NCBI GenBank assembly: GCA_038858525.1 | Contig: JAWCFL010000011.1 | Span: 25,284-57,283, forward strand | Source of the DNA: Candidatus Jordarchaeales archaeon | GTDB taxonomy: Archaea > Asgardarchaeota > Jordiarchaeia > Jordiarchaeales > Freyrarchaeaceae | Direction: 5' to 3' | DNA length: 32,000 nt | In this document: one piece after another, positions 1 through 32,000 of the stretch | How positions within the stretch are numbered: position 1 is the first letter of the stretch | How the letters are laid out: each line of letters opens with the position of its first letter | Translations under genes and position numbers: made by a program | Notes under the pieces: generated by a model | The model's database searches: none | Seen by the model: only the letters and a program-made list of their open reading frames with translations | What the model was told of the DNA's origin: nothing

Positions 1-1
1 T

Positions 2-226
2 GGTTGCGGCAACTGCGTCGTAGGGTGCCCAGCAATAGCAGCAGAGTGCCCCCTCATAGGGAGCGGTAAGGGCGAGGTGAGGGACAACGTGGTTTTTAGA
101 GTAGAGAACGGAAAAATAAAGGTGGTTGATCTCACGAAGTGCAGAAGGTATGGTCCAATAAAGACTTGTCGAGTGTGCGAAATGTACTGTTTCAGCGGTG
201 CCATAGAACTAAGAACAGTAGCCTAA
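2..226 (+). CDS. C-terminal fragment of a 4Fe-4S ferredoxin-domain protein (5' end outside window), possibly the Fwd-associated polyferredoxin
   Basis: The frame from nt 2 is open to TAA at 224-226. It translates GCGNCVVGCPAIAAECP...KTCRVCEMYCFSGAIEL, with CxxCxxxCP-type cluster motifs, and lies 42 nt upstream of fwdB. Confidence 0.6.
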   Translation, partial: GCGNCVVGCPAIAAECPLIGSGKGEVRDNVVFRVENGKIKVVDLTKCRRYGPIKTCRVCEMYCFSGAIELRTVA

Positions 227-268
227 GAATTAGGAGTACTTTAACTTAGGTTAAAGGGTGAAGGAAAC

Positions 269-1561
269 TTGAGGTTTAAAACGGTCTGCACTGGTTGTAG
301 CCTTCTCTGCGACGACATCATAGTTGATCTAGAGGGGGAAAAAATAGTTTCCACGTTTAATCTTTGCGGCCACGGTGAGGAGAAGTTTCTGAGAGCGCGT
401 GGTACTGAAAGACTCCTTAAACCTTTTGTAAGAAGCCGGGATAGCGTGAGAGAGGTTTCCATCAGCGAAGCTATTGAGAAGGCGGCGGAGATCCTGCTAA
501 ATGCGGAAAGACCTGTTCTTTGGGGTTGGGGGTCTTCCTCTGTTGAGGCGCAAATAGCAGGAATAGAACTGGCACGTGAAATTGGAGGTGTGATTGATAG
601 TACTGGGTCCATATGCCATGGAATTACGTGGCTTGCTGCCTCGGAGAGCGGGTTATATACAGCCACACTAGGAGAGGTGATGAGCAGAGCTGACGTGGTT
701 GTTTATTGGGGTAGTGACCCTGGTCATTCGCATCCTCGCCATCTTAGCCGCTATAGTGTTCTTTCTAGAGGCATTTATACGCAGAGTGGCTATGAGCAAA
801 GACGGGTCTATGTGTTCGACATAAGAAGAACAAGGGTGGGAAAAATTGCTAATGTTTTAATAGAGGTGGAGCCAAACAAGGATTATGAGTTGATAACAGC
901 CATGCGACTTATTTTGAGAGGGAAAAAACTGCAATTTGATAGCGTTGCTGGTGTTCCTATTAAGACGATCGAGAAAGTAATACAAGAATGGAAGGAAAGG
1001 GACTTTGGCGTGGTGTTTTACGGCATGGGGTTGCTAGCCAGCCGAGGCAAGTACCGGAACTTAGAGGCACTTCTCAAATTGGTGTGGGAGATGAATGAAT
1101 ATACGAGCTTCGTAGCACTACCAATGGCCGGGCACTTTAATACGATTGGATTTAACCATACTGCAACATGGGTTACGGGTCACCCTTCAGGTATAGATTT
1201 CAGTAGAGGCGCACCATACGCTAACCCTGGAGAAACGACTTTCGTCGAAATGCTTCAAAGAGGTGAAGTTGATGCTGCACTCATAATAGGCTCTAACCCC
1301 ATGTCGAGTTTTCCAACCGAACTGGCGAGAAAACTTTCCCAGATCCCCCTAATAGTCGTTGACTGCTTCAGGACGCTCACTGTAAAGCATGCAACAGTGG
1401 CAATCCCAACGGCCATAACGGGAATAGAGGCGGGAGGCATAGCTTACAGGATGGACTCCGTCCCAATAATTTTGAGGGAGTTTCTTAGCCCGCCGGAAAG
1501 CATTCTCAGTGATGCGGATATTATTCGAAGTATAATTGAAAAAGTAAAAAGAAAGAATTAA
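269..1561 (+). CDS. fwdB: Formylmethanofuran dehydrogenase subunit B (molybdopterin-type, Cys form)
   Basis: 430 aa. The N-terminus MRFKTVCTGCSLLCDDIIV...GEKIV is the typical FwdB/FmdB CxxCxxxCDD start, and GSICHG is the active-site Cys region. TTG start at 269 sits behind GGGTGAAGG. Confidence 0.85.
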   Translation: MRFKTVCTGCSLLCDDIIVDLEGEKIVSTFNLCGHGEEKFLRARGTERLLKPFVRSRDSVREVSISEAIEKAAEILLNAERPVLWGWGSSSVEAQIAGIELAREIGGVIDSTGSICHGITWLAASESGLYTATLGEVMSRADVVVYWGSDPGHSHPRHLSRYSVLSRGIYTQSGYEQRRVYVFDIRRTRVGKIANVLIEVEPNKDYELITAMRLILRGKKLQFDSVAGVPIKTIEKVIQEWKERDFGVVFYGMGLLASRGKYRNLEALLKLVWEMNEYTSFVALPMAGHFNTIGFNHTATWVTGHPSGIDFSRGAPYANPGETTFVEMLQRGEVDAALIIGSNPMSSFPTELARKLSQIPLIVVDCFRTLTVKHATVAIPTAITGIEAGGIAYRMDSVPIILREFLSPPESILSDADIIRSIIEKVKRKN

Positions 1562-1562
1562 A

Positions 1563-2114
1563 TTAAAGTGGAGTGACTAGAAACTTTACCACTAGGAAAG
1601 GATTAAAGGTTAAATGTCTTCTCAAGACACGTGCGCCGGACGGATAAAATAAAGTTAATGCACCTATTTTTTGCCCATAGAGCTTTATGAGAAGTTGCGA
1701 TATGCGTCTTGCCTTTCTAGCTTGTGAGGCGAAGAGACGAGATGCTTGTGTTATATGAGGTTTAAGCATCAGGGAGTTACCGAAGAGGAAGAGGAAGGCG
1801 AGCGCAACAGCTAGAAACGAGGAAAGCGGCAAAGTAAGATAGGATGGGAGAAACGGATATGTGAGAGTGAGGGAGAAAGATATAAAAATTAAGAGTAGAA
1901 GAAGACGGAAAGGTGTGCTACGCCTGTAGAAGTTCTGCATTTCCCTTAGTCCTCTAAGAAGCGGTTTAAGTTCGTGAATGTCAACATGCTGCTGCAAGAA
2001 AAGGTAGGCTTGGCGAGTTAACAGGATGCTAGAAAAGAGGGGAGGTTTAAGCGATGCGAAAGCGTCCAGTTCCTCGATGACACGCCTTACAAAGGCAACA
2101 TCAAACGTATTCAT
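1563..2114 (-). CDS. Hypothetical membrane protein
   Basis: 183-aa ORF with a long hydrophobic block (LLLLLIFISFSLTLTYPFLPSYLTLPLSSFLAVALAFLFLFG). No family recognised. Confidence 0.45.
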   Translation of the reverse strand: MNTFDVAFVRRVIEELDAFASLKPPLFSSILLTRQAYLFLQQHVDIHELKPLLRGLREMQNFYRRSTPFRLLLLLIFISFSLTLTYPFLPSYLTLPLSSFLAVALAFLFLFGNSLMLKPHITQASRLFASQARKARRISQLLIKLYGQKIGALTLFYPSGARVLRRHLTFNPFLVVKFLVTPL

Positions 2115-2149
2115 ATGGACTCACTCATGCCAAAAGCTAAATCAGGGGT

Positions 2150-2686
2150 TTATTTTTCAGAGAAAAGCGTTATATATTCTTGGGCTAATTTCCTGTATGT
2201 TTCCACTCCCGCCTTAATTATCTCAACCGTTTCTGGGGGGAGAGTTTTTTTGAGCTGAGCTGGCGCACCTACTATGAGGCTATTCGGGGGGAACTCTTTT
2301 CCCTCCGTGACTAAGGATCCGGCGCCAACTATTGACCCTGAACCTATTTTTGCTCCGTTAAGTATTATGCTTCCCATACCTATCACTGTGCTGCTTCCGA
2401 TAATGCAACCATGCAGAACTGAATTATGGCCCACCACGACGTCGTCACCAATGCGACAAGGGTTACCGGGGTCTGCGTGAATAGTTACGTTATCTTGGAT
2501 GTTCGTTCTCTCTCCGATCTCTATGAGTTCAAGATCTCCACGTATAACGGCGCCAAACCATATGCTTGCGTCCCTCGCAACTCTAACATTACCTATTATT
2601 GTGGCGTTTGGAGCTACAAAAACGGATGGGTGGAGCTGAGGCTTCTTGCCCATAAAAAGATAAACAGGCATTCGTGAATCCTCCAC
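2150..2686 (-). CDS. Gamma-class carbonic anhydrase-like / hexapeptide-repeat (LbH) protein
   Basis: 178 aa with repeated hexapeptide pattern (IIGNVRV, IWFGAVIRGD, IGERTNIQDNVTIHAD, VGHNSVLHGC, IGMGSIILNGAKIGSGSIVGAGS), typical of the YrdA/Cam/PaaY family. The real start may be the internal M at MPVYLF. Confidence 0.85.
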   Translation of the reverse strand: MEDSRMPVYLFMGKKPQLHPSVFVAPNATIIGNVRVARDASIWFGAVIRGDLELIEIGERTNIQDNVTIHADPGNPCRIGDDVVVGHNSVLHGCIIGSSTVIGMGSIILNGAKIGSGSIVGAGSLVTEGKEFPPNSLIVGAPAQLKKTLPPETVEIIKAGVETYRKLAQEYITLFSEK

Positions 2687-2701
2687 GACCAGAACAATTT
2701 C

Positions 2702-3544
2702 TTAAATGTTTCGATTTGTCTTTTTAAGGTATTCTCCTATAGGAAGAAAAGAGACACCCTTGTCTTCGAGATACGCTATGAGACGGTAAAGTAGGGAAAC
2801 GTTCTCCTGCACTTGCCGAGGTGAGAGCTTCAAGTTAGATGAGATCCTGTATGCAAAATGCCATGCGTGAGTTGATATCATCAGTAAGCCACCATCGTCG
2901 TTCGCTATGTACGTATCCAGTATATGTTTAAATTCGTCGAAACTTCTTTTTCCCTCATGTAAAGTCCAAGTATAGAGCGTCGCCTTCCTTTCGTTTAAGG
3001 GGTATAATGGGAGGGGGACCTCAAACAATTTGCACCCTAAAAGGTATGGGTGAGGAGGCTTAAACGACTCCGAGTATATAGAAGAGTCATACTTGTAATC
3101 TAGAGACCTCAGAATTTCACCTAGATTGGGTGTAGTGGACAAGTATGGTGCTCTGAAGCCTACAGGCTTTAACCCTGTGATTTCTGATATTATCTCTGTG
3201 GCTTTTCTTATCAGCGCCAGCTGTTGAAGTGGGGGTATTGGAACACCAGTGTATTTTCCGGCGAGATCTTCGTGATCCAAACCGTGGCATCCAACCTCAT
3301 TTTTCGTAACGACTCCGAGTAACGCTTCATCATGAGCACATATGTGCTGAAGCGCTCTGGCTTCAACGAAAAAAGTCACCTTTAGACTTATTTCTTCCAG
3401 CATGTTGGAAAGCGCCTTCAGCCCCCTAATCGTACAAGTGAAGCTAGGCTTACATTCAGGAGAGTAACTGGCTGCCTTTAGCGTCCCACTTACAGGAACA
3501 GGGTAGTCACGGTCTAAGTCGATTGTGAGAGCGACGTAAGGCAT
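2702..3544 (-). CDS. Polysaccharide deacetylase (NodB-homology) family protein
   Basis: 280 aa. TIDLDRD (metal/catalytic Asp pair), CHGLDHEDL (His-His motif) and FRAPY are NodB-domain hallmarks. Confidence 0.75.
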   Translation of the reverse strand: MPYVALTIDLDRDYPVPVSGTLKAASYSPECKPSFTCTIRGLKALSNMLEEISLKVTFFVEARALQHICAHDEALLGVVTKNEVGCHGLDHEDLAGKYTGVPIPPLQQLALIRKATEIISEITGLKPVGFRAPYLSTTPNLGEILRSLDYKYDSSIYSESFKPPHPYLLGCKLFEVPLPLYPLNERKATLYTWTLHEGKRSFDEFKHILDTYIANDDGGLLMISTHAWHFAYRISSNLKLSPRQVQENVSLLYRLIAYLEDKGVSFLPIGEYLKKTNRNI

Positions 3545-3690
3545 TGTTAGCGCCCCTATACAGCTCTGTTCAGGAAGATGAAGCGTTAAAATCTTTTAAA
3601 AATGCTTGCGTCACTAAGGACGAGGTTTTTTAGCAAAACGCTCATCGTTATAAACGAGAGTTTCCAAATACATTTAGGAGGTCTTTAACC

Positions 3691-4551
3691 TTGGTTGCCA
3701 AAATCATTGATGGACGTAGCATTGCAGCTGAAGTCAGGAGACAGGTAGCTGAAGAAGCTAAGCTACTTTGGGAGAAGCACGGCGTACGCCCAGGATTAGC
3801 TGCTATTTTAATAGGTAATGACCCTGCCTCAGAAGTTTACGTTGGCTTAAAGCAGAAAGCCTGTGAGGAGGCAGCTTTCACTTTTAGGAGAATAACATTA
3901 CCAGAGAATGTAAGTGAGGAAGAGGTTATTGAGCGCGTTCATAAGCTTAACGTTGATGAGCGCATACATGGAGTTATAGTTCAGCTTCCATTACCACGCC
4001 ATTTGAATGAAAACAGAATAATAGAAGCGCTCTTACCCGAAAAGGATGCGGATGGTCTTCACCCAGCTAACATGGGGCGCCTCCTATTAGGTGATGAAAG
4101 CGTTACTCCATGCACGCCTACCGGGATAATTACTCTCCTCGAAAGGGAAGGGGTCACCCTCCGAGGGAAGCATGTTGTTATAGTTAACAGAAGCAAAATA
4201 GTCGGCCGCCCATTAATGGTCATGATGCTTAATAGAGACGCCACAGTCACCGTGTGCCACTCTAAAACCGTTAACCTCGCAGAGCAAACAAAAGCCGCAG
4301 ATATCTTGGTTGTCGCCGTAGGAAGACCGATGTTCATTACGGAGGATATGGTGAGAGAGGGAGCCATTGTGATTGATGTGGGGATTAACAGGGTTGAGGG
4401 GAGAATAGTGGGGGATGTTGATTTTGAGAGAGTAAAGGAGAAGGCTGCTGCCATAACGCCTGTTCCTGGCGGTGTGGGCCCTATGACTGTGGCGTTGCTC
4501 TTGATGAACGTGCTTAAAGCTGCTAAACGCAGCGTAGAAAAAATTAGGTAG
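3691..4551 (+). CDS. folD: Bifunctional 5,10-methylene-tetrahydrofolate dehydrogenase / methenyl-THF cyclohydrolase
   Basis: 286 aa with full-length FolD pattern (IIDGRSIA..., ILIGNDPASEVYVGLKQKACEE, VQLPLP, DADGLHP, PCTPTGI, VVIVNRSKIVGRPL, TPVPGGVGPMT). TTG start 8 nt after AGGAGGT. Confidence 0.95.
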   Translation: MVAKIIDGRSIAAEVRRQVAEEAKLLWEKHGVRPGLAAILIGNDPASEVYVGLKQKACEEAAFTFRRITLPENVSEEEVIERVHKLNVDERIHGVIVQLPLPRHLNENRIIEALLPEKDADGLHPANMGRLLLGDESVTPCTPTGIITLLEREGVTLRGKHVVIVNRSKIVGRPLMVMMLNRDATVTVCHSKTVNLAEQTKAADILVVAVGRPMFITEDMVREGAIVIDVGINRVEGRIVGDVDFERVKEKAAAITPVPGGVGPMTVALLLMNVLKAAKRSVEKIR

Positions 4552-4561
4552 GAGGGGTGGC

Positions 4562-6097
4562 ATGAAGGCCAAGCGCGCGCTTATAAGCGTGTGGGATAAG
4601 AGAGGCATACTTGAGTTAGCTAAAGCACTTCATGAAATGGGTATTGAGATAGTTGCAACCGAGGGTACTGCTAAGGCGCTCGAAGGAGTGCCTGTGAGGA
4701 GGATATCAGAACTAACAGGGTTTACCGAGATGCTAGACGGCAGAGTCAAGAGCCTGCACCCTCACGTTTACAGTGCTATTCTGGCTAGAAATAAAGAGGA
4801 AGATTTGAGGCAACTCAGGAAGATGGGGATAGAGCCCATAGACATCGTAATTGTTAACCTTTACCCTTTCATGGAAGTGGCAGCAAAAAATGAGGAACTA
4901 GACTTACTCGTGGAGAACATTGATATTGGAGGAGTGAGCCTGGTCAGGGCCGCCGCGAAAAACTTCGAGAGAGTTACTGTTGTTGTTGACCCGGAGGACT
5001 ACAATTTGATTCTTGAAGAATTGAAGAAGTATGGAGGAGTGCGAGAGGAAACTAGGAGAAGACTTGCGGTAAAGGCGTTCGCGTATACTTCAGGGTATGA
5101 CGATGCCATAACGCAGGCGCTCTCCAGCAGGCTCCTAGGGAAGGGAGAAATGCCGGACATACTTACTTTAAGGTTCGCTAAAGTACAGGACTTAAGGTAT
5201 GGAGAAAACCCGCATCAGAAAGCTGCGCTCTACAAGGAAATCGCCTCAATTGTTAGTGGAGCAGTTGTCGACGCTGTGCAACTTCAAGGCAAGGAGCTCT
5301 CGTTTAACAACATTCTTGACCTAAACGCAGCACTCGAGATTATAAGGGAGTTTTCAAAACCAATGGCGGTTGTAATTAAGCACACGAACCCGTGCGGAGC
5401 AGCAACAGGTGAAACGATACGTGATGCTTACGTGAGGGCTAGGGAAAGCGACCCTGTATCGGCATACGGTAGCATAGTGGGCTTAAACGGGAAAGTAGAT
5501 CTTGATACGGCAAGGGAGATTACTTCAACATTCGTCGAGGCGGTCATTGCACCCGGCTATACAGAAGACGCTTTAGAGGAGCTTAAAAAGAAGGAGAGCT
5601 TAAGGGTGCTTATGCTGCCCACCATTAAAAGGCGGGAGGCAGGCATCGACTTCAGAAGGGTAGTCGGCGGGTTACTTGTCCAAAGTGAAGACTTGACTGA
5701 GGAAGACTTTCCAGATTTTAAAGTTGTTAGTGCCAGAGAGCCAACGGAGAGAGAAGTCCAATCGGCATTGTTCGGATGGAGGATAGTCAAACACGTGAAG
5801 TCGAACGCAATAGTGATCGCCAATGGGGAGTGGGTTGTAGGAGTAGGAGCAGGACAGATGAGCAGGGTGGACTCAGCGAAGATCGCGCTAGAGAAAGCGG
5901 GAGGCAGAGCAAAGGGAGGAGTGCTTGCGTCAGACGGCTTCATTCCCTTCAGGGATACTGTTGACGCCGCCGCCGAGGCAGGGGTAACATGTATTATACA
6001 GCCTGGTGGTTCCAAAAGAGACGAAGAAGTTATAGAGGCGGCAAACGAGCACGGTATGGCCATGATCCATACAGGCATAAGGCACTTCAAGCACTAG
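4562..6097 (+). CDS. purH: Bifunctional AICAR formyltransferase / IMP cyclohydrolase
   Basis: 511 aa. MGS-like N-domain (KRALISVWDKRG...GTAKAL, LDGRVKSLHP) and AICARFT domain (LRYGENPHQKAA, KHTNPCG, SDGFIPFRD, IQPGGSKRD, TGIRHFKH). Confidence 0.95.
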   Translation: MKAKRALISVWDKRGILELAKALHEMGIEIVATEGTAKALEGVPVRRISELTGFTEMLDGRVKSLHPHVYSAILARNKEEDLRQLRKMGIEPIDIVIVNLYPFMEVAAKNEELDLLVENIDIGGVSLVRAAAKNFERVTVVVDPEDYNLILEELKKYGGVREETRRRLAVKAFAYTSGYDDAITQALSSRLLGKGEMPDILTLRFAKVQDLRYGENPHQKAALYKEIASIVSGAVVDAVQLQGKELSFNNILDLNAALEIIREFSKPMAVVIKHTNPCGAATGETIRDAYVRARESDPVSAYGSIVGLNGKVDLDTAREITSTFVEAVIAPGYTEDALEELKKKESLRVLMLPTIKRREAGIDFRRVVGGLLVQSEDLTEEDFPDFKVVSAREPTEREVQSALFGWRIVKHVKSNAIVIANGEWVVGVGAGQMSRVDSAKIALEKAGGRAKGGVLASDGFIPFRDTVDAAAEAGVTCIIQPGGSKRDEEVIEAANEHGMAMIHTGIRHFKH

Positions 6098-6117
6098 GCG
6101 TACGAGGAAGGGAGAAT

Positions 6118-7293
6118 TTGCCTGCACCACTAGAAGGGATTACCGTCCTAGATTTAACTAGGCTTCTCCCTGGTCCCTTCTGCTCAATGATTTTAGGAGA
6201 CTTGGGAGCAAATGTGATAAAAATCGAGTCAGTACGGTTAGGCGACTGGACGAGGTGGGTTCCACCTTTTATCCAGAGTGAAAGCGCTATTTTTCTTTCC
6301 GTTAACAGAAACAAGAAAAGTGTAACTTTAAACCTGAGGAGCGAAGAAGGACTTGAAATATTCTATAGGATGGTTAGGAGGAGCGATGTGATCCTTGAGG
6401 GGTTTAGGCCGGGCGTGGCTAGAAGGCTTAGAATAGATTATGATACAGTGAGGAAAATTAACCCACGAATAGTATACTGCTCTATTTCGGGCTTCGGCCA
6501 GAACGGACCTTACGCTGAGAGAAGTGGACACGACGTCAATTATGTAGGAATAGGGGGAGTACTCGATTTAACGGGAGTGAGGGATGAGCCACCTGTTATT
6601 CCCGGAGTGCCGATAGCTGACTTGGCAGGCGGCATGGCTGGAGTAATCGGCGTGCTAGCAGCCCTCTTGGCTAGAGAAAAAACAGGTGTAGGCCAGTATG
6701 TTGACGTTTCAATGCTGGACATCGTAGTTTCTTGGCTTTCAATTTACGCTGGTATGCACCTAATTGGGGGAGTTACTGTTAGTAGAGGAAGTAACATATT
6801 AGCGGGGGGTATAGGTAGTTATGGTGTTTTCGAAACGAAAGATGGAAAGTACATTACGCTAGGGATACTGGAAGAGCACTTCTGGAGAAATTTCTGTAGA
6901 GCCGTAGAAAGACCTGACCTTGAAAAGTACCCTTACCTTTCACTCGAAAGAAGAGACGAGCTACATGAAATTATTCAGGAGATAATTGTGAATAGGACGC
7001 TCAACGAGTGGCTTAGGATTTTTGAAGAGAACGATGTGCCATGCGGCCCGGTCAATAGCCTACGTGAAGTATTTTCTGATCCACATGTTTTACATCGCGA
7101 AATGGTAACAGAAGTGGAACACGCAAAGGTGGGAAAAATTAAACAAGTCGGGTTTCCATTAAAGTTCTCTGAGAAGTGGCGCGTAATCAGGCAGCCCCCA
7201 CCCATTCTGGGGGAGCACACTGTGGAAGTCCTGAGAGAAATAGGGTACAACGACGAAGAAATAGAAAACTTTAGGAAGAAGGGGGTAATCTGA
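6118..7293 (+). CDS. Family III CoA-transferase (CaiB/BaiF/Frc-like)
   Basis: PLEGITVLDLTRLLPGPFCSMILGDLGANVIKIE is the family N-terminus, and GHDVNY is present. The track ORF begins at 5989 inside purH. An in-frame TTG at 6118 follows GAGGAAGGGAG and purH's stop, so it is taken as the start. Confidence 0.85.
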   Translation: MPAPLEGITVLDLTRLLPGPFCSMILGDLGANVIKIESVRLGDWTRWVPPFIQSESAIFLSVNRNKKSVTLNLRSEEGLEIFYRMVRRSDVILEGFRPGVARRLRIDYDTVRKINPRIVYCSISGFGQNGPYAERSGHDVNYVGIGGVLDLTGVRDEPPVIPGVPIADLAGGMAGVIGVLAALLAREKTGVGQYVDVSMLDIVVSWLSIYAGMHLIGGVTVSRGSNILAGGIGSYGVFETKDGKYITLGILEEHFWRNFCRAVERPDLEKYPYLSLERRDELHEIIQEIIVNRTLNEWLRIFEENDVPCGPVNSLREVFSDPHVLHREMVTEVEHAKVGKIKQVGFPLKFSEKWRVIRQPPPILGEHTVEVLREIGYNDEEIENFRKKGVI

Positions 7294-7315
7294 AAGAATT
7301 TTAAGGTGATACATT

Positions 7316-8299
7316 GTGAGCGTTAAGTCTAGAGGGGTGCTTATTCCATCGGCTGTTGCAATGGTTTTAAAGAAGCAGAAGTACCAGCTTGTTGGGAGGC
7401 ACTCCGCAGTTAAGCGCTGCCATTGGTTTTACAAGGCGTTGACGGGCAGGGGACACTGTTACAAGCAGGAGTGGTATAATATTAGGTCGCATAGGTGTCT
7501 TCAAATGACGCCTTGCGCTGTGTTCTGCACCAATCGCTGTCTTCCATGCTGGCGTTTGGAGCCGGGGGATTTGGGGTTTGAATGGGATCAAATGGCGATA
7601 CTGAGGGAGGACGTAGATGAGCCGGAGGAAATTGTTGAGGAATGCATTAGGGCGCAACGAAGAATACTCACTGGTTTTAACCCTGCACACCACCAATTAG
7701 TTAGTGAGGAGAAGTGGAGGGAGGCACTTGAGCCTAAGCATGCTGCTATAAGTTTAGCAGGCGAGCCTACTCTTTACTCTGAACTGGGAGGCCTTATAGA
7801 GGCCTTCCACAGAAGGGGGATGACTACGTTTCTTGTGACAAATGGAGTGGTTCCCGAGAGGCTTGAGGAGATAGAGGAGCCGACGCAGCTTTACCTTACA
7901 CTTTACGCTCCATCTGAGGATGTCTATAAGCAGGTTTGTAGGCCTCTCCTAAAAGACGCTTGGAGCAGAGTTGTTGAAAGCCTAAGCTTACTGAGAAGTT
8001 TTAGTTGCCCGACGGTAGTGAGGCTTACTTTAGTTAAAGGGTTAAACTTTATGGAGCCAGAGAAGTACGCTGAGCTCATAAAGTTGGCTGAGCCCACTTA
8101 TGTAGAGTGCAAAAGCTACGTGTCGGTTGGAATGTCCCTTAGAAGAGGTTTAAACAATAGTAACATGGTGGGTGTTGGCGAATTAAGGTTATTTGCAGAA
8201 AAGATAGGAGAGGAGTTAGGGTATAACATTATAGGGGAGTCTGTTTCGAGTAGAGTTATCTTGTTGAGTAAGCTTAGCAAACCGATAAAAGTGGCTTAA
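7316..8299 (+). CDS. taw1: tRNA 4-demethylwyosine synthase (radical SAM, TYW1/Taw1)
   Basis: 327 aa. KKQKYQLVGRHSAVKRCHW, SHRCLQMTPC..CTNRCLPCWR (cluster motifs) and SLAGEPTLY match Taw1. GTG start 5 nt after AAGGTGAT. Confidence 0.85.
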   Translation: MSVKSRGVLIPSAVAMVLKKQKYQLVGRHSAVKRCHWFYKALTGRGHCYKQEWYNIRSHRCLQMTPCAVFCTNRCLPCWRLEPGDLGFEWDQMAILREDVDEPEEIVEECIRAQRRILTGFNPAHHQLVSEEKWREALEPKHAAISLAGEPTLYSELGGLIEAFHRRGMTTFLVTNGVVPERLEEIEEPTQLYLTLYAPSEDVYKQVCRPLLKDAWSRVVESLSLLRSFSCPTVVRLTLVKGLNFMEPEKYAELIKLAEPTYVECKSYVSVGMSLRRGLNNSNMVGVGELRLFAEKIGEELGYNIIGESVSSRVILLSKLSKPIKVA

Positions 8300-8353
8300 A
8301 CACGATTTTTTAAAGCGCAGGGCACAACCTTTAAACGTTTTAGGCTTTTCGGT

Positions 8354-9031
8354 ATGCTGAAGAGAAAAGGTGCTACTAGGTGGCTCTTCATGCCCATTAG
8401 AGATATTATCCTTAAAATAATAGAGGAGCTTGAGGAGAGGGATAAGGTTAGAGAGAAGGTTTTGTCTCTTTCAAGAGAGGTTGTGAGGCTTGCAGGCTTT
8501 GCGATAAGAGCGATGCATAGAGGCGAACTGAGGGATGCTGAGGAAAAGTTGAGGATGGCAGAGGAGCGCTTAAGTGACGCGGTAGCGACTACGGCAAAGT
8601 ATGACGAGTTCGCCTACAAGGGCTTTATGACTACGGCATTCCAAGAATACGCTGAAGCTCGCTTACTTCACGCTTTTATCATGGGCAGAGAAATTCCATC
8701 TCCCCAGGAGTTAAACGTTCCCAGTATTCCATACTTGATGGCGCTGGGCGATTTCGTTGGCGAGCTACGACGTAACGTGTTAATATGCATGAGAGATGGA
8801 AGGTTCGAAGACGCTGAAAGAGCTCTGGATTTAATGGAAGAGGTATATGTAAACATGATGCTTGTCGACTACCCAGAAGTCTCCTCTCTGGGGTTTAGGC
8901 AAAAGTGCGACGTCGCCCGTAGCCTCCTAGAAAGGACGAGAGCCGAGGTACTCCTCGTATCGCAGGAGGCTAAGTTAGCGGAGGGTATAGAGAAGCTCTT
9001 GAAGAGATGGAAGGGAGAGAATGAGGTTTAA
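8354..9031 (+). CDS. Translin-family (translin/TRAX-like) protein
   Basis: All-helical 225 aa. LSREVVRLAGFAIRAMHRGELRDAEEKL...AFQEYAEARL...LGDFVGELRR resembles archaeal translin-family proteins. The likely true start is ATG 8390 (MPIRD), 7 nt after AGGTGG. Confidence 0.65.
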   Translation: MLKRKGATRWLFMPIRDIILKIIEELEERDKVREKVLSLSREVVRLAGFAIRAMHRGELRDAEEKLRMAEERLSDAVATTAKYDEFAYKGFMTTAFQEYAEARLLHAFIMGREIPSPQELNVPSIPYLMALGDFVGELRRNVLICMRDGRFEDAERALDLMEEVYVNMMLVDYPEVSSLGFRQKCDVARSLLERTRAEVLLVSQEAKLAEGIEKLLKRWKGENEV

Positions 9032-10586
9032 CATTAAAAAACTGCTGGAAAGAGCTGAGGAAGATTATGAAGCGGCTTGGGTTGAGTCGCGTGAGCTCCT
9101 CAAACTAGAGGGGAGATACTTCAGACTTAAGCCTCTTGGAAGAAGCAACGAAATAATGAATTTCATAGAAGAAGTGAGAAAAACGCTAGTAGAAATGGGC
9201 TTCGAGGAAGTGGTCTTGCCGGTGATCGTTGACGAGAGCGAGGTGCGTAAGGAATATGGCCCAGAGGCTACTATAATTCTGGATAGAGTGTTCTACCTGG
9301 CGGGGTTACCTAGACCCGATGTGGGGCTAAGCAAAGAGGATGCCGAGCGTATTAAGGAGCTGGTCCCATCGTTTAACGAATTCGAGAAGCTACGGGAGAT
9401 TCTCAGAAAGTATAAAAAGAGAAAGATAGAAGCAGACGATTTAGTTGAAACAATGGTTAACGAATTGTCGTTGCAAGAAGAGGACGCGACGAGAATAATA
9501 GACACCGTTTTCCATGCGTTCAAGAACCTTACCCCTGTCCCGTCGCCTCTTACTCTTAGGTCACACATGACGGCACTATGGTTTCCGGTTCTTAGCGCGA
9601 TTTACAAGTATAAGTGGAAAGAGTTACCAGTTCAACTTTTCACCGTTGGACAAAAATTTAGAAGAGAGCAGAAAATTGATCCAACACACCTTTACAGCTC
9701 GTACACTGCATCGTTCGTGATAATGACCGAAGAAATAAGTTTGGAGGATGGTAAGAGTATTGTTCAAGAATTTCTTGGGAGACTAGGGTTCTCGAAGGCG
9801 GAGTTTAGACTTAAGAAGGCGACTTCGAAGTATTATGCTCCCCAAACAGAGTTCGAGGTCTTCATACAGCATCCGGAAACTAGTGAGTGGATAGAAGTTG
9901 GAGACTGCGGTTTTTACTCTCCCGTCAGCCTTGCAAAATATGACATAGACGTTCCCGTATTTAACGCAGGTTTCGGCATTGAAAGGTTTGTCATGATAAG
10001 AACTGGAGAAACTGATGTGCGGCGGCTAACGTACCCCTACTTCTACAGACGTGACATCTACTCCGACGAAGAAATAGCTGAGGGGATATGCTACGCGGAG
10101 AAGCCAGAGACAGAGCTTGGAGAGGAAATAATGAACTCGATAATTAGCGTAGCTGAGGAGCACATGCATGCTGACGCACCCTGCAAGTTCACCGCTTGGA
10201 AAGGTAAAATTGATAGAGGAGAACTAACCGTGACTGTTTTCGAGGAGGAAAAGGGAGTTAAACTACTCGGCCCGGCGGCACTAAATGTAATATGCATTCA
10301 CGAAGGGAACATTTTAGGTCTTCCGCCATCCGAGGTGAGGGGAACCGTAACTAAGTTAAGGTACCTGGATGGTGTAGCAGCACTTTTCGCCAGAAAAGTC
10401 GAAAAAGAAATTTTAGAGGAAGGAAAGCGTGAGGTTAGTATGAAAGTGAGAATGGCGAAGAAGCCTTCGGATGTTAATATATACTTGAGTGAACAGGTTA
10501 GGCGCTACATTTCCTCAAAAAACAAGAGGATAGACATTAGAGGGCCTGTATTCATAAGCTTAGCGGCTTCACTAAATGACTCATAA
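9021..10586 (+). CDS. sepS: O-phosphoserine--tRNA(Cys) ligase (SepRS)
   Basis: 521 aa. It is collinear with remembered methanogen SepRS: MRF(N/D)IKK..., FYLAGLPRPDVGL, LTLRSHMT, FRREQ, SKYYAPQTEFEV, FGIERF, YPYFY. Overlaps the upstream gene by 11 nt. Confidence 0.9.
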   Translation: MRFNIKKLLERAEEDYEAAWVESRELLKLEGRYFRLKPLGRSNEIMNFIEEVRKTLVEMGFEEVVLPVIVDESEVRKEYGPEATIILDRVFYLAGLPRPDVGLSKEDAERIKELVPSFNEFEKLREILRKYKKRKIEADDLVETMVNELSLQEEDATRIIDTVFHAFKNLTPVPSPLTLRSHMTALWFPVLSAIYKYKWKELPVQLFTVGQKFRREQKIDPTHLYSSYTASFVIMTEEISLEDGKSIVQEFLGRLGFSKAEFRLKKATSKYYAPQTEFEVFIQHPETSEWIEVGDCGFYSPVSLAKYDIDVPVFNAGFGIERFVMIRTGETDVRRLTYPYFYRRDIYSDEEIAEGICYAEKPETELGEEIMNSIISVAEEHMHADAPCKFTAWKGKIDRGELTVTVFEEEKGVKLLGPAALNVICIHEGNILGLPPSEVRGTVTKLRYLDGVAALFARKVEKEILEEGKREVSMKVRMAKKPSDVNIYLSEQVRRYISSKNKRIDIRGPVFISLAASLNDS

Positions 10587-10597
10587 GGTGACCAGTT

Positions 10598-11269
10598 TTG
10601 AATGAGGAATTATGGTTTACACTGTACGAGATAGCATTAGTAGGGGGATGCGAAGGAGGAATTGATATTTCGTCAACGCGTCTTGCAGACCGGCTTGGGG
10701 TTAGCCAGCAGACCGCCGCAAGAAGGCTCCAAGACTTAGAGAAAGAGGGACTCATAGTCAGAGAGATAACGGCTAAGGGGCAAAACATCAAGATAACTAA
10801 GGAGGGAGTAAGAAGGCTTTGGGAAGTTTATGTTGGACTTAAAAGAGTTTTTGAGGAGAAGCCTCAAACAATCAAGGTGAAGGGAGAAGTCTTCAGCGGC
10901 ATGGGAGAAGGAAGATACTATGTGTCCATTGACGGATATAGGAAGCGTTTTGAAGAAAAGTTGGGATTCACGCCTTACCCGGGAACATTAAACTTAAAGT
11001 TGAAGTCGTATCACGATGTGCAAACGAGAAGACTTCTGGAAGCTTACCCGGGGATCATCATAGAGGAGTTCGAAGAAGGAGGACGTACCTTCGGCAGAGT
11101 GAAGTGTTTCAGGGCTCTAATCGAAGGTAAGATTGAAGGAAGCCTTTTGCTCATCAACAGGACACATTACGGAGATGATGTTGTAGAAATTATCTCCCCC
11201 GTATTCCTTAGGGAGGCGCTCAACTTGAAAGATGGAGAAAACGTAACAATATACGTAATCCTTGAGTAG
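10598..11269 (+). CDS. ribK: Winged-HTH fused to CTP-dependent riboflavin kinase (RbkR-type regulator/kinase)
   Basis: The N-terminal HTH (SSTRLADRLGVSQQTAARRLQDLEKEGLI) is followed by the archaeal RibK core (GEVFSGMGEGRYYVS...LGFTPYPGTLNLKL). TTG start after AAGGTGA. Confidence 0.85.
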   Translation: MNEELWFTLYEIALVGGCEGGIDISSTRLADRLGVSQQTAARRLQDLEKEGLIVREITAKGQNIKITKEGVRRLWEVYVGLKRVFEEKPQTIKVKGEVFSGMGEGRYYVSIDGYRKRFEEKLGFTPYPGTLNLKLKSYHDVQTRRLLEAYPGIIIEEFEEGGRTFGRVKCFRALIEGKIEGSLLLINRTHYGDDVVEIISPVFLREALNLKDGENVTIYVILE

Positions 11270-11286
11270 TTGCTGGAGGAAGGGCT

Positions 11287-11769
11287 ATGAGAAAGGTGAT
11301 GGTCTTCGGAACATTTGATATACTACACGCTGGCCACTTAAAATTCCTAGAAGAAGCGAAGAAGCTTGGAGGCAAGGATGCGAAGCTTATTGCAGTAATA
11401 GCGAGAGATTCTACCGTGCAAAAAGTAAGAGGGCGCCCTCCAATATTCAGCGAAGAAGATAGAAGGAAATTGATAGAGGGACTAAAGCCGGTTGACGAAG
11501 CTATTCTAGGATATGAAGGCGGCGACATGCTTAAAATAGTTGAGGAGAAGAAGCCTGACGTTATAGTGCTCGGATATGACCAAAGAAAAGACATGGATCA
11601 ATTCATTGATGAGTTAAGAAGTAGAGGGATCAATGCTGAAGTCTATCGGCTCCCGAAGTACGGAGAATTGAACAGCTCAAGTATAATAGTCAAAAAAATA
11701 GTTGAAATGGCTAATAAGTGGGGGATTAGTGGGAGAGAGTTAGAGAGGCGGGAGCGGAGCGGCCGCTAG
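11287..11769 (+). CDS. ribL: FAD synthase, archaeal cytidylyltransferase-type (RibL)
   Basis: VMVFGTFDILHAGHLKFLEEAKKLG (HxGH nucleotidyltransferase motif), about 150-aa size, directly downstream of ribK. The 3' end overlaps convergent dphB. Confidence 0.8.
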   Translation: MRKVMVFGTFDILHAGHLKFLEEAKKLGGKDAKLIAVIARDSTVQKVRGRPPIFSEEDRRKLIEGLKPVDEAILGYEGGDMLKIVEEKKPDVIVLGYDQRKDMDQFIDELRSRGINAEVYRLPKYGELNSSSIIVKKIVEMANKWGISGRELERRERSGR

Positions 11770-12531
11770 GAGGCGAAGCGCCTCTATCTCTTTAAAGTGA
11801 AGAGACCCAGTAACGATTAAGATGTGAGGAGGAGACCCAAAATCGTAGTATAAAAGGTTGCGAGGGTAATCTGCTTTAACGGTTGGGTTCTCGGACCCCG
11901 CTCGCGCCACGCCAACCATTAGGGTCTTTTCCAGGAGGGGGGATTGAGAGGATAACTTATGCTCTAGTTCTAGCAATATTGCTACTCCTTCGTTGACCGT
12001 CATGAAACGTTTTTCCTCAGCTCGGACGTCAAGGAAAACCAAGGTGTGTAATCCGCGCTCTATGTTCTCTCGAACAACTAGATATGGCGTCTCGGGAAAG
12101 TAATTCTCTTCCGGGAAGGGTATTGTTACAGATCTGCCAAACTTATAGTTTTCCAATCCGCAAATGCTTGGGGCAGCTGAATAAATGGATACGCCATGAA
12201 TAACACGCGTTTTCACTCCAAGCTTTTCAGCTTCCAGCCTGAGCGCGACATGCGTCGTAGCCACCATAGGGTCTCCTGGAACAAGAATCGCCACACGCTT
12301 ATCTCTTGCGCGAGAAAGTATTTCTTCCACATTCTCCTCAACATCTTTTCTGGTGAGAGCGCGGACATTCTTACCGATCAAGGCTTCTAAGTTATCCTTT
12401 GTTAAGCCTCCCATAACGCTTGTGTAAGCTTCAAAGTATACTTCATCTGCAGAACGGGCGGCATTTAGCCCCTTAAGAGTTATGTCATCGATACCCCACA
12501 AGCCTAAGCCAATGAAGATGAGTTCCCCCAA
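11740..12531 (-). CDS. dphB: Diphthine synthase
   Basis: 263 aa. LIFIGLGLWGIDDITLKGL...EVYFEAYTS...VAILVPGDPMVATTH is the Dph5/DphB tetrapyrrole-methylase pattern. TTG start 8 nt after GGAGGT. Confidence 0.9.
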   Translation of the reverse strand: MGELIFIGLGLWGIDDITLKGLNAARSADEVYFEAYTSVMGGLTKDNLEALIGKNVRALTRKDVEENVEEILSRARDKRVAILVPGDPMVATTHVALRLEAEKLGVKTRVIHGVSIYSAAPSICGLENYKFGRSVTIPFPEENYFPETPYLVVRENIERGLHTLVFLDVRAEEKRFMTVNEGVAILLELEHKLSSQSPLLEKTLMVGVARAGSENPTVKADYPRNLLYYDFGSPPHILIVTGSLHFKEIEALRLLAAAPLPPL

Positions 12532-12546
12532 AAGAAAACCTCCAAC

Positions 12547-13617
12547 TTAAAGCTCGCGTTTTATTTCGTTCGGCTTGAAAATGCCTTTCTCGGTAACCAT
12601 GAAGGTGACGTATTTTGAGGGAGTTAAGTCGAATGAAGGGTTCCTGGCATTAACGTTCGGGTGTATTTTAATGTGAGTGATTGTTCCTAACTCTGGATTG
12701 TATCCTTTCACGTGCGTGATTTCCTCTGATGAGCGCTCCTCAACTTTTACAGATGAACTCGAAGAGGCGAAAGTTGTAGTAGGCGCTGCGACTATGAACG
12801 GAACACCATTCTCATACGCCGTAACCGCGAGCATGTACGTTCCTATTTTGTTTACCACGTCTCCGTTTGGAAGTATTCTGTCTGCTCCAACTAAGACAGC
12901 GTCAACCTCCCTTCTCTGGAGATAATATCCTGCAGCTGAGTCAACTATAAGGCAGTGGGGTATTCCTTCTTGGGTTAGCTCCCAACTAGTAAGCCTACCC
13001 TGTAGCCAAGGGCGAGTTTCCGTCGCGTAAACAAAGATGTTTTTTCCCTGAGCGTGGGCAAATCGAACTATGCTTAGCGCGGTTCCGTAGTCTACTGTTC
13101 CAAGCGCGCCTGGGTTGCAATGAACCATGACCTTAGCATTTTTAGGTATTAGGCTACTTCCCAGCTCGCCTATCCTTCTGCAAGCTTCAAGGTTCTCTTG
13201 GGCTATTTTTCTCGCCTCACAAAGGGCTGCTTGAGCGACTTCATCGGAGGAGTTTAAATCTTCGCACATTCCTAAGACGCGGGTAACCATGTTTTGCATG
13301 TCTACAGCTGTAGGCCTCGTGGAAAGAAGGTGGGCGGCAACCTTGCTAAGAAAAGCTTTCAGCTCCTTTGAAGGGAGATGACGATTTTGAAGAGCTGCTT
13401 GAGCTAGCCCATAACATGCGGCTACCCCTATGGCTGGCGCTCCTCTAACCTTCATCATCCTTATGGCCTCGGCGACTTCCTCCACGTTCTTTGCCCTATA
13501 AATTGAAAACTCGAACGGGAGCTTTGTCTGATCGATCATGCAAACAACGTCCTCCTCCATCCATACGGTTTGGTACTCCCTTACCTCACTACCGATTCTG
13601 ACTTTCATAGCAACCAT
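12547..13617 (-). CDS. mtnA: Methylthioribose-1-phosphate isomerase / eIF-2B alpha-beta-delta family (MtnA-like)
   Basis: 356 aa. IDQTKLPFE, MKVRGAPAIGVAA, RPTAV, CNPGALGT, ETRPWLQG, VGADRILPNGDVVNKIGTY. Confidence 0.85.
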   Translation of the reverse strand: MVAMKVRIGSEVREYQTVWMEEDVVCMIDQTKLPFEFSIYRAKNVEEVAEAIRMMKVRGAPAIGVAACYGLAQAALQNRHLPSKELKAFLSKVAAHLLSTRPTAVDMQNMVTRVLGMCEDLNSSDEVAQAALCEARKIAQENLEACRRIGELGSSLIPKNAKVMVHCNPGALGTVDYGTALSIVRFAHAQGKNIFVYATETRPWLQGRLTSWELTQEGIPHCLIVDSAAGYYLQRREVDAVLVGADRILPNGDVVNKIGTYMLAVTAYENGVPFIVAAPTTTFASSSSSVKVEERSSEEITHVKGYNPELGTITHIKIHPNVNARNPSFDLTPSKYVTFMVTEKGIFKPNEIKREL

Positions 13618-13708
13618 CTCGCAGGGGGGACGTTTTAGCAGATACTAAAAAATCCACGCTCTAATTTTTAACTCTACGACCACCCCCTAAAATGAAAGGG
13701 TAGGGAAG

Positions 13709-14266
13709 TCACTTTTTATATGCAGAAATTAAATCGATCTTTGTAATGATTCCTACTATTTCTCCCTTGTCCACAACTAGAACAGCGGGGTTCCCGCATA
13801 TTATTAAGTGACGGACTACGTCTATACTGGTAGACGGGTTCACTGTGGGAAAGCTTTCCTCCATAAGGTCTCCAACAGTTTTATCAAAAACGTCCTTCCC
13901 CTCCGAGAGACGCTTCATTATGGTGCCCTCACTTAGGCTACCAACCAAGCGCCCTTCATCCACAACTGGTAGTTGCGATATGCCTTTTTTCTCCATGAGA
14001 CTAATAGCCTTCCTAACTGGTTCCTTAGTAGATACAGATATGACCGGGGAGAACATTATGTCCTTGGCGCAGATTTTACTCCTGTCAAACTCGCCCAGCG
14101 CGTTAATTATCTTTCTAAGCGTTGAGAGACGTGGGTCTACCGAGCCAGATTCGATCCTAGCGATTAACGACTGGCTTACGCCAGCCATCCGTGCCAGTTC
14201 CTCCTGCGTAATACCTAGGCGCTTCCTCGCTTGTTTAAGATCTTCTGGTGAAGGAAGGTAGAACAT
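13709..14266 (-). CDS. XRE-type HTH + CBS-pair domain transcriptional regulator
   Basis: LKQARKRLGITQEELARMAGVSQSLIARIESG (Cro/C1 HTH) is followed by two CBS motifs (...ISQLPVVDEGRLVGS..., ...PAVLVVDKGEIVGIITKIDL). The track ORF runs to 14335. ATG 14266 follows AAGGTGATG and is the likelier start. Confidence 0.8.
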   Translation of the reverse strand: MFYLPSPEDLKQARKRLGITQEELARMAGVSQSLIARIESGSVDPRLSTLRKIINALGEFDRSKICAKDIMFSPVISVSTKEPVRKAISLMEKKGISQLPVVDEGRLVGSLSEGTIMKRLSEGKDVFDKTVGDLMEESFPTVNPSTSIDVVRHLIICGNPAVLVVDKGEIVGIITKIDLISAYKK

Positions 14267-14445
14267 CAACATCACCTTAAAGAAGAGAAAAAAGGTCCTT
14301 CTTGAAGCATTATCACTTATAATTGAGGAAAACATTACTTTTAATTTTTCTACGGGTCTGTTTGTTTTCTAAACTAGAAGGAAATTTATAGGGGCAAGTG
14401 GGTCGTTAAATGTGGATGACGCAAAGTTCCTAGAAGGGTTATGCT

Positions 14446-16761
14446 GTGAAGAAAAGATGCGAAATACTGTGCAGCGGAGTAGTTCAAGGAGTCGGCATGC
14501 GGCCTTTCGTGTACCGGATAGCTGTCAAAAACAGCTTAACAGGCTACGTCCTCAACTTGGGGGATGCCGGAGTAAAAATAGTCGTTGAAGGAGAAGAGGA
14601 AGACATTAAAAGGTTTATGATGGAGCTAAAGGAGAAAAAACCCCCACTGGCAAAGTTTGAGAAGATAAGGACGAAGTGGGGAAAGGCACGCGGAGAGTTC
14701 GATACGTTCACCATAGAGAAGAGTAGCAGTGACAGGATACTCGAAAGTTCCTACATACCTCCAGACGTGGCGATCTGCAATAACTGCATACAGGACATGT
14801 TGAACCCTAATGATAGGCATTACAAGTATGCGTTCACATGCTGCGCGGACTGCGGTCCAAGGTATACATCAATAATAGGTTTACCCTACGATAGAGAACT
14901 AACAACGATGCGAGACTTCCCTCTGTGCCCTCACTGCATGGAGGAATACATGAACCCTATGGATAGGAGATACCACGCTCAAGGAATATGCTGCCCTATC
15001 TGCGGCCCAAAACTCACACTCCACGCGAAAAACGGTGAGCTCATAGATTGCAACAACCCAATAGCGGAGGCAGCCAGATTAATAAATGAGGGGGCCATAG
15101 TGGCTGTGAAGGGTATAGGGGGAAGCCACCTAGCGGCGCTCACAACTGATGACGAATGCGTACTTAAACTAAGGCAGAGGAAAAGAGACAGGAAGTATAA
15201 GCCCTTCGCTGTCATGTCTCTGAGCCTCAACGAAGTAAGAAAGTATGCAGAAGTTAGTCAAAAAGAAGAGGAGGTTCTAACATCCTTCAGACGACCCATA
15301 GTGCTACTCAGGAAAAAAGAGGACTTTCCGCTTTCTAAGTGGATTAGCCCCGGACTACACAACATAGGTGTGATGCTGCCATACTCGGGACTGCACATAC
15401 TCTTGCTGCAAGAGGTCACAGACCCCGCTGTCATAATGACCAGCGGAAACGCGTCAGGAAAGCCCATAGCAGCAAGCAACGAGGAAATCATCACCCACCT
15501 TAGCGACTTAGCAGATTACTTCTTGCTCCACAACAGAGTGATATACCAGAGGTGTGACGACTCTGTTGTCAAGATAGTAAATGGAAAAACCAAGCTGATA
15601 CGCAGGTCAAGAGGCTATGTGCCAGAACCAATAGAGACGCCGATACCGTACAGGGGAAAAGGAATACTGGCAGTCGGACCAGAACTAACAGTAACAGTAA
15701 CCGTTATGAAGGGAAGTAGGTGCTATGCCAGTCAACACATAGGCGACGTCTCAGGCGACCTCGACATGATGGAGTTCCACGAAAGCGTCACGACACACCT
15801 GCTAAAACTTTTAAACGTAAATCCTGAAGCCTTGGCATGTGATCTGCACCCTCAATTCATGACGACCAAGATAGCAGAAGAATACGCTGAAAAATGGCAG
15901 GTCCCGCTGGTGAGGGTTCAGCACCATCATGCCCATGCGGCTGCACTAAAAGCGGAGCACAAATTGGATGAACCCATAGTCTGCATAGCGTGTGACGGCG
16001 TCGGCTACGGGCCAGATGGAACTATATGGGGTGGAGAAGTGCTACTCTCAGACTATGAGTCGAGCGAGAGACTCGGGCACCTTGCCCCCCAACTTATGCC
16101 CGGAGGAGACCAAGCCACTAAGTACCCAATAAGAATGGCGGCATCCATTCTCAGCCGTGTTTTGTCCGACAGTGAACTGAGGGATATTCTAACATCAAAA
16201 TACATTGACGGGTTTAAATACGGGGAAAAAGAGGTGGAAGTTGTCCTAAAGATGATAAGAGACGCTAAGGGGCCTCTCTCAACCAGTACAGGGCGCGTCT
16301 TAGACGCTATAGCAGCCCTGCTAGGAATATGCATGGAGAAAACATATCAAGGAGAGCCAGCGATGAGGCTTGAGGCAGCGGCGGCAAAAGGCAAACCAAC
16401 CCTGAAAATAGAGCCCAAAATAAGTCGCTCAGACGGACGATACGTACTTGACACGTCCCAAATACTTTCTGAAGTGCTACAGGCGTTAGGAAAACATAGA
16501 GTAGAGGACTTAGCGGCATCCGCCCAGCACGCTATAGCAATAGGATTAGCGGACATCGCCGTGAACGTGGCACAAGAGGAAAATGTGAGAACCGTTGGGT
16601 TTACAGGAGGCGTAGCATACAACGAAGCCATAACAAAAACCATAAGAAAGCACGTCGAAAAAAACGGGCTAGTTTTTATACAGCACTCAGTTATACCTCC
16701 AGGCGACGCTGGAGTGAGCATAGGGCAAGCGATAGTGGCGGCGTGCAGATTATTAGGTTAG
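14446..16761 (+). CDS. hypF: [NiFe]-hydrogenase maturation carbamoyltransferase HypF
   Basis: 771 aa. It has an acylphosphatase domain (VQGVGMRPFVYRIA), two Zn-finger pairs (CNNC...CCADCGPRYT; CPHC...CCPICGP), then a YrdC-like and a Kae1-like domain. Confidence 0.95.
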   Translation: MKKRCEILCSGVVQGVGMRPFVYRIAVKNSLTGYVLNLGDAGVKIVVEGEEEDIKRFMMELKEKKPPLAKFEKIRTKWGKARGEFDTFTIEKSSSDRILESSYIPPDVAICNNCIQDMLNPNDRHYKYAFTCCADCGPRYTSIIGLPYDRELTTMRDFPLCPHCMEEYMNPMDRRYHAQGICCPICGPKLTLHAKNGELIDCNNPIAEAARLINEGAIVAVKGIGGSHLAALTTDDECVLKLRQRKRDRKYKPFAVMSLSLNEVRKYAEVSQKEEEVLTSFRRPIVLLRKKEDFPLSKWISPGLHNIGVMLPYSGLHILLLQEVTDPAVIMTSGNASGKPIAASNEEIITHLSDLADYFLLHNRVIYQRCDDSVVKIVNGKTKLIRRSRGYVPEPIETPIPYRGKGILAVGPELTVTVTVMKGSRCYASQHIGDVSGDLDMMEFHESVTTHLLKLLNVNPEALACDLHPQFMTTKIAEEYAEKWQVPLVRVQHHHAHAAALKAEHKLDEPIVCIACDGVGYGPDGTIWGGEVLLSDYESSERLGHLAPQLMPGGDQATKYPIRMAASILSRVLSDSELRDILTSKYIDGFKYGEKEVEVVLKMIRDAKGPLSTSTGRVLDAIAALLGICMEKTYQGEPAMRLEAAAAKGKPTLKIEPKISRSDGRYVLDTSQILSEVLQALGKHRVEDLAASAQHAIAIGLADIAVNVAQEENVRTVGFTGGVAYNEAITKTIRKHVEKNGLVFIQHSVIPPGDAGVSIGQAIVAACRLLG

Positions 16762-17267
16762 AAGTTGCCAGCAACCATAAACGGCTTAGCATACTCCTCA
16801 ACCAACTGAATTAACTGCTCCTCTAGCTTTTTAAGATGGGGACTTGATTCCCCATAATCCAACCTCAACCTTTCGCGATAACTCGATATGAGGCTTGAAA
16901 GCTCAATGTAAGGCGCCAAGTTTGGAGTGTCCAGTAGCCCAACGTAACCTAGAAGGATTAACGTGTAAATTGACTTCACAACGTTCCTACAAGCCTGCTC
17001 GAGTACACGTCTAAAGGCGCCCTTTGTAACCCCGCGGGCAAGACGTGGCCTCCGCCCTCTCGCATTCCTAGAAGCTCTCAGGAGACCTTTGAGGGAATAC
17101 TGAACTCCTCTTCCAGCGCTTTCATCTAGAAGAAAATGGATGACCAGCGTTTCAAACTGTATACGGGTGAGGTTAGACGAAGAGAGAAGGCGAGAAACAA
17201 TAGAGTCGCCGAGGAGGCGACGCAGAAAATCCTCTAATTCGTTCAGTTCGACGTCTGCTCTGTCCAT
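16758..17267 (-). CDS. Hypothetical protein with sigma70-region-4/LuxR-like HTH (last gene of ATPase-RHH-HTH operon)
   Basis: 169 aa. LTRIQFETLVIHFLL...GVTKGAFRRVLEQACRNVVKSI has a helix-turn-helix pattern. ATG lies 2 nt after the upstream stop, preceded by GAAGGTGG. The 3' end overlaps the hypF stop by 4 nt. Confidence 0.5.
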   Translation of the reverse strand: MDRADVELNELEDFLRRLLGDSIVSRLLSSSNLTRIQFETLVIHFLLDESAGRGVQYSLKGLLRASRNARGRRPRLARGVTKGAFRRVLEQACRNVVKSIYTLILLGYVGLLDTPNLAPYIELSSLISSYRERLRLDYGESSPHLKKLEEQLIQLVEEYAKPFMVAGNF

Positions 17268-17269
17268 CT

Positions 17270-17701
17270 TCAGCCACCTTCACTTTTCAATTTGCCAAGC
17301 GTAGTGTACTGCTCCTCTAGGAGCTGGAATAATCCAAGTTCCTTCAGCTCTAACTCATCAAAAACTGTTTTCATCTTCTCCAGTATGGCAAGCCTGCAGA
17401 ATACTGTTGCTCCACGCTCCCCAAACTTTTTCTTGAGCAGGGAGATGAAGCTACTAGGAAGCCTTACGTTGAAGTTTTGATCAAGCCGAGTCTTAGGGTC
17501 CTTCCTCACATAGACTATTTTCTCCACTACCTGGACGGGTAGAGGCGACGTGACCTTCTCATCCACCAGAGATAATGAGGCCGCTGGCTGAGGATGAGCC
17601 ACGGCACCTTCCTCATAGTTAAGAGGAGCAGGAGGCTGTGAGATTTGCCCATACTTTTCCTGCTCCTTGACTTTCTTCGCTATGTCAACCAGCCTCGTCA
17701 T
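17270..17701 (-). CDS. Hypothetical ribbon-helix-helix (CopG/Arc/ParG-like) DNA-binding protein
   Basis: 143 aa. A low-complexity N-half (QPPAPLNYEEGAVAHPQPAA) is followed by a beta-alpha-alpha pattern (FNVRLPSSFISLLKKKFGERGATVFCRLAILEKM). ATG is 5 nt after GGGTGAT. Confidence 0.55.
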   Translation of the reverse strand: MTRLVDIAKKVKEQEKYGQISQPPAPLNYEEGAVAHPQPAASLSLVDEKVTSPLPVQVVEKIVYVRKDPKTRLDQNFNVRLPSSFISLLKKKFGERGATVFCRLAILEKMKTVFDELELKELGLFQLLEEQYTTLGKLKSEGG

Positions 17702-17713
17702 CTTATATCACCC

Positions 17714-17752
17714 GCATCGATGCGCGACATCGATATCTGAAAGCGATATCAG
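17714..17752. promoter_or_regulatory. GATATC-core site cluster in the ATPase-RHH intergenic gap
   Basis: GCATCGATGC palindrome (17714-17723), then CGATATCT (GATATC 17732-17737) and CGATATCA (17745-17750). These fill the 52-nt gap between the two genes. Confidence 0.5.
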
Positions 17753-17753
17753 A

Positions 17754-18989
17754 CTACTCTGGAACCTCCTCGATGCATGGTAAAGCATCCACAAGGGCTC
17801 CATCGATCACAGGGCTTCCTCCATCCTTGAACCTGTTAGCAGCAACGAACACTGCCTGGTTGCAAAGCATACGAAGGTCACGCCCCACACCCATAGACTT
17901 TCGTTTCAAAGCAGGAACCGCATCCTCGGTGAAGGGGTGTATTTCAAAAGAGGACTCGTCAAACTCCTTAAGGCGGCCGCTAGCCCAATAAAGCCTCCTG
18001 CCGATAAATTCCCTGACGCCGCGCTCATCCAATGGTTCAAGCTCGATCTCCCAACATCTATCATAGAGGTGAGGGACGCCTTCCTTGAGACCTATAGCAT
18101 GAGTCTTCGTTCCAGTCAAAACGAGCATGCATATCATCTGATCCTCGTCGCCCTCCTCCGCAGCCCGCTTAATCGCATTAATCTCCCCCTCGTCAAGCTT
18201 CATTTTTTTAAGCTTAAGGAACCGCTTGAATTCATCTTCTTCTTCAACTACGAACCGCTTGGCGTCCTTCAGCGTTAAGTCGCCGACCTCCTTGATCTTA
18301 ATAAAGACCTCAACGTCGTTCTCGCCGAAATCATCTATGAATATCAACGTAAGATATCCACTCAAAAGATATCGAAGCATGATATCATACTTGACCAGCA
18401 CGTAAATGTCTTCAGCATTGGCCGATCGAGAATATGGAACCCTAAGTTTCTTCGCCAAAACCTCAGCCATCTGCCTCACATACAGCTTACTCTGAGACAC
18501 CATCACGGGATAGAAACGATACTCAGGGTCACCCTGCCTAGAAAGCTCTAGAAGGTCCCCGTAAATCAGCTCGAGAAGCGTCGTTTTACCCATGCCGGGA
18601 AACTCGCTCGTTATCAGTATATGCCGCTCCCTAGCCTTAATGTAATCATCGATCTCAACTATTACATCATGAGGAGCCACGAACAGTTCAGGGTCGCTTA
18701 ACCTCACACTCGAAAACGGGTTCCACCTCCACCCGAAGAAGGAGTAGTATGCATTTCTAATCTCAGCCACCGAAGGGTAGAGACGCCCAACAGCACCCAT
18801 ACGCTCCACACAACCACCTCCGACATCCGATATCGACAGCCGAAAAAGATACCAGAATCCAGATATCAAAACCAGAAAACGATACGCAAAATCTAAAGAG
18901 AAAAAACATCGTAATACGTAGAGAACACCAACAGAATACGAGAAATACGCGGGAAGGCCAGCTGCGATTGAAAAGGAACACGAGCTCAA
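17754..18989 (-). CDS. AAA+ P-loop ATPase, ExeA/AAA_22- and ORC-like, with a charged insertion
   Basis: FFGWRWNPFSS..DPELFV lead-in, Walker A EFPGMGKTTLLELI, Walker B LTLIFIDDFGE, LVLTGT, ELEPL and GVGRDLRMLCNQAV. The first 63 codons are hydrophobic and composition-driven, so an alternative start is ATG 18800 (MGAVGRLYP) behind GGAGGTGG. Confidence 0.7.
   Translation of the reverse strand: MSSCSFSIAAGLPAYFSYSVGVLYVLRCFFSLDFAYRFLVLISGFWYLFRLSISDVGGGCVERMGAVGRLYPSVAEIRNAYYSFFGWRWNPFSSVRLSDPELFVAPHDVIVEIDDYIKARERHILITSEFPGMGKTTLLELIYGDLLELSRQGDPEYRFYPVMVSQSKLYVRQMAEVLAKKLRVPYSRSANAEDIYVLVKYDIMLRYLLSGYLTLIFIDDFGENDVEVFIKIKEVGDLTLKDAKRFVVEEEDEFKRFLKLKKMKLDEGEINAIKRAAEEGDEDQMICMLVLTGTKTHAIGLKEGVPHLYDRCWEIELEPLDERGVREFIGRRLYWASGRLKEFDESSFEIHPFTEDAVPALKRKSMGVGRDLRMLCNQAVFVAANRFKDGGSPVIDGALVDALPCIEEVPE
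18353..18386. repeat. Three GATATC sites within 34 bp inside the ATPase coding sequence
   Basis: GATATC at 18353, 18368 and 18381. Confidence 0.4.
18821..18867. promoter_or_regulatory. GATATC-core sites upstream of the likely ATPase start
   Basis: CGACATCCGATATCGAC (GATATC 18829-18834) and CAGATATCA (18862-18867), just upstream of the alternative ATG at 18800. Confidence 0.45.
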
Positions 18990-19103
18990 GAAACACTAAG
19001 AGAGCTAAACGAGAACCAAGAGCGACGTAGGTTTACAAAAAAGTATACCCACAGGGAGCCTAAAGCAGAAGAGAACATCAAACGAAAAGGATAAATACCA
19101 GAA

Positions 19104-19124
19104 ATATGGAGGGAATACCTCCAT
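19104..19124 (-). terminator. Hairpin followed by a T-rich tract (candidate terminator of the 19184 gene)
   Basis: TATGGAGG-GAATA-CCTCCATA is a perfect 8-bp stem. On the minus strand it is followed by TTTCTGGTATTTATCCTTTTCGTTTG. Confidence 0.35.
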
Positions 19125-19161
19125 AAATAAGAAAGACGAAGAGCACAACAGTATTAGTTAC

Positions 19162-19181
19162 TTTGGAACATGTGTTCCAAA
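19162..19181. repeat. 20-bp palindrome TTTGGAACATGTGTTCCAAA (9-2-9), 2 nt past a stop codon
   Basis: The arms TTTGGAACA/TGTTCCAAA are perfect reverse complements. It sits immediately 3' of the 19184 gene on the minus strand. Confidence 0.6.
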
Positions 19182-19183
19182 AA

Positions 19184-19546
19184 TCACGACTTTTTGCTCT
19201 CCTTAAGCGCAGCATAAGAAGTAAGGAGGTCCACCCAAGATTTGAGAAAACCCTTGGCGAACCCCGCCCTCTCAGGAAGGTTTGAGGAGAAAACTTGCGC
19301 CAGAGAATCCAGATACTTCGCGTATCTCCTAGCGTCTTCTGCTGAGAGACCATTCATTAGTGAAACTATTAGGGAAATCTGGTTAAGTTTTTCAAGACCT
19401 GCAAGCCAACCTCGCCAGGCCAGCTCAACCCATTTATCTTTAAACCGTGATTCCTCCAAAGCTGCTTTAGCGATTTCAATGGCCTTCTTGTGATCGCCTT
19501 CAGCCAATGCTTTAACGAATTCTTCAACTTCACTCAAAACAACCAC
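19184..19546 (-). CDS. Hypothetical all-helical protein
   Basis: 120 aa with helical heptad-like sequence and no family recognised. GTG start about 15 nt downstream of a TTTTTATATATTT TATA-like box (19558-19570, minus strand), consistent with a near-leaderless mRNA. Confidence 0.45.
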   Translation of the reverse strand: MVVLSEVEEFVKALAEGDHKKAIEIAKAALEESRFKDKWVELAWRGWLAGLEKLNQISLIVSLMNGLSAEDARRYAKYLDSLAQVFSSNLPERAGFAKGFLKSWVDLLTSYAALKESKKS

Positions 19547-19620
19547 CCTGCTTAATTAAATATATAAAAAGACGACTAATTAAGATTTCCAGCAAAATGA
19601 CGATTTCAGCAATCGAAAAT

Positions 19621-19645
19621 GGATGTCGTAATCAGATATCGATAC
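19621..19645. promoter_or_regulatory. GATATC-core site upstream of the 19546 gene
   Basis: GGATGTCGTAATCAGATATCGATAC. Its reverse complement shares ATCGATATCTGA with 17729-17740 and CGACATCC with 18821-18828. Confidence 0.45.
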
Positions 19646-19848
19646 TTGAATTGCATTTTTTATTTTTGTTCAGTGCATGAAGTGCGACAAGCACCCCTTC
19701 GTTTCTACTGTAACAGGTAAACTTATAAATCACTAAGCTAAACTTGAGCTTTTTATACAAAAAACTTATATCTTCTAAGTCCCAAGTATTTTGGGGGAGA
19801 GTTTTAATTTTAAAAGTTTAATTAATAAACTTAAGAGAGTTTTACTTT

Positions 19849-19876
19849 TTCCAGTTGAAACAGTGGGGTGGGTGGG
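19849..19876 (+). promoter_or_regulatory. Origin recognition box (ORB-A): dyad plus G-string
   Basis: TTCCAGTTGAAACAGTGGGGTGGGTGGG, compared with the archaeal ORB pattern TTCCAGTGGAAAC...GGGG. Confidence 0.75.
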
Positions 19877-19890
19877 TTTCCTTCTTTTAT

Positions 19891-19910
19891 TTTGGAACAC
19901 ATGTTCTAAA
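19891..19910. repeat. Second copy of the 20-bp palindrome (inverted, 19/20)
   Basis: TTTGGAACACATGTTCTAAA. Its reverse complement differs from the 19162 copy at one base. It overlaps the stop codon (19906-19908) of the 19906 gene. Confidence 0.6.
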
Positions 19911-20193
19911 TGTTTTCTTCCTCTACAACTACAAAAACTCGGCACTTAACAATATCCTTGTATTTCTTGAAGAAAGCATTGAAGACTTCTGCGTGTTCAT
20001 CTTGAACTAGTATTGCGCTATCTCCTGCCCTGTCGCAACCATAGAAGTCCACAAGGCCTAATTTTTGCCCCTTTAATGTTTTTCCTTCCTTGTTTTTCCA
20101 TTTGTAGGCGTATCCGAAGAGTTCCTTGAAGAATTTCACCCTGCGCGGGTTACTCGAATGTTCCGCCTTTACGTCGTAGACGTATATTCTCAA
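19906..20193 (-). CDS. Hypothetical small protein, possible Cas2/VapD-like ferredoxin fold
   Basis: 95 aa. TTG start 6 nt after GGAGGG. MRIYVYDV...NPRRVKFFKELFGY...SAILVQDEHAEVFNAFFKKY..VKCRVFVVV suggests a beta-alpha-beta-beta-alpha-beta pattern with an Asp at the end of strand 1. The assignment is tentative. Confidence 0.45.
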   Translation of the reverse strand: MRIYVYDVKAEHSSNPRRVKFFKELFGYAYKWKNKEGKTLKGQKLGLVDFYGCDRAGDSAILVQDEHAEVFNAFFKKYKDIVKCRVFVVVEEENI

Positions 20194-20270
20194 AGTTTTC
20201 CCTCCATCAATACGTTGCAGCCATTCGTCTTTGAAGACTTGTATTTTCGTTGTCTTTTTGTGGTCAATAG

Positions 20271-20639
20271 CTTAACATGTTAACACAGTGTTAACATAGC
20301 CGTTTTGAGTTGTTAACACGTTGTTTTTGCTATGAATAATGCAAATTATCTTAGTTAAAAATTGACCCCTTTATTTCAACTGCAACATTTTTTTCGATAT
20401 TTTTCTCTTTCCTTTTCGTGTTAACACGGTTTGTTAACCTTTATTTAGAAAAAACAATGGAAAATTGTTTTTTTGAAGATTTACCGCTTTTTATTTCAAT
20501 TTTTCTTGTTAATACTTTTTAAAAATTCTCTTTGTCAAAAGATGGCGTATTTTTTCCTTTTTTTGTTCTTTTCGTGTTCGTCACGTTAACAAATTTACAC
20601 ATTATTTCTCTTTGTTTTTAACGCGTTGTTTTGTTAACG
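20271..20639. repeat. Array of TGTTAACA palindromes (GTTAAC core)
   Basis: Exact TGTTAACA at 20278, 20289, 20311 and 20419 (the last within the perfect 12-mer CGTGTTAACACG, 20417-20428). 7/8 copies at 20432, 20507, 20584 and 20632. Confidence 0.7.
20366..20385 (-). promoter_or_regulatory. Origin recognition box (inverted copy of the ORB-A sub-type)
   Basis: The minus strand reads TTGCAGTTGAAATAAAGGGG, which is 16/20 identical to ORB-A including the GGGG string. Confidence 0.6.
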
Positions 20640-20972
20640 TATTGCGTGTTTTAGGTGAACCATTTCCCCCTTTAGAAAATAACGTTTTTTTGCTGGCTTC
20701 AAAGTTTTTATGGACTCTTCTTTTAGCTTATCGTAGAAAGCGGCATATGTTCTGTTTTTCAGAGGGATTGAGCTGCGGGTTAATGTTCAAGTGTAAAGTG
20801 TTTGGTGTTGGCTCCTGAAAGCCCCTGAGGTTGTATTTTTGTGGGTGGAATGCATTAGTCTTGCAGTTTGATTATTCTGCTTTTTATGTGTTGCTGGTTG
20901 GAGTTGTTAAGGGTGTTTTTCGGGTGTAATAGATAGACATATATATTTACGCGTGTAAGTTTAACTTACCTC
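20386..20972. other. AT-rich, strongly T-skewed non-coding core (candidate duplex unwinding region)
   Basis: Dense T-runs on the plus strand and no credible ORF. It is flanked by the inverted ORB at 20366-20385 and ORB-B at 20973-21002. Confidence 0.55.
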
Positions 20973-21002
20973 GTTTCCAGTGGAAGGTGTGCTGGTTGGG
21001 GG
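20973..21002 (+). promoter_or_regulatory. Origin recognition box (ORB-B)
   Basis: GTTTCCAGTGGAAG-GTGTGCTGGTT-GGGGG: dyad plus G-string. Confidence 0.75.
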
Positions 21003-21466
21003 CGAAGCGCTACAAGATCGAGATAGTTGATGCCGAGCGCAACGTGAAGGCTACTTTGACTATTGAGGGTGATGTTTCCCCCCAGCTGGCGGCATCTCTT
21101 GTGGAGGAGCTTTCCGAGAAACTGTCTGAGGGCGGAGTGGCGGAGGAGGCACCTGCTGGGTTTGAGGCTTCCGAGGTTGACGCCGAGCTCCCCGACACTG
21201 AAAGTCTCTCGATGAAGGATAAAATTGAACTTGTACTGCTAAAGTATTTCCAGTATGGGTGGTTTACTTCTGGTGATGTTCATGAGCAGTTTACTCGGGT
21301 TTTTGGTGAGACCTCTCTAAGCGTGGTTTCAACATACTTGGCGAGGCTGCGTAGTGAGGGGCTCTTGGAGCGTAAGGGAACGAAAAAGCAGTATTATTAC
21401 CGGCTTAAGGAAAGTGGCCGGCTCAGGGCTTCTAGGCTTAGCGAGCTTCTTCAGCTTCTTCCGTGA
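20987..21466 (+). CDS. Hypothetical winged-helix DNA-binding protein with acidic N-terminal half, embedded in oriC
   Basis: 159 aa. The C-terminal FTSGDVHEQFTRVFGETSLSVVSTYLARLRSEGLLERKGTKKQYYYRL is a wHTH pattern. Start is GTG 20987 or TTG 20996, both inside an ORB whose GGAAGGTG doubles as the SD. Confidence 0.6.
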   Translation: MCWLGAKRYKIEIVDAERNVKATLTIEGDVSPQLAASLVEELSEKLSEGGVAEEAPAGFEASEVDAELPDTESLSMKDKIELVLLKYFQYGWFTSGDVHEQFTRVFGETSLSVVSTYLARLRSEGLLERKGTKKQYYYRLKESGRLRASRLSELLQLLP

Positions 21467-21487
21467 AGTTGCTTCTCGACCGAGTGT

Positions 21488-21500
21488 GTTTCCAGTGTAA
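21488..21500 (+). promoter_or_regulatory. mini-ORB (ORB-C)
   Basis: GTTTCCAGTGTAA, 12/13 identical to the dyads at 20973 and 21545, with no G-string. Confidence 0.55.
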
Positions 21501-21515
21501 TATTAATGGATATAT

Positions 21516-22826
21516 TTGCCGGAAGTTAAGCATTATTCACCTTTGTTTCCAGTGGAAGTAGGAAAAGTGGTGGTTTGTTTGGGTGAACGTTCTCTTGAGG
21601 CGCTTTTTGAAAGGTTTCTCTCAACCAAGATCTTCAAGAATCGTGACGTGTTGAGTCATACTTATGTTCCTGACGAGTTACCTCACCGTGACGAGCAAAT
21701 AGAGAAGGTTGGGTTAATTCTCGCCTCAGCTCTTAAGGGCGGCACTCCTTCGAACGTTTTCATTTATGGAAAGACGGGTACAGGTAAGACTGCTGTCGTA
21801 CGCTTCGTTCTTAAGCACCTTGTTGCTAAGTGTCACGAGCTGAATGTGCCTGCTCCCTTACCCGCTTACCTTAACTGTAGAATTGTAAACACTAATTATC
21901 GTGTTCTGGCTCGGCTTTGCTCCTACTTAGGTGTCGAGGTTCCCTTTACGGGTCTGCCTACCGATGAGGTTTACAGTAGGTTTAGGGACGTGCTTGATAG
22001 CAGGGACGTGTTGATGATAATCGTGCTCGACGAGGTTGAACGGTTAGTTGAGCGGGACGGTAGTAACGTCCTCTACGACCTAACTAGGATGAATCACACT
22101 GTTCTTAAGCGGGCGCGCGTCAGCATAATAGGCATCACGAATGACTTAACGTTCAAGGATAACCTTGATCCTAGAGTGCTGAGTAGCTTAGGGGAAGAAG
22201 AGCTAGTTTTCCCGCCTTACACTGCCGCTGAGCTCAGGGACATTCTTTGGCAGAGGGCTCAGCTTGCCTTCAGAGAGGGCGCTCTTGAAGGTCCAGGAGT
22301 CATCAATCTTTGCGCAGCTATAGCCGCTAAGGAGCACGGGGACGCCCGTCGCGCCCTAGACTTGCTTAGAGTCGCTGGCGAGATAGCTGAGCGGGAGGGC
22401 GCAGAAAAGGTTTCCGAAGAGCATGTGAGAGCCGCTCAACACGTCATCGAGCGAGATCACCTGGTTGAGGCACTGAGAACTCTCCCTATGCATTCTAAGC
22501 TTGTACTTTACACTATTTTTGAGTTGACTAAGCAGGGAAGGGGTAAAGCTAGGACCGGGGACATATACAACTACTACTTGAACGTTTGCAGGCGTCTACA
22601 TGTTGAGCCGTTAACTCAGAGGCGGGTTAGTAGCCTTATAAATGAGCTTGACATGCTGGGTGTCGTTGCGGCTCATCTTAAAAGCAGAGGACGCCATGGG
22701 CTCTCGAAAGAAGTGAAACTCAACGTTTCAGTAAATCAAGTCAAACAAGTCTTAGAGGAGGATTCATTCATAAAGAAGCTTTCATCCAGTGACTCGTCTC
22801 CTCTCTTTGAGGCTAGTCCCCAGTAA
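21516..22826 (+). CDS. cdc6: Orc1/Cdc6 replication initiator
   Basis: IFKNRDVLSHTYVPDELPHRDEQIEKV, Walker A IYGKTGTGKTA, Walker B IIVLDEVE, GDARRALDLLRVAGEIAE and a C-terminal wH (LTQRRVSSLINELDMLGVV). The true start is probably GTG 21567/21570 or TTG 21579 (after GGTGG), downstream of the ORB at 21545-21558. Confidence 0.93.
   Translation: MPEVKHYSPLFPVEVGKVVVCLGERSLEALFERFLSTKIFKNRDVLSHTYVPDELPHRDEQIEKVGLILASALKGGTPSNVFIYGKTGTGKTAVVRFVLKHLVAKCHELNVPAPLPAYLNCRIVNTNYRVLARLCSYLGVEVPFTGLPTDEVYSRFRDVLDSRDVLMIIVLDEVERLVERDGSNVLYDLTRMNHTVLKRARVSIIGITNDLTFKDNLDPRVLSSLGEEELVFPPYTAAELRDILWQRAQLAFREGALEGPGVINLCAAIAAKEHGDARRALDLLRVAGEIAEREGAEKVSEEHVRAAQHVIERDHLVEALRTLPMHSKLVLYTIFELTKQGRGKARTGDIYNYYLNVCRRLHVEPLTQRRVSSLINELDMLGVVAAHLKSRGRHGLSKEVKLNVSVNQVKQVLEEDSFIKKLSSSDSSPLFEASPQ
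21545..21558 (+). promoter_or_regulatory. mini-ORB (ORB-D) overlapping the cdc6 5' region
   Basis: GTTTCCAGTGGAAG, identical to the ORB-B dyad. It lies about 30 nt downstream of a TATA-like ATATATTT (21509-21516) and upstream of the likely cdc6 start. Confidence 0.7.
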
Positions 22827-24327
22827 AGTCCAGCTGAGCCACCCAGAAGTCCTTCAAATTAACGATGTACGGTTTTCCGGGTGTTGGTGTTAAGCCCATG
22901 GCTTTCTGATAATCTGTTTGGTCCTGAAATGTCCCTGAGTTTATCACGGTCACACCGCGATAATTTTCTTGCCCATTCACGTGAAGGTGGCCACAATGAA
23001 AAATATCTGGGACCTTCTCGATAACTAAGAGGTCCATTGGTTCAGGGGACAATGGCGTTGAACCATAGACTGGCGCTAAATGTCTTCCTCTAAGAAGCTC
23101 TATCATTGCTTTTTCCGGGTAGTGTGAGTCTATTGATAGAGCTGTCATCACGTCATTCAGCGGGTCTCCATGAAAGCATAACACCTCAACGCCGTGTATT
23201 CTAAAGTATGCTGGGTCTCCAAGCATTTCGACTCCTATTTCGTAAAGTGGTTCACTGTAATCTTTAGGTATGGCTGGCTGGGGTAATGCTTGCCTAGTTG
23301 CATCGTGCCCGCCCGGTATAGCTATAGTCTTAACGTAGTCTGGTACGTTTTCAAGATGCCTCGCTGCTATTTCGTATTGCGCGTAGAGTTCCTCGACGAC
23401 GAGCTCCTTCTCTTGATTCGGGTAGACTCCGACTCCATCCACTATGTCTCCTCCAATTACCAAGTATTTAACTTGTTTTGCCAAGCTTCTGCTTTTCTCG
23501 TCCCCTCTTTTGCCCTGAAGCCATTCTAGGAACCTTGTAAATGGTTTCTCCATGAATTTCTTGCTGCCGAAATGCGTGTCTGAAATGAAGACCGCCATTA
23601 TGGGTTCATCAGCCCTCCTAGGTTTGTGATCGAATGGTATGTCGGGCCAAATGATGTTATCAGCCACAACGAACGCTCCATTACTCCTACCTTCCACGCA
23701 GACTACTTGGTCCAGCATAAGGTGTCGCGCCTTGTCTGTTAAGTTGCTCGGGATTAGAACGCTGACCACACCGTCAAGATCCTCAAGTTCTATGACCATG
23801 GAGCCACTTCGAGCCCTCGAAATTTCCCTGACTAATCCTATTAACTTGACTTCCTCGGCTCTGCCTACTTCACATGTCCTACATATCCCTTTTATGTCCC
23901 CCCTTTTCAGAAAGAGGTTGCTGAGACGCATATATCTATCCTTGAAGTAATTAACAAAGTCGTCTAGGGACCCACTGGTTCCTATCATCTTTGTTGGATC
24001 CATCACCACTTCAAAATCTTCATCTACTTCCCTAGCGGTTAGGGCCGGCTTAGGCTTCAAGCCTGGAGGAATTATACTTTGTGCTTCCTCGCTTTTAGGA
24101 GCTTTTACATTAGTTGCTTCTCGGGGCTCCTCTTTTTCAATTAGCTTCCTAATATCTTCCTCTGTTAGGACAAGTGTTCCCTCTGTGGCCTTAACCTTAC
24201 TTATGACTAAGGAAGCTAAGCTAGGCTCAAGTGCCAATATGACGTCTAGCGCTCTGGGAGTAACTTGCAGTCCGGCTTCAAGCAACTCCTTAACTGTTCT
24301 CTTTGCAACCTGCGATGTCCCTATCAA
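22813..24327 (-). CDS. polB: DNA polymerase D (Pol II) small subunit DP1
   Basis: 504 aa. N-terminal helical domain, OB region, then a calcineurin-like phosphoesterase (FISDTHFGS, VIGGDIVDGVGVYPNQ, IPGGHDA, FHCGHLH). Convergent with cdc6, with a 14-nt overlap. Confidence 0.9.
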   Translation of the reverse strand: MIGTSQVAKRTVKELLEAGLQVTPRALDVILALEPSLASLVISKVKATEGTLVLTEEDIRKLIEKEEPREATNVKAPKSEEAQSIIPPGLKPKPALTAREVDEDFEVVMDPTKMIGTSGSLDDFVNYFKDRYMRLSNLFLKRGDIKGICRTCEVGRAEEVKLIGLVREISRARSGSMVIELEDLDGVVSVLIPSNLTDKARHLMLDQVVCVEGRSNGAFVVADNIIWPDIPFDHKPRRADEPIMAVFISDTHFGSKKFMEKPFTRFLEWLQGKRGDEKSRSLAKQVKYLVIGGDIVDGVGVYPNQEKELVVEELYAQYEIAARHLENVPDYVKTIAIPGGHDATRQALPQPAIPKDYSEPLYEIGVEMLGDPAYFRIHGVEVLCFHGDPLNDVMTALSIDSHYPEKAMIELLRGRHLAPVYGSTPLSPEPMDLLVIEKVPDIFHCGHLHVNGQENYRGVTVINSGTFQDQTDYQKAMGLTPTPGKPYIVNLKDFWVAQLDFTGD

Positions 24328-24799
24328 AGTTTCCGCCCTGCTTATCTCTTAAACCAAAACACACTATAAATTTTTGTGTGATCCGTCTCTTAACTAAAGT
24401 AGAAGTTCACCCTGAGTTTCCGCGTTTTTGTTTTTACCTTTCACTTAAAAGAATAACCATTTATTAATACTTCAAGTTGCGTCGCCTCTTACAAATGACA
24501 AGTAGCTTAAAGATTCCTCATTGTAAGCTCTTTAGCCTAAGACCTAAGACGCATTTGCTCGCTCTTTTTCGAAAAAGCAAATCACTAAACTCTCTCCCAA
24601 CTTCTTCATTTGCAAAGGTTCTCCAACCAATGAGAGGGTTTTGCACATTTTCGTTCTCTTATGACTAATTTTACACATGAATATGCTTCGTTTAAATGAG
24701 ACGGAATTTATTAAATTGAGTCCATAAAAAATATATAGTATTTGTAATTACGTGTTTTTGAATTGAAATCGTTAAAGATCATAGTGGGAGGTTTATTAC

Positions 24800-25780
24800 G
24801 TGTCTAAGATGGAAATTAGGAAGCTTCAGAAAACTGGAGGTAGCACCTTCCTCTTAAGCCTTCCTAAGGGTTGGATTAAGCGTATGGGTCTTAAACAAGG
24901 AGACCTTGTAGCATTAATAGAAAGAGGGGACGGTGCCCTCCTTGTCGATCCTCGCTACTCTGAAAAGGAAAAAGTCAAAATGGCTATTATAGAAATTGAC
25001 GCTAGCCCGAATTTTACAAGAGAAATAACCGCAAACTTCCTTTATGGTTATGACGTTATACGGATCCGCTCGAAGAATGGCATCACGTCCGAGCAGAGAG
25101 ATGCCATTAAGCGCTCGCTTCAACAACTTGTTGGCGTAGAAATAGTTGAGGAAAGCGCTAAGGAGATCACTCTCCAATGCTTACTTTCACCCTCAGCTCT
25201 TTCCCTAAAGAGAACGATAAAGAGAACTTACCTCATAGCTGCTAGAATGCAGGAGGACGCTGTGACCGCTATAAAGGACAAGGACCTTAACTTGGCAGAA
25301 AGTGTTGTGGTGAGAGACGAGGACATTGATAGGCTTTACTTTTTAATGGTCAGGCAGCTTCGCTCAGCGATAATGGAACCCTACTTAGCGGAGAAAATCG
25401 GCATCAGCCCCATAGAATGCTTAGATTACCGTGTCGCAATCAAAAGCATAGAGTCCATGGCAGACTACTCCGTCAAGATAGCCGAGCAAGTCCACCTCAT
25501 ACTTGACGCTAAGATCCCGGAGAACGTTATTGAAAGCATCCTGAAAATAAATCGCATAGCTCATGAAATGCACTCTAACGCCATAGAAGCTCTCGTAAGG
25601 AAGGACGGAGTTTTAGCGTCAAAAACCATCGCGATGAAGCCTCAACGTAACCAAGCCGTAGAGGAAGCTTACAAGGCCCTTGCAAACGAATCAGTAGAAA
25701 TATCTATTCCTCTCAGCACTGTAGTTGACATGCTAGACCGTATATCTGAATGCGGCGTTGACATAGCTGACCTAGCATAA
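24800..25780 (+). CDS. AbrB/SpoVT-domain + tandem PhoU-domain regulator
   Basis: IRKLQKTGGSTFLLSLPKGWIKRMGLKQGDLVAL (SpoVT/AbrB swapped hairpin) is followed by two PhoU-like helical repeats (VVRDEDIDRLYFLMVRQL...; ...AHEMHSNAIEAL). GTG start 7 nt after GGGAGGT. Confidence 0.8.
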   Translation: MSKMEIRKLQKTGGSTFLLSLPKGWIKRMGLKQGDLVALIERGDGALLVDPRYSEKEKVKMAIIEIDASPNFTREITANFLYGYDVIRIRSKNGITSEQRDAIKRSLQQLVGVEIVEESAKEITLQCLLSPSALSLKRTIKRTYLIAARMQEDAVTAIKDKDLNLAESVVVRDEDIDRLYFLMVRQLRSAIMEPYLAEKIGISPIECLDYRVAIKSIESMADYSVKIAEQVHLILDAKIPENVIESILKINRIAHEMHSNAIEALVRKDGVLASKTIAMKPQRNQAVEEAYKALANESVEISIPLSTVVDMLDRISECGVDIADLA

Positions 25781-25831
25781 GCTCAAAAAGACCATTAACT
25801 ATTATGTTTTGAGCATAAGGAGGGATGTCTC

Positions 25832-26695
25832 ATGAAGTCGATAGATGAAATGGCTCGTGAAATACAGTCTCGCTTCAAAATCGTTGGTAGGCTAGAGGAG
25901 CTAAAGAAGGCACTAGCCGCTAAACTAGCGTCCCGCCACCTTCTAATAGAAGGGGAAGTGGGTGTTGGAAAGACGACACTGGCGGACGCAATAGCGAGAT
26001 ACTTTAACCAGCCAATGTTCCGAGTTGACGGCGATGAACGTTACACGGAGGCTAAATTAACAGGGTGGTTTGATCCTCCAGCAGTAATGAAGTACGGCTA
26101 CACGAAGGACGCTTTTGTTCCGGGGCCCCTTACTCTCGCCATGCTTGAAGGCGGCATTCTATTCGTAAACGAAATAAACCGTTTAAGTGAGTCTACGCAG
26201 AATGTTTTCCTTCCTGTTATGGATGAAGGCAAATTGGGGATCCCGAAGATAGGCGAGATCACAGCGAAGGACGGATTCTTCATCATAGCCACGCAGAACC
26301 CTCTTGAGCATGTTGGTGTAACCGCTTTAGGTGAAGCATTAAGAGACCGTTTCTGCTGGATACGAATCGACTACCAGAGTGAAGAAGAAGAAAGAGAAAT
26401 AGTGGCACTCAAATCCGGCTGCTCCAACCCTGATATAATACGGTTGGCAGTAAAAATAGTGAGAGCAACCCGCACACATGAGGATCTGCGGAGGGGGGCG
26501 TCAGTTAGAGGCGCTATCGACATTGCGCGTCTCCTATCTCACTACAACGGCACCCAGGTGACTTCGAAGGACTTGTGGGTTCAAGTTGCAGTAATGGCTC
26601 TTGGCACACGTGTCGAACTCGAGGACGGTGTCGGCAAGACGGTTGAAGAAGTCATAAGGGAAATTGTAGACGAATGCTTTGAGGATTTTCGGTAA
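25832..26695 (+). CDS. MoxR/NorQ/CbbQ-like AAA+ ATPase (AAA_5)
   Basis: 287 aa. Walker A LIEGEVGVGKTTLA, Walker B ILFVNEINR, ATQNP and LRDRF. Confidence 0.85.
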   Translation: MKSIDEMAREIQSRFKIVGRLEELKKALAAKLASRHLLIEGEVGVGKTTLADAIARYFNQPMFRVDGDERYTEAKLTGWFDPPAVMKYGYTKDAFVPGPLTLAMLEGGILFVNEINRLSESTQNVFLPVMDEGKLGIPKIGEITAKDGFFIIATQNPLEHVGVTALGEALRDRFCWIRIDYQSEEEEREIVALKSGCSNPDIIRLAVKIVRATRTHEDLRRGASVRGAIDIARLLSHYNGTQVTSKDLWVQVAVMALGTRVELEDGVGKTVEEVIREIVDECFEDFR

Positions 26696-26853
26696 GAGAG
26701 GAGGCCCAGCCCTCCGATGAGACTAAACGCATAAATCCCTTCTCGGCTTTCGACCTCCTCCTAGAGGAAATCTCCCTGGGCTCAGCACCTCCTTACGTTT
26801 ACACAGACCTCGCAAGAAACCTTGACTATGCCTCCATAAAAAGAGCCGCCGAA

Positions 26854-27765
26854 ATGGCGTTAAAATGTGGAAACCTTTCAGCCATCAAGGGCCTCTCAAA
26901 AGTGAACCCTGTCGCCGTCTCTGACGTCTTCTCATGTCCTGACGCAGCTCTCCTGGTTGCTAGGCGCCTATCCCGCGGCGACGTCCAAAGCCCTGTAGAA
27001 CTTTACGTTCTGTTGCGTGGCAATCTTCGCTACAAGTATAGGCAAATTTTCAGAAGACTGGCGAAGATGGCGGTTCTCAAAACGTCCCTCAGGATCAGCG
27101 GGCGCGGACTTAAAGGGCCATTAAGAAGAAGGGTGCCTTATTACCCTGGATTAATGGAGTTCGATGATGAGTCGATGATTGAATCCTTTTTGGAGAAAGG
27201 ATACCTCTCATACGAGGATGTAGTTGGACTGGAGTCCCGCTCGCAAGCTAAATCTAGCGTGCTTCTCTTCGACTCCAGTGGAAGCATGACCGAAGAGAAA
27301 CTTTTCAACGCGGCTCTTTCGACAGCAGTCTTAGCTTATCATATGCGAAACGAGGATTACGCGGTTATAGGGTTTGGAACCCGTGCCTTCACCCTTAAAA
27401 AAATCGGTGAGAGAAAGGACATAGGTAAAGTGGTTGAGGAAATACTAGACATAATTTCTATAGGTTACTCAAATATAAGCGACGCACTCTCGGTTGGGCT
27501 AAAAGAGCTTTCCAAAGTAAAGCATAAAGGAAAACGCTGGGGAGTTCTAATAACGGACGGTGAGTGGAATGTGGGAGGAGACCCCACGCCGTTGGCAGCC
27601 AAGTTTCCAACCCTTCATGTTATAGCAACTCCAAGCAAGGGTAAAATAGCGGAACATGGCTTGAAAACATGTAAAGAGCTGGCCAGCGCGGGCAGAGGGC
27701 GCTTTATGGTTGTAAAAAACTTCTCAGAAATTCCCCGCCTACTCATAAAGCTACTTCTATCATGA
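26854..27765 (+). CDS. von Willebrand factor A (vWA) domain protein, partner of the MoxR-like ATPase; 5' end uncertain
   Basis: MIDAS motif LLFDSSGSM, plus ...ITDGEWN.... The same frame is open for 57 more codons upstream with no ATG/GTG/TTG (see finding). Confidence 0.75.
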   Translation: MALKCGNLSAIKGLSKVNPVAVSDVFSCPDAALLVARRLSRGDVQSPVELYVLLRGNLRYKYRQIFRRLAKMAVLKTSLRISGRGLKGPLRRRVPYYPGLMEFDDESMIESFLEKGYLSYEDVVGLESRSQAKSSVLLFDSSGSMTEEKLFNAALSTAVLAYHMRNEDYAVIGFGTRAFTLKKIGERKDIGKVVEEILDIISIGYSNISDALSVGLKELSKVKHKGKRWGVLITDGEWNVGGDPTPLAAKFPTLHVIATPSKGKIAEHGLKTCKELASAGRGRFMVVKNFSEIPRLLIKLLLS

Positions 27766-27783
27766 ACGCTGGCTGCCTCCCTT

Positions 27784-28677
27784 TTATTTCTCTGATGCAA
27801 ACCTCCAAAACTCCTCTACCGCTGCGGACATCTTCCTTCTTTTGTCTCTAACAAGATACAGCACACGCTCGACGTCCCACCCTTCCACCTCAATGATCTT
27901 GACCAGTCCAGCGGCCTCTGCCTTCCTGGCAGCAGTCTCAGACAAAACGGTTATCCCAAGCCCCACAGACACCGCGTTTATCACCGCTTCCGTGCTGCCA
28001 GCTTCCAGTGATATCTTCACCTTGTCAAGAGGAACTCCCAGCTGCATGAAAGCTCTTTCTGCCTCAATTCTGGTTCCCGATGTTTTTCCCCTAAACACAA
28101 ATGGGTAACGTAAGCAATCCTCCAATGTAACTTTCTTTTTCATCGCAAGCTCATGGTTAACTGGACATATGAAAACAAGTCTTTCTCTTCCGATAGGCGT
28201 TACCTCTATCTCCTTAGCACTCGCCTCCATAAGGCTTCCCACAGCTGCTAGGTCAGCCTCTCCCCTAAGTAGCTTCTTTAAGGCTCCACCAGTATCTAAC
28301 ACCTCGATCTCAAAACTGATCTTCGGATTCTTTTCTTTGAATCGAGCCACTAATTCAGGAAGAATGTGCTCCCCTGGAATAGTGCTCGCTACAAGTATTA
28401 TTTTTTCCTCCCCCTCTCCCTCCATCTTTCTTAGCTCCTCCTTAATCTTCTCTACTAGTTCTAGAATCTCCTTAGCTCTCTTCAGCAGTGCTTCACCTTC
28501 CTTGGTTAACCTTACTGTTCTCCTACTCCTATCAAAAAGAGTTACACCAAAAAATTTCTCGAGCGCAGCTATGTGATTGCTTACTGTGGCTTGGGTCACT
28601 CCCAGCTCTCTAGCAGCCCTAAGGAACCCGCCCTTCTCCACAACCTCAACAAACGTTCTAAAGTACTCTATCCTCAT
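27784..28677 (-). CDS. LysR-family transcriptional regulator
   Basis: 297 aa. MRIEYFRTFVEVVEKGGFLRAARELGVTQATVSNHIAALEKFFGVTLFDRSRRTVRLTKEG is the canonical LysR HTH, followed by a periplasmic-binding-like effector domain. Confidence 0.9.
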   Translation of the reverse strand: MRIEYFRTFVEVVEKGGFLRAARELGVTQATVSNHIAALEKFFGVTLFDRSRRTVRLTKEGEALLKRAKEILELVEKIKEELRKMEGEGEEKIILVASTIPGEHILPELVARFKEKNPKISFEIEVLDTGGALKKLLRGEADLAAVGSLMEASAKEIEVTPIGRERLVFICPVNHELAMKKKVTLEDCLRYPFVFRGKTSGTRIEAERAFMQLGVPLDKVKISLEAGSTEAVINAVSVGLGITVLSETAARKAEAAGLVKIIEVEGWDVERVLYLVRDKRRKMSAAVEEFWRFASEK

Positions 28678-28846
28678 CCGTCACCCCTCTCTTTTTCCAG
28701 TATTTCCCAATGTACCATAAAAAATTTTTGATAAATGACACATATAAGATAACGTTTTGATCAATAAAACAAATTATCTTTTAGAATTTATAAAGATAAG
28801 TCCCCCGACACTCTATTAAAAACAAACTGAGAACGAAACTATAAAA

Positions 28847-29000
28847 TGGTGCGGGGGGTGGGATTTGTTCCCGCAGCAACGGATTGAACCCACGAACGCC
28901 TACGCCCACCTGGACTGCGCGACAGGATTCTGAGTCCTGCCCCTATAGCCGCTTAAACTTTGACTTAGCCTGCAGGCGCATCTGGCTTGGGTACCCCCGC
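28847..29000 (-). tRNA. tRNA-Leu (anticodon CAG) with encoded CCA and at least two non-canonical introns
   Basis: Read on the minus strand: acceptor GCGGGGG/CCCCCGC (7 bp), discriminator A plus CCA. The anticodon arm is CAGGA-CTCAGAA-TCCTG and the T-stem is GTGGG/CCCAC. The T-loop is interrupted (TTCAA[~19 nt]AAT) and the D-arm region is about 33 nt too long. Total 154 nt. Confidence 0.8.
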
Positions 29001-29050
29001 ATCTACCGCCAATCACCTTCATTATGGCTTCCTCAAAAATTTTTTGATTT

Positions 29051-30451
29051 TTAACTCTTAATGTTTGCAACAGTTTTCTCCGCGATGAGCTCCGCGACTC
29101 GTTCAGCTTTCCGTTTAAGCTTTTCTGTTATGTACCCTTTAATGAATGCTTCTTCGAGAGCGTTTTTGTCTATTATTTTTACGGTTCCGTTAGGGAATTG
29201 TATGACGTCAATCTCCAAGTCTATATATCTGATCCTATTGGGATATAGCTCTATGGGTGTGTTTATGTTGTAGAATGTTCCTTTAAGTTCTCCTTTTTTA
29301 GAGTAGTATTCCGTTTTGAATGTCCATTCCCCAACTTTTACTTGAGTTATGCCGTAGTCTCCGGCTTCCTTTGGTATGTTTAAGCCGTCGTAGTATCCCC
29401 CCGCCGTAAAACTTCTCTTTATGATCATCTCTTGATGGTCTCTCTTTTGAAGGAGCTTTCCATGAAGGAGTATTACTTTTCCATTGAGTTTCACGTGTTC
29501 AAAGCGTACTTCATCGTTTTTGAAGGCGTTATCAATGACCATTTTTTGGAGTAATTGGCTTGCTTCTTCGCGTAGTTCTGGATGTCTTGAAATGAGTTCC
29601 TCTGCGAAGTCTACTATCTGTGCCACATCACTTCCTAACGCCTTATAGTAATGGTGCCCATTTATTGTCGGAGCGACTCTCTCCCTTATGTTGTCTAGCT
29701 GTCTTTTGATACTCGCTGGAAACTCAGCGATCACAGTTTCATCACCCTCCCTTACTAGTGTTGGCTCATCTAAATCCGCTGAGATGTCTAAAATCCTCCT
29801 CATTTCCTCTTCTAGCTCCTCTATTTCTTTTGCGATTAGTGAGAGGTCTGCTTTTCCCGCCGCCGTCCTAAATATTACCCCCATGCCTGCCGGCTTCATC
29901 TTATTGCCAAGATGGTAGAGGATGTCACGTACCTCTCTATTTCTGATTTTGTTACTTATGCCAATATGCCCACCGAAAGTTAAGACCACATATTTCCCTG
30001 CGATTGCTATTTCTCCGGTTGCTTGCGGTCTAGGGTCAACTTCATACACTCTCAGGAGCTGTACTTCCCCTTCTTCTCTAGCTTTTTCATTTACGGGAAC
30101 TTTTAGACACCCGATATCCGCTATTGCTTTTTCATCGTACTTTTTGATTATGCGTCCTACATAAATGGCGTTTAAGTTAGCTTCTGCTTTACGGATAATC
30201 ACATCTTCCAGCCCTTCTCTAATAACACTGACTACTTTTCCCAACGGTTCCCTTTCACCAGTTATAATTACTCCCTGCCTGTTCTTCGTGTCATAAACCT
30301 CTACATTTGGAGGGTTCATTGTTCTTTCAATTTTTAGTCTTTCAGCCAGTATAGCTGAACTTTGAGTTATTGAGAAGCCATGTTCTAGGAAAAGTTTGGA
30401 AAGTGCTGTAGCGTATATCCCTCTGACTCTAATTTGTATCTCTTCTCCCAA
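29051..30451 (-). CDS. fau-1: FAU-1 / RNA-binding protein AU-1 (RNase E/G-like, DUF402-containing)
   Basis: 466 aa. IRVRGIYATALSKLFLEHGFSITQSSAILAERL matches the FAU-1 N-terminus, and size and C-terminal domain are consistent. TTG start after GAGGTG. Confidence 0.75.
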   Translation of the reverse strand: MGEEIQIRVRGIYATALSKLFLEHGFSITQSSAILAERLKIERTMNPPNVEVYDTKNRQGVIITGEREPLGKVVSVIREGLEDVIIRKAEANLNAIYVGRIIKKYDEKAIADIGCLKVPVNEKAREEGEVQLLRVYEVDPRPQATGEIAIAGKYVVLTFGGHIGISNKIRNREVRDILYHLGNKMKPAGMGVIFRTAAGKADLSLIAKEIEELEEEMRRILDISADLDEPTLVREGDETVIAEFPASIKRQLDNIRERVAPTINGHHYYKALGSDVAQIVDFAEELISRHPELREEASQLLQKMVIDNAFKNDEVRFEHVKLNGKVILLHGKLLQKRDHQEMIIKRSFTAGGYYDGLNIPKEAGDYGITQVKVGEWTFKTEYYSKKGELKGTFYNINTPIELYPNRIRYIDLEIDVIQFPNGTVKIIDKNALEEAFIKGYITEKLKRKAERVAELIAEKTVANIKS

Positions 30452-30547
30452 TCAGGATACACCTCTACTCTTCAATCCGCCTCTTGATAACGAGAGAAAA
30501 TAAATGAAGTGTTCTGCTTGACCTCTCGTTTTCACGTAATTTTATAC

Positions 30548-30811
30548 TTACTCGTCCCTTACAGTTTCTAAGATTGATACGGCGCTCCATATTTTCGTTC
30601 TGCTGTGTAAGGGGCAGTTTGGGTCTTGTGAGACCTCTTCAAGTATTGATATGGCGTTTGAAGCTTTAACGGCAGGAGTATACTTTCCCTCTTTAAGAGC
30701 CTCTATTGCCTCACTTGCCGCTCTCCTAATATTTCTCGGAGTAGTCGTATCCTCTGATATCTGCTTTAAAATTGCTATCGCCTGATTCATTTTCTCGATA
30801 GAATCACTCAA
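30548..30811 (-). CDS. UPF0147-family small helical protein
   Basis: 87 aa. ...ISEDTTTPRNIRRAASEAIEALK...ILEEVSQDPNCPLHSRTKIW is the two-repeat pattern of archaeal UPF0147 proteins. Confidence 0.65.
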   Translation of the reverse strand: MSDSIEKMNQAIAILKQISEDTTTPRNIRRAASEAIEALKEGKYTPAVKASNAISILEEVSQDPNCPLHSRTKIWSAVSILETVRDE

Positions 30812-31048
30812 CGTATAACCCTCCCTGCACTTAATTGCAGGCTATGCATTCCTTCCTTTAAAACGGAACTCTTCTACGTGTTTTCTTATTCCTCACCTAT
30901 CTCAATTAAAGTGTGGACTATTTTTGTCTTACGCTACAATCTGCCTTAAACTAGTCTTCTTCCCTAAAAAGCACTTACCTTTGAAAAACGTTTATTTTTT
31001 ATTAAGAGCTCCGTAGTATCTGGGAGTATCTAACAAATTATTGTCTCG

Positions 31049-31399
31049 GTGGTTTTCTTGGAGTCTGAAGATTTGCAGAAAATGGTTGACATGTTACGAC
31101 GTGGCGCGACGTTGCTTTCTAAGTCGTGTCCCGTATGTAACTCCCCCCTATTTAAGGTGGACGGGAAAATATGGTGTCCAACATGTGAAAAGCAAGTTGT
31201 TGTGATAAGAGAGGGAGAGCCGCCTCCCCCAGAGTTAAGTAGCTTGCTACTCGCCAGCTTGGCAAATGCAATCTATGAGAAGCTCAGAGGAGTAGAAGCA
31301 CGCATCAGGGAAGCTAGAGACGCTGATGAGCTACAAGAGTCATTAAGACTTGCTGTTGGACTACTAGAAGTTTTAGAGCGAATAAAACGCTTAACTTAA
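31049..31399 (+). CDS. UPF0148 / Sjogren-scleroderma autoantigen p27-like zinc-ribbon protein
   Basis: 116 aa. MLRRGATLLSKSCPVCNSPLFKVDGKIWCPTCEKQV. The start is uncertain: GTG 31049 has no SD, and internal ATGs are possible. Confidence 0.65.
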   Translation: MVFLESEDLQKMVDMLRRGATLLSKSCPVCNSPLFKVDGKIWCPTCEKQVVVIREGEPPPPELSSLLLASLANAIYEKLRGVEARIREARDADELQESLRLAVGLLEVLERIKRLT

Positions 31400-32000
31400 T
31401 TCTTCTTCGTTGTACTCGGCTTGGATGATCTTCCTTATTCGTTCCGCCTTCTTTTTTCCTATACCTTGAACTTCCATGAGCTCCTTCTCATTAGCAGTGA
31501 ATACTTTTTCAACACTCTTAAACTTCTGAAGTAATCTTTTAGCTAAAATATGATCTACGCCTGGTAAGGCCGCTACCAAATGCTCCTGTAGCTCTTTTAT
31601 TGTGCCTGGCTTTTTGATTCCAATCCGTATTCCCTTTCTCCCCTCTTCTCTTTCTCTTCGAGCCACAGTCTTAATTACCTCAGCGGTTTCTTTAGCGTTT
31701 CTCGTCCAAAAAATTGGCGTTTTAAAGTCTAATGCTATACTTACTAACGCCCCTCTGATCGCTTCAGCCTTCACACCTCCTCTCTCATACAAGCCTTCCC
31801 CTTCTATTATCAAGAGGGGAGCTTCATAGGTCCTTGAGAGGTCGGCGATCTGCTTGAAAACACGCTGGTCTATGATTGACTGCACGAAATCGGTAGCCGT
31901 CTTACGCTCTATGCACACTTTCTCCGAAACAACGTAGTCGCCAACATCTAGCTTCGTTAAAATAACCTCAACTCCAAGCCTAGCCAGCTCCTGAACAACA
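31391..32000 (-). CDS. XPF/Hef-type ERCC4 nuclease with C-terminal (HhH)2, 5' end outside window
   Basis: The reading frame continues past the track's M to the window edge (...LDVGDYVVSEKVCIERKTATDF = GDxnERK nuclease motif). The C-terminus LPGVDHILAKRLL...VQGIGKKKAERI is HhH2. Confidence 0.85.
   Translation of the reverse strand, partial: VVQELARLGVEVILTKLDVGDYVVSEKVCIERKTATDFVQSIIDQRVFKQIADLSRTYEAPLLIIEGEGLYERGGVKAEAIRGALVSIALDFKTPIFWTRNAKETAEVIKTVARREREEGRKGIRIGIKKPGTIKELQEHLVAALPGVDHILAKRLLQKFKSVEKVFTANEKELMEVQGIGKKKAERIRKIIQAEYNEEELS

Follow-up and report, generated by a model that had tools for sequence, protein, structure and literature searches.

Conservation of an AAA+ ATPase, an RHH-like protein and palindromic iterons across Asgard archaea suggests a previously undescribed chromosome-bound machine

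RHH proteins such as Arc, MetJ and CopG are classic repressors, and RHH dimers of MetJ, omega and ParG bind tandem palindromes cooperatively. MuB, TnsC and ORC, in turn, assemble in an ATP-dependent manner on or beside DNA. Here, we analyzed a 32,000-nucleotide stretch of Jordarchaeales (Freyarchaeota) DNA, referred to as the window, in which three minus-strand genes located between positions 16758 and 18809 encode an AAA+ ATPase, an RHH-like protein and an HTH-like protein (Table 1). No description of an ATPase–RHH–HTH module was found. As proposed in the first-pass annotation of this DNA, the triad lies outside any characterized system, with no match to one being obtained for the three proteins in Pfam, NCBIfam, PHROGs, PADLOC or PDB. 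None of the three proteins matched a ParA, integrase, transposase, nuclease or defence family either, in agreement with the absences listed there. The results suggest a previously undescribed chromosome-bound machine.

The span initially assigned to the module (16758–18989) was correct with regard to the three minus-strand genes but not to its upper end, which was corrected to 18809. TTG 18989 was not supported as the ATPase start, as the homologues all start at MER/MEE-GxVGRLY. Based on these homologue starts and on GTG 18809, which sits 5 nt after GGAGGTG (SD spacing), the ATPase gene was delimited as given in Table 1, and 18810–18989 was consequently considered as promoter/leader. Gaps of 52 nt between the ATPase and RHH genes and of 2 nt between the RHH and HTH genes were found as annotated, together with the SDs GGGTGAT and GAAGGTGG ahead of the two downstream ATGs.

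Table 1. Features of the module and its context in the window (strand: +, forward; -, reverse;., not stranded).
Feature	Coordinates	Strand	Remarks
AAA+ ATPase gene	17754..18809	-	351 aa from GTG 18809; alternative ATG 18800; homologue alignment, SD spacing
RHH-like partner	17270..17701	-	143 aa; conserved in all Frey loci; weak Pfam Arc match
HTH-like protein, all-alpha	16758..17267	-	169 aa; AF2 model, weak Pfam matches
Walker A (P-loop) GMGKTT	18579..18596	-	G, K and T invariant in Frey, Thor, Heimdall, Odin and haloarchaeal relatives
Walker B LIFIDD	18330..18347	-	acidic residue invariant (homologue alignment)
Frey-specific charged helical insert	18135..18275	-	~47 residues, between post-Walker B helix and sensor-1 strand
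Two GATATC sites (18829-18834, 18862-18867)	18829..18867	.	ATPase promoter/leader; putative operator
Two GATATC sites, 13 bp apart	17732..17750	.	ATPase-RHH intergenic spacer
Three GATATC sites, set 15 and 13 bp apart	18353..18386	.	within ATPase coding sequence; of uncertain significance, position not conserved in other Frey loci
GATATC site	19635..19640	.	upstream of 120-aa ORF; degenerate neighbours GATGTC, GATACT
HypF (context)	14446..16761	+	most constant module neighbour across Asgard lineages
Presumed oriC (context)	20200..20986	.	AT-rich (36-38% GC), ORF-poor; ends in exact ORB-like GTTTCCAGTGGAA, 20973-20985
Orc1/Cdc6 gene (context)	21516..22826	+	Pfam Cdc6_C 6.6e-30, Cdc6_lid 3e-28

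The three genes were kept together as neighbours beyond the source genome, in at least five Asgard lineages (Frey, Odin, Thor, Hermod and Heimdall). The fixed three-gene operon that had been annotated did not hold, however, since the HTH gene has the opposite orientation in the more distant Frey clade and lies 3–4 kb away, on the other strand, in Thor. ATPase–RHH was the sole invariant co-directional pair, with the RHH gene located directly 3´ of the ATPase gene in each of the 78 Thor, Heimdall and Hermod loci, in all Frey loci and in Odin. The HTH gene was found 0.5–3.9 kb from the ATPase gene in all 59 loci with full flanks; in Odin, it is directly upstream of the ATPase gene. In one Frey locus (L004), IS66 was observed near the module.

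Profile and Foldseek matches agreed with the earlier placement of the ATPase in an ExeA/ORC-like clade: it is an AAA+ protein of the ExeA/ORC/TnsC clade, composed of an AAA+ base and a lid. Its relatives matched AAA_22, the ExeA family and TIGR03015 in profile searches, and archaeal ORC2/Cdc6, TnsC and MuB were the top Foldseek matches in the PDB. The annotated motifs, that is, the FFGWRWNPF...DPELFV lead-in, GMGKTT, LIFIDD, LTGT and GVGRDLRMLCNQ, were all found and are near-invariant among homologues. Further, the homologue alignment showed that every AAA+ catalytic and oligomerisation motif is retained, including the arginine-finger and sensor motifs. The AF2 model, confident for the ATPase core, ends with the lid domain, so that the C-terminal winged helix is missing, as noted before. 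In more distant relatives, a winged HTH is fused to the C-terminus, which suggests that the ATPase works together with a DNA-binding unit. The charged insert described earlier is real and comprises ~47 alignment columns, which have no counterpart in the homologues of Thor, Heimdall and Odin. In the AF2 model, the insert forms helices at residues 177–186, 188–197 and 204–216, with a block pLDDT of 85–92 over residues 171–220. Judging from sequence identities among Frey genomes (61–64% for the ATPase, 62–67% for Orc1 and 62–64% for HypF), the genes are real and constrained, and the ATPase has an evolutionary rate like those of Orc1 and HypF.

The fold assignments of the other two proteins are based on sub-threshold profile matches. 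The product of the second gene, annotated as RHH, is better termed RHH-like, with Arc being matched by five of seven Frey orthologues (best E = 0.02). It is present in all Frey loci (46–58% identity) and has a basic, conserved peptide at the N-terminus (MTRLVDIAKKVKEQE) and a beta-alpha-alpha domain at the C-terminus (FNVRLPSSFISLLKKKFGERGATVFCRLAILEKM), joined by a variable linker. The same three-part layout was observed in its positional equivalents in other lineages, i.e., c4 in Thor and Heimdall (RHH_1, E = 0.0027), a 113-aa protein in Odin and a 70-aa haloviral protein (Arc, E = 7e-4). No homology was detectable between the Frey RHH protein and c4. The third protein is all-alpha, distantly DUF134/sigma-70-r4-like and DNA-binding-like; of the sigma-r4/LuxR-like HTH proposed for it, we recovered matches to DUF134 in four out of 16 members (best E = 0.029) and to Sigma70_r4_2 in one (E = 0.1), and one family member has a precomputed PF02001 match. 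Its family comprises 188 clusters, whose source names are nearly all Asgard, except for three differently labelled MAGs. The AF2 model (pLDDT 81) shows seven helices and gave no significant Foldseek match against the PDB. The recognition-helix region stays conserved while the palindromic motif differs between lineages.

The iterated GATATC sites reported previously proved to be real, positionally conserved and arranged in periodic arrays. The window contains 14 sites vs. 5.8 ± 2.2 expected (none of 100 shuffles reached 14), and eight of them fall within 17732–19640. Across lineages, where iteron counts cover only the ±6–8 kb flanks of the module, 29 sites were observed in the Frey locus L001 vs. 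4.5 expected. The palindromes are lineage-specific: GATATC with a 13-bp period in Frey (spacings of 13 bp, 16 times, and of 26–27 bp, 10 times) and GTAWTAC with a 9-bp period in Thor and Heimdall (GTAWTA spacings of 9 bp, 175 times, and of 18 bp, 38 times). The RHH protein and the palindrome thus co-vary, as the Frey RHH protein and c4 are unrelated by detectable homology and their motifs differ. The arrays were detected independently by TRF, which also recovered an array of 14-bp period in the ATPase–RHH spacer of L001.

With regard to their location, iteron density in Frey peaks on either side of the ATPase gene (3.7 and 4.9 sites per kb). In Heimdall, intergenic DNA is devoid of iterons from −6 to −1 kb and has 25 per kb in the ATPase–RHH spacer. 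Every Frey locus carries paired or triple GATATC just upstream of the ATPase start (−36/−23 in L006; −215/−202/−170 in L001, L004 and L009), and the ATPase–RHH spacer of the distant Frey clade contains four to five sites. Iterons are found at operator positions, after the TATA-like box and ahead of the ATPase start, but also at 3´-3´ junctions, namely PolD/Orc1 (L001) and HTH/HypF (Heimdall), which indicates that the sites are not promoter elements only. In Thor, they are scattered over many intergenic regions along a 10-kb stretch.

Our tentative best explanation, to which we assign a probability of roughly 35%, is that RHH-bound iterons would nucleate ATP-dependent AAA+ assembly and form a centromere-like or origin-region organising complex. 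The module would be a chromosomal unit that Asgard archaea inherit vertically. Its protein parts would be a core formed by the co-directional pair of ExeA/ORC-clade ATPase and small RHH protein, with the HTH-like protein as the third, and its single DNA part a short palindrome that is specific to the lineage and repeated in arrays (GATATC with its 13-bp period in this DNA). Firstly, tandem palindromes would be bound cooperatively by RHH dimers, as suggested by the co-variation described above and with MetJ, omega and ParG as models. Secondly, the iterons at the operator positions may confer autoregulation. Through its basic N-terminal peptide, carried on a flexible linker, the RHH protein would contact and control the ATPase, which would then assemble in an ATP-dependent manner on or beside iteron DNA, following the model of MuB, TnsC and ORC. 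Such a higher-order nucleoprotein complex would mark a chromosomal region of 3–10 kb, abutting oriC in this lineage, and its most likely output would be centromere-like positioning or organisation of the marked region, with the HTH protein possibly acting as a third DNA-bound or adaptor component. By analogy, a partition or origin-licensing function may be envisaged for the module. Against this explanation, AAA+ ATPases have no known role as partition motors, and the window's own clade is GATATC-poor (five sites in L006 and eight near the module here).

The iterons at the operator positions, and those in most intergenic regions of the block, would also be expected of a local transcriptional control unit, in which the RHH protein is an autorepressor and regional repressor on the iterons, the AAA+ ATPase a nucleotide-dependent co-regulator and the DUF134-like HTH protein a second regulator. 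RHH proteins being classically repressors, such a unit would target the neighbours, notably hypF ([NiFe]-hydrogenase maturation), whose product is encoded at 56 of the 59 loci with full flanks; regional transcriptional control would fit the wide iteron spread in Thor as well. We nevertheless regard this live rival as somewhat less likely than the explanation above, given the iterons at convergent 3´-3´ junctions and in ORF-free stretches of 1.1–2.3 kb, and the presence of a complete AAA+ ATPase whose arginine-finger and sensor motifs are conserved, which is unusual in a simple repressor system. Further, Odin and Atabey, where HypF is not adjacent, still keep the module or the HTH gene, and a homologous ATPase–RHH pair is encoded on a 58-kb circular haloarchaeal tailed-virus 'plasmid', a virus genome without hypF.

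In line with the proximity to oriC proposed earlier, the module lies 1.4–2.2 kb from the ORB-flanked AT-rich region adjoining orc1/cdc6, where ORB-like matches are exact at 20973 and 21545 and carry one mismatch at 21488 and two at 19847. Orc1, the PolD small subunit and oriC adjoin the module in both Frey and Odin, ORC2 and Cdc6 are the closest structural matches of the ATPase, and the Heimdall locus contains, next to the ATPase gene, a very AT-rich, ORF-free gap of 1.1 kb with seven iteron sites per kb and an origin-like look. These observations are consistent with a replication-control module, in which the ORC-like ATPase, having no DNA-binding domain of its own, would be recruited by RHH-bound iterons and then act at a second, iteron-type origin as accessory initiator, assist helicase loading or regulate Orc1/Cdc6 in an Hda-like manner. 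This possibility, also a live rival, appears slightly less likely still. P0017 does match the orc1/cdc6 model TIGR02928 (1.4e-9), but sequence profiles place the protein nearer to ExeA/TIGR03015 (5e-22 for P0017), and the canonical Orc1/ORB origin is intact next to the module. Moreover, proximity of the triad to orc1/cdc6 was observed in Frey and Odin, whereas in Thor and Heimdall HypF is the constant neighbour and no Orc1 gene is located within 6 kb, so that an origin-specific role is not universal; nor are MCM, primase or other replication genes consistently linked to the module outside Frey and Odin.

The viral ATPase–RHH pair and the insertion-sequence genes near some loci (IS66 in L004, TnpB fragments in Atabey) could reflect a domesticated or resident mobile-element cassette, for instance a maintenance, addiction or defence module of a virus or plasmid, that has no core function for the chromosome, yet we consider this very improbable in view of the housekeeping-gene synteny kept across Asgard classes, the near-universal presence of the module among loci with flanks, a composition like that of the flanks, an ATPase evolving at about the rate of Orc1 and HypF, and the absence of any integrase or defence-family match.

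The origin-proximal position in Frey and Odin speaks for the best explanation given above, as do ParA-ParB genes found in Atabeyarchaeia in the syntenic slot that separates Orc1 from the HTH gene, although these were observed in a single genome and adjoin the TnpB fragments. Finally, the true start of the Orc1/Cdc6 gene in the window is probably located downstream of 21558, since ORB-like elements fall within the first 45 nt of the ORF as listed and homologues align only from residues 16–22.

Three minus-strand ORFs separated by 52 and 2 nt were found, in agreement with the layout described in the first-pass annotation, and the SD motifs that it had placed upstream of the two downstream ATGs (GGGTGAT and GAAGGTGG) were recovered as well. 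However, a start of the ATPase at TTG 18989, with a hydrophobic N-terminus, was rejected as not conserved: all ten close homologues start with MER/MEE-x-G-x-V-G-R-L-Y, and in the window sequence a GTG located 5 nt after GGAGGTG encodes MERMGAVGRLY. Based on the homologue starts and the placement of this GTG, the ATPase was shortened to 351 aa, and the segment between both start codons is, as judged from the sequence, promoter and leader rather than coding region.

Positions of the module genes and of neighbouring features (window coordinates unless a homologous locus is named)
Feature	Position	Strand	Remarks
HTH-like gene	16758-17267	-	
RHH-like gene	17270-17701	-	
ATPase gene, revised	17754-18809	-	GTG start
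ATPase ORF, first-pass start	17754-18989	-	TTG start
Predicted promoter and leader	18810-18989		
GATATC-rich region	17732-19640		8 GATATC sites
GATATC sites within ATPase coding sequence	18353-18386		three sites (KYDIMLRYLLSGYL), 15 and 13 bp apart; not at this position in other Frey loci
21-nt palindromes	19162-19182; 19890-19910		TTTGGAACATGTGTTCCAAAA; near-identical; just past the stops of the 120-aa and 95-aa ORFs
AT-rich stretch	19-21 kb		36-38% GC
95-aa ORF	19906-20193	-	MRIYVYDVKAEH...GDSAILV...
GTGTTAACAC/GTTAAC palindromes	20271-20640		repeated, in the AT-rich presumed origin
ORB-like element TTCCACTGGAAAC	20973; 21545; 21488		exact at the first two, one mismatch at the third
wHTH gene	20987-21466	+	about 155-159 aa
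Orc1/Cdc6 ORF as listed	TTG 21516		doubtful start region 21516-21558
RHH-HTH gap (Heimdall)	L081 7321-8416		equivalents in L073-L082 and L090
IS66-family transposase (Frey)	L004 3970-5295; L005 135-1460		between the wHTH gene and the 95-aa ORF
Protein beside Orc1 (Odinarchaeia)	L094 13276-13737		
ParA and ParB, then TnpB/Cas12f-like fragments (Atabeyarchaeia-1)	L089 (CP147779.1) 5045-7943		between Orc1 and the HTH-family gene

The earlier description of the ATPase as a protein with ExeA/ORC-type motifs, a charged insert and no winged helix stood. Walker A (GxxGxGK[ST]), Walker B (hhhhD[DE]), the sensor-1 polar residue, the arginine finger and the sensor-2 arginine in the lid, which define AAA+ proteins, were present and conserved, and homologue alignments showed that all catalytic and oligomerisation motifs are kept, the P-loop being PGMGKTT. 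In an AF2 model (mean pLDDT 68; above 77 for most of residues 91-240), the protein folds into an alpha-beta-alpha AAA+ core, or base, with a helical lid, and the chain stops about 25 residues past the lid. The charged helical insert, about 47 residues located before the sensor-1 strand, was specific to the Jordarchaeales/Freyarchaeota lineage that includes the window (hereafter Frey) according to both alignment and model. Foldseek comparison with the PDB gave archaeal ORC2 and Cdc6 as best matches, followed by TnsC and MuB, with a probability of 1.0 to AAA+ structures; only generic AAA+/RFC matches were obtained against viral structures.

Among 5.8 billion proteins, close homologues of the ATPase formed only ten clusters at 90% identity (61-94% identical to the window protein), the named ones being from Candidatus Freyarchaeota and Freyarchaeum deiterrae. 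When 1.84 billion representatives were searched exhaustively with a profile, 28 relatives were retrieved, of which the nearest outside Frey were Thor- and Heimdall-type proteins of about 320 aa without the insert (E = 1e-41), followed by an Odinarchaeia protein (4e-8) named 'ExeA family protein' at NCBI. More distant relatives were AAA_22 proteins, some with a fused C-terminal winged HTH and others with an N-terminal TPR and zinc ribbon. The window ATPase gave nothing above threshold in curated libraries (NB-ARC 0.0045, AAA_22 0.22, mad8 0.009), nor did the three window proteins against Pfam, NCBIfam, PHROGs, PADLOC and PDB sequences. Further, tblastn returned no match for the window ATPase in a plasmid collection, and none for its relative P0020 in a phage collection.

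The likeness of the ATPase to ExeA/GspA-type AAA+ proteins (AAA_22, PF13401; TIGR03015) comprised the N-terminal lead-in aromatic-G-[WL]-x-x-x-P-F ... P/D-x-hydrophobic, Walker A/B, and a G-x-P/G-R sensor-2 box followed by L-C, and the name of ExeA family protein is also carried by the Odin orthologues at NCBI. Relatives of the ATPase matched the ExeA-like TIGR03015 (PEP-CTERM-associated ATPase) over nearly the full length of the model (5e-22 to 3e-8), and their match to orc1/cdc6 models was weaker. However, their TIGR03015 scores were 33-78 against a cut-off of 324 bits, and the window ATPase itself, which had no NCBIfam hit, reached 12.3 bits against the 27-bit cut-off of AAA_22, its ExeA/AAA_22 homology being transitive only, via its relative P0017 (profile hit 4e-8; 52.8 bits on AAA_22). 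Also unlike the ExeA type, the module has no secretion, peptidoglycan-binding or exosortase context, and its partners are predicted DNA binders.

The protein encoded by the second gene has 143 aa in Frey and three parts, namely an invariant basic N-terminal peptide, a variable linker and a C-terminal segment with an RHH pattern. The features sought for an RHH domain were an N-terminal beta-strand, then two helices with a G-x-[ST] turn, together with a Pfam RHH/Arc match. In the window protein the sequence pattern fits (FNVRLP / SSFISLLKKKFGERG / ATVFCRLAILEKM), and Pfam Arc was weakly matched in five of the seven Frey orthologues, the best E value (0.02) being below threshold. In Thor, Heimdall and Hermod, the protein encoded directly after the ATPase (cluster c4, about 100 aa) shares the three-part layout (MSLLGKYRKEE, linker, RHH), with a weak RHH_1 match among its equivalents (0.0027), and the Odin equivalent has 113-120 aa. 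No homology between the Frey RHH and the Thor/Heimdall c4 families was detected by hhalign (probability 0.1), and their equivalence is by position and architecture only.

The family of the third protein comprises 188 clusters, and the names given to these by their sources are nearly all of Asgard lineages; non-Asgard labels were restricted to three clusters, from MAGs labelled Bathyarchaeia, Zixibacteria and Nitrososphaerota. The window protein is 99% identical to a Candidatus Jordarchaeales MAG protein. Its AF2 model (pLDDT 81) is all-alpha with seven helices, in which the conserved LTxxQxETL helix region and the GV[ST][RK]GAF[NR]R.L.QA..N helix, the pair that would form the HTH, lie on either side of a basic loop of about 18 residues. 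The criterion applied was a three-helix HTH with a recognition helix and a Pfam PF02001 or Sigma70_r4 match; family members matched weakly to DUF134 (4/16, E = 0.029) and Sigma70_r4_2 (one, E = 0.1), and a precomputed PF02001 hit existed for one member. Foldseek comparison of the model with the PDB yielded nothing significant, only low-probability sigma-factor matches.

Six or more Frey contigs share the gene order PolD small subunit, Orc1/Cdc6, 159-aa winged-HTH (wHTH) gene, 95-aa ORF, ATPase, RHH, HTH, HypF and HTH_3/CBS gene. The ATPase is 61-64% identical among them, in the same range as Orc1 (62-67%) and HypF (62-64%), the RHH (46-58%) and HTH (47-65%) proteins being less conserved. In the presumed origin region of one Frey lineage, an IS66-family transposase constitutes a lineage-specific insertion. 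The c4 gene was located directly 3' of the ATPase gene in 78/78 Thor, Heimdall and Hermod loci, and of the 59 loci with 5.5 kb or more of sequence on each side, all had the HTH gene 0.5-3.9 kb from the ATPase and 56 had HypF. Heimdall has the gene order of the window (ATPase, RHH and HTH in one direction, HypF in the other), with a 1.1-kb ORF-free gap between RHH and HTH, and Odin carries a tight cluster of HTH, ATPase and RHH genes in one direction. The proposal of a three-gene operon therefore held in part: the triad is conserved as neighbours, but the HTH gene alone is inverted in a more distant Frey clade, and in Thor, where two unrelated genes are inserted, it lies on the opposite strand. 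The HTH gene constantly accompanies the other two without being a fixed part of an operon, and these gene orders redefine the invariant unit as ATPase plus RHH, which is of practical use alongside the corrected start codon.

A wider distribution of the two-gene unit was indicated by a haloarchaeal ATPase, 58% identical to P0020, encoded on the 58-kb circular Natronosalvus rutilus 'plasmid unnamed3' (NZ_CP100358.1). This annotated plasmid looks like the genome of a tailed haloarchaeal virus, as it contains a tail tube protein, an SU10-like major capsid protein, a tail-fibre-like beta-helix protein and methyltransferases, and the ATPase-RHH pair adjoins the head genes. The protein after the ATPase (70 aa) begins with a basic N-terminus, which an acidic linker joins to an Arc-like RHH domain (E = 7e-4; 19.8 bits vs. 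a cut-off of 20.4), and CTGCAATC direct repeats are located upstream of the ATPase gene. The two-gene cassette is thus older than the Asgard triad and of wider occurrence.

With regard to the chromosomal context, the ORB-like copies in the window adjoin the AT-rich stretch and orc1/cdc6, the arrangement expected of an archaeal oriC (an AT-rich stretch with ORB repeats on its flanks, beside orc1/cdc6), and their positions place the ATPase start 1.4-2.2 kb from the presumed oriC. Proximity of the triad to orc1/cdc6 was found in Frey and in Odin, where 1-3 kb at most separate the module from the genes for the PolD small subunit and Orc1/Cdc6, but did not extend to the Thor and Heimdall loci, in which no Orc1 was present within 6 kb. 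In Atabeyarchaeia-1, synteny extends from PolD and Orc1 across the HTH gene as far as the CBS gene, and ParA and ParB occupy the position of the Frey ATPase-RHH pair; this placement, a single case, is suggestive. In the same locus, two GTATAC sites 12 bp apart were observed just upstream of the HTH gene.

Short palindromes are arrayed around the module. The window contains 14 copies of GATATC, where 5.8 were expected; the motif was the most over-represented hexamer in more distant Frey genomes (29 vs. 4.5 expected in locus L001), with a period of 13 bp (spacing of 13 bp 16 times and of 26-27 bp ten times). Conserved positions in Frey were just upstream of the ATPase start (two or three sites), the ATPase-RHH spacer (four or five), the upstream 2.3-kb ORF-free stretch (more sites) and the surroundings of Orc1 and the origin (further sites, including one 3'-3' junction), with density peaks of 3.7 and 4.9 sites per kb flanking the ATPase gene. 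The Thor/Heimdall counterpart, GTAWTAC, forms arrays with a 9-bp period (spacing of 9 bp 175 times, 18 bp 38 times); intergenic Heimdall sites were absent at -6 to -1 kb, numbered 25 per kb between the ATPase and RHH genes, fell to 7 per kb in the AT-rich gap and were few past HypF. Arrays were called independently by TRF. In both phyla, Thor and Heimdall, an array lies in an operator-like position, between a TATA-like box and the ATPase start, and the iteron arrays reach well past promoters, into 3'-3' junctions and ORF-free gaps. Since the motif differs where the RHH protein differs and the conserved helix of the HTH protein is unchanged, the RHH protein is more likely than the HTH protein to read the iterons.

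A metagenome scan for three GATATC at a 13-bp period returned at least 120 matches, which were unrelated tandem repeats, and tblastn with eight window proteins detected no homologue in any of the array hits among the matches listed; the scan is uninformative on array specificity. Rfam detected no RNA family in the module region or ORF-free gaps of L001 and the Heimdall locus L081, only tRNAs elsewhere. In the very AT-rich Heimdall RHH-HTH gap, likewise without an Rfam match, GTAWTAY units of 9 bp make up five or six arrays; this gap could be a centromere-like or origin-like element.

On this basis, we propose, with a probability of roughly one in three, that RHH-coated arrays and an AAA+ assembly mark a chromosomal zone for positioning or organisation. 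RHH dimers would occupy the arrays cooperatively and control their own operon, the N-terminal peptide of the RHH protein, acting on its tether, would engage the ATPase, and the latter would oligomerise on DNA in an ATP-dependent manner to give the zone-marking complex. In line with type Ib partition systems (ParF-ParG/parH; delta-omega), a small RHH-like protein with a flexible N-terminal tail is encoded downstream of an NTPase, and tandem short repeats, the putative binding sites, are located upstream of the operon (predicted autoregulation) and nearby. This contrasts with the nature of the NTPase, which is AAA+ and not of the ParA/MinD type with a deviant Walker A (KGGxxK[ST]): ParA, CbiA and AAA_31 models gave no hit for the window ATPase, and a real ParA was detected in the Atabey locus for comparison. 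Also unlike those systems, the module is chromosomal, vertically inherited and has a third conserved HTH-like partner. With pNOB8 AspA-ParB-ParA and SegAB it shares a logic in which the genes for an NTPase, a site-specific DNA binder (predicted in the module) and a further adaptor are grouped beside the binding sites; no module protein is homologous to ParA, SegA, AspA or ParB.

Regional transcriptional control, possibly of hypF, is a possible but unlikely alternative. The module resembles MetJ/Arc/CopG repressors in its short palindromes, in head-to-tail arrays of fixed period (13 or 9 bp; MetJ met boxes have 8 bp) and in an operator over the promoter/leader, and differs from them in the coupling of the RHH protein to an AAA+ ATPase and in arrays outside promoters. 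Were the module regulatory, its ATPase and RHH protein would still be a regulatory pair of a new kind, present in a haloarchaeal virus as well and joined here by an HTH family almost confined to Asgard genomes. We consider somewhat less likely a function in replication control or as accessory initiator. The ATPase shares the AAA+ base and lid of the Orc1/Cdc6 clade (best structural matches 1w5t, 1fnn and 2qby) and its gene lies beside oriC in Frey and Odin, but it lacks the C-terminal winged-helix domain, gave no Cdc6_C or Cdc6_lid hit, and is accompanied, 2.7 kb away, by a true Orc1/Cdc6 with Cdc6_C (6.6e-30). A mobile or defence remnant is very improbable. The structural neighbours of the ATPase include TnsC/TniB, MuB and IstB matchmakers (8fcu, 7ufi, 7plh, 8xvb) but the module has a fixed chromosomal position across lineages and no transposase, TniQ or transposon ends.

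In TnsB-TnsC and MuA-MuB, the ATPase works with a separate site-specific DNA binder, and a partner peptide controls it. No DDE/RNase-H-fold transposase was detected in the window region or the conserved neighbourhood, and a TniB/transposon module was rejected for want of a transposase, as was a canonical ParA partition cassette for its wrong P-loop. A defence island was also rejected, given the conserved synteny and the lack of PADLOC hits (best mad8, E = 0.009; PDC models, E > 0.002; all confined to the P-loop region). The first-pass annotation had recognized no known system, and each likeness fails on a defining feature: the ParA-type P-loop, the transposase, the winged helix or, with respect to MetJ, the ATPase partner and the arrays outside promoters. 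A description of an ATPase-RHH-HTH module was not found in those parts of the literature on Asgard/archaeal ExeA, RHH and DUF134 proteins and on the Asgard replisome that were available to us. We class the module as NTPase-adaptor-iteron logic built from non-canonical parts, and there is a real chance that it is something categorically new.

To our knowledge, most Asgard genomes have no obvious ParABS or SegAB systems. The candidate described here is a single, strongly constrained locus in at least five Asgard lineages, beside oriC in two, which pairs an ORC-like ATPase and a predicted sequence-specific adaptor with cis-acting iteron arrays. It makes Asgard chromosome segregation and origin-region organisation testable, the predicted binding sites being GATATC at a 13-bp period in Frey and GTAWTAC at a 9-bp period in Thor/Heimdall. 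It is tentative, and on present evidence doubtful, that an AAA+ ATPase of the ORC/ExeA clade, and not a ParA-, actin- or tubulin-type NTPase, positions or organises the Asgard origin-proximal region, with RHH proteins on palindromic iterons loading the ATPase and a third, almost exclusively Asgard, HTH-like factor taking part. If true, the closest archaeal relatives of eukaryotes would have a machinery for chromosome segregation or origin tethering that belongs to a new class, and ParA-ParB at the module position in Atabeyarchaeia would represent a non-orthologous replacement.

Several other features of the origin region were observed. The wHTH gene is kept beside Orc1/Cdc6 in all Frey loci, and its product gave weak Penicillinase_R, Csa3 and Cdc6_C-like hits. 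As the Odinarchaeia protein beside Orc1 matches it in size, position and sequence pattern, the Frey protein may be an Orc1-associated origin factor. The 95-aa ORF, between the origin region and the module in all Frey loci (49-63% identity), is without a family hit, its N-terminus being Cas2- or ferredoxin-fold-like by eye only, and the 21-nt palindromes could be terminators or binding sites. GTTAAC, enriched in the sister locus L006 (15 vs. 4.2 expected), represents a repeat class distinct from ORB and GATATC, and the heptamer CTACACC/GGTGTAG, found nine times against 0.7 expected in the Orc1-proximal Odinarchaeia locus L094, may be the Odin ORB-like element. Lastly, the listed Orc1/Cdc6 ORF and an exact ORB-like element overlap, and alignments with homologues begin no earlier than residue 16-22; the true start of this ORF is probably further downstream.

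Follow-up and report, generated by a model that had tools for sequence, protein, structure and literature searches.

The GATATC sites around an orphan ATPase gene of a Freyarchaeia (Asgard) genome, labelled G000, form a cluster that is unique in the genome, conserved, phased and tied to the ATPase operon. That they constitute a functional cis-element of this operon is very probable. We read them as docking sites of the operon's own small protein, which act as operators and probably, in addition, as an array that organises the origin or resembles a centromere, and put the probability of this reading at roughly 0.4, given that binding, coupling to the ATPase and function are inferred. The first-pass annotation of the window (the whole stretch of 32,000 nt analysed here) had suggested that the sites serve the adjacent RHH/HTH proteins as a shared operator or in a centromere-like manner. 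Density, conservation and co-variation of the sites support that proposal, with no binding data at hand.

An exact match search within positions 17714-19645 of the window recovers all eight annotated GATATC positions (17732, 17745, 18353, 18368, 18381, 18829, 18862 and 19635). For the remainder of the window about four further copies had been estimated by eye, while there are actually six (2874, 4300, 4702, 28010, 30113 and 30756). A genome-wide recount gives 277 copies in 2,092,542 bases (0.13 per kb), i.e., a density about 30 times lower than that of the 1.9-kb stretch. With regard to Markov expectations, the observed/expected ratios are 0.87 (order 3) and 0.95 (order 4), and the word is thus neither avoided nor favoured across the genome. 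The eight copies in the stretch compare with 0.26 expected ones (Poisson P of ~4e-10, or ~3e-6 once roughly corrected for scanning); the runner-up among the genome's 1.9-kb stretches contains three. Four of the genome's five close pairs (at most 40 bp apart) are also located here. If up to one mismatch is allowed, 23 sites are found in 2.1 kb vs 7.1 expected.

The sites are arranged in short phased clusters. The gap that separates the ATPase stop (17754) from the gene for a 143-aa protein, which starts at 17701, holds the cluster at 17704..17750, comprising TATATC at 17704, GACATC at 17726 and GATATC at 17732 and 17745, the latter two at a 13-bp step. The ATPase ORF itself harbours, 420-480 nt from its start, a five-unit lattice (18327..18386) composed of GAAATC at 18327, AATATC at 18340 and the GATATC trio at 18353, 18368 and 18381, with steps of 13, 13, 15 and 13 bp. 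This confirms the annotated trio at 12-15 bp spacing and exemplifies how one-mismatch sites prolong the arrays at the 13-bp step. In synonymous recodings of the ORF, at least 3 sites arise with P = 0.0027 and three within 30 nt with P = 0.001. Directly 5' of the ATPase start, the cluster at 18822..18867 holds GACATC at 18822, GATATC at 18829, GATACC at 18848 and GATATC at 18862. Finally, GATTTC at 19584 and 19602, GATGTC at 19622 and GATATC at 19635 (19584..19640) precede the gene for a 120-aa helical protein (19184..19546, minus strand), which is found in this family only, and lie about 65 bp from the first origin recognition box (ORB). The longer shared contexts that had been pointed out are real as well: 17729-17740 is the reverse complement of 19633-19644, and CGACATCC at 18821-18828 has an inverted copy at 19621-19628.

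Comparison of orthologous loci, which the annotation had named as a check, finds the sites retained at the same places in four genomes of the same genus and likewise in its sister genus and the sister family, i.e., they are conserved in position, with some turnover. A pair or array occurs at the place of the 17704..17750 cluster in L001, L002, L003, L005 and the same-genus genomes. For the 18822..18867 cluster, all three positions are kept in the same-genus genomes, again with one-mismatch turnover, and the sister family shows a pair plus one further site there. The equivalent of the 19584..19640 cluster in L001 is a site upstream of the orthologous 117-aa gene. The intragenic lattice is present in 4/4 genomes of the genus and missing from the sister genus; compared with the latter, two exact sites of the lattice arose through paired synonymous changes. 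The pattern is most extensive in the sister family's complete 3.6-Mb genome (G001), where a 13-kb locus holds 29 GATATC vs 3.2 expected. About 27 of about 31 sites within 1,636,680-1,651,626 (15 kb) are intergenic although 73% of this DNA is coding, and all six GATATC-N7-GATATC pairs of the genome fall into the ATPase-operon locus. The distances between sites peak at 13, 26-27, 39-41, 54 and 68 bp, i.e., on a lattice of ~13.4 bp.

Nine of ten genomes sampled from the order carry a single copy of the ATPase gene. Synteny around it is conserved as well, from which we infer that the operon is vertically inherited. Distant Asgard operons pair the same ATPase with a small partner that looks unrelated; that of L014, the positional counterpart of the 143-aa protein, passes the Pfam model RHH_1. 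In L014 and L035, which represent one such distant family, the operon is surrounded by GTAWTAC heptads at a 9-11-bp step, and a 950-bp non-coding stretch of L014 is packed with them. Three more genomes of this family have 7/13, 7/9 and 13/22 of their tandem-heptad matches within 1.3-2 kb of the ATPase gene. The small partner has diverged past recognition between lineages, while the ATPase and a 169-aa protein can still be aligned. Homology of the two small-partner families is not shown: hhalign of the Freyarchaeia 143-aa partner against the Thor-type RHH partners gives an E of 0.28, i.e., no profile similarity. The repeat word co-varies with the operon, i.e., the array travels and changes with it.

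Under our docking-site reading, the GATATC hexamers and their one-mismatch variants would be phased landing places, at a step of ~13 bp, for a dimeric small DNA-binding protein from the same operon, most likely the tailed RHH-like 143-aa protein. Sites just 5' of the start codons of the ATPase, the 143-aa and the 120-aa genes would serve as operators and thereby render the operon self-regulating. On the origin flank, numerous dimers would assemble on the regular arrays into a higher-order nucleoprotein complex, on which the Orc/Cdc6/TnsC-like AAA+ ATPase may act.

The best surviving alternative retains only the operators. Here, one operon-encoded repressor autoregulates the ATPase operon and a few neighbours, in the sister family including cdc6, without any structural or segregation role. 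As the annotation had observed, sites precede genes: five of the eight exact ones lie 20-90 bp 5' of start codons, which are ordinary operator places, and the array of the window is small. The sister family likewise has sites in the upstream regions of cdc6 and the ATPase gene, and in L032 and L036 only few sites flank the operon. On the other hand, the sister family shows three phased sites within 96 bp between the convergent stop codons of PolD-small and cdc6, where no promoter is possible. Together with the lattice inside the ATPase ORF, built partly via synonymous changes, the roughly 27 intergenic sites across 15 kb on a 13-bp lattice and the heptad-filled stretch of L014, this goes beyond the needs of an operator. 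We consequently regard a purely regulatory role as somewhat unlikely; that the sites do more than plain autoregulation is itself a tentative inference without functional data.

With regard to the proteins, the operon's ATPase (17754..18809, minus strand, 351 aa) carries Walker A GMGKT and Walker B LIFIDDFGE motifs within an initiator-clade fold. Its probable start had been placed at ATG 18800; we favour GTG 18809 (Shine-Dalgarno GGAGGTG) because homologues begin MER-. K72 and D156/D157 are invariant. Foldseek reports archaeal ORC2/Cdc6, TnsC and MuB as best matches with E between 3.5e-8 and 1e-4 (3.5e-8 to ORC2, about 1e-6 to TnsC). Pfam finds no AAA_22 match in the window ATPase and no Cdc6_C winged helix; a distant orthologue (P0017) scores 26.4 bits for AAA_22 at a cut-off of 27, and Atlas neighbours carry this domain. 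Judged by Walker motifs and fold match, the protein belongs to the AAA+ initiator clade/AAA_22 (ExeA, TniB, Orc/Cdc6). A search of 1.8 billion representative proteins found only 28 relatives of it. Beyond this, Pfam, NCBIfam, PADLOC and PHROGs assign no family to the orphan proteins, sub-threshold matches of the ATPase are restricted to NB-ARC and PADLOC mad8, and profile searches against PDB sequences with the ATPase, the 143-aa and the 169-aa proteins return nothing meaningful.

The proposed site binder, i.e., the 143-aa protein (17270..17701, minus strand), consists of a conserved N-terminal tail, a variable linker and an RHH-like C-terminal domain (strand NFNVR followed by two helices). 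Its gene starts 52 bp past the ATPase stop on the same strand, an arrangement shared by all orthologous loci examined. Support for an RHH fold is weak: Pfam yields no match for residues 55-143 at E up to 1, and no RHH is among the PDB profile matches. The language-model neighbours (among them McdB, DUF5388, RHH_3 and CB_ParB_C adaptors) provide a weak lead towards partition-type adaptors. A protein-DNA model of four copies of residues 58-143 on the DNA of 17722-17757 scores 0.53, whereas shuffled DNA gives 0.10, 0.23 and 0.40 and an unrelated protein 0.07; for DNA complexes such a score comes without a verdict. In this model (mean pLDDT of the protein chains 77), residues 72-80, i.e., the predicted strand, and 90-103 contact bases 9-16 and 22-29, which span both hexamers (bases 11-16 and 24-29). 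On balance, we infer the 143-aa protein to be the binder with some preference and without binding data. The predicted complex of ATPase and 143-aa partner reaches a score of 0.14 vs a mark of 0.32, such that a contact of the tail with the ATPase lacks model support and the coupling of the two remains purely inferred.

The site set may also be real and have another reader, namely the 169-aa all-helical protein (16758..17267, minus strand) or the winged-helix protein encoded upstream of cdc6 (20987-21466). Across Asgard lineages, the former is inherited together with the operon; it shows language-model features of sigma-70 region 4/Tfx-type HTH proteins, and the sister family has a site 5' of its gene; in addition, the 143-aa protein lacks an RHH signature at the sequence level. 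However, the suspected HTH segment of the 169-aa protein (GV[TS]xxAFxRxLxQA) is nearly invariant between lineages that use different words, whereas the small partner changed completely. The predicted 169-aa fold (mean pLDDT 73) has no significant match in the PDB, so the HTH assignment is only a lead. No GATATC lies near the winged-helix gene in the window, and in the DNA model it is the 143-aa protein that contacts the hexamers. A different reader thus seems improbable to us.

The operon directly adjoins the only canonical ORB and cdc6 locus of the genome. The predicted oriC (19702..21558) comprises full ORBs near 19702 (minus strand), 19849 (plus) and 20374 (minus), mini-ORBs at 20973, 21488 and 21545, and an AT-rich core; it is followed by cdc6, which runs from TTG 21516 (possibly from a later start) to 22826. 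A strict ORB pattern, i.e., ORB word plus G-string, matches genome-wide at the oriC locus only, the single match in G000 being the ORB at 19849. The GATATC sites are not ORBs or mini-ORBs themselves, since they lack the TTCCAGTGGAAA-type core (with the G-string of full ORBs) and the true ORBs are separate elements. GC skew does not help to place the switch locally, where it is too noisy over 120 kb; coarse genome-wide sampling puts the switch at a distance of 20-40 kb. Its polarity near the sister-family locus is unexpected, namely that of a terminus by bacterial convention, a puzzle that counts against our reading. In the literature on Freyarchaeia origins and Asgard ORBs, we found no description of the locus or the arrays.

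This neighbourhood suggests a replication-control module, in which the Orc-like ATPase, having no winged helix of its own, and the small DNA-binding protein would form an auxiliary initiator, a helicase-loading or an origin-licensing factor, with the repeats as iterons. Iterons classically form arrays beside an initiator gene, and the Freyarchaeia arrays abut the ORB-bearing origin and extend to the cdc6 upstream region. Furthermore, the nearest folds are archaeal ORC2/Cdc6 as well as TnsC and MuB, which assemble on DNA. Yet the locus already has canonical ORBs and an Orc1/Cdc6, and no AT-rich unwinding element lies between the GATATC clusters of the window. In other lineages, operon and array are located away from cdc6 (35 kb apart in G245; no cdc6 within 8 kb in L014 and L017) without an ORB nearby; that the proximity to the origin is not universal also counts against our docking-site reading. 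We therefore give this explanation little credence. The likeness to Orc1/Cdc6-ORB systems is limited to a repeated, putatively protein-binding element at an origin beside an Orc-like AAA+ gene whose fold is nearest ORC2/Cdc6; in contrast, GATATC is off the ORB consensus, and the true G-string ORBs and the winged-helix Cdc6 are separate, 0.1-3 kb away.

The layout corresponds to that of a partition cassette, i.e., NTPase gene, gene of a centromere-binding protein and repeat array. Type Ib cassettes (ParF-ParG-parH of TP228, delta-omega of pSM19035) encode an NTPase followed by a small binder that dimerises and has a flexible N-terminal tail. Their repeat arrays flank the operon, double as operator and consist of 6-7-bp units in mixed orientation, e.g., the direct and inverted 7-bp heptads of delta-omega. 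The Asgard locus agrees in gene order, in the tailed small protein and in operon-flanking 6-7-bp repeats of mixed orientation; it differs in ATPase class and in being chromosomal and vertically inherited, and neither the tail-to-ATPase contact nor, by sequence methods, the RHH fold is confirmed. Two criteria for such a cassette are fulfilled, namely the gene of a small, here putatively site-specific DNA-binding protein immediately 3' of the NTPase gene on the same strand, and a repeat array beside the operon that is essentially unique in the replicon. Another, membership in a known class of partition NTPases (ParA/Walker, ParM/actin, TubZ/tubulin), is not, as Walker A reads GMGKT and not the deviant KGGxxK; we know of no partition system that uses an AAA+ ATPase, which counts against our reading.

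Among archaeal systems, SegAB of Sulfolobales is a chromosomal two-gene operon in which the ATPase gene precedes that of a small, site-specific DNA-binding protein; the palindromic SegB sites are short, cluster close to the operon and are in many cases intragenic, and SegB both compacts DNA and forms loops in it (PMC12284271; PMC8682754). The Asgard locus shares the order of ATPase and small putative binder genes and the short, partly intragenic palindromes near the operon. SegA, however, is a ParA-type Walker ATPase, whereas the Asgard ATPase is of the initiator-clade AAA+ type with an Orc/Cdc6/TnsC-like fold, and the Asgard sites form 13-bp-phased arrays abutting an ORB origin. The GTAWTAC word of the Thor-type operons resembles the aCcr1-box of Sulfolobales and their viruses (PMC9976878). 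In contrast to the locus studied here, the small RHH repressor aCcr1 stands alone and controls a dispersed regulon, lacking a partner ATPase, phased arrays and single-locus clustering; the word of our locus is GATATC and its sites are clustered, not dispersed.

A bolder version of our reading would be an undescribed partition or origin-organising machine of Asgard archaea (Freyarchaeia, Thorarchaeia-type). Here, an ORC/TnsC-like AAA+ ATPase would replace ParA, and a tailed RHH-like protein would read lineage-specific phased arrays (GATATC at a 13-bp step, GTAWTAC at a 9-11-bp step), which in Freyarchaeia wrap the flanks of the only ORB/cdc6 origin. We consider this version unlikely as it stands. 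If it is true, DNA-segregation systems would gain a new NTPase class, and ATPases of the origin-recognition type would become connected with chromosome handling in the lineage ancestral to eukaryotes. To our knowledge, nothing is known experimentally about chromosome organisation and segregation in Asgard archaea, the closest prokaryotic relatives of eukaryotes. The locus is a compact, vertically inherited, origin-adjacent cassette with an obvious cis-element, and its motor candidate comes from the ORC/Cdc6 lineage of AAA+ proteins and not from ParA. Even the modest reading, i.e., an autoregulated operon with unusual phased operators, yields a defined 36-bp probe and three small proteins suited to biochemistry.

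Two further explanations fare considerably worse. An EcoRV-type methylase could modify GATATC, whose hemimethylated form would then be recognised after replication, like Dam GATC and SeqA at the E. coli oriC; the word is indeed palindromic and clusters next to an origin. M.EcoRV-type enzymes fall into the Dam-like D12 class, for which G000 provides no methyltransferase match and G001 only a sub-threshold one, and the heptads GTATTAC/GTAATAC of other lineages are not compatible with a palindrome. PacBio data of a Freyarchaeia genome reveal five m4C motifs and no m6A motif (PMC11529989). Given the absent D12-class match and the m6A-free methylome, we rejected methylation timing as very improbable. 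Chance, local base composition or recently acquired DNA, for which nothing but the small absolute number of sites in the window speaks, is refuted for practical purposes by the scan-corrected P of ~3e-6, the unbiased genome-wide use of GATATC, the conservation of sites across genera and of operon synteny, and the confinement of the G001 pairs. Restriction avoidance or foreign DNA was discarded on account of the same unbiased word usage and an operon syntenic across an order; a toxin-antitoxin or defence island was discarded given no significant PADLOC match and a single-copy gene with conserved synteny.

Two minor observations concern the surroundings of the sites. The ORB and cdc6 evidence bears on the position of the origin in the published complete Freyarchaeia genome. 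Upstream of the ATPase gene lies a 383-bp purine-rich tract, which is no known RNA, as an Rfam search of the whole window gave no RNA family. It contains seven RATACS words in a single orientation (18848..19120, plus strand), possibly weak or ancestral-type sites, where 0.24 are expected at the genome rate and none of 5000 shuffles reaches seven.

The hexamer GATATC occurs at 17732, 17745, 18353, 18368, 18381, 18829, 18862 and 19635, i.e., exactly at the eight positions reported by the first-pass annotation, and the longer sequence contexts described there as shared between sites are present as well. The accompanying estimate of about four copies in the rest of the window was too low, since six more are found. 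Within the whole genome (2.09 Mb assembled in 63 contigs, of which the window is C11:25284-57283), the word is found 277 times (0.13 per kb) with observed/expected ratios of 0.87-0.95 for order-3 and order-4 Markov models. That is, it is neither generally avoided nor favoured. The 1.9-kb stretch with its eight sites is thus to be compared with an expectation of 0.26 (Poisson P ~4e-10, ~3e-6 after a rough scan correction), such that the suspected local excess holds genome-wide; no other 1.9-kb stretch of the genome exceeds three copies. Beside this, the stretch harbors four of the genome's five GATATC pairs that are at most 40 bp apart. When one mismatch is allowed, 23 sites are found in 2.1 kb versus 7.1 expected; the exact sites thus form the centres of short arrays with a 13-bp step, e.g., at 18327, 18340, 18353, 18368 and 18381. 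The sole other close pair of the genome (G000:C8:14700-14717, on another contig of the window's genome) consists of two copies of TTGATATCG with a 12-bp step and lies closely upstream of a gene for a PadR-like regulator. This regulator may use the pair as its operator, or the pair may be an outlier among the sites of the binder proposed for the cluster.

The sites are interspersed with a block of minus-strand genes encoding a 169-aa helical protein (16758-17267), a 143-aa protein (17270-17701), a P-loop ATPase (17754-18809) and a 120-aa protein (19184-19546), for which no family was found in Pfam, NCBIfam, PADLOC or PHROGs. Homologues of the ATPase do not support an upstream extension of its reading frame to TTG 18989. 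The block is flanked by hypF on one side; on the other, an AT-rich stretch with a GC content of 0.35 is followed by a small winged-helix gene, cdc6 and the gene of the PolD small subunit. The AT-rich stretch contains full origin recognition boxes (ORBs) with G-string near 19702, 19849 and 20374 as well as mini-ORBs at 20973, 21488 and 21545. A strict pattern that combines the ORB word with the G-string matches, genome-wide, only this locus in the window's genome, in a genome of the same genus and in a complete genome of the sister family, and its reversed control gives zero matches. The GATATC cluster therefore immediately flanks the sole origin of the Orc1/Cdc6 type that the sequence predicts. 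Judged by their word, the GATATC sites do not count among the ORBs.

Conservation of the sites in orthologous loci, another point left to be checked, is indeed observed: GATATC is found at the same places in Freyarchaeia. The six fetched loci keep the gene order PolD small subunit, cdc6, winged-helix gene, a long ORB-bearing spacer, ATPase, small partner (i.e., the 143-aa protein), 169/182-aa gene, hypF and an HTH-CBS gene. Sites are kept upstream of the ATPase and between ATPase and partner, in the window's family also upstream of the 120-aa gene. Of the three positions upstream of the ATPase, each carries either GATATC or a variant with one mismatch in all genomes of the genus. The 13-kb loci of the sister family hold 23-29 copies each. 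For its complete 3.58-Mb genome CP147778.1, the 888 copies genome-wide predict 3.2 for the locus where 29 are found, and the excess is limited to ~1.636-1.654 Mb. About 27 of about 31 copies at this locus are intergenic though 73% of the DNA is coding. Furthermore, all six GATATC-N7-GATATC pairs of CP147778.1 lie at the operon locus, and site-to-site distances peak at 13, 26-27, 39-41, 54 and 68 bp, i.e., they follow a lattice of ~13.4 bp.

The main rival to a partition-like or organising role remains a pure operator set. Such a set accounts for five of the eight sites in the window and agrees with the aCcr1-box, the one archaeal precedent in the literature for a word of this kind, which is read by small RHH repressors (PMC9976878). 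It leaves unexplained, however, the size and the phasing of the arrays as well as sites that cannot be promoter operators, namely those between convergent genes and an intragenic lattice. The former are found in two sister-family species, where the PolD small subunit gene and cdc6 converge and 2-3 phased sites fill the ~100 bp that separate their stop codons. The latter is a five-unit lattice within the ATPase reading frame in the window's genus. Here, the sister genus uses other codons for the same residues, i.e., CGT TAC CTT instead of CGA TAT CTT for Arg-Tyr-Leu and GAC ATT instead of GAT ATC for Asp-Ile, and two of the exact sites were thus made by paired synonymous changes. When the ATPase is recoded with local codon usage, 0.27% of the trials yield at least three sites, and 0.1% yield three that fall within 30 nt.

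Close homologues of the ATPase (61-94% identity) are confined to Freyarchaeia (Asgard) assemblies, and a profile search among 1.8 billion representative proteins returned only 28 relatives. Walker A (GMGKT), Walker B (LIFIDDFGE) as well as candidate sensor and arginine residues are invariant, and language-model neighbours of the protein carry AAA_22. In structure prediction (pLDDT 70), the ATPase most resembles archaeal ORC2/Cdc6, TnsC and MuB (E 3.5e-8 to 1e-4). The 143-aa protein combines a conserved N-terminal tail and a variable linker with a conserved C-terminal domain that reads strand (NFNVR)-helix-helix; none of the sequence methods tried recognised it as RHH. The 169-aa protein is conserved alongside the operon across lineages. 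Its predicted fold has no significant match in the PDB, and a language-model assignment to sigma-70 region 4 or a Tfx-like HTH is only a lead.

We also folded four copies of residues 58-143 of the 143-aa protein with the 36-bp duplex 17722-17757. The resulting score was 0.53; controls with shuffled DNA reached 0.10, 0.23 and 0.40 and one with an unrelated protein 0.07, though scores of DNA complexes come without a verdict from the tool. Contacts in the model involve bases 9-16 and 22-29, which cover the two hexamers, and protein residues 72-80 and 90-103. The model is consistent with the 143-aa protein sitting on the GATATC hexamers but is no proof, and there are no binding data. A model of the ATPase with its partner scored 0.14 versus a mark of 0.32, which neither supports the pairing nor speaks against it.

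Distant, single-copy orthologues of the ATPase (28% identity) are found in other Asgard families. In a sample of 300 genomes of the phylum, one family has them in 69 of its 76 genomes and another in 8 of 11, and most other families have none. At these loci, too, a small protein gene follows the ATPase gene and the 169-aa family is nearby. The small partner of the Thor-type locus L014, taken from GCA_021498085.1, passes Pfam RHH_1 (23.2 bits, cut-off 20.5). hypF adjoins the operon in L014 and L017, whereas L032 lacks this adjacency, and cdc6 is not adjacent in the distant loci. Even without an adjacent cdc6, hypF (14446-16761 in the window) thus stays beside the module of ATPase, small partner and 169-aa protein in L014 and L017, be it through old synteny or through a functional link.

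None of the distant operon loci examined shows an enrichment of GATATC. L014 instead features GTATTAC/GTAATAC heptads on a 9-11-bp step, with 11 of the 14 copies of the locus within 2.1 kb around the operon and many of them in a 950-bp non-coding stretch. These arrays are kept in a 74% identical genome, and in three further genomes of the family 7/13, 7/9 and 13/22 of the genome-wide tandem-heptad matches are located within 1.3-2 kb of the ATPase gene. The non-coding stretch downstream of the Thor-type RHH gene (L014:9353-10304 and, in another genome of the family, G292:C47:45839-47831) spans 1-2 kb, is filled with direct and inverted heptads on the 9-11-bp step, and contains more than half of the genome-wide tandem-heptad matches in G238, G262 and G292, the three genomes in question. 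Between the lineages, ATPase and 169-aa protein can still be aligned, while the small partner has changed beyond recognition, as would be expected of a specificity determinant.

With an NTPase gene, the gene of a small tailed binder and a repeat array that also serves as operator, the locus has the layout of a partition cassette. The layout also matches archaeal SegAB, whose SegB sites cluster close to the operon, frequently lie within genes and bring about compaction and looping (PMC12284271). Membership in a known class fails on a defining feature, as the ATPase resembles neither ParA nor ParM nor TubZ. We thus read the locus as something that may work like a partition or organising cassette without being a member of a known one. 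The full reading, in which an ORC/TnsC-like AAA+ ATPase replaces ParA and an RHH-like protein reads the phased arrays, is untested and remains doubtful; we put its probability at only slightly more than one in four. A role of the Orc-like ATPase in replication control is possible, but is weakened by the separate and complete ORB/Cdc6 set and by the location of the operon away from cdc6 in other lineages. Methylation-timed sequestration is disfavoured, given that the window's genome has no match to a D12-class methylase and that the published Freyarchaeia methylome lists five motifs for m4C but none for m6A (PMC11529989). The lack of a significant PADLOC match, the single-copy gene and the synteny conserved throughout the order speak against a defence or toxin-antitoxin island.

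In CP147778.1, the GC skew as sampled averages +0.04 at 0-1.54 Mb and -0.04 at 1.74-3.40 Mb. Since gene orientation shows no bias in this genome, the skew is of replication type. It switches from plus to minus near 1.66-1.70 Mb, some 20-40 kb from the locus, a polarity that marks a terminus by bacterial convention. The authors of the genome assigned the replichores from skew alone and did not mention cdc6 (PMC11291895). Full ORBs occur in this genome only at 1.637-1.684 Mb, together with all three cdc6 paralogues, and no ORB-like word is found near position 1. Either this lineage has a C-rich leading strand, or the published labels of origin and terminus may be swapped. Given the unsettled polarity, the array of the putative cassette cannot yet be called origin-proximal with full confidence; the observation of the sites is not affected by this puzzle.

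The predicted origin and its flank show further features. Between inverted full ORBs, a gene for a 95-aa protein (19906-20193) is kept at 61-70% identity in G007 (same genus) and G071 (sister genus) and is thus a real gene inside the origin region. By eye only, the protein recalls Cas2/VapD proteins, an untested lead; there are no cas genes nearby. Palindromes of the TGTTAACA type are repeated in the origin core (20271-20640) and form a third repeated word of the locus, distinct from ORBs and GATATC. A near-perfect 20-bp palindrome of the type TTGGAACA-N-TGTTCCAA is found right after the stops of the 120-aa and 95-aa genes (19162-19182 and 19890-19910). Its two copies are mutually inverted, and the former is kept in all genomes of the genus; the palindrome might act as a terminator or be bound by a protein. 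Upstream of the ATPase, a 383-bp tract (18801-19183) is strongly purine-rich on the plus strand and without any Rfam match. It contains seven RATACS words in a single orientation versus 0.24 expected, and its box GGTTTACAAAAAAGTATACC is kept in 4/4 genomes of the genus.

What the first reader, a model, noticed from the sequence alone, without database searches (positions are those of the whole stretch)
19849..21558. Replication origin with two ORB sequence sub-types and two protein genes inside it
**ORB matches.**
- ORB-A: TTCCAGTTGAAACAGTGGGG (19849, plus strand).
- Inverted relative of ORB-A: TTGCAGTTGAAATAAAGGGG (20385 to 20366, minus strand).
- Three plus-strand copies of GTTTCCAGTG(G/T)AA at 20973 (with a GGGGG string), 21488 and 21545.

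**Context.** A roughly 590-bp T-rich core lies between 20386 and 20972. The adjacent cdc6 and PolD small subunit genes support calling this oriC, as at characterised archaeal origins.

**What is unusual.**
- There are two distinct dyad variants, CAGTTGAAA and CAGTGGAAG. These could address different initiators or different affinities.
- The inverted pair of the first variant encloses a 95-aa gene rather than an AT-rich tract.
- The second variant brackets a wHTH gene.
Basis: partly seen in the sequence, partly recalled or inferred. Interest (0 to 1): 0.6.

Follow-up and report, generated by a model that had tools for sequence, protein, structure and literature searches.

The report
Asgard archaeon replication origin, with embedded genes

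Summary
All motifs are at the stated coordinates and cluster far beyond chance. The locus is an ORB/Orc1-type oriC of a Candidatus Jordarchaeum MAG. A weight matrix trained only on ORBs of other Asgard families puts its four best genome-wide hits (24-28 bits; next best 18.6) inside 19692-21559.

With ORB-A it forms an outward-facing pair round a 131-bp, 75% AT spacer (19716-19846). That spacer, not the 590-bp T-rich tract, is the likely unwinding core; the same layout recurs in nearly all Asgard relatives checked.

An orientation-corrected GC-skew switch falls within a few kb of the ORBs here and in a congener. Its polarity is the reverse of the bacterial rule.

"Two ORB sub-types for different initiators" is not supported. 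The variants grade into each other and swap at orthologous sites. Long ORBs plus weak mini-ORBs bound by one Cdc6 are already known in Pyrococcus.

Both genes are real, uncharacterised and Asgard-wide. The 95-aa gene's 3' end abuts the ORB pair in every family checked; the wHTH gene sits between ORBs in 15 of 16 loci.

This scan has already noted similar Asgard origins on other DNA.

The parts
19162..19181 (.). Palindrome TTTGGAACATGTGTTCCAAA (GAACAnnTGTTC type), the left outer bracket of the origin region
   Evidence: Only 5 GAACAnnTGTTC sites exist in the genome and 2 are in this locus. The same palindrome flanks the orf95/ORB-pair module in families f1, f7, f20 and in one Freyarchaeia genome.
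19692..19715 (-).
   Evidence: Scores 26.0 bits with a matrix trained on other Asgard families; the genome-wide background maximum is 18.6. Orthologous ORBs are present in G002, G003, G004 and Freyarchaeia.
19716..19846 (.). Candidate duplex-unwinding element: 131-bp, 75% AT spacer between the dyad sides of ORB-a and ORB-b
   Evidence: the same outward-facing ORB pair round a 127-187-bp spacer in all 12 relatives' cdc6 loci that showed a pair, of 14 scanned (spacer 70-80% AT in 11, 59% in one); the same in 18 of 19 orf95 loci; 19718-19847 is the least stable 130-bp stretch of the 32-kb window, within the top 0.06% genome-wide.
19847..19870 (+).
   Evidence: Scores 26.0 bits. Conserved in four genomes of the family; G002 carries TCCACTGGAAA at this site.
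19891..19910 (.). Palindrome TTTGGAACACATGTTCTAAA between ORB-b and the orf95 stop codon
   Evidence: Conserved in all four family members and duplicated in G002.
19906..20193 (-). orf95: basic 95-aa protein with a ferredoxin-like fold, transcribed toward the ORB pair
   Evidence: - Single copy in 97 of 301 Asgard genomes.
- 258 database proteins, all named hypothetical, none with a Pfam domain.
- AlphaFold2 model with pLDDT 92.
- Its 3' end lies 15-220 bp from the ORB pair in 18 of 19 loci of other families.
- pI about 9.
20271..20640 (.). Array of seven (T)GTTAAC(A) palindromes in the orf95/wHTH divergent intergenic region
   Evidence: Seven GTTAAC sites in 370 bp against 0.12 expected (P = 8e-11). 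Positions are conserved within the family (G000-G004) and not found in Freyarchaeia, Odinarchaeia or the others.
20364..20387 (-).
   Evidence: Scores 27.7 bits, the best hit in the genome. An equivalent ORB lies about 300-335 bp upstream of the wHTH start in 12 of the 16 wHTH loci scanned (f6, f8, f12, f15) and about 290-310 bp upstream in Freyarchaeia; no upstream ORB was detected in the one Odinarchaeia locus scanned.
20388..20972 (.).
   Evidence: Only partly alignable within the family, and G002 lacks about 250 bp of it. The 68-aa ORF inside is not conserved. No Rfam match.
20973..20986 (+). Mini-ORB-like box GTTTCCAGTGGAAG at the predicted transcription start and 5' UTR of the wHTH gene
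   Evidence: Conserved in four genomes. Scores only 6.0 bits. It lies about 25 nt after a conserved TATA box and 10 nt before the TTG start.
20996..21466 (+). wHTH gene: 156 aa, with a weakly predicted N-terminal beta-beta-alpha unit, an acidic linker and a C-terminal winged helix
   Evidence: - Single copy in 200 of 301 Asgard genomes.
- 78 database proteins, all named hypothetical.
- The winged helix (residues 70-140) has pLDDT 83-91 and resembles PadR, ArsR, MarR and F-93.
- The gene lies between ORBs in 15 of 16 loci of other families.
21488..21517 (+). Degenerate box GTTTCCAGTGTAA abutting the cdc6 TATA box; paralogous to the wHTH promoter
   Evidence: Repeat D2 pairs 20913-20944 with 21484-21515. 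GTAATATTAATGGATATATTT is invariant in four genomes. The box scores 3.9 bits.
21536..21559 (-).
   Evidence: Scores 24.1 bits, the fourth best hit in the genome. Orthologues score 17.9-22.2 in G001, G003 and G004.
21567..22826 (+). orc1/cdc6 initiator gene (Orc1-1 type)
   Evidence: Pfam Cdc6_C, Cdc6_lid and AAA domains. NCBIfam NF001625 equivalog at 544.6 bits, above its cut-off of 501. The start aligns with an ATG in G002.
22813..24327 (-). DNA polymerase D small subunit (DP1)
   Evidence: Pfam DNA_pol_E_B and Metallophos. Synteny is conserved.

Best explanation
**What it is.** Window 19.16-21.56 kb is the chromosomal replication origin of a Candidatus Jordarchaeum genome. It is an oriC1-type origin, recognised by the Orc1-1-type protein encoded next to it.

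**Proposed mechanism.**
- Orc1 monomers bind four ORBs with defined polarity.
- ORB-a (19692-19715, minus) and ORB-b (19847-19870, plus) face outward. Their dyad halves abut a 131-bp, 75% AT spacer, where the duplex would open and MCM would be loaded.
- ORB-c (20364-20387) is an outlying ORB.
- ORB-d (21536-21559) and the mini-ORB-like box at 20973 sit on the predicted transcription starts of cdc6 and of the wHTH gene. Their promoters are paralogous, so the initiator probably represses both genes.
- The two embedded genes are conserved companions of this origin type in Asgard archaea and are probably accessory DNA-binding factors. The basic ferredoxin-like orf95 protein is a candidate binder of the GAACAnnTGTTC palindromes that bracket the core. 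The wHTH protein is a candidate binder of the TGTTAACA array or other origin-proximal sites.

**Shown here:** motif positions, genome-wide uniqueness, conservation and synteny, AT-rich instability of the spacer, and the strand-composition switch.

**Inferred:** Orc1 binding, the unwinding site, autoregulation, and every role assigned to the two small proteins.
For: 1. A 24-nt matrix built from 11 ORBs of other Asgard families gives its four best hits in the whole 2.09-Mb genome (27.7, 26.0, 26.0, 24.1 bits) inside 1.87 kb here. The next best is 18.6.
2. All 12 cdc6 loci of relatives that showed an outward-facing ORB pair, of 14 scanned, have a 127-187-bp spacer between the boxes, 70-80% AT in 11 and 59% in one. 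So do 18 of 19 orf95 loci in families f3, f7 and f20.
3. The spacer is the least stable 130-bp stretch of the window and lies in the top 0.06% of the genome.
4. The adjacent gene is an Orc1 equivalog, followed by PolD-small as in Thermococcales.
5. Gene-orientation-corrected GC skew on the own contig changes from +0.115 to -0.085. The best change point is 2.5-6 kb from the ORBs and is the strongest switch among the 12 largest contigs.
6. In congener G002, all 17 samples over 0-908 kb have positive skew and all samples beyond 950 kb negative. The refined change point, 939.3-948.8 kb, brackets the ORB core at 942.3 kb.
7. In the complete Freyarchaeia genome the coarse switch (1.45-1.6 Mb) lies near the locus at 1.64 Mb.
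8. Published precedent: inverted ORBs flanking an AT-rich DUE define Sulfolobus oriC1 (PMC12141716). Pyrococcus oriC combines high-affinity ORBs with weak 13-bp mini-ORBs, and its cdc6 gene lies between ORB clusters (PMC1904270).
9. For the embedded genes: phylum-wide single-copy families held in fixed geometry with the ORBs.
Against: - There is no experimental evidence of any kind: no marker frequency, ChIP or initiation-point mapping.
- The skew polarity is positive to the left and negative to the right, a cumulative-skew maximum. By the bacterial rule that marks a terminus.
- Gene co-orientation with forks leaving the locus is only 54% (P = 0.12), so it does not settle origin against terminus independently of the ORBs.
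- The skew in Freyarchaeia is weak, and its local change point lies about 40 kb away.
- The assembly is 92.7% complete in 63 contigs, so a second origin on unassembled DNA cannot be excluded.
- Which face of an ORB points at the DUE was inferred from the Asgard comparison, not checked against a solved Orc1-ORB complex.
- The GAACAnnTGTTC palindromes were not found beside Odinarchaeia origins or in two Freyarchaeia genomes that do carry orf95. This weakens the proposed orf95-palindrome link.
Confidence: 0.85

Rival explanations
1. Two ORB sequence classes (CAGTTGAAA and CAGTGGAAG) are read by different Orc1/Cdc6 paralogs, and the 590-bp T-rich tract (20386-20972) between ORB-c and the 20973 box is the unwinding core.
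For: - The genome encodes two or three Orc1-like proteins.
- ORB-c's dyad side faces the T-rich tract, and the 20973 box read on the plus strand would face it from the other side.
- 20434-20563 is among the four least stable 130-bp stretches of the window.
Against: - The core variants form a continuum and swap at orthologous sites between congeners whose Orc1 proteins are 92% identical.
- The 20973 box scores 6 bits and its GGGGG lies 7 nt out of register, inside the start of the coding sequence.
- A 585-bp spacer has no counterpart in any relative, where spacers are 115-190 bp.
- The tract is indel-rich, and G002 lacks about 250 bp of it.
- No ORB cluster lies beside the second orc1 gene.
Confidence: 0.07
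2. The ORB cluster is a set of Orc1 operator sites that regulate cdc6, the wHTH gene and orf95. It is not, or is no longer, an active origin, and the strand-composition switch marks a terminus or another replichore boundary.
For: - The skew polarity is that of a bacterial terminus.
- ORB-d and the 20973 box sit on predicted transcription starts.
- Origins can be dispensable in some archaea (PMC5663688; PMC12999951).
Against: - ORB-a and ORB-b flank a non-coding AT-rich spacer far from any promoter that they could plausibly control.
- This core is conserved across Asgard classes even where cdc6 lies 23-26 kb away or on another contig.
- No known archaeal terminus carries ORBs.
- Skew sign is unreliable in archaea (PMC12999951).
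Confidence: 0.05
3. The locus is the origin of an integrated plasmid or virus that carries its own orc1 and small DNA-binding genes.
For: Small orphan DNA-binding genes and a Cas2/VapD-like fold are common on mobile elements. AlphaFold DB look-alikes include proteins fused to a nucleotidyltransferase domain.
Against: - The Orc1 is the main orthologue, at 43-96% identity across the phylum.
- Synteny with PolD-small and the flanking genes holds from genus to order.
- The window shows no G+C jump beyond the intergenic AT-richness and no integrase.
- Both gene families are single copy across the phylum.
Confidence: 0.02

Closest known systems
Sulfolobus/Saccharolobus oriC1 (Orc1-1; ORB1-3; functional core ORB3-DUE-ORB2; ucm motif bound by UBP). 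PMC12141716
   Same: - Full ORBs with a dyad and a G-string.
- Two ORBs in inverted orientation flanking an AT-rich spacer of about 130 bp, plus an outlying ORB.
- The initiator gene lies adjacent.
- An accessory small DNA-binding protein acting at the origin has precedent there (UBP).
   Different: - There are four ORBs spread over 1.9 kb with two protein genes between them.
- No ucm motif was looked for, and no UBP homology was seen.
- The accessory candidates here (orf95, wHTH) are encoded inside the origin. They appear restricted to Asgard archaea, apart from a few weak, unplaced database hits.
Pyrococcus/Thermococcus oriC (cdc6-oriC-PolD DP1 neighbourhood; long ORBs plus 13-bp mini-ORBs). 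PMC1904270
   Same: - The same gene neighbourhood: oriC, cdc6, PolD small subunit.
- The same TTCC...GAA core (TTCCAGTGGAAA).
- Coexistence of strong long ORBs with weak mini-ORBs bound by the one Cdc6.
- The cdc6 gene itself lies between ORB sites.
   Different: - No ORB cluster was found inside the PolD-small gene here.
- The G-string lies 4 nt after the core, against about 10 nt in Pyrococcus.
- The embedded orf95 and wHTH genes have no reported Thermococcales counterpart.
WhiP (Cdt1-like winged-helix initiator of Sulfolobus oriC3)
   Same: A winged-helix protein encoded next to an archaeal origin.
   Different: - The protein here has one predicted winged helix plus a small N-terminal unit and an acidic linker, not two winged helices.
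- No Pfam or NCBIfam match to Cdt1 or WhiP.
- It coexists with canonical ORBs and Orc1.
Cas2 / VapD ferredoxin-like nucleases
   Same: orf95 has the beta-alpha-beta-beta-alpha-beta fold and an invariant Tyr-Asp at the end of strand 1. VIA-align gives Z 6.2-7.1 to Cas2 and VapD chains.
   Different: - Z below 8 is the generic level for ferredoxin-like folds.
- No Pfam hit at E up to 10.
- hhalign against Asgard Cas2 gives a probability of about 1%, aligning only 11 residues.
- Genuine Cas2 genes lie elsewhere in this genome, on C33 and C50.
- There are no cas genes or CRISPR array nearby.

Membership tests
ORB/Orc1-type archaeal chromosomal origin (oriC1 type) | Several ORB elements matching the archaeal consensus (TTCC..GAA dyad plus a G-string), clustered and otherwise rare in the genome | tested here: met
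   The four best genome-wide matrix hits lie within 1.87 kb, and the background maximum is 18.6 bits. TTCC and GAA are both present in ORB-b and ORB-d. ORB-a (TTAC) and ORB-c (TTGC) each have one mismatch in TTCC.
ORB/Orc1-type archaeal chromosomal origin (oriC1 type) | Two ORBs in inverted orientation flanking an AT-rich duplex-unwinding element | tested here: met
   ORB-a (-) and ORB-b (+) flank a 131-bp, 75% AT spacer. It is the least stable 130-bp stretch in the window.
ORB/Orc1-type archaeal chromosomal origin (oriC1 type) | Linkage to an orc1/cdc6 initiator gene | tested here: met
   An Orc1 equivalog starts about 1.7 kb to the right, with an ORB at its 5' end.
ORB/Orc1-type archaeal chromosomal origin (oriC1 type) | Strand-composition switch (replichore boundary) at the locus | tested here: met
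   Seen on the own contig and in congener G002. The polarity is opposite to the bacterial convention, which is unexplained.
ORB/Orc1-type archaeal chromosomal origin (oriC1 type) | Specific binding of Orc1, and replication initiation in vivo (marker frequency, initiation-point mapping) | not testable with these tools
   The organism is an uncultured MAG. The read-laying tool covers at most 20 kb in one call, too little for a genome-wide depth profile.
Cas2/VapD family (for orf95) | Sequence-profile homology to Cas2 (Pfam PF09827) or VapD | tested here: not met
   No Pfam hit at E up to 10. hhalign probability is about 1%. The PF09827 genome search finds the real Cas2 genes but not orf95.
Cas2/VapD family (for orf95) | Ferredoxin-like fold with an acidic residue at the end of strand 1 | tested here: met
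   Model with pLDDT 92. Y6 and D7 are invariant. The fold match is generic, at Z up to 7.7.
WhiP/Cdt1-like initiators (for the wHTH protein) | Tandem winged-helix domains homologous to Cdt1 | tested here: not met
   One confident winged helix, residues 70-140. Its nearest folds are generic PadR, ArsR, MarR and F-93. No family match.

The most novel reading that the evidence does not exclude
**A dedicated origin gene cassette.** Asgard archaeal origins would carry two accessory genes with no known counterpart.
- A basic ferredoxin-like protein (the orf95 family) is always encoded with its 3' end against the ORB-DUE-ORB core. It possibly binds the GAACAnnTGTTC palindromes that bracket that core.
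- A small winged-helix protein is encoded between ORBs.
- Both would be accessory initiation or origin-boundary factors acting with Orc1.

**Reversed strand composition.** In Jordarchaeum the leading strand would be C-rich. Origins then sit at cumulative GC-skew maxima, and skew-based origin and terminus calls in Jordarchaeum, and possibly related lineages, could be inverted.
Probability: 0.3. Interest if true: 0.75.

Novelty: new variant of a known kind. Interest (0 to 1): 0.52.

Why it matters
[quoted passage not shown] None describes ORBs. Exact ORB, DUE and promoter coordinates give testable DNA substrates for Asgard Orc1 and MCM biochemistry.
- **Two candidate accessory factors.** The two uncharacterised gene families stay locked to the ORB core across classes, even where the initiator gene has moved away. 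[quoted passage not shown]
- **A caution on skew.** The reversed polarity warns against calling origin and terminus in these genomes by the bacterial minimum-equals-origin rule.

Tried and rejected
- **Cas2 membership of orf95.** Fold search gave only generic ferredoxin-like matches. A profile search of PDB sequences found nothing. hhalign against Asgard Cas2 gave about 1% probability. Rejected as a family assignment.
- **Distant orf95 relatives outside Asgard.**
  - Only 26 hits among 1.84 billion representatives.
  - The two weak ones looked up lie on contigs of 1.3-2.1 kb with no useful context.
  - Protein-atlas look-alikes in Aenigmatarchaeota and Methanobacteriota scored 0.88-0.91 and are leads only.
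- **ncRNA in the T-rich tract.** No Rfam match at E up to 1.
- **The bacterial promoter and terminator scan** was uninformative.
- **A second ORB cluster near the orc1-2-like gene on contig C1.** None found.
- **Gene co-orientation as an independent origin-versus-terminus test.** 54%, P = 0.12, and 51% over the own contigs. Inconclusive.
- **GC skew in G021** (2.8-Mb closed genome). No clear pattern.
- **The 68-aa ORF at 20612-20818 and the 91-aa ORF at 19078-19353.** orf68 had no tblastn match in any relative. orf91 had one weak match (E = 4e-6, 41% identity), overlapping the orf120 gene. Neither is counted as a gene.
- **Link between the GAACAnnTGTTC palindrome and orf95.** Co-occurrence is only partial: the palindrome was not found in Odinarchaeia or in two Freyarchaeia genomes. 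Kept as a hypothesis only.

Full report
**Observation.**
- TTCCAGTKGAA occurs 8 times in the 2.09-Mb, 63-contig genome, and 3 of these lie within 2.2 kb here.
- GTTTCCAGTG occurs 9 times in the genome, 3 of them here. Both have Poisson P of about 1e-7.
- CAGTTGAAA followed by a G-string occurs only twice in the genome, both times here.
- The flanking genes are an Orc1/Cdc6 (Pfam Cdc6_C and lid; NCBIfam NF001625 at 544.6 bits, above its cut-off of 501) and the PolD small subunit.

**Organism.** Record titles of related loci name Candidatus Jordarchaeum. They place Freyarchaeota in the same order and Odinarchaeia in the same phylum. Thorarchaeota, Hodarchaeota, Hermodarchaeota and Helarchaeota appear among the protein homologues. 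The window is therefore from an Asgard archaeon.

**Is it an origin?** I built a 24-nt weight matrix from 11 G-string ORBs found upstream of cdc6 in other Asgard families, using none from this genus. I scanned both strands of the whole genome with it.
- The four best hits all lie in the window:
  - 20364-20387 (-), 27.7 bits
  - 19847-19870 (+), 26.0 bits
  - 19692-19715 (-), 26.0 bits
  - 21536-21559 (-), 24.1 bits
- The next best hit anywhere scores 18.6.

**The core.** ORB-a (-) and ORB-b (+) face outward. Their dyad halves abut a 131-bp spacer that is 75% AT (19716-19846).
- All 12 relatives' cdc6 loci that showed a pair, of 14 scanned, have the same minus-then-plus layout, with a spacer of 127-187 bp that is 70-80% AT in 11 and 59% in one.
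- So do 18 of 19 loci found through the 95-aa gene in families f3 (Odin), f7 (Thor) and f20.
- So do 15 of 16 loci found through the wHTH gene in six families.
- 19718-19847 is the least stable 130-bp stretch of the whole 32-kb window and lies in the top 0.06% genome-wide.
- Inverted ORBs flanking an AT-rich DUE are the functional core of Sulfolobus oriC1 (PMC12141716).

It aligns only in part within the family, G002 lacks about 250 bp of it, and no relative has a spacer of that size.

**Strand composition.** Coding strands here are G-rich (t = 0.14), so I removed the gene-orientation term.
- On the own contig the residual skew changes from +0.115 to -0.085. The best change points lie 2.5-6 kb left of ORB-a. 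This is the strongest switch among the 12 largest contigs, explaining 44% of the variance.
- In congener G002, which has a 1.11-Mb contig, all 17 samples from 0 to 908 kb have positive skew and all samples beyond 950 kb negative.
- With contiguous sequence, the G002 change point (939.3-948.8 kb; +0.10 to -0.09) brackets the ORB core at 942.3 kb.
- In the closed Freyarchaeia genome the coarse positive-to-negative switch (1.45-1.6 Mb) is near the locus at 1.64 Mb, but the signal is weak.
- The polarity is a cumulative-skew maximum, which the bacterial convention calls a terminus.
- Gene co-orientation is 54% (P = 0.12) and does not decide.
- Published work shows that the amplitude of archaeal skews and their relation to gene strand bias are variable (PMC12999951).
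- The Freyarchaeia and Atabeyarchaeia paper called replichores with a script built on the bacterial rule (PMC11291895).

I take the ORBs, the DUE and orc1 as decisive for an origin, and flag the polarity as unexplained.

**Two ORB sub-types?** This is not supported as two specificities.
- The four strong ORBs have cores CAGTAGAAA, CAGTTGAAA (twice) and CACTGGAAA.
- At the orthologous ORB-b site G002 has TCCACTGGAAA where this genome has TCCAGTTGAAA. The two Orc1 proteins are 92% identical.
- The 21545 copy is best read on the minus strand as a full ORB with GGTG in place of GGGG.
- The 20973 and 21488 copies score 6.0 and 3.9 bits.
- Pyrococcus oriC likewise mixes high-affinity long ORBs with weak 13-bp mini-ORBs bound by the same Cdc6, and its cdc6 gene lies between ORB clusters (PMC1904270).
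- The genome has two further Orc1-like genes, but no ORB cluster accompanies the second.

**Why the boxes "bracket" the wHTH gene.** The wHTH and cdc6 promoters are paralogous.
- Each has a conserved TATA-like block: GTAATAGATAGACATATATA for wHTH and GTAATATTAATGGATATATTT for cdc6.
- About 25 nt later comes GTTTCCAGTGGAAG, and 9-10 nt after that the start codon.
- The wHTH start is TTG 20996: the N-terminus LGAKRYK is conserved, and G003 has a stop codon just upstream.
- The cdc6 start is GTG 21567, aligned to an ATG in G002.
- Boxes on the predicted transcription start fit repression of both genes by Orc1. This is an inference.

**The two genes.** Both are real.

*orf95 (19906-20193, minus strand)*
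- It is conserved from genus to phylum and is single copy in 97 of 301 Asgard genomes.
- All 258 database members are named hypothetical and none has a Pfam domain.
- Only 26 of 1.84 billion representatives match it.
- Its 3' end lies 15-220 bp from the ORB pair in every family checked. This holds in Thorarchaeia too, where the main cdc6 is on another contig and a second Orc1 paralog lies about 24-26 kb away.
- Between Odinarchaeia and Jordarchaeia/Freyarchaeia the whole module (orf95, then ORB-DUE-ORB) is inverted relative to cdc6 but stays intact.
- The AlphaFold2 model (pLDDT 92) is a ferredoxin-like beta-alpha-beta-beta-alpha-beta fold with invariant Y6 and D7. The family is basic, with a pI of about 9.
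- Fold matches are generic, with Z up to 7.7. They include Cas2 and VapD at 6.2-7.1.
- Profile comparison with Asgard Cas2 gives about 1% probability, and true Cas2 genes lie elsewhere in the genome. I do not file orf95 as Cas2.

*wHTH protein (20996-21466)*
- It is single copy in 200 of 301 Asgard genomes, and all database members are named hypothetical.
- It has a confident C-terminal winged helix of the generic PadR, ArsR, MarR or F-93 kind, an acidic linker and a weakly predicted N-terminal unit.
- In 12 of the 16 loci scanned (families f6, f8, f12, f15) an ORB lies a constant 300-335 bp upstream of its start. In 15 of the 16 loci, which span six families, the ORB pair lies downstream of its 3' end.
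- ORB-c is that upstream ORB. It has been pushed to 609 bp upstream here by lineage-specific insertions.

**Other cis-elements.**
- Seven (T)GTTAAC(A) palindromes lie between 20271 and 20640 (P = 8e-11). They are conserved only within this family.
- Two of the genome's five GAACAnnTGTTC palindromes lie at 19166 and 19895.
- The same palindrome brackets orf95 and the ORB pair in Thorarchaeia, in f20 and in one Freyarchaeia genome.
- It was not found in orf95-less families, nor in Odinarchaeia or two other Freyarchaeia genomes.
- In Thorarchaeia one copy lies about 40 bp upstream of orf95, an operator-like position.

**Earlier notes of this scan.** The scan had already flagged Asgard ORB-type origins on other DNA.
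- These include Thorarchaeal origins 23 kb from cdc6, bracketed by GAACACGTGTTC palindromes, and a Hermodarchaeota origin with two small DNA-binding genes inside it.
- I used them as leads for the palindrome scan. The counts reported here are my own.

**Verdict.** This is a classical ORB/Orc1 origin, a new example in a lineage without experimentally defined origins, with a corrected core.
- The sub-type idea reduces to the known ORB versus mini-ORB gradation.
- The lead worth following is the phylum-wide cassette of two uncharacterised small genes locked to the ORB core.
- The reversed skew polarity also deserves follow-up.

Noticed in passing
G000 contig C11 (window about 14-21 kb); G002:C1:939-949 kb; G006:C1 about 1.45-1.7 Mb: The orc1/ORB locus sits at a cumulative GC-skew maximum: orientation-corrected skew is positive to its left and negative to its right. 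This is the opposite of the bacterial origin convention. Skew-based origin and terminus labels for Jordarchaeum, and perhaps for related Freyarchaeia where the signal is weak, may therefore be inverted.
   Followed up: partly
window 19162-19181 and 19891-19910; L129-L145 (Thorarchaeia), L136 (f20), L036 (Freyarchaeia): GAACAnnTGTTC palindromes bracket the orf95 gene and the ORB-DUE-ORB core. There are only 5 in this genome and 2 lie here. In Thorarchaeia one copy lies about 40 bp upstream of orf95. They were not found beside origins of families lacking orf95, nor in Odinarchaeia.
   Followed up: partly
window 20271-20640: Seven (T)GTTAAC(A) palindromes lie in the orf95/wHTH divergent intergenic region (P = 8e-11). 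They are conserved in position in the four genomes of this family only. They probably form an operator array for a lineage-specific regulator, possibly the wHTH protein.
   Followed up: partly
window 16758-19546: Upstream neighbours conserved with the origin down to order level: a 411-aa NB-ARC/ORC-like P-loop ATPase (17754-18989). A 120-aa helical protein (19184-19546) is conserved only within this family. Earlier notes of this scan describe an ATPase-RHH-HTH module with GATATC sites here.
   Followed up: no
G000:C1:32185-33324 and G000:C11:1452-2189: Two further Orc1/Cdc6-like genes. The first is 30% identical to the main one and has one in-frame TAA in the match. The second is a weak match. 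Neither has canonical ORBs nearby.
   Followed up: partly
G020:C23:12350-12550 and other f12 genomes: In family f12, proteins of 190-203 aa match the orf95 profile weakly (E 1e-4 to 1e-6). The f12 copy in G020 lies about 5-6 kb from the ORB pair. This may be a fused or divergent form of the family.
   Followed up: no
G000:C33:4216-4431 and G000:C50:8121-8336: Two genuine Cas2 genes (Pfam PF09827, about 63 bits) lie elsewhere in the genome, so the organism has CRISPR-Cas adaptation modules unrelated to orf95.
   Followed up: no

Follow-up and report, generated by a model that had tools for sequence, protein, structure and literature searches.

Archaeal origins of replication are usually described in terms of ORBs, an unwinding element, and the initiator Orc1. 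The 32,000-nucleotide stretch of Jordarchaeales DNA analyzed here (hereafter, the window) carries, close to its orc1/cdc6 gene, a dense cluster of short GTTAAC sites, raising the question of which factor reads them.

A GTTAAC cluster in the origin region

Inspection of the window sequence re-found every site listed in the initial annotation. Seven exact GTTAAC hexamers, starting at 20279, 20290, 20312, 20420, 20433, 20585, and 20633, span 369 bp; four of the seven belong to the 8-bp palindrome TGTTAACA (at 20278, 20289, 20311, and 20419), the last of which is embedded in the 12-bp palindrome CGTGTTAACACG (20417–20428), a single-copy sequence genome-wide. Two near-copies are present as CTTAAC at 20271 and GTTAAT at 20508. 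The spacings of 11, 22, 108, 13, 75, 77, and 48 bp are as irregular as had been claimed and show no regular repeat–spacer period, setting the array apart from both CRISPR arrays and tandem repeats. Iterons were also considered and rejected, as these consist of 17–22 bp direct repeats accompanied by a Rep gene, while the boxes here are 6–8 bp long, unevenly spaced, and adjoined by orc1 and the gene for the PolD small subunit, with no Rep gene among these neighbors. The window gave no Rfam or tRNA matches.

The host assembly (2.09 Mb in 63 contigs, 47.5% GC) contains 704 copies of GTTAAC (0.34 per kb) and 21 of TGTTAACA, so that 0.12 GTTAAC are expected per 369 bp, corresponding to a Poisson probability of ~8e-11 for the cluster. 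The cluster is unique in the genome, the next-best 400-bp stretch holding three GTTAAC, and among the 846 stretches of 400 bp with a GC content of at most 38%, more than two GTTAAC were found solely in those overlapping the cluster. Consistent with these counts, 20,000 first-order Markov simulations of the cluster region yielded a mean of 0.24 GTTAAC and a maximum of 4, and the window as a whole holds 16 GTTAAC compared with 7.5 ± 2.6 in shuffles. Given the shuffled sequences, the low-GC stretches, and the scan of the whole genome, chance and AT-richness were rejected as causes of the cluster. The related word TGTTAA, counted on either strand, is similarly concentrated, with 15 of the window's 30 copies located within 20272–20910.

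Position of the array within the origin

To the right of the array lies a gene for a 159-aa winged-helix protein (20987–21466, plus strand; start codon GTG at 20987 or TTG at 20996), followed 50 bp downstream on the same strand by the orc1/cdc6 initiator gene (21516–22826), whose product displays Cdc6_C, Cdc6_lid, and AAA domains. The PolD small subunit gene (22813–24327, minus strand) is convergent with orc1 and overlaps its 3' end, an arrangement also present in ammonia oxidizers. To the left, a gene encoding a 95-aa protein of an Asgard family (19906–20193, minus strand; Shine–Dalgarno sequence GGAGGG and a TTG start) is transcribed away from the array. A HypF gene is located further left of the origin, and a conserved ATPase/RHH/HTH module with GATATC arrays of its own lies 2 kb away.

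Three ORBs are present, a class of site defined by a TCCA-N-TGGAAA-type dyad and, for full ORBs, a G-string. Two of them, at 19693–19715 (minus strand) and 19849–19875 (plus strand), form an inverted pair around the least stable DNA (19716–19860), which is most likely the unwinding element. The third, an Orc1 box with an ACCCC string (20365–20387, minus strand), is positioned inside the array, between the boxes numbered 3 and 4 below. In addition, a conserved CAATGGAAAA block resembling half a mini-ORB (20455–20466, plus strand) lies just right of boxes 4 and 5, and a mini-ORB dyad (20974–20985, plus strand) overlaps the 5' end of the winged-helix gene. The TGTTAAC sites themselves carry neither the dyad nor the G-string and are separate from the true ORBs, in agreement with the earlier view that ORB binding by Orc1 does not explain them. 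The placement of the array in the origin core and unwinding region needs to be revised in part. Since the least stable DNA lies ~400 bp to the left, the array occupies the orc1-proximal flank around the third ORB, outside the classical ORB–unwinding–ORB unit; a second T-rich stretch of low stability (20440–20530) is found within it.

The conserved unit of the array

Comparison of orthologous regions from three genomes of the same genus and one of the family's other genus revealed GTTAAC clusters at the same place, with 5–8 copies per region (three complete regions), while such clusters were absent from five families elsewhere in the order and phylum. Five boxes occupy fixed positions in all four family genomes. 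Alignment columns identical in the four genomes amount to 54% within boxes and 27% in neighboring sequence (Fisher P = 3e-4), compared with 70% within the ORB. The cluster is therefore kept at the orthologous origins, and no other AT-rich spacer of the genome approaches its density (no other 400-bp stretch exceeds three GTTAAC), so that neither of the two outcomes named beforehand as grounds for dismissing the array, namely its loss in relatives and a comparable density elsewhere, was observed.

The leftmost element is a near-copy on the minus strand (TTAACA, 20272–20277; TGTTAAG when read on that strand) that abuts box 1, and the CTTAACAT-GTTAAC arrangement found at 20271–20284 recurs between the ORBs of ammonia-oxidizer origins. 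Boxes 1 to 4 are copies of the palindrome TGTTAACA and have no strand. Box 1 (20278–20285), which retains GTTAAC in all four family genomes, and box 2 (20289–20296) form a fixed doublet ~85–97 nt upstream of the 95-aa gene, with a spacing of 11 bp here and 8 bp in the family's other genus; together they constitute a 9-3-9 inverted repeat (ATGTTAACA-CAG-TGTTAACAT) located ~30–50 bp upstream of that gene's TATA-like block. Box 3 (20311–20318) is lineage-specific, being GTTAAT in one relative and missing in two. Box 4 (20419–20426), inside the 12-bp palindrome and again GTTAAC in all four genomes, forms with box 5 (TGTTAAC, 20432–20438, plus strand) a second doublet whose 13-bp spacing is invariant in the family alignment. 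Further right, two single boxes follow at fixed steps of ~76 bp in the family alignments: box 6 (TGTTAAT, 20507–20513, plus strand), which keeps this distance from box 5 in all four genomes and reads TGTTAAT in one relative and TGTTAAC in two, and box 7 (GTTAACA, 20585–20591, i.e. TGTTAAC on the minus strand). The position of box 8 (TGTTAAC, 20632–20638, plus strand) is not conserved, nor is an isolated TGTTAA word (20905–20910, plus strand) lying ~25 bp upstream of the winged-helix gene's conserved TATA-like block (20929–20946).

A 5' T precedes every exact GTTAAC on one strand or both. The corresponding sites of the sister family read TGTTAAT or TGTGAAT, the latter aligning with box 5; all of them lie on one strand, at matching positions with respect to the ORB and the conserved TGGAAAA block. 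As judged from these alignments, what is conserved is the asymmetric TGTTAA(C) and not the palindrome, and the TGTTAAC of the host's family often happens to complete TGTTAACA. The initial annotation had proposed a dimeric factor bound to each palindrome; given that relatives display the asymmetric forms TGTTAAT and TGTGAA, palindromy is not the conserved feature, and neither, by the same token, is a dimer on each site.

Boxes, winged-helix gene, and orc1 in two phyla

The occurrence of the array in other organisms was examined by scanning 185,579 genomes, one per prokaryote species, for two copies of TGTTAACA and one GTTAAC, each at most 31 bp from the next. At least 80 loci were recovered, and the matches listed include at least 11 from Nitrososphaerota (ammonia-oxidizing archaea). 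Many bacterial loci are also present among the matches listed. In 8 of the 11 listed Nitrososphaerota loci, the array is situated between an orc1 gene (~40% identical) and a homolog of the winged-helix gene (E down to 6e-10), and no homolog of the 95-aa protein was detected at these ammonia-oxidizer array loci. Moreover, ~25 Nitrosopumilales-type loci carry 3–7 GTTAAC within 300 bp upstream of the winged-helix homolog. In ammonia oxidizers, ORBs are interleaved with the boxes, and three GTTAAC lie 25–90 bp before the homolog's start codon. According to a passage in PMC4010727, marker-frequency analysis was used to map the Nitrosopumilus maritimus origin located next to cdc6.

The Asgard and ammonia-oxidizer origin neighborhoods have three gene products in common and no others: Orc1, the PolD small subunit, and the winged-helix protein. 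Within Asgard archaea, three further families (f12, f16, and f19) displayed local GTTAA/TTAAC enrichment upstream of the winged-helix homolog, and in one of these, the interval bounded by two inverted ORBs is filled with seven boxes. Strong box enrichment was never seen at Asgard orc1 loci devoid of a winged-helix gene nearby. TGT(T/G)AA boxes adjoin the origin, always upstream of the winged-helix gene, in Asgard archaea and in Thermoproteota (ammonia oxidizers and Bathyarchaeia). Across the protein family, several boxes of 6–7 bp are found within 450 bp upstream; in the majority of lineages the box is TGTGAA, and in some it is TGTTAA(C). This cross-phylum link to a protein, together with the residue/box covariation described below, is new in the present analysis.

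The winged-helix protein and its family

The protein encoded in the window comprises a β-hairpin and helix at its N terminus, a disordered acidic linker, and, at its C terminus, a winged helix similar to those of PadR, ArsR, and MarR, in which the recognition helix begins with S112-V113. Alignment revealed a single architecture across both phyla with a near-invariant recognition helix, L-S-x-x-S-T-Y-L-x-R. An AlphaFold2 model had a mean pLDDT of 73, rising to ~90 in the C-terminal domain, for which Foldseek returned PadR, MarR, and ArsR structures as top matches (E 5e-4 to 4e-3; TM by target 0.55–0.70 for single-domain matches), along with AspA, Sso10a, and F-93. On the basis of the model and its structural matches, the C-terminal domain is assigned a winged helix-turn-helix fold. 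In profile searches, the best Pfam match, Penicillinase_R, scored 17.8 bits, below the gathering cut-off of 22.6; weak Pfam matches were obtained for 5 of 12 family members, nearly all members having no Pfam domain; and a search of solved structures with the family profile returned nothing below E 0.1.

The family was present in 140 of the 201 Asgard and 132 of the 201 Thermoproteota genomes sampled, mostly in single copy, and its Asgard members are usually found near the 95-aa gene or orc1. Database members number in the thousands and are all labeled 'hypothetical'; the named ones came from Nitrosotalea/Nitrosopumilales in one database search and from Bathyarchaeia in the other. The Nitrosopumilus/Nitrosotalea homolog is somewhat shorter than the protein of the window, at ~131 aa. 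Both the winged-helix protein and the 95-aa protein are far more widespread than the GTTAAC array. The haloarchaeal 'origin-associated proteins' (Oap) were considered as relatives and set aside, the literature search for them having returned only OLE-RNA proteins and a vesicle GTPase.

Covariation of box sequence and recognition helix

Loci were grouped by the residue next to the Leu-Ser that opens the recognition helix, and words were counted in the 450 bp upstream. Where this residue is Val, Ile, or Ala, the Asgard loci (the host's family, n = 4) had 3.5 TGTTAA observed versus 0.43 expected and 0.5 TGTGAA versus 0.24, and the Thermoproteota loci (n = 29) had 8.9 versus 0.61 and 1.2 versus 0.29, respectively. 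Where it is Thr, TGTTAA reached 1.9 versus 0.64 and TGTGAA 3.4 versus 0.28 in Asgard loci (n = 23), and the corresponding values in Thermoproteota (n = 35) were 0.9 versus 0.52 and 3.5 versus 0.27. An open count of all 6-mers likewise placed TGTGAA first in the Thr group, with at least three copies in 38 of 58 loci, and TGTTAA first in the hydrophobic group (32 of 33 loci), whereas gene bodies remained at background for both words. TGTGAA had been found on part of the loci in which it was first counted, a dependence mitigated by a hold-out set of 19 further Asgard loci, where 60 TGTGAA were observed versus 5.5 expected and Ala-Thr lineages again carried TGTTAA.

A simple rule, in which Ser-Thr corresponds to TGTGAA and the remaining pairs (Ser-Val/Ile/Ala and Ala-Thr) to TGTTAA, fits 70 of the 75 loci with a clear box type. 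The exceptions include a Gln-Thr family with TGTTAA-type boxes, and several lineages, such as two Asgard families, are enriched for neither box. On the family tree, the residue state switches ~5 times, with only two contrasts on well-supported branches, which leaves a phylogenetically corrected test without the power to reach significance. With so few independent switches (2–5), the covariation constitutes strong circumstantial evidence, as opposed to proof, that the sequence of the box follows the two residues with which the recognition helix begins.

Candidate readers of the boxes

The initial annotation had suggested three types of reader: the winged-helix protein, the 95-aa protein, and a methylation or restriction-type mark. 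In the last case, an orphan or restriction-linked methyltransferase would methylate GTTAAC, an HpaI-type word, as a mark that sequesters or times the origin. The clustering of a six-base palindrome at an origin would suit such a mark, and DNA methyltransferases of the N6/N4 type are encoded in the genome, including a full-length one on contig 28, but no D12-class (Dam-like) enzyme was found in it. Genome-wide, GTTAAC has an observed/expected ratio of 0.85, mid-range among 64 palindromes, so it is not markedly avoided, and neither is it enriched. Furthermore, the 5' T present at all sites would be superfluous for a hexamer-specific enzyme, the equivalent sites in relatives are the non-palindromic GTTAAT, TGTGAAT, or TGTGAA, and the type of box goes with a residue in the winged-helix protein. 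Taken together, these observations make a methylation mark highly improbable. The 95-aa protein, which would bind palindromes upstream of its own gene, is the least credible of the candidates, even though boxes 1–3 lie 85–120 bp upstream of its gene start and 66 of 201 Asgard genomes keep the gene next to the origin. Ammonia-oxidizer loci share the boxes with no detectable homolog of this protein, and most Asgard lineages that possess the gene have no GTTAAC nearby. An exhaustive profile search yielded ~10 full-length relatives, the named near relatives being all Asgard; the protein matched no Pfam family, and its NCBIfam match was at chance level only. Its modeled ferredoxin-like fold gave no significant match to DNA-binding structures, the structural matches being weak and the nearest being VapD (TM 0.47). 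The 95-aa gene is probably regulated from boxes 1–3 rather than encoding their reader. Orc1/Cdc6 itself, or a second Orc1 paralog encoded on contig 1, could alternatively read the boxes as an additional, non-ORB type of site. This possibility is favored by the intermingling of boxes and ORBs, by the constant presence of orc1, besides the winged-helix gene, alongside the boxes, and by the existence of the second paralog; yet the boxes resemble neither the ORB dyad nor the G-string, Asgard orc1 loci with no winged-helix gene nearby show no box enrichment, and the covariation would be left unexplained, so we regard this as very unlikely. As none of these three candidates accounts for the residue/box covariation, all are less likely readers than the winged-helix protein. 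Paralogs of the neighboring RHH and HTH proteins, as second readers, were not found in the genome.

A different question is whether the winged-helix protein acts at the boxes merely as a transcription factor. In this case, the boxes would be ordinary operators through which the protein autoregulates its expression and controls the 95-aa gene and perhaps orc1, sharing no more than an intergenic region with the origin and having no direct role in replication. PadR/ArsR/MarR folds are typical of autoregulators, the three ammonia-oxidizer boxes located 25–90 bp before the start codon sit where the promoter must be, and, in the host's family, boxes 1–3 immediately precede the TATA-like block belonging to the divergent 95-aa gene. 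Box number and gene placement may even be compatible with a purely transcriptional control of the initiator. However, the 8–12 boxes spread over 300–400 bp and interleaved with ORBs exceed the needs of a simple operator, the inter-ORB space is filled by seven boxes in one Asgard family, and the winged-helix gene stays beside orc1 and ORBs across two phyla. We consider an exclusively transcriptional role rather unlikely, although it deserves more weight than the three candidates above.

Among all candidates, the winged-helix protein encoded at 20987–21466 appears the best supported, given its linkage to the boxes across phyla and the covariation, and we think it probable, from these sequence comparisons, that the array consists of its docking sites. 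Since the recognition helix changes together with the box sequence, the boxes are probably the landing pad of this protein. Some observations fit this proposal less readily. Orc1 and its ORBs accompany the boxes as well, and linkage alone, therefore, cannot separate Orc1 from the winged-helix protein. In the window, the boxes are located 350–710 bp upstream of the winged-helix gene and nearer to the 95-aa gene. Finally, a 6-bp palindrome is too small to accommodate two helix-turn-helix domains simultaneously, so the palindromy is explained no further than by the possibility that either orientation works. Nevertheless, direct readout by the winged-helix protein is, in our best reading, the most economical explanation of linkage, placement, and covariation, and the array is best read as one form, of the TGTTAAC type, of a widespread system of boxes associated with a winged-helix protein that is encoded at the origin.

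Proposed mechanism and significance

Binding by the winged-helix protein might proceed with a stoichiometry of one winged-helix domain per box, in which box position 4 would be read by the residue pair that opens the recognition helix (Ser-Val in the present protein, Ser-Thr in lineages with TGTGAA). The N-terminal hairpin–helix domain would join subunits, and the flexible acidic linker would allow them to reach unevenly spaced boxes (8 to 16 bp within doublets). With ~10 boxes interleaved with ORBs, such binding could cover the flank of the origin nearest orc1 with a protein coat, which would extend over the promoter region serving the divergent 95-aa gene and, in ammonia oxidizers, over the winged-helix protein's own promoter. 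The coat could set the expression of the winged-helix protein and orc1, and possibly of the 95-aa gene, could modulate Orc1 or MCM at the origin, or could do both.

We also put forward, as a tentative and more doubtful extension, that the winged-helix family and its TGTKAA boxes represent an ancient second layer of origin recognition, common to Asgard archaea and Thermoproteota and working with Orc1 at the main origin. Such a factor might license, time, or sequester the origin, or hand over MCM, and its DNA specificity would have been retuned through single-residue changes. If true, archaeal replication control would include a core component that has so far gone unrecognized, and this in the lineage closest to eukaryotes. 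The proposed pair of a short box and a small origin-encoded winged-helix protein concerns Asgard archaea, ammonia oxidizers, and Bathyarchaeia, lineages of great evolutionary and ecological weight for which no genetics is available. The proposal carries its own test, as the residue pair predicts either TGTGAA or TGTTAA. Should it hold, thousands of 'hypothetical proteins' could be named, origin prediction in both phyla would gain a second signature, and a new player in the control of initiation would become accessible.

Comparison with known systems

A literature search, with the original N. maritimus origin-mapping study (reportedly that of Pelve et al. from 2013) outside its coverage, returned no description of GTTAAC or TGTGAA boxes at archaeal origins. 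Among bacterial systems, the E. coli oriC contains a cluster of GATC sites that is subject to Dam methylation and SeqA. The array shares with this cluster the strong over-representation of a short palindrome at a chromosomal origin; in contrast, it gives no sign of methylation dependence, and its orthologous boxes are non-palindromic. The AspA centromere binders of archaeal plasmids (pNOB8; PDB 5k5q, among our fold matches) are likewise small winged-helix proteins that could coat DNA from short sites. Here, the similarity is at the level of fold only, the boxes are confined to ~400–650 bp of origin DNA, and a ParA/ParB partner is not linked to the winged-helix gene across lineages.

WhiP, the Cdt1-like initiator of Sulfolobus oriC3, is also a winged-helix protein encoded next to its origin, but it replaces Orc1 at an origin with no ORBs (PMC4010727). 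The present locus includes both Orc1 and ORBs, and its protein is small with a single winged helix, which sets it apart from WhiP by description and by fold matches; no Cdt1-like structures were included in the best 50 structure matches listed. The closest resemblance in fold is to the PadR, ArsR, and MarR autoregulators, with which the protein also shares boxes upstream of its own gene. It differs from them in its additional N-terminal hairpin–helix domain and acidic linker, in the use of many short boxes in place of one 16–20 bp dyad, and in its fixed place beside orc1/oriC in two phyla.

The closest published parallel is the ucm/UBP system of Sulfolobales, which is, to our knowledge, the only accessory motif/protein pair characterized so far. 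In Sulfolobus, as here, a short conserved non-ORB motif resides in an orc1-linked archaeal origin, and there it is read by a small, sequence-specific protein that is not an initiator, whereas such a reader is only proposed for the present boxes (Dhanaraju et al. 2025, PMC12141716). The ucm is a single 11-bp site per origin within the unwinding element, and UBP is a β-saddle nucleoid protein that has over 300 sites on the chromosome and uses β-hairpins to bind as a monomer (PMC12141716). By comparing the wild-type and mutant oligonucleotides of that study's supplement, we located the ucm around AGATAACCATT, which is unrelated to TGTKAA. Our array differs from the ucm/UBP system in motif, copy number, protein fold, and genomic distribution alike, comprising 8–12 origin-confined boxes whose candidate reader is modeled as a winged helix and is itself encoded at the origin.

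Doublets and a conserved palindrome around the 95-aa gene

Comparison with the sister family (loci L050, L051 and L053) revealed that the TGTTAACA doublet found at 20271-20297 in the window's own family is replaced there, upstream of the gene for the 95-aa protein, by two GATATC sites set 13 bp apart. The GTTAAC and GATATC palindromes differ solely at positions 2 and 5, and the same 13-bp spacing recurs within the window, both in the GTTAAC doublet at 20420/20433 and in GATATC doublets at 17732/17745 and 18368/18381. A further palindrome, of the GGAACACATGTTC type, was located at 19891-19910, between the Orc1 box (ORB) at 19849 and the stop codon of the 95-aa gene. It is present in all four family genomes, and in the sister family a similar palindrome, GAACATGTGTTC, precedes the homologous gene. 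In Thorarchaeota, GAACACGTGTTC palindromes are reportedly found next to ORBs. In the assembly of one same-genus relative (G001), the origin is divided inside the box array, between the ends of contigs C147 and C171; apparently, these AT-rich repeated boxes disrupt assemblies.

Tight TGTTAACA triplets were also identified in many bacterial genomes among the matches listed by the scan for dense GTTAAC arrays (loci L098-L177). The densest bacterial array among these matches, in a Eubacteriales MAG (L137), holds 10 GTTAAC sites in 500 bp, while that of a Thermacetogeniaceae MAG (L159) holds nine. These bacterial arrays presumably represent unrelated operator or repeat systems.

The 95-aa protein and the orc1 neighbourhood

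The 95-aa protein (19906-20193, minus strand) is a member of a small family; every named near relative is Asgard, and an exhaustive profile search recovered about 10 full-length relatives. Its gene is single-copy in 66 of the 201 Asgard genomes, usually 1-3 kb or less from the winged-helix gene and often likewise from orc1. The structural model predicts a ferredoxin-like fold (pLDDT 81), and its resemblance to VapD/Cas2-like proteins is only weak. Candidate archaeal TATA/BRE elements are seen in two AT-rich blocks, both conserved: CTTGTATTTTCG (20237-20249, read on the minus strand), a candidate for the 95-aa gene, and GTAATAGATA-ACATATATA (20925-20946), a candidate for the winged-helix gene.

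A second Orc1/Cdc6 paralogue lies elsewhere in the genome, at 32185-33324 of contig 1, and shares 30% identity with the origin-linked protein. Its reading frame is interrupted by a single TAA, which may reflect a broken or split gene or a sequencing error. Within the window, orc1 and the PolD small-subunit gene (21516-24327) are convergent with overlapping 3′ ends. The same convergent, 3′-overlapping pair is found in ammonia-oxidising Thermoproteota (L138, L126, L100, L173 and L175), and this gene order is kept in two phyla.
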